NCBI GenBank assembly: GCA_020536535.1
Contig: JAHLWZ010000643.1
Span: 1 to 32,307 of the forward strand
DNA length: 32,307 bases
Direction of reading: 5' to 3'
Origin: Pelomyxa schiedti
Lineage: Eukaryota; Protista; Evosea
Shown here: positions 1 to 32,307 of the stretch, piece by piece
Layout: every line of letters begins with the position of its first letter
Numbering within the stretch: position 1 is the first letter of the stretch
Notes under the pieces: model-generated
Told to the model about the DNA's origin: nothing
Seen by the model: the letters and a program-made list of their open reading frames with translations, nothing else
Database searches by the model: none
Program-made: the position numbers and the translations under genes

Positions 1-895
1 AGATTAGTTGATTATATTCCAACCAGAAATCCCACACTCAAAACTGTCACCTACACCAATGTAATTCTTTACTTCCTTCGATGTGAGCAACTTCTCTTCA
101 CTTTATTGACCCTCATAATATAAACAGGTGATCCAGATAGGTGTCTGCAGTTAATTTCAGCCTGGGAATCCCTGTTTGACGTTAAAGAAATTTTCATTGC
201 TATGAAAACTATCACTCCAACTGAAAAACGTAAATTGGGTATCGCTCAATTGTAAGTGTTAGGGTTTTTTTTCCCACCTCTAACTTCCTTGAGGTACACC
301 AACAACGCCTACAAAATCGCAGTATGTAATTACCAAGTTACTAAAACCTCACAATAGAAAGGATCCAGAAAAACAACACCAAAATATCATTGAAGCACAA
401 GTTGAACATTTGAACGCCACTGTGTCAGAGTTGAAAACGCAGAAGGAGCTTGTTGCCAATCTGCAACAAGCTCTCAAGGAAGAAGCTGCCAAGTCCAAAA
501 CATACCAGGTTTCCTCCTCAAACCAGTAAAAACACTCACTCTATTCTGCACCCTCCTTCAGGCAGACGTGGCAGAGTTGCAGCAGCGTAACGAACGGGTT
601 CCAAATCTTCATTCTAACATAAACGAACTAATTCCTTTTTACACACAGCTCCAACGTGAAAAGAGAGAAACAGAGGCAGCACTCTGTGAAGAACGAATTT
701 GTGTAGCCTCTCTGCAGAAAAGTCTCAAGGAAGAAGCTGAGAAGTCCACAAGATACAAGGTTTCATCCTCTCAACTCAAGTGCCACCACCCATTCAACAA
801 CAACACACAGGATGTTGTCGACACCATGATATCACTCATTTCAGCAACTGCTGATGATTTCAGGGTTGACAAGCTCCTTGGGACAGGCTCAAATG
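1..895 (+). repeat. Near-identical partial copy (allele/haplotig or recent tandem paralog) of 1699-2595, covering the Vps41-like, coiled-coil and kinase N-lobe exons; truncated by the window start and the gap
   Basis: Aligns by eye to 1699-2595 with about 8 substitutions, one 3-nt exonic indel (AAC) and three non-triplet indels (5, 5 and 1 nt) that all fall in predicted introns. Ends at kinase motif LLGTGSN, immediately before the N gap. Confidence 0.9.
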
Positions 896-995
896 NNNNN
901 NNNNNNNNNNNNNNNNNNNNNNNNNNNNNNNNNNNNNNNNNNNNNNNNNNNNNNNNNNNNNNNNNNNNNNNNNNNNNNNNNNNNNNNNNNNNNNN
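896..995. other. Scaffold gap (100 N, true size unknown)
   Basis: Run of exactly 100 N. Confidence 0.99.
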
Positions 996-2022
996 TGTCC
1001 TACTGGCGTACATTGAAGAGAACACCGATCCCGAGGGAAGACCTGTTGTGGTGCCAGAAAGGTTGACAGGCACACAATAAAGTTCGAATTTACATGCCTA
1101 CAGGTACCACCCAGAATTCAGACTTATGTCAAGAGGTGGTAGGGAATTTGTATCTGATGCAATAGATGTTGAAGGATATAAGGACTATCACGTTTGTGAC
1201 AAAATCGATGGTTTTTCTATTTTAAAGCAAAAAGTAGGCAACAGCATACAGACTCGAGTATTCACTAGAGGAGGCCATGTTCTTTTTGGTGGCACCAAAG
1301 GATATCGTTGTTGCCAGACCCCGAGACATGGATGACCACATTGACTGGCTACTTGAAAAGCACAAGTATCATCCTCCGGGTTGCCCAATTTTCTATCCTT
1401 TCTAGATTTGCTGAAGCACTCATGGAGTGTGAACATGAAACTCCAGAAGGCGCCAAGAAATATGCCCGAATTGCGGAGAGCTATCTGAATGACTTGATTT
1501 GTAGGTTACATTCACCCAAATGCTACTCGGTCTAACACTTAACAGCAAAACAAGAGTACACCAAGGCTGTAAGAGTTTGTGTTGAAACTTTTGGCTCTGA
1601 TCCAGAACTGTGGGAAAAATGGATCATAACATTTACAGAGCTTGGACAGTTGGCGGTAAATTCCACCACCAATTAATAGTGTACCAATGTCTATATAGAG
1701 ATTAGTTGATTATATTCCAACCAGAAATCCCACACTCAAAACTGTCACCTACACCAATGTAATTCTTTACTTCCTTCGATGTGAGCAACTTCTCTTCACT
1801 TTATTGACCCTCATAATATGAACAGGTGATCCAGATAGGTGTCTGCAGTTAATTTCAGCCTGGGAATCCCTGTTTGACGTTAAAGAAATTTTCATTGCTA
1901 TGAAAACTATCACTCCAACTGAAAAACGTAAATTGGGTGTCGCTCAATTGTAAGTGTTAGGGTTTTTTTTCCCACCTCTAACTTCCTTGAGGTACACCAA
2001 CAACAACGCCTACAAAATCGCA
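996..2022 (+). CDS. VPS41: Vps41 (HOPS subunit)-like segment: end of the beta-propeller and start of the alpha-solenoid/clathrin-repeat region; 5'-partial; runs into the kinase exons downstream
   Basis: GT-AG introns at 1062-1103, 1192-1237, 1366-1405, 1501-1545, 1656-1698 and two more before 1992. Spliced: ...RYHPEFRLMSRGGREFVSDAIDVEGYKDYHATAYRLEYSLEEAMFFLVAPKDIVVARPRDMDDHIDWLLEKHKFAEAL...LWEKWIITFTELGQLARLVDYIPTRNPTLKTVTYTNVILYFL...AQLYT. This closely matches Vps41 (SDAL.V.GF / FYIVSPRDVVVAKERDQDDHIDWLLEKKKYEEAL / LWE...F...GQL..I..YLP). Confidence 0.85.
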
Positions 2023-2067
2023 GTATGTAATTACCGCACCAAGTTCCTAAAACCTCACAATAGAAAG

Positions 2068-3730
2068 GATCCAGAAAAACAACACCAAAATATCATTGAG
2101 GCACAAGTTGAACATTTGAACGCCACTGTGTCAGAGTTGAAAACGCAGAAGGAGCTTGTTGCCAATCTGCAACAAGCTCTCAAGGAAGAAGCTGCCAAGT
2201 CCAAATCATACCAGGTTTCCTCCTCAAACCAGTAAAAACACTCACTCTATTCTGCACCCTCCTCCAGGCAGACGTGGCAGAGTTGCAGCAGCGTAACGAA
2301 CGGGTTCCAAATCTTCATTCTAACATAAACGAACTAATTCCTTTTAAACACAGCTCCAACGTGAAAAGAGAGAAACAGAGGCAGCACTCTGTGAAGAACG
2401 AATTTGTGTAGCCTCTCTGAAGAAAAGTCTCAAGGAAGAAGCTGAGAAGTCCACAAGATACAAGGTTTCATCCTCTCAAGTGCCACCACCCATTCAACAA
2501 CAACACACAGGATGTTGTCGACACCATGATATCACTCATTTCAGCAACTGCTGATGATTTCAGGGTTGACAAGCTCCTTGGGACAGGCTCAAATGCAGCT
2601 GCGTTCAAGGTGCAACATCTCACAACAATCAACATGGCAGAACCACCAAATTTGTCGGCTTCGTTGAGTGGTGTCGCAGCAACAACAGCAGCAATTACAA
2701 ACAGGAGGGGAGACATGGTGATGAAGGTTCTGTTCAACTGGGAGAACACACCACGGCAGACAATGCTGAGGCAGAAATACATGGCTGAGTGTGTGATCCT
2801 CTCGTTGCTTCCGAATCACCCAAACGTGATCCACCCTCTTGGTGCCTTGGTTCTCCCTTGGTAAGTTTTTCCACAGTCTAATCATTTGATATTGCTATTG
2901 ACCATGGCACGCCACACAGCCTTCCAGCAGAGTTTGTGGAGAAAATTCCAAGTGACAAAAAGTATTTCAGAGAAGAACTGTGCAACAACAAGTCACTTGC
3001 AATCCTCATGCCCCATTGTGGAATCACACTGTCATCGTTCTTCTCTTCATCATCCTCCACAAACAAGAGTACGGCTGAGGACGCTTTGAATCTCTTTGTT
3101 CAGGGACTAGAAGCAGTCCACCACATTGAGTCACATTCCATTGTTCACAGGTATGTGCCTCCTTGAAGTCGAACTGTTTACTGAAGGCCCTCAATCAGAG
3201 ACATCAAGGAAGACAACATTCTCGTCGACCCCACAACTGGAAAACTCACCCTGATTGACTTTGGCGAGGCTCAGCACTGCCCCGCGACCAACACCAACAT
3301 GGAACTCTCAGTGTCGGCCACGACACAACCATGGGGCAACGCAGGCACGATGCCACCTGAGCTCAGCACATTCCTGAGGGCGCTCCCGAGGGGCACAAGC
3401 GGTGTGTTCTCCTTCTCGAAGTGTGACTCTTTCGCGCTTGCCCTCACGTTCTGGGATGCTCTCCTGCCACCATCCCACAAGTTCATTGGGAGCACAATGA
3501 ACCACAACATGGGCGCGTTCAACACTCGGTCACTCCTCACCGAGTTCCCTCTCCCCTCGTTGTTTCCTTCGACCTCAACACCACCATCACCCACAATTGG
3601 CAGCAACGGGACACCTGAGATCACCTTGCTTGCACAAGTTATGATTGGGATGATGAACCCTGACAAGGCTGCCAGGGTCTCTGCTGCCGATGCCATCTCA
3701 TCACTCAGGAAACGAGACAATGGGTGCTAA
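2068..3730 (+). CDS. Coiled-coil plus PINK1-like Ser/Thr protein kinase (3' module of the chimeric locus 996-3730)
   Basis: Spliced exons give a heptad-rich region (EAQVEHLNATVSELKTQKELVANLQQALKEE...), then the Gly loop LLGTGSNAAAFKV, VMK lysine (MVMKVLFNWE), HPNVI, catalytic HR|DIKEDNILV, DFG and WGNAGTMPPELS...SKCDSFALALTFWD. The MKVLFN, GN..TMPPE and SK.D motifs resemble PINK1 (IKMMWN, GGNGCLMAPE, YSKADAWAVG). Stop TAA at 3728-3730. Confidence 0.85.
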
Positions 3731-3832
3731 GGAAAGGATCAGAAATACAACAGGCTGGAGGACGCAGCCCAGCGCGACAGCTATAATGCTAGTAAAAGCG
3801 TTGTGTTGTGTTGATTGATTCTTTTTTTAATC

Positions 3833-4644
3833 TTAGACCATCTTGACGAACTTTGTGCTTGGAGCACCGCAAATCGGGCACTTGGCTGGAGCCTCCCTGG
3901 CGTACTCGATGTGGCCGCACACGGGGCAGTACCAGATTTCTGTGTAGTATGGTGTTGTTAGTGAATTGTGGGTTGTTGGTGAAGTGAATTTTAAATTATT
4001 AACATTCGAAGGGAAGGAAGTTATGGGTGGGTACGAACCCATGGTCTCCAAGTCGGAACCAGAGGCTAGCCTGTCGAGGGCGGTTTGGAACAGATTGGCA
4101 TGCACGCGCTCTGCCTTGGTTGCAAATCCGATCATGACTTTGCCGGGGTGATTTTCGCGTTGTGCCTGCTCGAGCATGGGTGGGTACATTTCGGTGAACT
4201 CGTAGGTCTCGCCGGCTACTGCGGTCTGGTGTTTTGGGGTTATGGGATGTGCCGGTTTGTTTGTGTAGGTTCGTGTTTGGTTTTCAAATATTATAGTTTT
4301 TTTGTTGAATGTACCTTGAGGTTTTCAAGGGTGGATTGAACACCGCCCATGTTCTGGAAGTGCCCGAGGGCATGAACGGTCTCTGCCTCAGCGGCAGCAC
4401 GGAAAAGCTTTGCTATCTATTGCTCGTTAACAGGTTATAAATGAAAAAGAAATTATGTTAGAAGTACCACAGGGAAACCCTCTTGCTCGGCCTTCCTTGC
4501 AAAAGCAAGGTACCTGAGCAAGAACAATTACTTTTAAAAAAAAAAGTAATAAAGAATTAAAAAAAATTACTTGCGATTTGCTTGACTTTCACCAGCAAAC
4601 GCAATTTTTAGGTTCTCAACGGTTGGTGATGGTGTTGACGACAT
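3833..4644 (-). CDS. rbr: Rubrerythrin (di-iron four-helix bundle plus C-terminal rubredoxin-like domain), 5 exons
   Basis: ATG at 4644; introns 4514-4570, 4417-4467, 4226-4314 and 3940-4038. Spliced: MSSTPSPTVENLKIAFAGESQANRKYLAFARKAEQEGFPVIAKLFRAAAEAETVHALGHF...TLENLKTAVAGETYEFTEMYP...AERVHANLF...EIWYCPVCGHIE...APAKCPICGAPSTKF. All di-iron ligand motifs (GESQA, ExxH, GETYE, ExxH) and two CxxC motifs are present. Confidence 0.95.
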
Positions 4645-5104
4645 TCCCCCGGGTCCTTGCACTTGGTTCCTTGTGTTTTTTTTTTTATTTATTATTATGT
4701 ACTTATTAGAGGAAAGTCCCCTTTGATGAAGACCAAACGAAACGTCGTTCGCGACAAATAAACGAAATGGGCACGAAAACTCGCAAAAAAGTGGTCTTTT
4801 GGTTTTTCGACTTTGTTCTAGTGATACAGCAGCTCGTGAGCAATTTTGGATGTCTGGTCAATGACTGGATGACTGGGCATCTATGATGAGGAAATGGTAG
4901 GGTGGCATTTGTTTCGGGCACCCAGGTGGAACTGATACGCTGGAATAGAAGAGGGGAAATGGTGGCTGGGGTGCAATGGCATGAGAATGAGGGTGCAGAG
5001 TAGTAGAATGCCGATGAATGACTGGTAATTGGCTGAGATTGAGATTTGGCTGAACTAATTTGTTGGGCTCTCTGAGCTGCATAGTTGTTACTGCGCGAGT
5101 TTGA

Positions 5105-5525
5105 TTAGAAAGTGCAAGCCGACGGCTCTCTGGCGATCTCATAGACATCGTCATAGCTGAGCCTTCCAGCTCGTACCCAAGATGAAACCGACGTGCCAAG
5201 AACTTGCTGTATGTTTGTGAGCATCATAAAAGAAAAACAAAAAAGCCTATTATTTAAATATGGTACTATTGTATACATATTGCATTATGTGCTTAGGAAC
5301 ACACCGACGCAGGGCAAGCTATTTTGGAAGCAGCCATGGCATTAAACGTGGTTATTTTCCCGTCATGTGCAACAACAACAACAGGTTTGTCCATCCTCTA
5401 TTAAAATGTAAACCGTCGTTGTAAAAAAAAAAAAGGCGCACCATAATTTGTGCCTTTATCCTCCTTGGTTGCTCCATTTCAAAGTGCTCCACCATTGTCT
5501 CACTGTAAAAATCCTGAGGGTTCAT
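5105..5525 (-). CDS. Small PAS-domain-like protein (92 aa, 3 exons); not in the ORF track
   Basis: ATG at 5525; GT-AG introns 5398-5441 and 5207-5304, both phase 0. Spliced: MNPQDFYSETMVEHFEMEQPRRIKAQIMRMDKPVVVVAHDGKITTFNAMAASKIACPASQVLGTSVSSWVRAGRLSYDDVYEIAREPSACTF*. This matches the PAS N-terminal consensus (m.d.VvvvD.dG.I..fN.aA...G....evlG..i..l). Confidence 0.7.
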
Positions 5526-5814
5526 TTTGCTCTCCAACAGCCAACCGGTGTTGTTTTGCTTGTTAATTAATTGGTTTTGTTTATTTTCTATTTTTCGTTG
5601 GGGTTTATAAGTTGGTAATTTTTGGGCTGGCGAAAGGACGTTTGTTTCATCTAACGTAATTAACGTGATCAGTCGATAATAGTTCACGCGAAAAAGTTGG
5701 TTACAGCTTTTAACAACAAGTATCATTCTTGCGGAAATTCCAACATCCATTTTTATACCGTTTTAGGGCTTGCTTATTATGAACGCGTGATGATTGGAAG
5801 GAACCTCCGTTTTC

Positions 5815-5867
5815 GTAACCACGTTAGCGAACCTTCCTCTTCCAACAAGGCTCGGTAACGTGGTTAC
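5815..5867. repeat. Inverted repeat / hairpin with 21-nt arms and an 11-nt loop
   Basis: Arm 5815-5835 GTAACCACGTTAGCGAACCTT versus the reverse complement of 5847-5867, GTAACCACGTTACCGAGCCTT: 19/21 identical. One mismatch becomes a G-U pair on the minus-strand RNA. Confidence 0.8.
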
Positions 5868-5921
5868 TTGGTATTGATTGTTGGGGTGGTTGTTTGGTTG
5901 ATTGATGCCCTGTTGCCGAGT

Positions 5922-7124
5922 TCATGAAGTTAGTGCAGTAGGTGGGTGTTGTGTTGTTGTGGATTCTGCTGGCTGAGGTTCTGGTATTGCTGTGAGGGTT
6001 GCTGCGGGTTCACTTTCAATGGGTTCTTCTTGTGGTGCGGACAGTATGCTGGTGTCCGGGAAGGCACTTTCTTCTGCTAGGAGGTCTTCGGCTGTGTACT
6101 GGTCTTCTCGTTCTTCTCCGCATTCTTCCACGGTTGGAGTGGTGCACGTTGGAAGAGAACAGGCCCACCACTCAAGGTGGCCCAGAGCTTTTTCACCATG
6201 CTGATCGTCAAGGCTACCCTTTTCATTTTCTGTTAGACGGGTTCGTACCTGAGACTGAGATACATACAATAACAAGTAAAGGGAGCACAATCGGTTCGGT
6301 GTCTTCAGCACCCGGAGTTTTGGGGGTTTCCTTTGGTGCATCATACTGTGGCTTCCCGTAGAATACAGAGTCAACCTGAACGAGATCAGTTGCGTAGTAT
6401 TCTGTACTAATTGTTACCTTGAATCTGAGTGTTATTCCTCGCTCATAGAAAAGCTCTCCTTGCTGTGACGGCCACACCCACAATTGCTCCTTGTCCGCGC
6501 TGTGAGTGTTAAACAGCAATAATACAAGATATCTAAACATACAAATAAGAGTGGGGAGGCAAATTCGATGGTGGAATGAACACATCTTCAAATAGCTGGT
6601 CCAGCACCCTCACTACAGGATTATTTACAGGCATAAAGCGTGCATAAAGAAGAACGCAACCTCGGATCCCAGCTCCAGTGCTGTGTATTATAACCCCATT
6701 CAAAATTTCTCCCACAAAAGGCTGGAACACAGCCAATCTAAGTTGGGATAAACTGTAGTTCTAAACGGAATGCAAAGAAACCTGAATTCCACAGACACAC
6801 GCGCGTCGGTTTGATTTTGAAGCAATCTCGCCTCTCCCATTGAAATTATGTCAAACAGTGTCATTACAACGCCCACATTGGGAATAACCTAGAATCTCAT
6901 TCAATAACTCCCCTACTATCAGCGAAGAATCACTACAGTGAAAAGAAGGGGCAGAAAAAAAAGGGGCAAAACCAGTCGGGGGAAAAAAAAAGAAAGTAAG
7001 AAATAGGCAGGCGTACCCTGCCTTGGAACTTGTCCAATAGCAGTTGCTTCACAGCCGTAGTGACGTCACCAAGCCGCGACGGCGCAACACACACCGTGTC
7101 CCGAACCACCGCCAGCACAAACAT
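5922..7124 (-). CDS. POLR3H: DNA-directed RNA polymerase III subunit RPC8/RPC25 (Rpb7 family) with an acidic/Pro-rich C-terminal extension; multi-exon
   Basis: MFVLAVVRDTVCVAPSRL...DKFQG|RVIPNVGVVMTLFDI...SVEF|RLAVFQPFVGEILNGVI...FEDVFIPPSNLP...EQLWVW...LRFKV...GSLDD...ALGHLEWW. This matches the RPC25 hallmarks MF.L...D.V.I.P, KV..NVGLCI.LFD, FRPF.GE.L.G.I, FFDDI.IP, EQ.WVW and GLG..SWW. Confidence 0.93.
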
Positions 7125-7366
7125 TCCTGATGATTAGATTTCTGCTGGGCTATCCCCCTCAGGCGGGTTCTTTGCTCCATCCCGTATAACAACAGCCAGG
7201 AACGGATACAGAGTACCATCTGAGTTGCGAGGGCGCACTGTACCAGTCAAGCGTTCCGAGAACAAACCTCAAGCGTAGCTAAACCCCTAAACCGAAAAAC
7301 AAACCACAACCCTTTAGCCAACGCAACAAACACCAAAACAACAACACAACAAAGTAGTCACACATA

Positions 7367-10202
7367 ATGGGGTGCGCACAAAGCAAGGCCACCACGTCGC
7401 CCTCGTCGGCCACGGCCCCGCAGGCCGCGGCGTGCCAGCAGTGGCTGTCGTCGTGGGGTCGCTGGGGGTGGGCGGGGGCCGCGGCCGGCGTGGGCCTGGG
7501 CGCCTGCTGCGCCACCCGCTGCCTCTCCTACCTCCACCCCACCGCGCCCGCCGCCACCGCCACCACCACCACCACTACCACCCCAGCCGTCGCGCGCCCC
7601 ACCACGACGACCACGACGCAGGAGGAGGGGGCAGGCGAGGGGGGCGGCGCGAGTGGCGGGTCTTCCTCCTTCTGCGCCACCACAACGACTACCACGGCCA
7701 CAACCAGCACTACCACGAGTAGCAGCAGCGGCGCGGCGGGGGCGGGGGCGCCGTCGGGCGAGGGGGTGGCTGCTGTGGCTCCGCGTATGAAGTACGGGCT
7801 CAAGGCATTCTCGTCGCCTAGGATGACTGGTTGGACTCTCAGTACCTTCGCTTGTACGATTACTTCTTCTTTCTTTTTTTTTTTTTTTTTTCTTTCCCCT
7901 CCGTATTTTTTGACATAATGTTAGTTATCTTTGAGAAACTACGAATTCTGAGGAAAATATCTGTTTGGCTCAATGGTGGGGCCATGTTTAACCACCCAGA
8001 GTCAATTGCCACTGCTTATACATGGTATCCTATGACATTGCACCCGGCTTTCGTCCCTTCTGAACCTATAGCTGTGGTATGCCTAATTTTTTCCCATTCC
8101 GTGGTTTGGGTACCAACCTTTATCTCTAGGACGACGTTACTCGGATTCCTGACGTTACCCACCCTGGGTTCCAGTTCCCGAATATCATGTCATACTATCA
8201 CTGTTACGAGCGAGGTGGGTCTCCAGTTGTCATGGCAAGAAACCTGTTGATGGGAATAGCTCACTCAAATGAAATGCATAAGCTGAGAGCTGTTGTCGAG
8301 TACAATGCCGAGGTGTGTTTCTTGAACCCTTTACTTCCGCCTAAGTTAATCAGGCCATCATGTCTCAAGCACAAGAGAGCGAGGCTAGATGGAAAGCTGG
8401 ACGGCCTCTCTCTGTTCTCGACGGTGTCCCTATTGCCATCAAGGTACTTACGGACAAAGAAAATTAATTACATACTTGCCGTCTTAGGACCAACTGCAAG
8501 TAATGGGACACAACTGCGGATGTGGTGGTCCTCTCTTGCGAGTTGCGGAAATGGATTGCACTGTTGCTGCACGTTTGAGAAGGCTAGGTGCCATTGTTTA
8601 TGGAATGGTTTGTTCCCTTTCCCTCGTCTTTTTTTGGTTGGCTCAACTGTATACAACACAGACCAATATGAGCGAATTTGGGCTTCACACGACTGGACAC
8701 AATGCGCATCCTAGATATGGGCACGCAAAGTATGTTCTCTTTATGGCACTATATTCTCTATTTCTAAGCCAAGATCAGGAACCCTTACTCTCCCATTCAC
8801 GACACTGGAGGGTCCTCCTCAGGAAGTGCTGCAGCAGTAGCTGCGGGGCTTGGGCCTGTAGCTATCGGCGTTGATGGTGGAGGTAGCATACGAGTTCCTA
8901 GTGCTTCCTGTGGTCTCTATGGACTGAAAACAACTACCGGCCGGGTCAGCTCCACAGGTGACATGCTGTGCTGGGGTGGGGGTACCGTCGACGTAATCGG
9001 CCCCATTGCAGCCAATCCAAGGTATGGATTCTTCTTAATTTTCGACTGACGTACTCCAGAGACTGTGCCATCGTGCTAGCAGCTATTGCAGGTGAAGACT
9101 TACATGATCCAGCTACCTACCATTCTCCAGCCCTCAGCATGCTCCAACTCAATCGCACCGATCTGTCTGGGATTACAATTGTATTCCGTACTACAATGAA
9201 GTTATCTCACATGAGAAAAGGGAATTTACCCAGAGTGGTTTAATGATTCATCCCCAAGAATCCTCTCTTCATGTCGCAAATTTTTATGTACACTAGAACG
9301 CCTTGGCGCCGAAATTAAGGTTATCAACTTCCCGAACAATATAGTTTCCTCATCAGGCAATAGGAAATACAAATCCCTTGGCTACAAGAAACAAGGTTGG
9401 CACACTCCCTTGTCATAAGCACTGAAATTGCAGCTTGTGGTCCACCACGTGGTTCTCCATTCTGGAAGCAGATGCACCCTTCCTCAAGAGTAATGTGCTC
9501 TGCGGCTGCTGACGTTACTGCCTACGAGCTTTTATGTGCTGCCAAATACCGCGCCGTGGCAATTCAAGCGTGGGACGCCATTCTGAGACAAGTCGATGTA
9601 GTTGCCACACCGGCCTTGGGCGATTTCCCCCCAGAAGGTGTTCGCGACGGTGATGCTCTGGACCTCGCAAGATACTGCTCTACTGCCAAGGTATTCTCTT
9701 TCCAACTGTTATCACTTCTTCTTAACCGCTCTTTGCAGTACATGTTCCCCGCCAACTTCACCGGACTGCCGGCCATTGTTTTCCCCGTTGACTACAGTGA
9801 AGAGAAGGGCACCCTACCGATCGGAATGCAGGTAACAACCAACACAGAACAAACAAATACCAAACAAATGCGAAACCCACAATCCACTCACATCACACAC
9901 ACTAGATAATTGGCCGAGCATGGACTGAGGACCTCCTGATCCGCATAGCGGAGCTTGCATCAACTCATGTAACAATCCAACAGCCGGCCATATACTACGA
10001 CCTCCTAGGGGGTGTTGGCCCAGCTCCTGAATCCACTGTGGACCTGGACCAACAGCAACACTCTGAGGGTTCCATACTTACACCACCATCCCGTCCCTAC
10101 TCCCTTGTGGAAGTTGATGTCACTGAAGATGTCAAGAAGGACCAGACCAACGCACCTGATGACACAACTACAACTACCACTGAAACAAAGAAGGACCAGT
10201 AA
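7367..10202 (+). CDS. FAAH: Amidase-signature enzyme, plant-type fatty acid amide hydrolase-like; N-terminal myristoylation/palmitoylation motif; multi-exon
   Basis: Starts MGCAQSK. Catalytic Lys motif [11 protein letters not shown]|DQ; signature RNPY...[49 protein letters not shown]; C-terminal [19 protein letters not shown]...LPIGMQ|[15 protein letters not shown]...[22 protein letters not shown] and P.IYYDLL resemble Arabidopsis FAAH. Stop TAA at 10200-10202. Confidence 0.9.
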
Positions 10203-10357
10203 CTACCACAACAAAAAAAGAACAATGAAAGGCAGGATTGTATGTTAAGAAACCTAAAAAAACAAAAATTTGTTCTTAAAAAGAAACAAGGGAGATGAAT
10301 GCTGTAGGTTTTTTTTTCACAGTGTGAAAGTGTTTGATAGGGAATATGTTTGTTTGC

Positions 10358-11497
10358 TTAGGAGAGTTGTGCACGCCAGGCATGATCAATTACGTTCCAC
10401 AATTCGGAGAACCTAGTGACATAGTGTTATTATTGAAAAGCGTGAGTGGTTGGACACACCAGTTGAGGAAGTAATTTCTAAAGTCGAAGAACTGGTGGAC
10501 ATGATTCTCCTTGGTGTACACGAGAATACTGTTGGCCAATGCCAGGTCGTGGTTGATTTGGAGTTGTGGCGGCCGGCCCTTTTCTAAAGCGCGCAGTGAT
10601 ACAGCGGGTTGTATGGATACAATGCTGGCAAGGGGAATTGCAAACTAAGAGGGAACTGTGAGTAGAGTGAACTCTAACGTATTCTCGCGTACGGCGAGGG
10701 ATTCGTCCTGTTTCGATGCAGTGAAGAGAGCCTTTATTTTTCCATCAAACGTGAGGTAGTGCGTCTGTGTAGATTAGTGTTAGTAATATCACCCGTTTGT
10801 CAATAAGTTACCCACGGATATAGAAAGATAGCCCTCAGCGTAGCACGCTCCAGTTGATACGTTGCAATGGAAATCTACAAGATAAGATAAGAAATTGCTT
10901 GTATATATAGACTTACCCATTATGAGCGCTTCTGTGATAGGGTACCCCAATTTCCGGAAACGGGCAAGTGACGCCTCGTCAGTTTTGGTGACAATTTCAG
11001 TAGATACTTCGTCATAAGCCTTGTCAATGAAACCTAAGCACAATGTGTTGAGAAATAACTTCCAATTAAGGAAAAGAATACCCTCAACAGTCGAAGCTCC
11101 CTGAATCACACTTGCAGCAAGCGAATTGAAAAAGCCCCCTTTGCTTCCTGTTGACAGTGTGATGTTGAGTTTAGAGAGTAAAAAAAGGAAAAGTAGCCTA
11201 CGTTGAGCGGCCTGTTGAGCCTCATACTTGCGTTGCTTTTCAACCGCCTTTTGCCTCCTTGCCAATTCCTTCTCTGCAGGTATGGCGGAGTTTTTGGTTT
11301 GTTCGTTTAGCGAGTTATATGCACCTCGACAACAAACCTCTAGTGATTTCAGCGGGCAAGGGATTGGTTACAGGGGCCAGAGCCGCCGGTGCCGGTGGCG
11401 TGTACGCCGCTGGCACATACACCGCCTTGATACGCCCTCCTGTTGTCGCAGACACACTGCTACTTGTCGTAGATGGTGGAGTTGACACCGCTGCCAT
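10358..11497 (-). CDS. GRAM/PH-GRAM domain protein (GEM-like), about 8 exons
   Basis: Spliced C-terminal part: ARFRKLGYPITEALIMDFHCNVSTGACYAEGYLSISTHYLTFDG...FAIPLASIVSIQ...SILVYTKENHVHQFFDFRNY...LWNVIDHAWRAQLS*. This fits the GRAM consensus (F...E.L..df.C.l.......G.LyiS...l.F; iPl..I; i.i.T......F..F). The N-terminus is Pro/Thr-rich with a short coiled coil. Confidence 0.8.
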
Positions 11498-11741
11498 CGT
11501 CACTCTCAACGCGTTGTGGTTATTTTATTATTTATGTTTGTTTGTTTTTTGACACTTAGGCGGTTGATCGTTTCCTAGAGTTCTGAAAAACAAAACAACT
11601 GTTCTTCGCGAATGACGATGGCAGTAGTTCCCGGTTGTTGGGTTGGTGGGTGAATGAAGGTTTTGTTTTTATTAGTTATTGCTGGTCATTGGGGCATGTT
11701 CGAGTGCCAAGTAAATGTGATGGAAACTGGAAGTGTCTGTT

Positions 11742-14700
11742 TTAGGATGAGCCGTACATTCCATTGACAAAGGACTGGTAGTCATAGAGTCCCTCAGCGT
11801 TTCGCTGCATGTGGGCCAGGGTCCATTCGGCGGTCTTGGGGTCCATGTAGCGCCGTACGATGTCCTCTGATATCCAGCGGTCCTGGTGGCACAGTGTCTG
11901 GAACGCCGAGTTGATTGTTGCCGGGCTGTCCGAGTCCGCTGTCTTCTGGATCATAAAGTCCACAAACTCGTCGAAGTTAACCTGTGGTTTGGTTGTTAAT
12001 GGTAAGATTAACTTGGGAGAAACTTGCCTTTCCGGGTGTGGCGTGGGTGATTTGGGCGAGAATTTGTTCTACTTCCGCATCAGCGGCATCGTGTCCGAGT
12101 GAGGCGTAGCAGGCCTGAAAAATACGTGAGAAACGGAAACTGCCGGTAAAGGATTGTTACCTTGAACTCGAATCTCTCCAGGAGGTGGTCCCTATCCTTG
12201 TCAAAGTAGGTGAACATTTCCTTAAACTCCTCAAGTTGCTCAGGAGGAACTTTGGAGCCCTTGCAGGATTTAGTCAATGAAAACGGAAGCACGATGATAC
12301 CTGTTGATCAGCCTTAAGTTTCTGTAGTGTGACTAATTCCTTGTCCACAACATCCACCAAGCTCTTGTAAGTAGTGTGCAAGGATTCCACCGTTTCATCG
12401 GTATGAGGGTTGTGGACAATTTGTCTTCCAGACATGGTGTCATTGAGAGTTTCAAGATCAGCGAGCATGTGGCATTGGCCAATTCGCGTTTTCTTGGCTG
12501 TAACATCGTTGATCTGAGAGTTGTATTAAGATAAAAGAAATTGATTAAGGTGTGCCTGTACCTGGGCATCGATGTTGTCTCCAGAGGTAGCAGCTGAGGA
12601 CTCTGTCTTGATCCACGCTTTGAACTCCTTTACTTTTTCGGCAAATTCCAGACGAAGTCTCTCATCCTCCTGCAAAAAATTAGGTTATACTGTAAACAAA
12701 ACATAATTACCTCCTGCCGTGCAAGCTCCTCTTTGAGGGCGGCATCTCTTTCCACGAAGTCAGCTTGGATCTTTTCCCATCTCGCATGTAAATCACTGAA
12801 CTCCACAATGCTGTAAACATTGGTGACGCCCTCCAGTTTTTTAGCCAGGTGCTTAATGGAAGAAAATTCATTCTCATGGTGTAGCAATTTTTTGTGAGTG
12901 TCGGCGAAAGATTCGATGAGGGAGTGAATTTGTGAAAGAGAAGTGGCTCGGTACGGCTCAGCAAGTGCATCCTGAATGAAAGGAGTGTTAGGTTAGTTCA
13001 CAATATTTCCGGGGTTCCCCATACATTGGAGTCTTGGATCATACGAGAAAATTCTCTAGCCTGCTTTGCGTAGTCCTTCCTTCGTTTTTCTAGTTCCTCC
13101 TGTTTTTCCTTCTCTTCAAGAAGCATGTGTTCTCGCTCTGTACACAAGGTTGAACAATAATAAAATAGGAGACGGAAAAACCTTCAGCCAAAGTCTTCAG
13201 CTCACTGAACATGCCGTTGAGTTCTTCAATGGCAGCAAGAATAGTGGACATTCCGCTGTAACCCGATTCTTGGAGCTGCTGTGAAATGGAATTGAGCTCT
13301 GCCATTCTGACAGAGCTTGCTGCAATGTCGTCCTTGGTATCGCTATTCAAGGTGAGCTTTGCGTCAACCTGTCATTGTTTTGATGAGATGAAACTAACTT
13401 GAGAGATTATTCTAACCTCTGGAAGTGTTGAACCACAGTCTCGAGCAGCAACACTTGGCTTTGTGTTTGTTGCCCATTGTTTCAATGTATTGTACTTAGT
13501 CATGAATCTTAGTACAAGATTTTCAATCGCAACCATTCTAAGTAGGGCAGCTCGGAGAGCTTCATCTCTCTCCGACTAAAGCGACTTAGTAGGTTTTTCT
13601 TTCAAAAGAGGGTCAAACCTCAGATTTCGCCATTCTGTCCCACAAGTCAGAAATATCCTGAGGGTGCAACCCAGGAGGAGGAACAAAAGCAGGCCTGTTG
13701 TTAACACGAAGTTGAGTCTGAAGGGTACTGAACTCTCCCTCCACCTCAAGACGTTCTCCAACCTAATAACATATAGTTGAGTAATATTTAAAATAAAAAA
13801 AGAGAATTAACCTTTGTCGGCTTCACAGTCTTTTTGTATTGCAAAAATTCGTTATAAACCTCTAAATAGAGTCAGAAGAAACATAAGAAAGCTTGTTGCG
13901 TACTCTGAACATCCGCAAGGGAGCCACCAAAATCACGGCCAGCAAGCTCGGTCATGTTGGAGTTTATCCAGTCAACCAGCTTCTGTGCTTTGGCAATGTA
14001 CTCCGTCTTCATTTCATCAAGATGCCTTTTAAAATTAACAAGGGAATAAAGTGAATGGGAGGATACATCTGAAGTCCAACTATCTTGGCAACACGTCGAC
14101 CTGCCACATCAGCTTCATTTACTTTGGAAAAGCTTGGAGAAGTCAGTAAATAATACAAGAAGTAGTTGACTCACAAGTGGAAATATTCACTTAGATATGT
14201 CATCACACTCCTCTCATCAGGCTCGGCAAGCATATCCTCTACATCCAGTAACGCTGGTATTCCTAACTGTTGCTCTGCCACAGTAAACGCAAGAGTGAGA
14301 TTTTCCTTTTTGTTGTTCTTGTCCAGAGAATCATAGTTGATCAAGTCGGGGCGGTAACTGTGAATAAGAGCACAGAACCCAAGTCCATTGGTCCAGCTAC
14401 CAGTGAAGTTCTGAGAAGATGTCAATATTTTTGTGCACCAACAGAACTCTTACCTCAATGTGAACATCACGATAACCCTTTGTGCGCTTTTTGCACCAGA
14501 GAAGAAGCCCCTCCTTAGCGGACATTTCTTCAACGGAAATCTAATTAGACTCAGTGTAATGTATAAGTGCAACGATGCACGCACGCCCTTAATCTGGAAA
14601 TCGAGAATGATTGCCCACAGCATTCCCAAAATCATTTTAAGGTTTCCGTCAGCCAAGTGGGTTGCGTGCAAGAAGTTTGTCTTGATTTTGGCCTCCTCCA

Positions 14701-15137
14701 CCATTTGAAGAGCAAGAGCAATGTTATCCATCTAAGTAATAGCCGGTTATTATATGCTAAAGTGAAACTACATCAGCACACAATCTGTGGTCTGATCTTC
14801 GGGTTAGCATTGTACTTCTTTGGAATAGGAGTCTGATATAGAGAATTAATCAGTTTCATGAGCATTATGCCGGTCTTGAAGTCGTGTTCCAGGTCGTGTA
14901 GTTGGCACTCTTTCCCATGCACCTTCACTACATAACATCATCAAAACCAATTTTTCAAAAAAACCTCCCAACTATTTACACAAAATAGAAGACGACGAGG
15001 GACAAAAGGGGGGAAAAAAGAAAAAAAAGAGGGTGTCAGTTACCGATGTGGCTGTTGGCCCACTTTGCGAACGTTTTCTTTTGGATCCTTTCACGTTCGC
15101 CCTGTAGCTCGTCAACTCTGTCAACTCGCGATGCCAT
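11742..15137 (-). CDS. abpA: Alpha-actinin (two CH domains, spectrin-repeat rod, C-terminal EF-hand domain); many short introns
   Basis: ATG at 15137. CH1: [13 protein letters not shown]...[22 protein letters not shown]2: [26 protein letters not shown]...[39 protein letters not shown]. The helical rod is an estimated ~480 aa. EF-hand region [27 protein letters not shown], ending in YDYQSFV. Confidence 0.95.
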
Positions 15138-15383
15138 CTCCGCAGATCCCGACACCCTCTTGTGTGTTGTTTTTTGGGTTTTTTTTTCTTGAATTTTTCC
15201 GAAAACGTTCACAACGCCTAGAAACAAAATTTCTCAGACAATGTGATCGACACAGTTGGTTTAAGAGACACCCCTTTTTTTGTTTTTACAAAGTGGAGGT
15301 GATGCAATCCATGCCCCCGGTGGGGAGGTGTTGTTGTTGGATTGGCGTGGGTGTTGGGAGTGGGTTATGGGACACGTGTTTTC

Positions 15384-16179
15384 CTACTCACAACGCCATA
15401 GGCCATAATGTTGGTTGTTGGGTTGGGTAATGTCTGTTGGTGTTAGGCTCAAACCATGACAGTTAAGCAAATGATTTGCAAAGGCAGGTCTCGTCTTTTT
15501 TCGACCTTGTGTTGGTTGAGAAAAAAAAAAGAAAAAAAGAAGATAGAGCACATACCCTGGGAACACAGGTTGCATACAAATGTGGGGCGTGGCTTTTTAG
15601 TTGTTGACTGAAGGGTAATATCAATTTGTGGTGCCGGTCTCTTTGTCTGTACTATCGATTCAGTATTCACTTGGTTCACAATTCCGGCAGTGACTACACT
15701 GATGTTAGTATCCAGGAGCCACACAGTCAAAAAAAAAAAGGATGGCTGGTCCTACCAAAGCAGTATTCGGTTCTGTACCATTGGCCAATGGCACCCTCCA
15801 CATACAACCTGAGAGTATTTGGCCCGCGGGACTTGTCCTTGCCATAATTCCCCAGCCGAATGTGCTGGCACATTACCGGGGGTCCATCGCGCCACTGCAG
15901 CACTGTCCACCCCGAAGGCCCACATAGATCCCAGAGAGGATTCTGCCAGTCCACAGCAGCGACCGAGTATCCACCCTTTAGTATCACGCATTGGTCCTGG
16001 TATTGAGCTGGCACATGTCCGGGCTCCCAGCACACAAGCACAGCTTCAGTCTTGCTGGGGATGTAGTACCATGTATTCAAGCGATTCAAGGGCTCGGTCT
16101 TGGGCTCTCCGGCAGTGGATAGTTTTCGGAGGGCAGGGTAGTCATCAAAGTGGCGATCACACTGACCCGCTATGGCCAT
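15384..16179 (-). CDS. Hypothetical protein with a C-terminal C2H2-type zinc finger (5' end uncertain)
   Basis: The 150-aa Trp-rich ORF is spliced via two introns to VTAGIVNQ...PTFVCNLCSQ|GRKKTRPAFANHLLNCHGL..., i.e. F-x-C-x2-C-x13-H-x4-H. The frame stays open upstream of 16179, so a further exon is possible. Confidence 0.6.
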
Positions 16180-16927
16180 GAAACGAGAGTTGGTGTTGTT
16201 GTTGGCACGCCTGAATGTTGTAGAAAGTTGTTTGACAATTCCAGAGCGCCGATTAGTCTGACTGGATGCAATTGGTGTATCTTGGGTTGTGTTAGATGTT
16301 GTGAAGGGAAAAAAACAACAATGAAGAATAAGGTGGGGAACACCTTAAAACAAAAACAAAAGAAAATAAGAAAACCAAGAAGGAGAAAAAGAGTTGGGTT
16401 GGTACTTGTCATTGTTGTGGAAGCCTACGCTTGTTTTTCTTTATTTTTTGTGGCGAGTCGGTTTGGTTGGTTGAGGTTTTTTTAAAAAAATGAAGTTTGT
16501 GTTCGCGTCGGGCTTAAAAGCACAAGCGGCGTCGCCATAGCGGACAGCTTCAAAAGGAAATTTTTTTTTTTCATCAACTTTCTTCCTTCGGGGAACATTG
16601 ATCGACACATCACGGAGTAGCAGTTCCCCATCTATTGCTAAGGTGCAGAAAGCTAAATGGCTTTGACAGAATTGCCCTCCCACGTTTAAACGCATTGATC
16701 TGTGTAACCAACTGGAGGAAAAATAATTTGTTTTGTCGAACATAGTGCACTATTTTGTCTTTTAGCTCTTTCAATAGGAAAAATCTTTTCTTTTGTCTAG
16801 TTGGCTTGGGTACAGTTTGTATGAAACAATGAAAATGACCGAAGAGTATTCAATGAAATACACCTAGGGAGGATGCGGAGAGGTCCCAGAGAGCTTGCGT
16901 GGAATGCGGGCCTCTGTAGAAATGGTA

Positions 16928-18546
16928 TCAGTGCTTGTGGAAGGAGGGTGAAAAGCATGCATACCCAAAGTCGAAGCACTCTTGGAAGAGTGAGGATGTA
17001 CAAGCGATTTGTTGTTGGCCTTGCGGGAGTTGCCGCTGTTGTTGTACTTGGGTATAATTGATTGGTAGAAGCATGGGAGGGGGTATTGGAGATTTGGGAG
17101 GGGCAGGAGACCCGAACACAAACGGTTCAGCAGGCGGTTTTACTTCCTGCTGCGGCTGGTAGACTGGATAGAAAGGAGTTGGAGGTGTGAAGACTGGTAC
17201 GCACATGGGAGAAACCGGCGATACTGTGGCAGGAGACACATAGTGGTTAGGTTCAGTTGCTGATGCGGATGTGTTGAAGGAACACAGTTGGGGCACCGTG
17301 GGTGGAGTCAGAAGACAAGTGTTCAGGATGTTGCACCCGGATGTGACAAGATTGGAAAAAGTACTTGGGCTGGAAGCCGAATTCGGTATGGGCGCCAGGG
17401 CAGGGGGTAAGGCTATAAGATCTTTTGAAGCAAGATAGTCATTGAACTGTGGGACAAGTTCGGTGGGGAGCGTCGTTTGCATCCTCCCTGCGGGAATGTG
17501 AGTTGCGATATAGACAAGCAAAAAACCTACCAAATGGATATACAGGGGCAGAGGCTTCCATGGCTTGGGAGTTCTGGTATTGAGAGCCTGAAGAGAAATA
17601 AGAGAGTTGATGTGGTGATCTGGGACATTTAGTAGGTACCTGGATTAATGTAGGAAAAGGCCACTTTAGGGGAGTTGTGTTTGAATAACTTGCTCGTACT
17701 TATGTGGGTAGAAGGGCTTGGCGCCCGTTTATGAGGAAGCATAGAAGGGCTGGAAGAGGCTGACTTCGGGGAGAGAGGTATGTGGATGCTAGAATGTGAA
17801 GGACTGTGCAGCGTAGGGGTAAGGGGAGGAGACGCCAGAGGGGTGCGTTCACCGGGAGTAGTTGGTGGAGAATTGCTGCGAACCATCGCGTGGCATTCAT
17901 TTCCATCTAACTTGTTCTTTCCACACAAAGACGCAAGATCTGACGGGATTACAAGAGGAAAACAAGGATCCTAGTAGGACCATACCATTTACATCAGCGT
18001 TGGCAATTAGCCAAGTGAGAAAGCATATGCCCTGAGGGGTTGGTAGACGAAAAAAACCAAACAAAATCGGATAGCATACAGCAGAAACGAGGGACAGAGA
18101 AGCTGCTGAAGCTGGGGATGCCCCTGCTTCACCCCCACTTGTCTGCTGGAATTCTTGGTCGTGGTACGAGGTATAGTGTGTGCTTTCTTTGTGCTTTTTC
18201 CCATTCTAGTATGCATATTTTAAGCAAACATAAATTTGTGAATAGAGCATACCATGTCTGTGCAAGGAAAAAAGAAGTCTAGTTGTCCGCAACCAAAAGA
18301 AATGGAACTGTTTCCACCAGCGGAAGATGAATACGAACTTGCTATAGACCCCCGTAAAGTCGCATTTAGTAGGCTCTGTACAAAATTTTCCTGCTGCTTC
18401 TGGAGGTTCTGCTGGTGATACTGATCTTGCAACTGTTGTCGCTGAGATTGTATCTCCTGTTGGTATGATACAACAAGAGGATTTTGGAACGCAGTCTTCT
18501 GTATCTGATGGAACAGCTGGGTGTGTGCCACCAAAACTTCTTCCAT
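16928..18546 (-). CDS. Hypothetical Gln-rich and Pro/Ser-rich protein, 5 exons
   Basis: Frame-consistent GT-AG joins link MEEVLVAHTQ...QQQLQDQYHQQ...FFFPCTDM|NGKKHKES...LVSA|GICFLTWLIANADVN|DLASLCGKNK...SPPTTP...YINP|...KPWKPLPLYIHLVGFLLVYIATH...SPSFHKH*. No family recognised. Confidence 0.65.
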
Positions 18547-19030
18547 CCGCGGATATCGATTCACACACACATCTGGTGTTGCCCACACAACAAATTCCAA
18601 AAGGCACACTATAAACATGGCCAAGGACCAACGGTACCTGGTGACGTTTTAGAGGTAAAAGGAAAAAAAAAAAAAAGAAGAGAAAAAGAAAATCGAGACG
18701 TAAAACTAAAAAAAAGCGAAATGCACACCCTGTTTTCCTTATGAAATGCGAATAGAAGAACACCATTCTCTTTCGATTGCCCACCCCTTTGTGTTGCTTT
18801 TTTCCTTTCTTTGTAGCTGTTTGTCGTCTTTCCGGCACTCGCCCACCGCCACAGTACCGCCTGTTTGTTTTTTTTTTGTGTTAATAAATTTCTGAGGACG
18901 CAACAGGCAAGGCCTACCCATTAGATCTCGTAATCGCATTTTCGACCATTCGCCGAAACCAGATCCCTTCTCTACGGGGAATTAATCTACCAACTAATTA
19001 CCGATCCTACAGTGTAGTCATGCCCCTTCT

Positions 19031-20131
19031 TCAGGGTTGCGAGGTGTTACATTGTTTTACTGTTGGTGAAAAAGGTTTGTGCATGGTTGAGTGGTTTTTC
19101 CTTTGTGGTTGGGTTGGTGTGGGAAGGCAATGCCAATGTGTGGTGGAACTGAGTGTGACAGCTACGAGGACCTCACTTGGCATGGGATCAGAGTCACGAC
19201 ACATAAACGTGCAACCACAGTGTTCGTTCTTCATGTCACATAGTTCCAGTGACGTCAGACTACGTTTCGCCTTGCACGTCTTGTTGTTGGCTGTCATATG
19301 AATGTGCACAACTTGCTCCTGAGAATAGAGATTATTCTGAATGACGTGCAGGTAGACTCCTAGTCTTCCAACTGATTTGCAGGACCTGGCCACAGAGATG
19401 TCGATGTCCATGCCCGGTGTGGAAATGATGTTACTTCCAATTACGAGCCATTTAGTGTGTGCTGCTCTACTCTTTGCAGTGAACGTGGTGGTGAGGTTTA
19501 CGTAACGGAAAGCTTTTGCAGTAGAATTGGCAGTGGAATGTATACCTTGTAACATGAATACGTATTCATTCAAACGGTTCTCCAACACATTTAACAGGCA
19601 CCTTTTAAAATCACTTGGGTAAATAAACTGTGTCACAAGTTAGTCCAATTGGACTCACTGAAGTCGGCGAAAAATTGAAACAAACTCTCTGGCTTGCCGA
19701 GTGTCCCATGGAATCGATTGCCTTCAACCCGTTCGGAGAGGGAGAGAGGAGGGGGGAGGGTGTAAGCCTAAACAGCCATTTGGTGAATAAGAAAGCCTCA
19801 AGATGCACACACATCTAGATTTGACTGTACATCGGCTTTCAGTTGCTCAATCCTCGTGTTTACCATCGCCACCATTTCATTCCTTAGTTTGCCCAACGAT
19901 TCACCAATTTGTTCTCACTTGGCCAGCACTCTGAAACATGGTGAATTGCCAATGATGCGCAGCAGCCCACATGCCAAAACGGTAACGTTACCATCATTGA
20001 CGAACAAAAAAAAAAAAAAAACGCAAACCTTCTTCAGCATCATGAACTAGCCCTGCTTCACGGCACGATCCAGACACTCTCCAAGGCCTGCGGGCACCCA
20101 CCCGCGATTCACGCACCAACTGCTCGGGCAT
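19031..20131 (-). CDS. Hypothetical protein: coiled coil plus possible degenerate MATH/TRAF-like beta domain; 5' exon structure uncertain
   Basis: 201-codon terminal ORF 19031-19636 and an upstream heptad exon EQIGESLGKLRNEMVAMVNTRIEQLKADVQSNLD. The segment SNIISTPGMDIDISV...GRLGVYLHVI loosely recalls MATH (S..F...G..w.l.v....g.lSvyL). Upstream splice sites are ambiguous. Confidence 0.45.
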
Positions 20132-20228
20132 TGATCAATATTCTCTGGCGCCCAGTCCCCCTCTCTTCGGCAAACAGAAATCAAAAAGCTAAGAACTTTT
20201 CCGTTTACGCGCGCCTAACCCCATCGCG

Positions 20229-23200
20229 ATGACCAGCAGGGTGCCCGATGTTATCGCTGTGTTGGTTCTGATTGTAGCCCGTGCCGCGTGTGGGACTGCT
20301 GCACGGGGGGATGGCGAGGGCTACGGCGCGGGCGAGAGCGTGCGTGTGAGGCTGGAGGCGCTGCCCTCCCCCTCGCTGTCCTACGGGGACGAGATGTGGC
20401 TGAGCGCCGAGGTGGTCGGCTGGTCCCGCTCCCCCTCTGTCCACTCTCAATCTTCCGAGGACGGACAGGCACTGGCACTGGGACTGGGACTGGGCGCCAC
20501 GGCTGCTGGGGGCATCAGATTCGAGTTCTACAAGGACGGCTCAGTGTTTTGCACTAGCGAGGACGTGAATAGGAAGTTAGGGTGTGTGGCGGTGCAATTT
20601 TTTTTATGTATCTAATAGAGGGGCTACATAATTCCGGTTTGAAAATGATTTCTTTTAACAAAGCTTTTTAAGGAAATTCGCTCCGGATTATGGCGTGCAG
20701 TTTTTTCAGACCGACGACGAAGACGGACCAACTGTTGGGAAGGGGTTTTGCCGCCAATCAACAATTCACAAGGCATTTACGCGACTGGCCATATATGAGC
20801 CGGCTCCTTATGTGGACAAAGGATCAACCGAGAGCAGTTCGAGCCATCTGCGGTCTAGAAACGACAGCAACATTGCTACAAGCGCTATTTCCTTTTCATG
20901 CACAATGCAAAGTGACTCTGGCTCCTACTATGTTGTAGTCACATCCACCGTGCCTCTCAATGCGTCCACTAGCGGCGCAGACACTTCCAGTGATGGAGAT
21001 GGATACTACGTGATTGGCCGAAGCAATACTATTCTTGTTGGGATACATGGAACTTCAGCACACAAGCTAGTGCCACTTACCAACTATTATAGTGACGGCG
21101 TTGTCTATAGCACTACCACAAATATGTATAGCGTTGTACAGGAACCGCCTATGTTTATTCTTGAAGATACTGGTGGCGCACAGCATAGTGTAAATACATC
21201 GTTTTTGGAGGGATACGCACTGCGGGCTGATGACATGGCATCTGCCAATCTGTACCTATTGGATGACCGTGAACTGTATGATGGGTAGGTTGGCAAAACA
21301 CTTGGCATATCTTTAACGAAACTTAGAAATTATTCGGGTTTGTTGAACTGGATCCTGTTTGGCTCAGATGCAACTGGCTACGTGTTTGGATTTACCATGG
21401 TGGACACCTGTACTGAGTTGGTGAGAGATTACTTTCCCCAGAATTGCTCCAACTTTCCTCTTCCAGGATCCTGTACAAGTCATCGACTCAACTTCTTATT
21501 TCATGCCAATAGCAATCACCCTTCTTCTGGGCAGTGCCATACTTTTGTTAGGTGTAATATCTTGGATTATGCATGTGTGCATCATGCGAGTTCACTTGCG
21601 GGGACAAAGGGTACTATTCCTTGGTAATCGGAACCACTAAAAAAGATTGCTCAGGACGCATATCCAGGAATAAGAGACAACTTCACGTTTTTTTTCCGGT
21701 GGTTCTCTATCTTTATCAAACTTCCAATCAGCAAGGTATCATTCCTAAATTTTCGGTGGTAACAATTCTGAAGGTTGCCCAAAGATCTGGTGTTGACGCG
21801 GCTTTGTACCTTCAAGCTTCTTTTTTCAATTTTATTTTATGTGCCACTTTAACTGTAATTGGAATGGGTGTTCTCGTTCCAGTGTGTATTTCAGTGAAGT
21901 TCACTGTTTAATAACAAAGCTCAGATATATTCCTCCAGTGATGCCAATCCACTCCCACTCCTCAAGTTCACTTTCTTCAATTGTGACTTCGATTCAGCTC
22001 AAATGTACTGAAATGCACGTAAACTTAACACCTAAATATCATTCCCAAGGCCCTCTACTCACATTGAATTTAATACAGTTGGATAGTTTTCATAGCGAGC
22101 TGGATCATAACAATGCTGGCTGTCATCACTTTGGTGTTTGCGCGCTTGTACACCTCAAAATGGCGACAGACGTAGTCTCTGCATTTCTTGGGTTTCATGT
22201 TCCTCAATAAGCTTCTAGATATTTACGCAATACTCCAAATCCTAGTGACTATACTGTGTGGATAAAGGGTGTTCCAAACACTGTCTCACAAGAAGCGTTA
22301 TCAAAATTCATATCCGAAAAGTACTACCCACTTTGTAACTTTTGGAGGCTTTAGCTTAAGCAAAGGTATTCTGCGGAAGTTGTTGTGCGTGTACTCCCTC
22401 GTTTAGACAGACTGATCCCAATTTCTGAGAAGAAAAAAGCTTTGCACAAGAAGTTGGATGAACTGAAGGGACACTCTCCTGACGATTTGTAAATGCCCAC
22501 TTCTTCTCATTGTTGTTTACAATCTCCCCAATAAAGAATCGAGAGAGTCCCTTATGCACCTTGGCGGAAGCGTAATTCAATACAGGTCATTCAATCAAAA
22601 ATTGCAGCAGTACAAGCAGAGTTTCACCAAGCACTCAACAAATCGTGCTCTACAGGTGTGGCTCTTGCCACATTCACTTCCCCCAAAGAAGCTGCCGCAT
22701 TTCTGCAGGATTTCAACAATGGGAATATCTCTGAACACATCGTGGGTGACAAGAAATAGGTGTTTCATTCTCTTCTAAATTCTGTTACCCACAGGTGAGG
22801 AGCAACAAGTGGTCAACTGTTTGGTGGGCTCCAGCTCCCAGTGATTTACTGTGGGAAAATTTGCATGTTGGTAGAGTGCAACGTGGACTCCGAATACTTT
22901 TCGGTTGGCTTGCAAAGCTCTTCCTCTCTTTTGTATTTTATTCCTTTTGCTATTGGGCTTGCTCTTATCAATTCTACCTTGTATGCGTCTTTGCAAAAAA
23001 AAAGAGTAAATTTGGTCATAACAATTAATAGGCACACTTCTTTCCAAGTCTTGGAGATTCCACTCTCCAAATACTTATCAATGGATTCAACATGGTTCTG
23101 GTTGGCATCATAGTTCTAGCTAACACCGCGTTGCCGGTTCTCATGAAAAAAATAACAACTTTGGAAGCTTTCCACACCAGGTAATGAGCAACAACTGTCT

Positions 23201-25260
23201 TCTCATTTGACGCCCAAAAGAGTTGGTTTCAATATCAGTGCAACTTTTTCTTCCTACTTACTTGTGATTGTACCGCTCACTCTGCTACCAGTTTTTGTTC
23301 TCTATCCTTACAAGACAGTACATTCCTTTTTTTTTTTGTTTTCCCCTTATGTTGAAAAGATGCTTGGATATTTAGCCACTGACGACGAAGTGACTAACTT
23401 CCAGGAATTTCTTGGATGCTTGTTTTTTATTCAGCTTATCATTCAAGTAAATATAATTATATCATCTTGACTGTGACCAACTTCCATTAGTCTGCATTAC
23501 AACAGCCTGCCCTGTGCCTTATGAACATTTCATTTCTGAGAACAGTGATTTCGCACCTTTTTAAAAGGATGTTCTGCTTTTCATGTTATGGCTGTGGTTC
23601 AGACGACGGAGCCTGCTTTTTTGGTGCCGAACTAGCCCTAAAGCTAAAAAGACTCAGCAAAGACAAGCCAGCCTTCGACTTTTTGTTTCACTGTCTGCTT
23701 TCTTTATCGTAATAAAGACTGACTGGGTTTTTTAACAGATATACTACAGTTGCTTATTCTGTCTCTAGCGCTGCAAGCCTCCACCTTCTTCCCATTGATC
23801 CTGCCTTGCTGTTGTCTGTACTTTGGTCTTCAATGGTTTGTAGACAAGTATAACATCCTTTACGTCTGCAAGCCAGTACCCAACTCTCCTTCGCTGTTAA
23901 AGTAATCCCTTTCCAACACAATAGGCAATCCCCTAACGTTCCACTCAAGGATTGCGTCATGCTGTATGCTTCTGTCAATCACAAATTCCTGGATGGGAGC
24001 AATGTATATATCATACCTAACGGAAAGGAATTACAAACTTGCAACCGGCCTCTCCGTGGCACTTGTATTCCTTGCAATTGTCTTTGCAGTTGTGCTCAGA
24101 GTTGGATTACGCTGCTGGGGAGCATGCTGTGCCTGTTGTTTTGGAGAAAAATTCTGGCAATCTATCCCTGTGTACGGACTTGCCGGGACTCCAAGACACA
24201 CCCACGCAAGACGGAGCAGAGGGATGCNNNNNNNNNNNNNNNNNNNNNNNNNNNNNNNNNNNNNNNNNNNNNNNNNNNNNNNNNNNNNNNNNNNNNNNNN
24301 NNNNNNNNNNNNNNNNNNNNNNNNNNNTTACGCTGCTGGGGAGCATGCTGTGCCTGTTGTTTTGGAGAAAAATTCTGGCAATCTATCCCTGTGTACGGAC
24401 TTGCCGGGACTCCAAGACACACCCACGCAAGACGGAGCAGAGGGATGCTAGACAGTGACCTATTTGCCAGCTTCCGGGGATTTGAAGGTATCGAAGCCGC
24501 AGTAGCGGCCAACCAACCCAGACCCGCCGGACCCTTGAATGATGACTACGTGCGATTCAGGACCCCGAACAGGAACAACGACAACTACGGCGAGGACGAT
24601 CACAGTGACGGCAGCTCTTCCTCCTCCAGCACAGCCACAGCCACATCCACATCCACCGCATCATCAGCTTCTACTACCGCATCAGCAGCACCAGGAGATG
24701 TGTGGGTAGGAGAAGACAATTCGCCGGAAGAAATGACAGCAGAGCCGCTTCTGCCCAGCACACAGCAACAACAACAGCAGGCCACAGCCAACAACAACGC
24801 GGCGGCGGCGGCGCCGGCTTCCCGCGGAATCATTCTCGGCGGAGTGGACAATGATGACATGGTAGAGGACGACCTCGCCACCCACGCCGTATTCGAGGCC
24901 ACGGCGCAGAAGGTGGCGGCGCAGTACCGCATGCCCGTGGACCTGTCCGGCTGGGACACCGGCGACGAGGACCAGCCCGCGTACCACCCCGCGACGGCGC
25001 TCCGCCACACCCTCAACATGTCATACAACATAGGTGGCAGCAACACCAGCGCCGCCAGCACCGGCAACATCACTGGGAGAAGCAACTCCACAAGCCCACC
25101 ACCTCCGGTAAATCAGGACGACGAGGACAACAGCGGACCACCTTCGCACAATAGAACGCCATCATCCGCACAACAAACACCAACACTAACAACAGCTACC
25201 GCAACAACCGCAACCACAACACCAACAGTCACAGAGGAATTCTGGCAGCCACGGGACTGA
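20229..25260 (+). CDS. OSCA/TMEM63/CSC1-family mechanosensitive cation channel with signal peptide, ~350-aa extracellular N-terminal domain and long disordered C-tail; interrupted by a spurious gap
   Basis: Signal peptide (VIAVLVLIVARAACG) and frame-consistent splicing from the ectodomain into TM0 (AITLLLGSAILLLGVISWIMHV), then FFRWFSIFIKLPISK|VAQRSGVDAALYL, PSDYTVWIKGVP, TGVALATF and WAPAPSDLLWENL, followed by multiple TM exons. Stop TGA at 25258-25260. Confidence 0.88.
24107..24448. repeat. Exact 121-nt duplication flanking a 100-N gap (unmerged contig overlap; assembly artefact)
   Basis: 24107-24227 is identical to 24328-24448. Collapsing the copies restores one continuous frame (VGLRCWGACCACCF...RSRGMLDSDLF). 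Confidence 0.9.
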
Positions 25261-25490
25261 CCGGGTTTGTGCCTCACTGTATTACACCTTTGTCTTGTCA
25301 TGTACTCTGCTTTTTTTTTTTTAATTCCACCAAAAGAAACAACATAAATTCAAAATTCAGAGAACTTGTTTTGTTTTTTTACAATAGGGGTGGGGGACTG
25401 TGTTGAGACCTCCACATCGTAATGGAGTTTATTTGTTAGCCAAGTAGCCTTCAACAAGCAAGGTAAATCAATCACACATCAACCCAGGGA

Positions 25491-26860
25491 TTATATCTGA
25501 GCACCACCCAGCTTTGAGTCCACGAATTCCTTCCACTTCTGAGGCACAGTGGCACCCCACTCCAGAAGTATGTTAGCCACTGACATCTGGCTTCCCTCCA
25601 CGGCAACTACAAGCGGAGTGGCGCTGTTGTCTGTGCGGCCTTTGTTGGGGTCGGCCTTGCCTTGCTTGAGTAGCGCCAGTACCACGCCCTCGTGGCCGTT
25701 CTGGGACGCGATGAACAGCGGGGTGGCGCCGTCGACGATGCGGGCGCGGTCGGCCTCGGCGTGGCCAATGGTGAGCAGTAGGTTGACGACTTCCTCGTGG
25801 CCGTTCTGCGATGCTATGTACAGTGGTGTAGCCCCGGTTGATGTCAGCGCTCGGTTTGCATCCGCGTGGCCTGTGAATTTGAATTTGTGTGATTAATCAA
25901 TGCCGGGGTCTAATATTCATTTATTGAAATCAAAATTATAAAGAAATCTAGGTATTTGAATTGGCCTAGAATTGGTAATTTAATCAAGTTACTTTAGTAG
26001 TCATAATGATATTTATTAAAATGTATCGGGTGTACCTTCTTTTAGTAATATTTCAACTACGCCACGTCTGCCGTTTTCAGAAGCCATATACAGGGGTGTT
26101 GCACCGTTATCTGTTCTAGCCTTATCAACATCCGCTCTCCCAACAGTAATTAAAGCGCGAACAACAGCCTCATGACCGTTCTGTGACGAGATAAACAGCG
26201 GAGTAGCCCCAGTCTGGTTCAGTGCCCTGTTTGCATCACACCTTCCTACAATGTAAGGTTTAACACTAACCACCAAATACAGGCCCACCAAACCAAAGTA
26301 CAATATATTGATATTAATAACCATAAGATACAGAGACCAACTTAATATCCACACTACAATAACTAAACCCCCAAGTGCAAAAAAATGCCAACAACAACAA
26401 CAAAAACCAAGACATACAGATAAAACCCATCCCATAACCACAACCCAACACACGCACAGCAGGCACATGCGGCAGGCGTACCGGTAGCCAGTAGGGCGTT
26501 TACGACGCCCTCCCTGCCGTTCTCGCACGCGATGTACAGCGGCGTCGCCCCGATGTGCCTCGCCCTGTTCACGTCGATGTGGGGCACCCCGAGCAGCGCG
26601 TTGACGATGGCCAGGTGCCCCCGCTCGCACGCCACGTACAGCGCCGTCGCCCCGCACGACGCCACCGGCTCGTTGATGCGCTCGGCCCCGCCGGGGGCGC
26701 CCAGCAGCCGGCGCAGCTCCGGGAGGTCCCCCGACGACACGGCCTGGAACACCGTCCCCGTGGCGTTGGCCGCCATGCCCCCCCCCGGCGCCTCCCGCTC
26801 CCTGTCCCTCTCCCCGTCTCGCTCGCGCTCCCCCCTCGGTGCCTGCCCGCGCCCCGCCAT
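25491..26860 (-). CDS. Ankyrin-repeat protein (about 8 repeats, 3 exons)
   Basis: Repeated GATPLYIA.xNGH..VV..LL motifs in exon 1 (~26482-26860), exon 2 (~26036-26245) and exon 3 (25491-~25871), joined by phase-1 introns. The start is 26860 or the in-frame Met at about 26776. Confidence 0.92.
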
Positions 26861-27018
26861 TGCCCAATAGTCGCACACTAGGAGTTCCTGTGTACCTTAA
26901 GAGCAGGAAATAATTTGTGCTTCTTTTTTGTCGAGGAACAGCTCTCTCAGCATGGGGAGCAACAAATTAACTGGAGAGCAAACAGGCCCAATGTGAGGGT
27001 TTTTTTGTTGGTCATAAA

Positions 27019-28162
27019 TTAGGGGTGCATCTTGAGGGAAGATGGGCAACTGTAAAGGTGAGGGCAGGCCGTTTGTATCTGAGCAATGAAGTCCCTCACA
27101 GCTGACAGTGGTACATTCTCACACAAGTGCACATCGAGCTCAGTGCGGTATCCCCATGGTGGCATCTGTGCTTCTGTTACAATGTATACAACCATTAAAA
27201 AGAGCTCTACATACAATTACAGAAAGCTTGAGAACCCTGAAATCTTCTGTAACTATCGGCATTTCTTCATAGTGCCATTGTTTCGAGCAGCAACACTTGG
27301 GTTGAATGAGTTAAATGTTCATTGAAAGGGTGCGGGATTGTACGCAATAGCAGGCCAAGCAGCAGCAACCAGGAGGCCTCTTAGCCATAACTAGAGCGGT
27401 TTCATCTGTTTGGGTTTTGGAGTAGAAAGATATTCCCCTCATGGCCTGCAGGGGCACAGCTTGAAATTTGGTATAGTCACCAATTTTGGTTCCAACAGAA
27501 TAGCCCCGCTGGTCAGCTGGAGGCTTGCAACAGCGCCGAGCTTGGTTTACAGCTTGCTTTGACAGTGAAGCCTCTTGTTTAAAGTTTAGGAGCATTCGTG
27601 CAACAAAGTGGGAGTTACCTTCAGAAAACACCACAGTGAGGAATAGAATTCTCATTGTAGAAGCCAGCATCCTGCCGGGTGGCCAGCTCTCATTGTGCTC
27701 AGGCAAATCCACGTTCGAGATCATAACTCTGTCAAATGGCAAGAAGTGTGGGTTCCCATCTGGAGTTACTAGCAATGGCCTCTCCGGCTCAGACATAAGA
27801 CCTCTCAGCAAATCATCATAAGACATTTTATTCTTGACGGAATGATGTGTCTCCCTGGTGTGCCTCACTATCACACAATCCGTTAGAGGGGGGAAAAAAA
27901 AAATTAATAAGAGGGAAGGCTCTCTCCACATACCGATATCACCCAGAGCCTCAGTGATAGTATCCTTGAGAATCCTTGAACTGTGGTGCAGCCGAGGCAG
28001 TTCCCTGTGGTACAGAGACTTTGAGGAGGGGTCGTACTCGGGCAGCTCACCCCTGGCAATTACAGCCTCAGGAACCGGCACCATTGGGATTTCACCAGTC
28101 ACGGGTGACGCCTCCTCGTGTGCTGACGTCATCTTCGCCGCCGCCGTGTCATCGTCGCTCAT
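27019..28162 (-). CDS. Hypothetical protein, possible PH/GRAM-like fold with cysteine-string segments; about 5 exons
   Basis: 283-codon ORF starting MSDDD that includes an in-frame 66-nt intron (27868-27933). GRMLASTMRILFLT resembles the PH-like G.l.lT..RllF motif. Splicing continues PPGCCCLACYC|CCCSKQW...LKLSVI|MPPWGY...AVRDFIAQIQ...KMHP*. Confidence 0.65.
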
Positions 28163-28584
28163 TCTCGTACGCGTATCGTGTGCTCTCAGAGATCCGATTG
28201 TCTATCTCTCCTGACCAACTGAGTTGACTTGTATTCCTTTTTTTTTTTTTTTTGTTTCCCCACGTTCTACGGCCAACTCAATGGAACGATCTCCCGCCTT
28301 TTTTTGTTGGGGTTATCTGCTCTCTCTTGTTTTGTGGGGTCTGTGTGGGTTGTCCTCTTACTTTCCTCTTGTGTTGTGGCTGATTTGTTGTGTAAATTGA
28401 TTTACAGGTGTCGCGTGTCGGTACGCGTGTCGTTCGTTGTTGTTTGATTTTAAGTTTGATGTCGGCGTTAAGTGATTTCCTATTTTGACAGGTAACAAAC
28501 TTTGATTGGTTTTGATGAGTGGACTGTGATTGGCCTTGTGGTTTAGAAGGTTTGTTAAAATGGGTGAAAAACGAATGTCATGTT

Positions 28585-29560
28585 TTAGATAAGTTTTTTC
28601 TTTGAGAAGTAGTATTTGAGGTACACAATCTGCCATACAGTGGATAGAACCAAAACAACAAGGGAGAATATGGACAGCCATGCAGCACGTGAGTTAGTTG
28701 ATTCTACAGTAAAGGTTAGATATGCATTGGTTGTTGGTAATTACCATTTAAGTTGCGGAGTTCCTTCTCGCGCTCTTTAAGGTAGGCAGTTTCTGATTCA
28801 ATAACCTCACACTCATTCTCGATTCTTCTCAGTTTGATTTCAATTGGCTTCGAACACAGTGAGAGAGGAGTGGAAAATATTGTTGTAATAACCTTTAAGT
28901 TCTCCTTCTTTGCAAGCTCCGAGAAATCTACATCCAAAACCGATGATCCTGTATTTATCACCACCTTAACTGTTCTAGGCACTTGCCCTCTGCCCCCTTT
29001 TACGAGTTACCGGCATGATGGAGTAAAAATAACTACCTCCTCTATAAGAATCCTGGAAGCAAAACTGCAGCTCCCCGCTCTCAGTGGGCACGTAGTCAAA
29101 AACGCCAGACCCGGTCATCTCTGACTGCCTCAGCACTTCATGTCCAGAACCATCCGCGATCTGAAGAACAAAGGCAATTAGCATAAACCAAACACTTATG
29201 TGATCAATATATGAATACAAACCCGCAAAATGAGTTCTCTGGTGTCCTCCTGATTGCCAGCCACGGTCTCAAACGTACCCGTGACCGGAATATTCTTTTT
29301 TTTTTTATATGAGTGGATGTGGTCGCGGGATTCAATTTTTGAATTGAATTGTGTGTCCCATAACTAACTCAAATAACAATAACACAGAGTGAGTGTCGTT
29401 TGATCGGTACTACCTTCCTGACTTCTTCGCCAATGCAACGGGGTCTCCCAAAAGGAATGTCGAAAACGAGGCCCTCGCCCCCAATCGCCGCGAACACAAC
29501 AACCAACATAATCGCCGCAACGACGGCACCCCGCATCCGCCTCGCTGTCGCCTGCCGCAT
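28585..29560 (-). CDS. TMED10: p24/emp24/gp25L family GOLD-domain cargo receptor (p24-delta, TMED10/Erv25-like), about 6 exons
   Basis: Signal peptide; GOLD domain (LVFDI...RCIGEEV...GELQFCF); DFSELAKKENLK|PIEIKLRRIE...AYLKEREKELRNLN|ESTNSR; TM helix; C-terminal YFSKKKLI* with a KKxx retrieval motif. Confidence 0.92.
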
Positions 29561-29881
29561 CGTCACCCCCCACCTTTTTTAGTTTTTCTTTGGTGACTGG
29601 AATCTGAACAAGATGGGAGGGCTTGGGATCTGGAGCAACCATTGACACTGTGCTAGTGAAGTAGCTCCTCATGGTTGACATGCACCCTCTTGGGTAGAGC
29701 ACGAAGTGAATCAATACTTGGTTCCAAGAAGATTATTCCGAATGTGATGAGACCAGGTGCTGAAATGTGACGTTAAAGCCCTGCTGGGATTTAAATACAA
29801 ACTCGGTAACATAATTTTAAAGAAAGTCATAAAAACCCAACCAACCTACCTAACAACAATCAAACAACGAGTACTACAACA

Positions 29882-30696
29882 ATGAACCCACTGGAGGAGT
29901 TTATCAGGGAGATTACGCAAGAACTCGACATCCCTCTGCGACCGTGGTGCCCCGGATCTTCTTCTTTGTCGTCGCAACAACAAGGAGAGTGTGACCACAG
30001 GCACGAAGACGTTGCCGGGCTCGCGACACTGAAGAAAGGCTCCAACGCGCGCGAGCAATTTGCTGCGTTGGCGTTGCTGTCGCATCCCAGGTGTGGGTCT
30101 GTTGCTAACCAGAGGAAGATGGTGCCAACGGTGGTGACTTCAACTGGCGAGAAGCGCAGTTCCAAGAAGAACAAGGGTGGCAAGAAGAGCAAGCACACAA
30201 GAACCGAGCAGATACGCGCAACTGAGGAGCATGGTGACAGTGTTGCTCAAGTGGGGGATGGAGAGGGTGGGATGATGTCTGTGGATTGGCCGGTGCTTCT
30301 GAGGACTTTGTGGGAATGGTGTGTGGACAGGCACACGAGGGCGTTTTACTGGGTTGTGGCGGCTGATGACGGCAACGTGCTGACAACGTTCAGCGTGTGC
30401 ACTGCTACTATGGGTGTTGTGAGGGAAGCCGAGGGCTGGTGGTGTGGGTCAGGAGCAACGCATTGCCTTATTTCCGGCAACAGGGATGTGAGAGTCAGGA
30501 CGGCAACTTGGGGAAACATGAAGATGTGCCATTATTTTAGTCTGACATCTGCGCCACAGTACAGCAGGTGCATCGTGAGGGATCACAGCCGGATACGTTC
30601 TGGAATGAGTAGCAATGAGGCCAATCACAAGTGGTGGGTTAATTATGATGGTGCCGCATCTGTCAGTGTTGCAAGCCTGGCGACTTTCAACCAGCC
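29882..30696 (+). CDS. Hypothetical protein of a lineage-expanded family (NAREQFAALALLSHPRCGS...LWEW...NHKWWV); 3'-truncated by the gap
   Basis: Intronless open frame of about 270 codons running into the N gap. The motifs recall a large Pelomyxa-type hypothetical family (from memory, not verified). Confidence 0.65.
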
Positions 30697-30796
30697 NNNN
30701 NNNNNNNNNNNNNNNNNNNNNNNNNNNNNNNNNNNNNNNNNNNNNNNNNNNNNNNNNNNNNNNNNNNNNNNNNNNNNNNNNNNNNNNNNNNNNNNN
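30697..30796. other. Scaffold gap (100 N) hiding the 3' ends of two convergent genes
   Basis: Run of 100 N with open frames approaching from both sides. Confidence 0.95.
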
Positions 30797-30931
30797 TCAA
30801 CGGGTGTTGGGGAATCAACAAGCGGTTGTGCTTGTGAACGATCACAAACACCCCGTTGATCTTGATGACAGATTCGTTTTGATTCTATCTTAAAATGAGA
30901 ACAGAATTAAAATTAATTCTGGCAAAAGAAC

Positions 30932-32044
30932 TCACTTACCATCAGGGCAGAAAGAGCTTTGATGTTCCGTTCCCGAGATAACCCCAGCTGTATCCCCGCA
31001 ACAGGAGGTATTTCCGAGGAGGATCTTTGCAGCCTCTCTGTGACCCCTCTCAGCAGCCTTGCTCAACCACAAGTGCGACTTCTCTGCGTTGCGGTCGACA
31101 CCATCACCATCCCTGAGACACACACCAAGCTGAAACATCGAAACTTGATCACCAGCCTCAGCACCAATCTCAAAATACCGAGCAGCAGCCCTCTTGTCCA
31201 ATGGGATCCCACAATCGCCCCTCTGGAACCACTCCCCCAGCTCCCTAAATGCCTCTGCACCCTCAGGCCAACTCTTGGCCTCATCATACCACGCACACGC
31301 CTTGTTGGGATCCTCTGTGACGCCAAGGCCCCTCTCAAAGCAGCATCCCAGGTACACCTTCGCCTTTGTAAAGTTATGCTCCTCCACAGCTTCCCTGATC
31401 AACCTGAATCCCATCGCCACGCTCCTCTCCTCGACGCCGCAGCCCCACAAGTAGCACCACCCAAGGGGCACCGCCTCATACGCGTGGTAAGCCTGCACGA
31501 GGAGCTCGCCGGCCCTGGCCCAGTCCCGTGCCACTCCCTCGCCTCGCAGGAAGCACACAGCCGCCAGCCACGAGTACTTCCTGTTTGTGGCGCTCGCGCG
31601 GAGGTACAGCTCCACTGCCCGGCGAGGGTCGCGGTCCACACCCACGCCGTGCTGGTAGCACCGCCCGAGCCACGCCATCGCGTCCTCGCTGCCCAGCTCC
31701 ACGGCCTTGTTCCACGCGGACACTGCCCTGTCGATGTTGCCGCAGCCCCCGCCGCCTTGTGGGGGGAAGTAGTGGGCGCAGCCGACTTGCCACAGTCCGG
31801 AGCTGCTGCCCACCGTCACGCACAGGCGCTCGGCTTTGTCCAGGTCACGGGTGACGCCGTACACGCCGTTGATGTAACACCCGGCGAGCTGGGACATGGC
31901 ATATGTGTGACCGGCCTCGGCGGCCTTTTCCAGCAGCGCCACTGCCTTTTCGGGACCCTCGTCGCCTCTGCTGTGCAAATACATGTGCTGATGTGCACTC
32001 TGGAGCAGTTCGTCTGGTGTTGGTGTGGATGTGGTGGCCCCCAT
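30932..32044 (-). CDS. Sel1-like repeat protein (about 8-9 repeats) with N-terminal myristoylation motif; probably continues via an intron toward the gap
   Basis: Starts MGATTS at 32044. Repeats such as AMAWLGRCYQHGVGVDRDPRRAVELYLRAS and SMFQLGVCLRDGDGVDRNAEKSHLWLSKAAERGH. The apparent stop lies inside a perfect donor, G|GTAAGT, at 30939. Confidence 0.92.
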   Translation of the reverse strand: MGATTSTPTPDELLQSAHQHMYLHSRGDEGPEKAVALLEKAAEAGHTYAMSQLAGCYINGVYGVTRDLDKAERLCVTVGSSSGLWQVGCAHYFPPQGGGGCGNIDRAVSAWNKAVELGSEDAMAWLGRCYQHGVGVDRDPRRAVELYLRASATNRKYSWLAAVCFLRGEGVARDWARAGELLVQAYHAYEAVPLGWCYLWGCGVEERSVAMGFRLIREAVEEHNFTKAKVYLGCCFERGLGVTEDPNKACAWYDEAKSWPEGAEAFRELGEWFQRGDCGIPLDKRAAARYFEIGAEAGDQVSMFQLGVCLRDGDGVDRNAEKSHLWLSKAAERGHREAAKILLGNTSCCGDTAGVISGTEHQSSFCPDGK

Positions 32045-32307
32045 TGTGCAATGATTCAATTTAGTTGTTGTGAGCAAAAGAGCTTTGTTGTGTTGTCAAA
32101 CCGTCAAGAGAAAAAAGGAGGAAGACTTGATTGCTTCCCTGAAAAAAAATGATGTCTTCTCAACCAGGGGCAGTGCAGAAATCTAGAACCAATTAACCAA
32201 TTAACCAAGGAACTGTGTACTTCCATAAAGTACACGAACTCACTGAGTCGGAGGAATCTGATCATCTCGGGGGTGAGAGATCTGATCTTGACTTGCAGAT
32301 TTGTGAT

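Follow-up and report, generated by a model that had tools for sequence, protein, structure and literature searches.

In the window (the whole stretch of DNA analysed, 32,307 nt of Pelomyxa schiedti), a partial copy of the gene for Vps41, a HOPS-specific subunit, was found joined to exons encoding a coiled coil and a PINK1-like kinase. This join was confirmed to be real DNA and not a mis-assembly, since it is carried by three haplotype versions (window 1699–2595, window 1–895 and the tail of contig C400), which are 97–99% alike and each show substitutions and indels of their own. The reading preferred here, on which confidence is evenly divided, is that of a real young chimeric gene which arose by exon shuffling and has a predicted Vps41 head–coiled coil–kinase frame. 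In keeping with a chimera formed by partial duplication, an intact parent was found elsewhere in the genome, the breakpoints could be mapped and the frame is continuous (when a vestigial exon is skipped and, in the C400 haplotype, constitutively). The initial annotation of this DNA had offered two readings, a new kinase targeted by the Vps41 propeller or recent exon shuffling, with a cassette capturing a duplicated Vps41 5′ half, and had suggested looking in the genome for a separate full-length Vps41 and for other N-termini on the kinase cassette. The former is present on contig C612 and the latter at a minimum of 40 paralogous loci with differing heads, and both, together with the mapped breakpoints, agree with the second reading; a working propeller-targeted kinase may or may not have resulted.

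Layout of the locus and its Vps41 parent

Seven Vps41 exons lie between positions 996 and 1949; with them the beta-propeller is completed and the solenoid is covered over its first third. The 114 nt that follow contain no start codon and lead into three coiled-coil and three kinase exons ending with a stop codon at 3728–3730 (Table 1). The earlier description of a truncated Vps41 followed by coiled-coil and kinase exons, with no spacer or new start, was thus upheld, the seven Vps41 exons being collinear and no ATG-led exon being present before 2064. The extent of the gene, given at that time as 996–3730, has to be revised, as the gene actually starts on contig C400. Its 5′ half, with the ATG and the propeller, sits on that contig, where exon-by-exon matches to Beta-prop_Vps41 of up to 45.5 bits span positions 22–276 of the profile, the exon 11 region (C400 piece L017 8048–8161) matching positions 238–269. 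Further downstream, the assignment of the upstream exons to Vps41 was borne out by the Pfam TPR_Vps41 matches of exons 15 and 16, and a profile scan of the P. schiedti genome itself placed TPR_Vps41 positions 7–49 at 1530–1658.

Table 1. Features of the Vps41–kinase locus and the sequence upstream of it (positions in the window).
Feature	Position	Strand	Remarks
Second haplotype ("copy A") of 1699–2595	1–895	+	Vps41 exons 16–17, vestige, coiled-coil exons, kinase start
100-N scaffold join, not sequence	896–995		Flanks non-identical
Vps41 exon 11, 3′ part	996–1061	+	Exon begins on contig C400
Vps41 exon 12	1104–1210	+	In-frame GT-AG chain; 92% nt identity to C612
Vps41 exon 13	1269–1365	+	Bears most conserved Vps41 motif (...PRDMDDHIDWLLE...); most of exon identical to C612
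Vps41 exon 14	1406–1500	+	Part of in-frame GT-AG chain
Vps41 exon 15, TPR-like solenoid begins	1546–1655	+	Pfam TPR_Vps41 positions 13–47, E 0.006
Vps41 exon 16	1699–1780	+	Pfam TPR_Vps41 positions 50–74
Vps41 exon 17, last intact Vps41 exon	1826–1949	+	Phase 2 end (..GVAQ + two bases)
Hybrid intron, 114 nt	1950–2063	+	Donor GTAAGT 1950, acceptor AG 2062–2063, phases match
Vestigial 31-nt exon	1992–2022	+	Alignment to C612
Vps41 intron 19 remnant	2023–2061	+	2012–2061 an 86–88% match to C612
Coiled-coil exon 18	2064–2214	+	In phase with exon 17
Coiled-coil exon 19 (12 codons)	2268–2303	+	..RN[ED][QR] exon end similar in C223 paralog
Coiled-coil exon 20	2354–2464	+	Kept in paralogs; 77–78% nt identity to C20 and C223
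Kinase exon 21	2511–2860	+	N-terminal helix, glycine loop, catalytic lysine (..VMK..), alpha-C glutamate, low-complexity insert
Kinase exon 22	2920–3150	+	Pkinase positions 69–122; ends ..VHR, first part of HRD motif
Kinase exon 23	3199–3730	+	Pkinase positions 123–258, E 6e-6; D of HRD, DFG, PPE, family-specific C-terminal helices, stop

The solenoid is incomplete, with only positions of about 4–118 of the 333 in TPR_Vps41 represented. Exon 17 is collinear with the C612 gene, in which the next exon resumes the profile at position 119. The C-terminal RING-H2 finger was not found at the fused locus, where the kinase stands in its place, and was found in the C612 gene. That gene is an intact Vps41 in which the propeller and TPR_Vps41 positions 4–289 exceed the Pfam threshold; its solenoid extends past that position and its C-terminus is RING-like. 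With such a gene present at 92% nucleotide identity to the Vps41 part of the fused gene (92.6% at the amino acid level), the fused copy is a recent partial duplicate. It shares with this canonical Vps41 the start codon, the low-complexity N-terminus, the complete beta-propeller, the first ~118 of 333 TPR_Vps41 positions and the same first 17 intron positions. They differ beyond that point, where the canonical protein continues with the remaining solenoid and the RING-H2 finger involved in VPS18 binding and the building of HOPS, and the fused gene with its coiled coil and kinase.

The assembly from which this sequence derives was made from whole-genome amplified DNA, pooled from seven separately amplified cells, in single-cell mode and was scaffolded by RNA pairs using P_RNA_scaffolder (PMC8887013). 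These features of its making (amplification, single-cell mode and RNA-pair scaffolding) speak for a false join, through MDA chimerism or a mis-join in the de Bruijn graph, and many scaffolding artefacts were seen in the surroundings (window 1–995 and the gaps in C400 and C612). Such an origin is nevertheless held to be very improbable, as the junction lies in contiguous sequence with the nearest gap 950 nt away, the three diverged haplotype versions are beyond what one chimeric molecule could account for, and the junction has evolved since it was formed (a deletion of ~200 nt, indels of 3 and 5 nt and a deletion of 153 nt).

Breakpoints and the reading frame across the junction

Homology to the parent begins only about 8 nt 5′ of the ATG, so the native Vps41 promoter was not included in the duplicated stretch. 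About 90 nt upstream of the ATG lies an 88-nt remnant of the 3′ end of another kinase gene. At its other end, homology to the parent stops some 10 nt short of the Vps41 intron 19 acceptor, which puts the breakpoint at window position 2061–2062 or thereabouts. On the kinase side, Sel1-headed paralogs have the stretch corresponding to exon 18 at the 3′ end of their head exon, from which it follows that the breakpoint lies inside a former coding exon; the close DNA relatives of exon 18 were its own haplotypes only. It is proposed that a partial Vps41 duplicate was joined to a "head + coiled coil + PINK1-like kinase" gene midway through one of that gene's coding exons, its original head thereby being replaced, and that the new acceptor at 2063, in phase with exon 17, was made up of the tail of Vps41 intron 19 and an AG from the kinase exon. 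A simple tandem-duplication origin, with the kinase upstream and Vps41 downstream, was considered and found to be a poor fit, as the kinase is followed by a rubrerythrin gene and the ATG is preceded by no more of a kinase than the 88-nt remnant. Whatever the function of the locus, it represents a clean and datable case of exon shuffling, with the parent extant, both breakpoints placed within a few bases and a new 3′ splice site built from an intron tail and a formerly coding AG.

The hybrid intron contains both the breakpoint and a vestigial exon, and its removal puts exon 17 in frame with the first coiled-coil exon. This vestige consists of the first 16 nt of Vps41 exon 18 and the last ~15 nt of exon 19, left after a deletion of ~200 nt. 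The Vps41 exons had previously been described as ending at ...AQLYT. The truncation early in the solenoid stands, while AQLYT itself was found to span an intron, with YT belonging to the 31-nt vestige and not to an intact exon. A read-through exon from AQLYT into the coiled coil, as also envisaged, is possible only for the haplotype at 1699–2595, in which alone the frame is open; copy A has a 3-nt deletion in the vestige and a 5-nt deletion within 2023–2061, the latter of which breaks that frame.

When the vestige is skipped, a GT-AG chain of 23 exons is obtained with 1129 codons and no stop. This spliced model was used for the frame, dN/dS and heptad counts, with profile searches being run on single exons or database proteins. 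When the vestige is included, a frameshift leads to a TGA at 2097–2099. This gives rise to a weaker though serious contender, in which the chimera is young and no fusion protein is made: default splicing would take in the vestige, translation would stop after about 680 codons, the transcript would be degraded or yield only a truncated Vps41, and the locus would be drifting to a pseudogene whose open frame reflects its youth and not selection. Both vestige splice sites are intact and as good as the fusion acceptor (scores of 5.4 and 5.3 versus 4.5), and the introns flanking the vestige (42 and 41 nt) are ordinary beside the other 21 introns of the gene (35–59 nt), the 114-nt intron needed for skipping being the outlier. 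The junction was moreover out of phase with exon 19 at birth. Set against this, the 1129 codons run without a stop or frameshift, and two separate deletions have since removed frame-breaking sequence. The second of these, a 153-bp in-frame deletion in the C400 haplotype, takes out the intron and the remnant and leaves one continuous exon reading ...GIAQVEHLN..., such that later deletions may be said to have trimmed frame-breaking exons at this locus. The missing native promoter also speaks for a locus without a fusion protein, as does the finding of no gene model; no annotated product of the locus was seen among word-index matches (97–1388 aa in all, covering 97–308, 436–1388 and 287–912 aa), which is a weak negative, to be expected if no model was made or if the collection lacks it.

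Measures of constraint bear on both sides of this question. The dN/dS of the Vps41 part against its parent was 0.35 (95% CI 0.21–0.57), and the pooled terminal-branch changes, 29 nonsynonymous to 17 synonymous, gave an omega of about 0.47 (P = 0.012 against neutrality), which counts against a locus that is drifting. At an omega of about 0.5, constraint on the Vps41 part nevertheless looks relaxed. The three exonic indels (9, 3 and 6 nt) are all multiples of 3, again as for a frame that is kept, while introns of half that length carry 14 indels, 12 of which have lengths not divisible by 3. The resulting depletion (P = 2.7e-4) was discounted as proof of constraint, as T-runs probably raise the baseline of intron indels and the test therefore overstates it. 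In favour of drift, exons are not better kept than introns among the fused-type haplotypes (divergence of 2.0% versus 1.7%), whereas they are among the parent-type haplotypes (1.9% versus 4.3%), and the private changes of the C400 haplotype (about 11 nonsynonymous to 4 synonymous) are clustered in the most conserved Vps41 motif.

The coiled-coil and kinase cassette, its relatives and a possible role

In the coiled-coil exons, L, I, V or M occupies 56% of the a/d positions compared to 37 ± 4% in shuffled sequences (none of 1000 shuffles being equal), and the 105-residue neck contains a single proline and no glycine. Homology to the necks of two paralogs, C223 and C20, was seen for exon 20. The glycine loop, beta-3 VMK lysine, alpha-C glutamate, HRD, DFG and PPE motifs were all found in exons 21–23 and align with those of the paralogs. 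Near-invariant columns of the family include K73, E94, H191/D193 and D212-F213-G214, and in alignment A3 the identity of the three kinase exons to paralog P0009 is 79, 70 and 76%; by these motifs the kinase looks competent. Exon 23 is 64–78% identical to P. schiedti paralogs, and the splice at the end of exon 22 is also present in annotated paralogs.

The family to which the cassette belongs is a large, amoeba-specific one seen almost only in P. schiedti, with only 53 matches at E ≤ 1e-3 among 1.84 billion representatives. The named members that were checked are all from P. schiedti save two, a Mastigamoeba and a Tulasnella protein, with one more from a Logan assembly. At the loci (at least 40) where the cassette carries another head, this may be a Sel1, ankyrin, LRR, Ras/Rho GTPase, VWA, MORN or SH3 domain, among others, and in one case it is the front of Vps39. 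The Sel1-, ankyrin-, LRR- and GTPase-headed paralogs (for example P0009 and the C223 locus) share with the fused gene the coiled-coil neck, the ..M.SLISA..DF.. helix, the catalytic motifs and the C-terminal ..MMNPDKAAR.SA.DA.. helix. They differ in that their head is a repeat domain, usually within one exon together with the start of the coiled coil, whereas that of the fused gene is part of a housekeeping trafficking gene with 17 introns.

These family members also bear on an alternative that is thought improbable, namely that the locus makes two products: a truncated, HOPS-independent Vps41 head acting as an Arl8/Rab7 decoy and a separate kinase, expressed from an internal promoter and started at the Met of ..DTMISLISA.. 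in exon 21. This Met is conserved in the paralogs and lies just before the kinase N-terminal helix, and the Vps41 frame would be cut short if the vestige were included. The annotated family members nonetheless have head, coiled coil and kinase in a single protein, the coiled-coil exons are open, in phase and without start codons, and the 114 nt between the two parts leave no spacer for a promoter.

The description of the kinase as PINK1-like was supported by both profile and fold. Searching the PDB with the family profile returned PINK1 as the best match (E 1.5e-14), while phmmer searches of the PDB with single exons gave no matches. For the AlphaFold model of the nearest paralog (pLDDT 85), the ten best Foldseek matches were all PINK1 chains, with a TM of about 0.6 over some 390 aligned columns, the terminal helices among them. 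The margin of PINK1 over Pim-1 and CaMK is small, with CaMK-group kinases ranking close behind. Based on profile and modelled fold, PINK1 is taken as the nearest relative and not as an orthologue. Identity of the PINK1 structures (insect and human; 7T4M, 7MP8, 8UDC and 9EIH) to the family model is about 17%, and the mitochondrial presequence and transmembrane segment of PINK1 are absent here, the N-terminus being the Vps41 head (Sel1, ankyrin or other heads in the paralogs). P. schiedti has only reduced mitochondrion-related organelles. PINK1 itself phosphorylates ubiquitin and Parkin at Ser65.

A precedent for such a head, an independent and older twin of the fusion, was found in the same genome. 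KAH3731563.1 (P0019, annotated as "vesicle fusion protein", contig C1405) consists of CNH, Vps39_1, a coiled coil and a kinase, and has in common with the fused gene the kinase family, the coiled-coil neck and a head made of the non-core-binding N-terminal part of a HOPS-specific subunit. In this protein the C-terminal core-binding zinc-finger region has been swapped out, with Vps39 being kept almost to its C-terminal domain; the Vps11-binding part of Vps39 is formed by its C-terminal 148 aa (PMC2185595). Unlike the Vps41 fusion, it is annotated, has long exons and shows no trouble with the frame at its junction. As its head is only 48–72% identical in amino acids to the canonical Vps39 on contig C889, the gene is considered old, yet it is intact, which shows that a head + coiled coil + kinase architecture can be kept and weighs against the view that the Vps41 fusion makes no protein.

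Returning to the preferred reading of a chimeric gene with a fused frame, the product would consist, in order, of a low-complexity N-terminus, the full propeller, the first third of the solenoid, a coiled coil of about 100 residues and a kinase with intact catalytic motifs. The WD40 domain of VPS41 binds Arl8b, its RING is required for VPS18 binding and HOPS assembly, and the R662* form of VPS41, which is without the RING, still gets to endolysosomes (PMC11809577). From the Arl8b binding and the localisation of the RING-less form, the propeller may be expected to bring the protein to the membranes of late endosomes, lysosomes or phagosomes, and with the distal solenoid and RING missing the protein would not enter HOPS. 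Two kinase domains might be brought together by the coiled coil and activate each other in trans (PINK1, too, is activated as a dimer), and the kinase could then phosphorylate local substrates. If the fusion protein is made, the result would be a kinase addressed by the Arl8/Rab-binding propeller of a tether subunit, an architecture not found described in the literature, in which neither a Pelomyxa kinome paper nor a Vps41– or Vps39–kinase fusion was found.

In large kinases of the LRRK2/ROCO type, repeat and GTPase heads recruit the protein to endolysosomal membranes via Rab-family GTPases; the head and kinase subfamily are unrelated to those of the fused gene, and the analogy is a functional one only. 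Young chimeric genes formed by partial duplication, such as jingwei in Drosophila, leave the parent intact and use its 5′ part as a new N-terminus for the catalytic part of another gene. The fused gene differs from jingwei in being a DNA-level duplication, with all introns kept, a hybrid intron at the join and no retroposition.

That a single kinase family carries two HOPS-specific heads points to a regulation of phagosome or symbiosome fusion with lysosomes in an anaerobic amoeba that hosts intracellular bacteria and methanogens. A broader proposal, though an unlikely one, is that the membrane-recognising front half of each HOPS-specific subunit, of Vps39 a long time ago and of Vps41 more recently, has become a targeting head for PINK1-like kinases, which would be placed at HOPS docking sites but outside HOPS, at Rab7/Arl8-positive phagosomes, lysosomes or symbiont vacuoles, and control lysosome fusion by phosphorylation. 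If true, this would amount to a switch peculiar to this lineage, with a bearing on how bacterial and archaeal endosymbionts escape digestion.

Haplotype copies and scaffolding

Copy A is 99.1% identical to 1699–2595, with indels confined to non-coding stretches. Over 121 nt at either end the match is exact (to 1699–1819 at its start and to 2475–2595 at its end), and 121 is the largest k-mer used in the assembly (PMC8887013, methods). Contig C400 (L017 8098–8218) matches window 996–1116 at 100%, the overlap again being exactly 121 nt. Window 1–995 is a scaffolding artefact, copy A being an assembly bubble set upstream by the RNA-pair scaffolder. A tandem duplication of the fusion gene (1–895 plus 996 onward) was rejected, as copy A and copy B share these exact 121-nt ends; the correspondence of the C400 tail to window 588–708 and the presence of 100-N chains of haplotype contigs on C612 as well speak further against it. 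As a practical warning, the RNA-pair scaffolding used for this assembly strings alternative haplotypes in tandem and thereby mimics duplications. It should also be noted that spurious gaps with identical flanks occur in C400 and at 24228–24327.

Structure and breakpoints of the fused gene

The locus is a real, recent exon-shuffling chimera, in which the front half of Vps41 leads into a coiled coil and a PINK1-like kinase (see table). In an exon-by-exon search against Pfam, the Vps41 exons of the window matched positions 13–47 and 50–74 of TPR_Vps41, and those of contig C400, which carries the 5′ half of the gene, matched Beta-prop_Vps41 above the cut-off, so that the upstream exons do hit Vps41 profiles. 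The coiled-coil exons have a heptad a/d occupancy of 0.56 vs 0.37 ± 0.04 in shuffles, and the HR|D splice of the kinase is also present in annotated paralogs. No ATG-led exon or spacer was found in the window sequence between the Vps41 and coiled-coil/kinase parts. The initial annotation had described Vps41 exons passing into a coiled coil and kinase with neither spacer nor new start, and the exon chain, the profile matches and the heptads agree with this description.

Exons of the fused gene within the window
Feature	Coordinates	Strand	Basis
Vps41 exons	996-1061, 1104-1210, 1269-1365, 1406-1500, 1546-1655, 1699-1780, 1826-1949	+	GT-AG bounds, collinear Vps41 translation
Coiled-coil exons	2064-2214, 2268-2303, 2354-2464	+	Heptad signal
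Kinase exons	2511-2860, 2920-3150, 3199-3730	+	Pkinase positions 69-122 and 123-258

A separate full-length VPS41, the parent, is present on contig C612. Its propeller and TPR_Vps41 regions each score above the Pfam cut-off, and it continues past exon 17 with exons 18, 19 and more to a RING-H2-like C-terminus. In the fused gene, exon 17 ends in ..GVAQ plus two bases, followed by a GTAAGT donor at 1950. Relative to the parent, the window has kept intron 17 and most of intron 19. Between these introns only 16 nt from the start of exon 18 and ~15 nt from the end of exon 19 are left, which a deletion of ~200 nt has joined into a 31-nt vestigial exon (1992–2022). Parent homology stops at ~2061, ~10 nt ahead of intron 19's own acceptor, and kinase-gene sequence runs from 2062. 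As the matching coiled-coil start in the Sel1-headed paralog on contig C223 is the 3′ end of a head exon, the kinase-side breakpoint fell within coding sequence; the acceptor at 2063 derives its AG from what was once an AGA codon. At the 5′ boundary, parent homology starts only ~8 nt upstream of the ATG. The intact parent, the mapped breakpoints and the many heads of the kinase family bear out an earlier proposal that a kinase cassette had captured a duplicated Vps41 5′ half by exon shuffling.

The ATG of the fused gene is preceded by a PPP-family Ser/Thr phosphatase gene and, nearer to the ATG, by a family-kinase 3′-end remnant (locus L017, C400:20000–29568; 4560–5660 and 5950–6110). The remnant is isolated, ~90–160 nt long and 87.5% identical to window 3620–3707, and its stop is only ~27 nt ahead of the Vps41-type ATG on C400; a kinase array may have occupied the locus before the Vps41 piece arrived. 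A multi-exon rubrerythrin gene (window 3841–4640, minus strand), whose product carries a rubredoxin-like CPVCG...CPICG motif at its C-terminus, is arranged convergently with the fused kinase, with ~110 nt between their stop codons. It should also be noted that three other loci of the P. schiedti assembly (C690:61407–62907, C806:98809–100814 and C848:16383–18631) matched the whole TPR_Vps41 profile above cut-off with no Beta-prop_Vps41 match, and may be diverged Vps41/Vps8-type paralogs.

Assembly and haplotypes around the locus

The P. schiedti genome was assembled from seven pooled whole-genome-amplified cells with SPAdes in single-cell mode (k up to 121), scaffolded with P_RNA_scaffolder using RNA-seq read pairs, and annotated by Augustus plus PASA/EVM (PMC8887013). 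The assembly comprises 52.37 Mb in 5337 contigs, the window being the beginning of C643. Window 1–895 is 99.1% identical to 1699–2595 and ends at a 100-N gap, and its outermost 121 nt are identical to 1699–1819 (5′ end) and 2475–2595 (3′ end). With such ends, the stretch is not a tandem copy but a second haplotype (copy A), assembled as another route between the same pair of k-mers and set upstream by the scaffolder.

On C400, the first gap is flanked by identical 121-nt stretches and is therefore spurious, and the 121 nt before the second gap equal window 996–1116 exactly. Beyond this second gap, window 996–2413 recurs in a third version that is more diverged (97.1% identity) and whose terminal 121 nt equal window 588–708. 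Haplotype contigs are likewise chained at the parent Vps41 on C612. Scaffolder joins marked by 100-N gaps were located at window 1–995 and 24228–24327, in L017 at 7180–7279 and 8219–8318, and in the C612 loci L013 and L014 at 2905–3004 and 4866–4965, respectively. Part of these gaps have identical 121-nt flanks, making the true gap negative, while others place contigs of alternative haplotypes one after another, which gives the appearance of partial duplications of the fused gene and the parent. Joins made from RNA read pairs suggest that the contigs are transcribed, an indication given no weight in the analysis.

Reading frame and constraint

With the predicted splicing from exon 17 (phase 2) to 2064, the frame is kept through 23 exons and 1129 stop-free codons. 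Inclusion of the vestigial exon via both its splice sites shifts the frame to a stop at 2097, and retention of 2023–2063 keeps the frame in the haplotype of 996–3730 and loses it in copy A, where 5 nt of this stretch are deleted. The splice sites of the vestigial exon score 5.4 and 5.3 vs 4.5 for the fusion acceptor, and its flanking introns (42 and 41 nt) fall within the 35–59 nt range of the gene, outside which the 114-nt skipping intron lies; from these features, inclusion would be at least as likely as skipping. In the C400 haplotype, a 153-bp deletion (window 1948–2100) removes the intron, the vestigial exon and 13 codons, leaving the join as a single continuous in-frame exon. No annotated product of the fused locus was found in database protein searches together spanning 97–1388 aa.

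Between fused gene and parent, exons 2–17 diverge by 5.3% vs 8.4% for introns, with a dN/dS of 0.35 (CI 0.21–0.57). The three exonic indels are of 9, 3 and 6 nt, vs 14 intron indels in half as much sequence (12 not multiples of 3), a comparison biased by intron T-runs. By parsimony on three-way alignments, N : S was 12 : 6 on the propeller branch of the fused copy, 2 : 3 on the L014 branch (assumed to be of fused type), 4 : 4 in the window lineage (exons 11–17) and 11 : 4 on the C400 variant branch. Pooled, these give 29 : 17 (omega ~0.47, P = 0.012 vs neutrality), a result dependent on the L014 assignment; restricted to the two branches in which the join is demonstrated, the ratio is 15 : 8 (P = 0.10). 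Exons are no more conserved than introns among fused-type haplotypes (2.0% vs 1.7% divergence), and are more conserved among parent-type haplotypes (1.9% vs 4.3%). Some ten private amino-acid changes of the C400 variant are packed in exons 12–13, including the most conserved Vps41 motif (L017 8319–9569 = window 1132–1330), and could reflect relaxed selection or adaptation, or gene conversion by an unobserved copy. We read the ORF evidence as mixed, with constraint apparently relaxed but not shown absent. On this evidence, the chances that the fused gene is a working Vps41-headed kinase seem evenly balanced; a decaying by-product is a lesser but substantial possibility.

Exon 14 of the C400 variant also has a 12-nt in-frame deletion. 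L014 (C612:48966–50558, minus strand) is a third Vps41-type propeller copy, truncated at a gap and at the end of the contig, with 94–95% identity to the fused gene vs 90% to the parent; this propeller may belong to the diverged C400-type haplotype.

The kinase family and its heads

At E <= 1e-3, a search of 1.84 billion representatives with the last kinase exon yielded only 53 proteins, and the named family members checked were all from P. schiedti except one Mastigamoeba and one Tulasnella protein. At least 40 paralogous kinase loci (68–75% nucleotide identity) are present in the genome. The first coiled-coil exons have close relatives only in their own haplotypes, so a young Vps41 part has been joined to an old kinase part. 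The label PINK1-like holds for resemblance, PINK1 being the top PDB match of the family profile (1.5e-14) and providing all ten best Foldseek matches when the closest annotated paralog was modelled with AlphaFold (pLDDT 85); it does not extend to orthology. CaMK-group kinases rank closely behind in Foldseek. A search for other N-termini on the cassette recovered Sel1 (the majority), ankyrin, LRR, Ras/Rho, VWA, MORN, SH3, INTS5_C-like and Vps39 heads.

The Vps39-headed member, KAH3731563.1 (1126 aa, annotated as a vesicle fusion protein; loci L018–L021, C1405:3300–6640, minus strand), consists of CNH, Vps39_1, further Vps39 solenoid, a coiled coil and a kinase of the same family. Its head is just 48–72% identical to canonical Vps39 (C889:42119–45060), which makes it an old, maintained HOPS-head kinase; the gene is intact and annotated. 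The C-terminal zinc finger is retained by the C889 protein alone. Like the Vps41 fusion, KAH3731563.1 places the N-terminal part of a HOPS-specific subunit on this kinase, and, unlike the canonical subunits, both have lost the part binding the HOPS core. Vps11 is bound by the C-terminal 148 aa of Vps39 (PMC2185595); in VPS41, the RING binds VPS18 and the WD40 propeller Arl8b, and VPS41 without its RING still reaches endolysosomes (PMC11809577). The analysis establishes the DNA join and an available frame, shows the catalytic motifs to be intact and places the gene in its family. In the likeliest mode of action, the propeller would dock the fused protein on Arl8/Rab7-type membranes outside HOPS, where the coiled coil would pair the kinase domains and the kinase would act on local substrates.

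A further family member, P0028, came from a Logan assembly. In two P. schiedti proteins, P0007 and P0008, the kinase query matched in two or three separate stretches; each has two Pkinase stretches, and from these matches both appear to bear tandem kinase domains.
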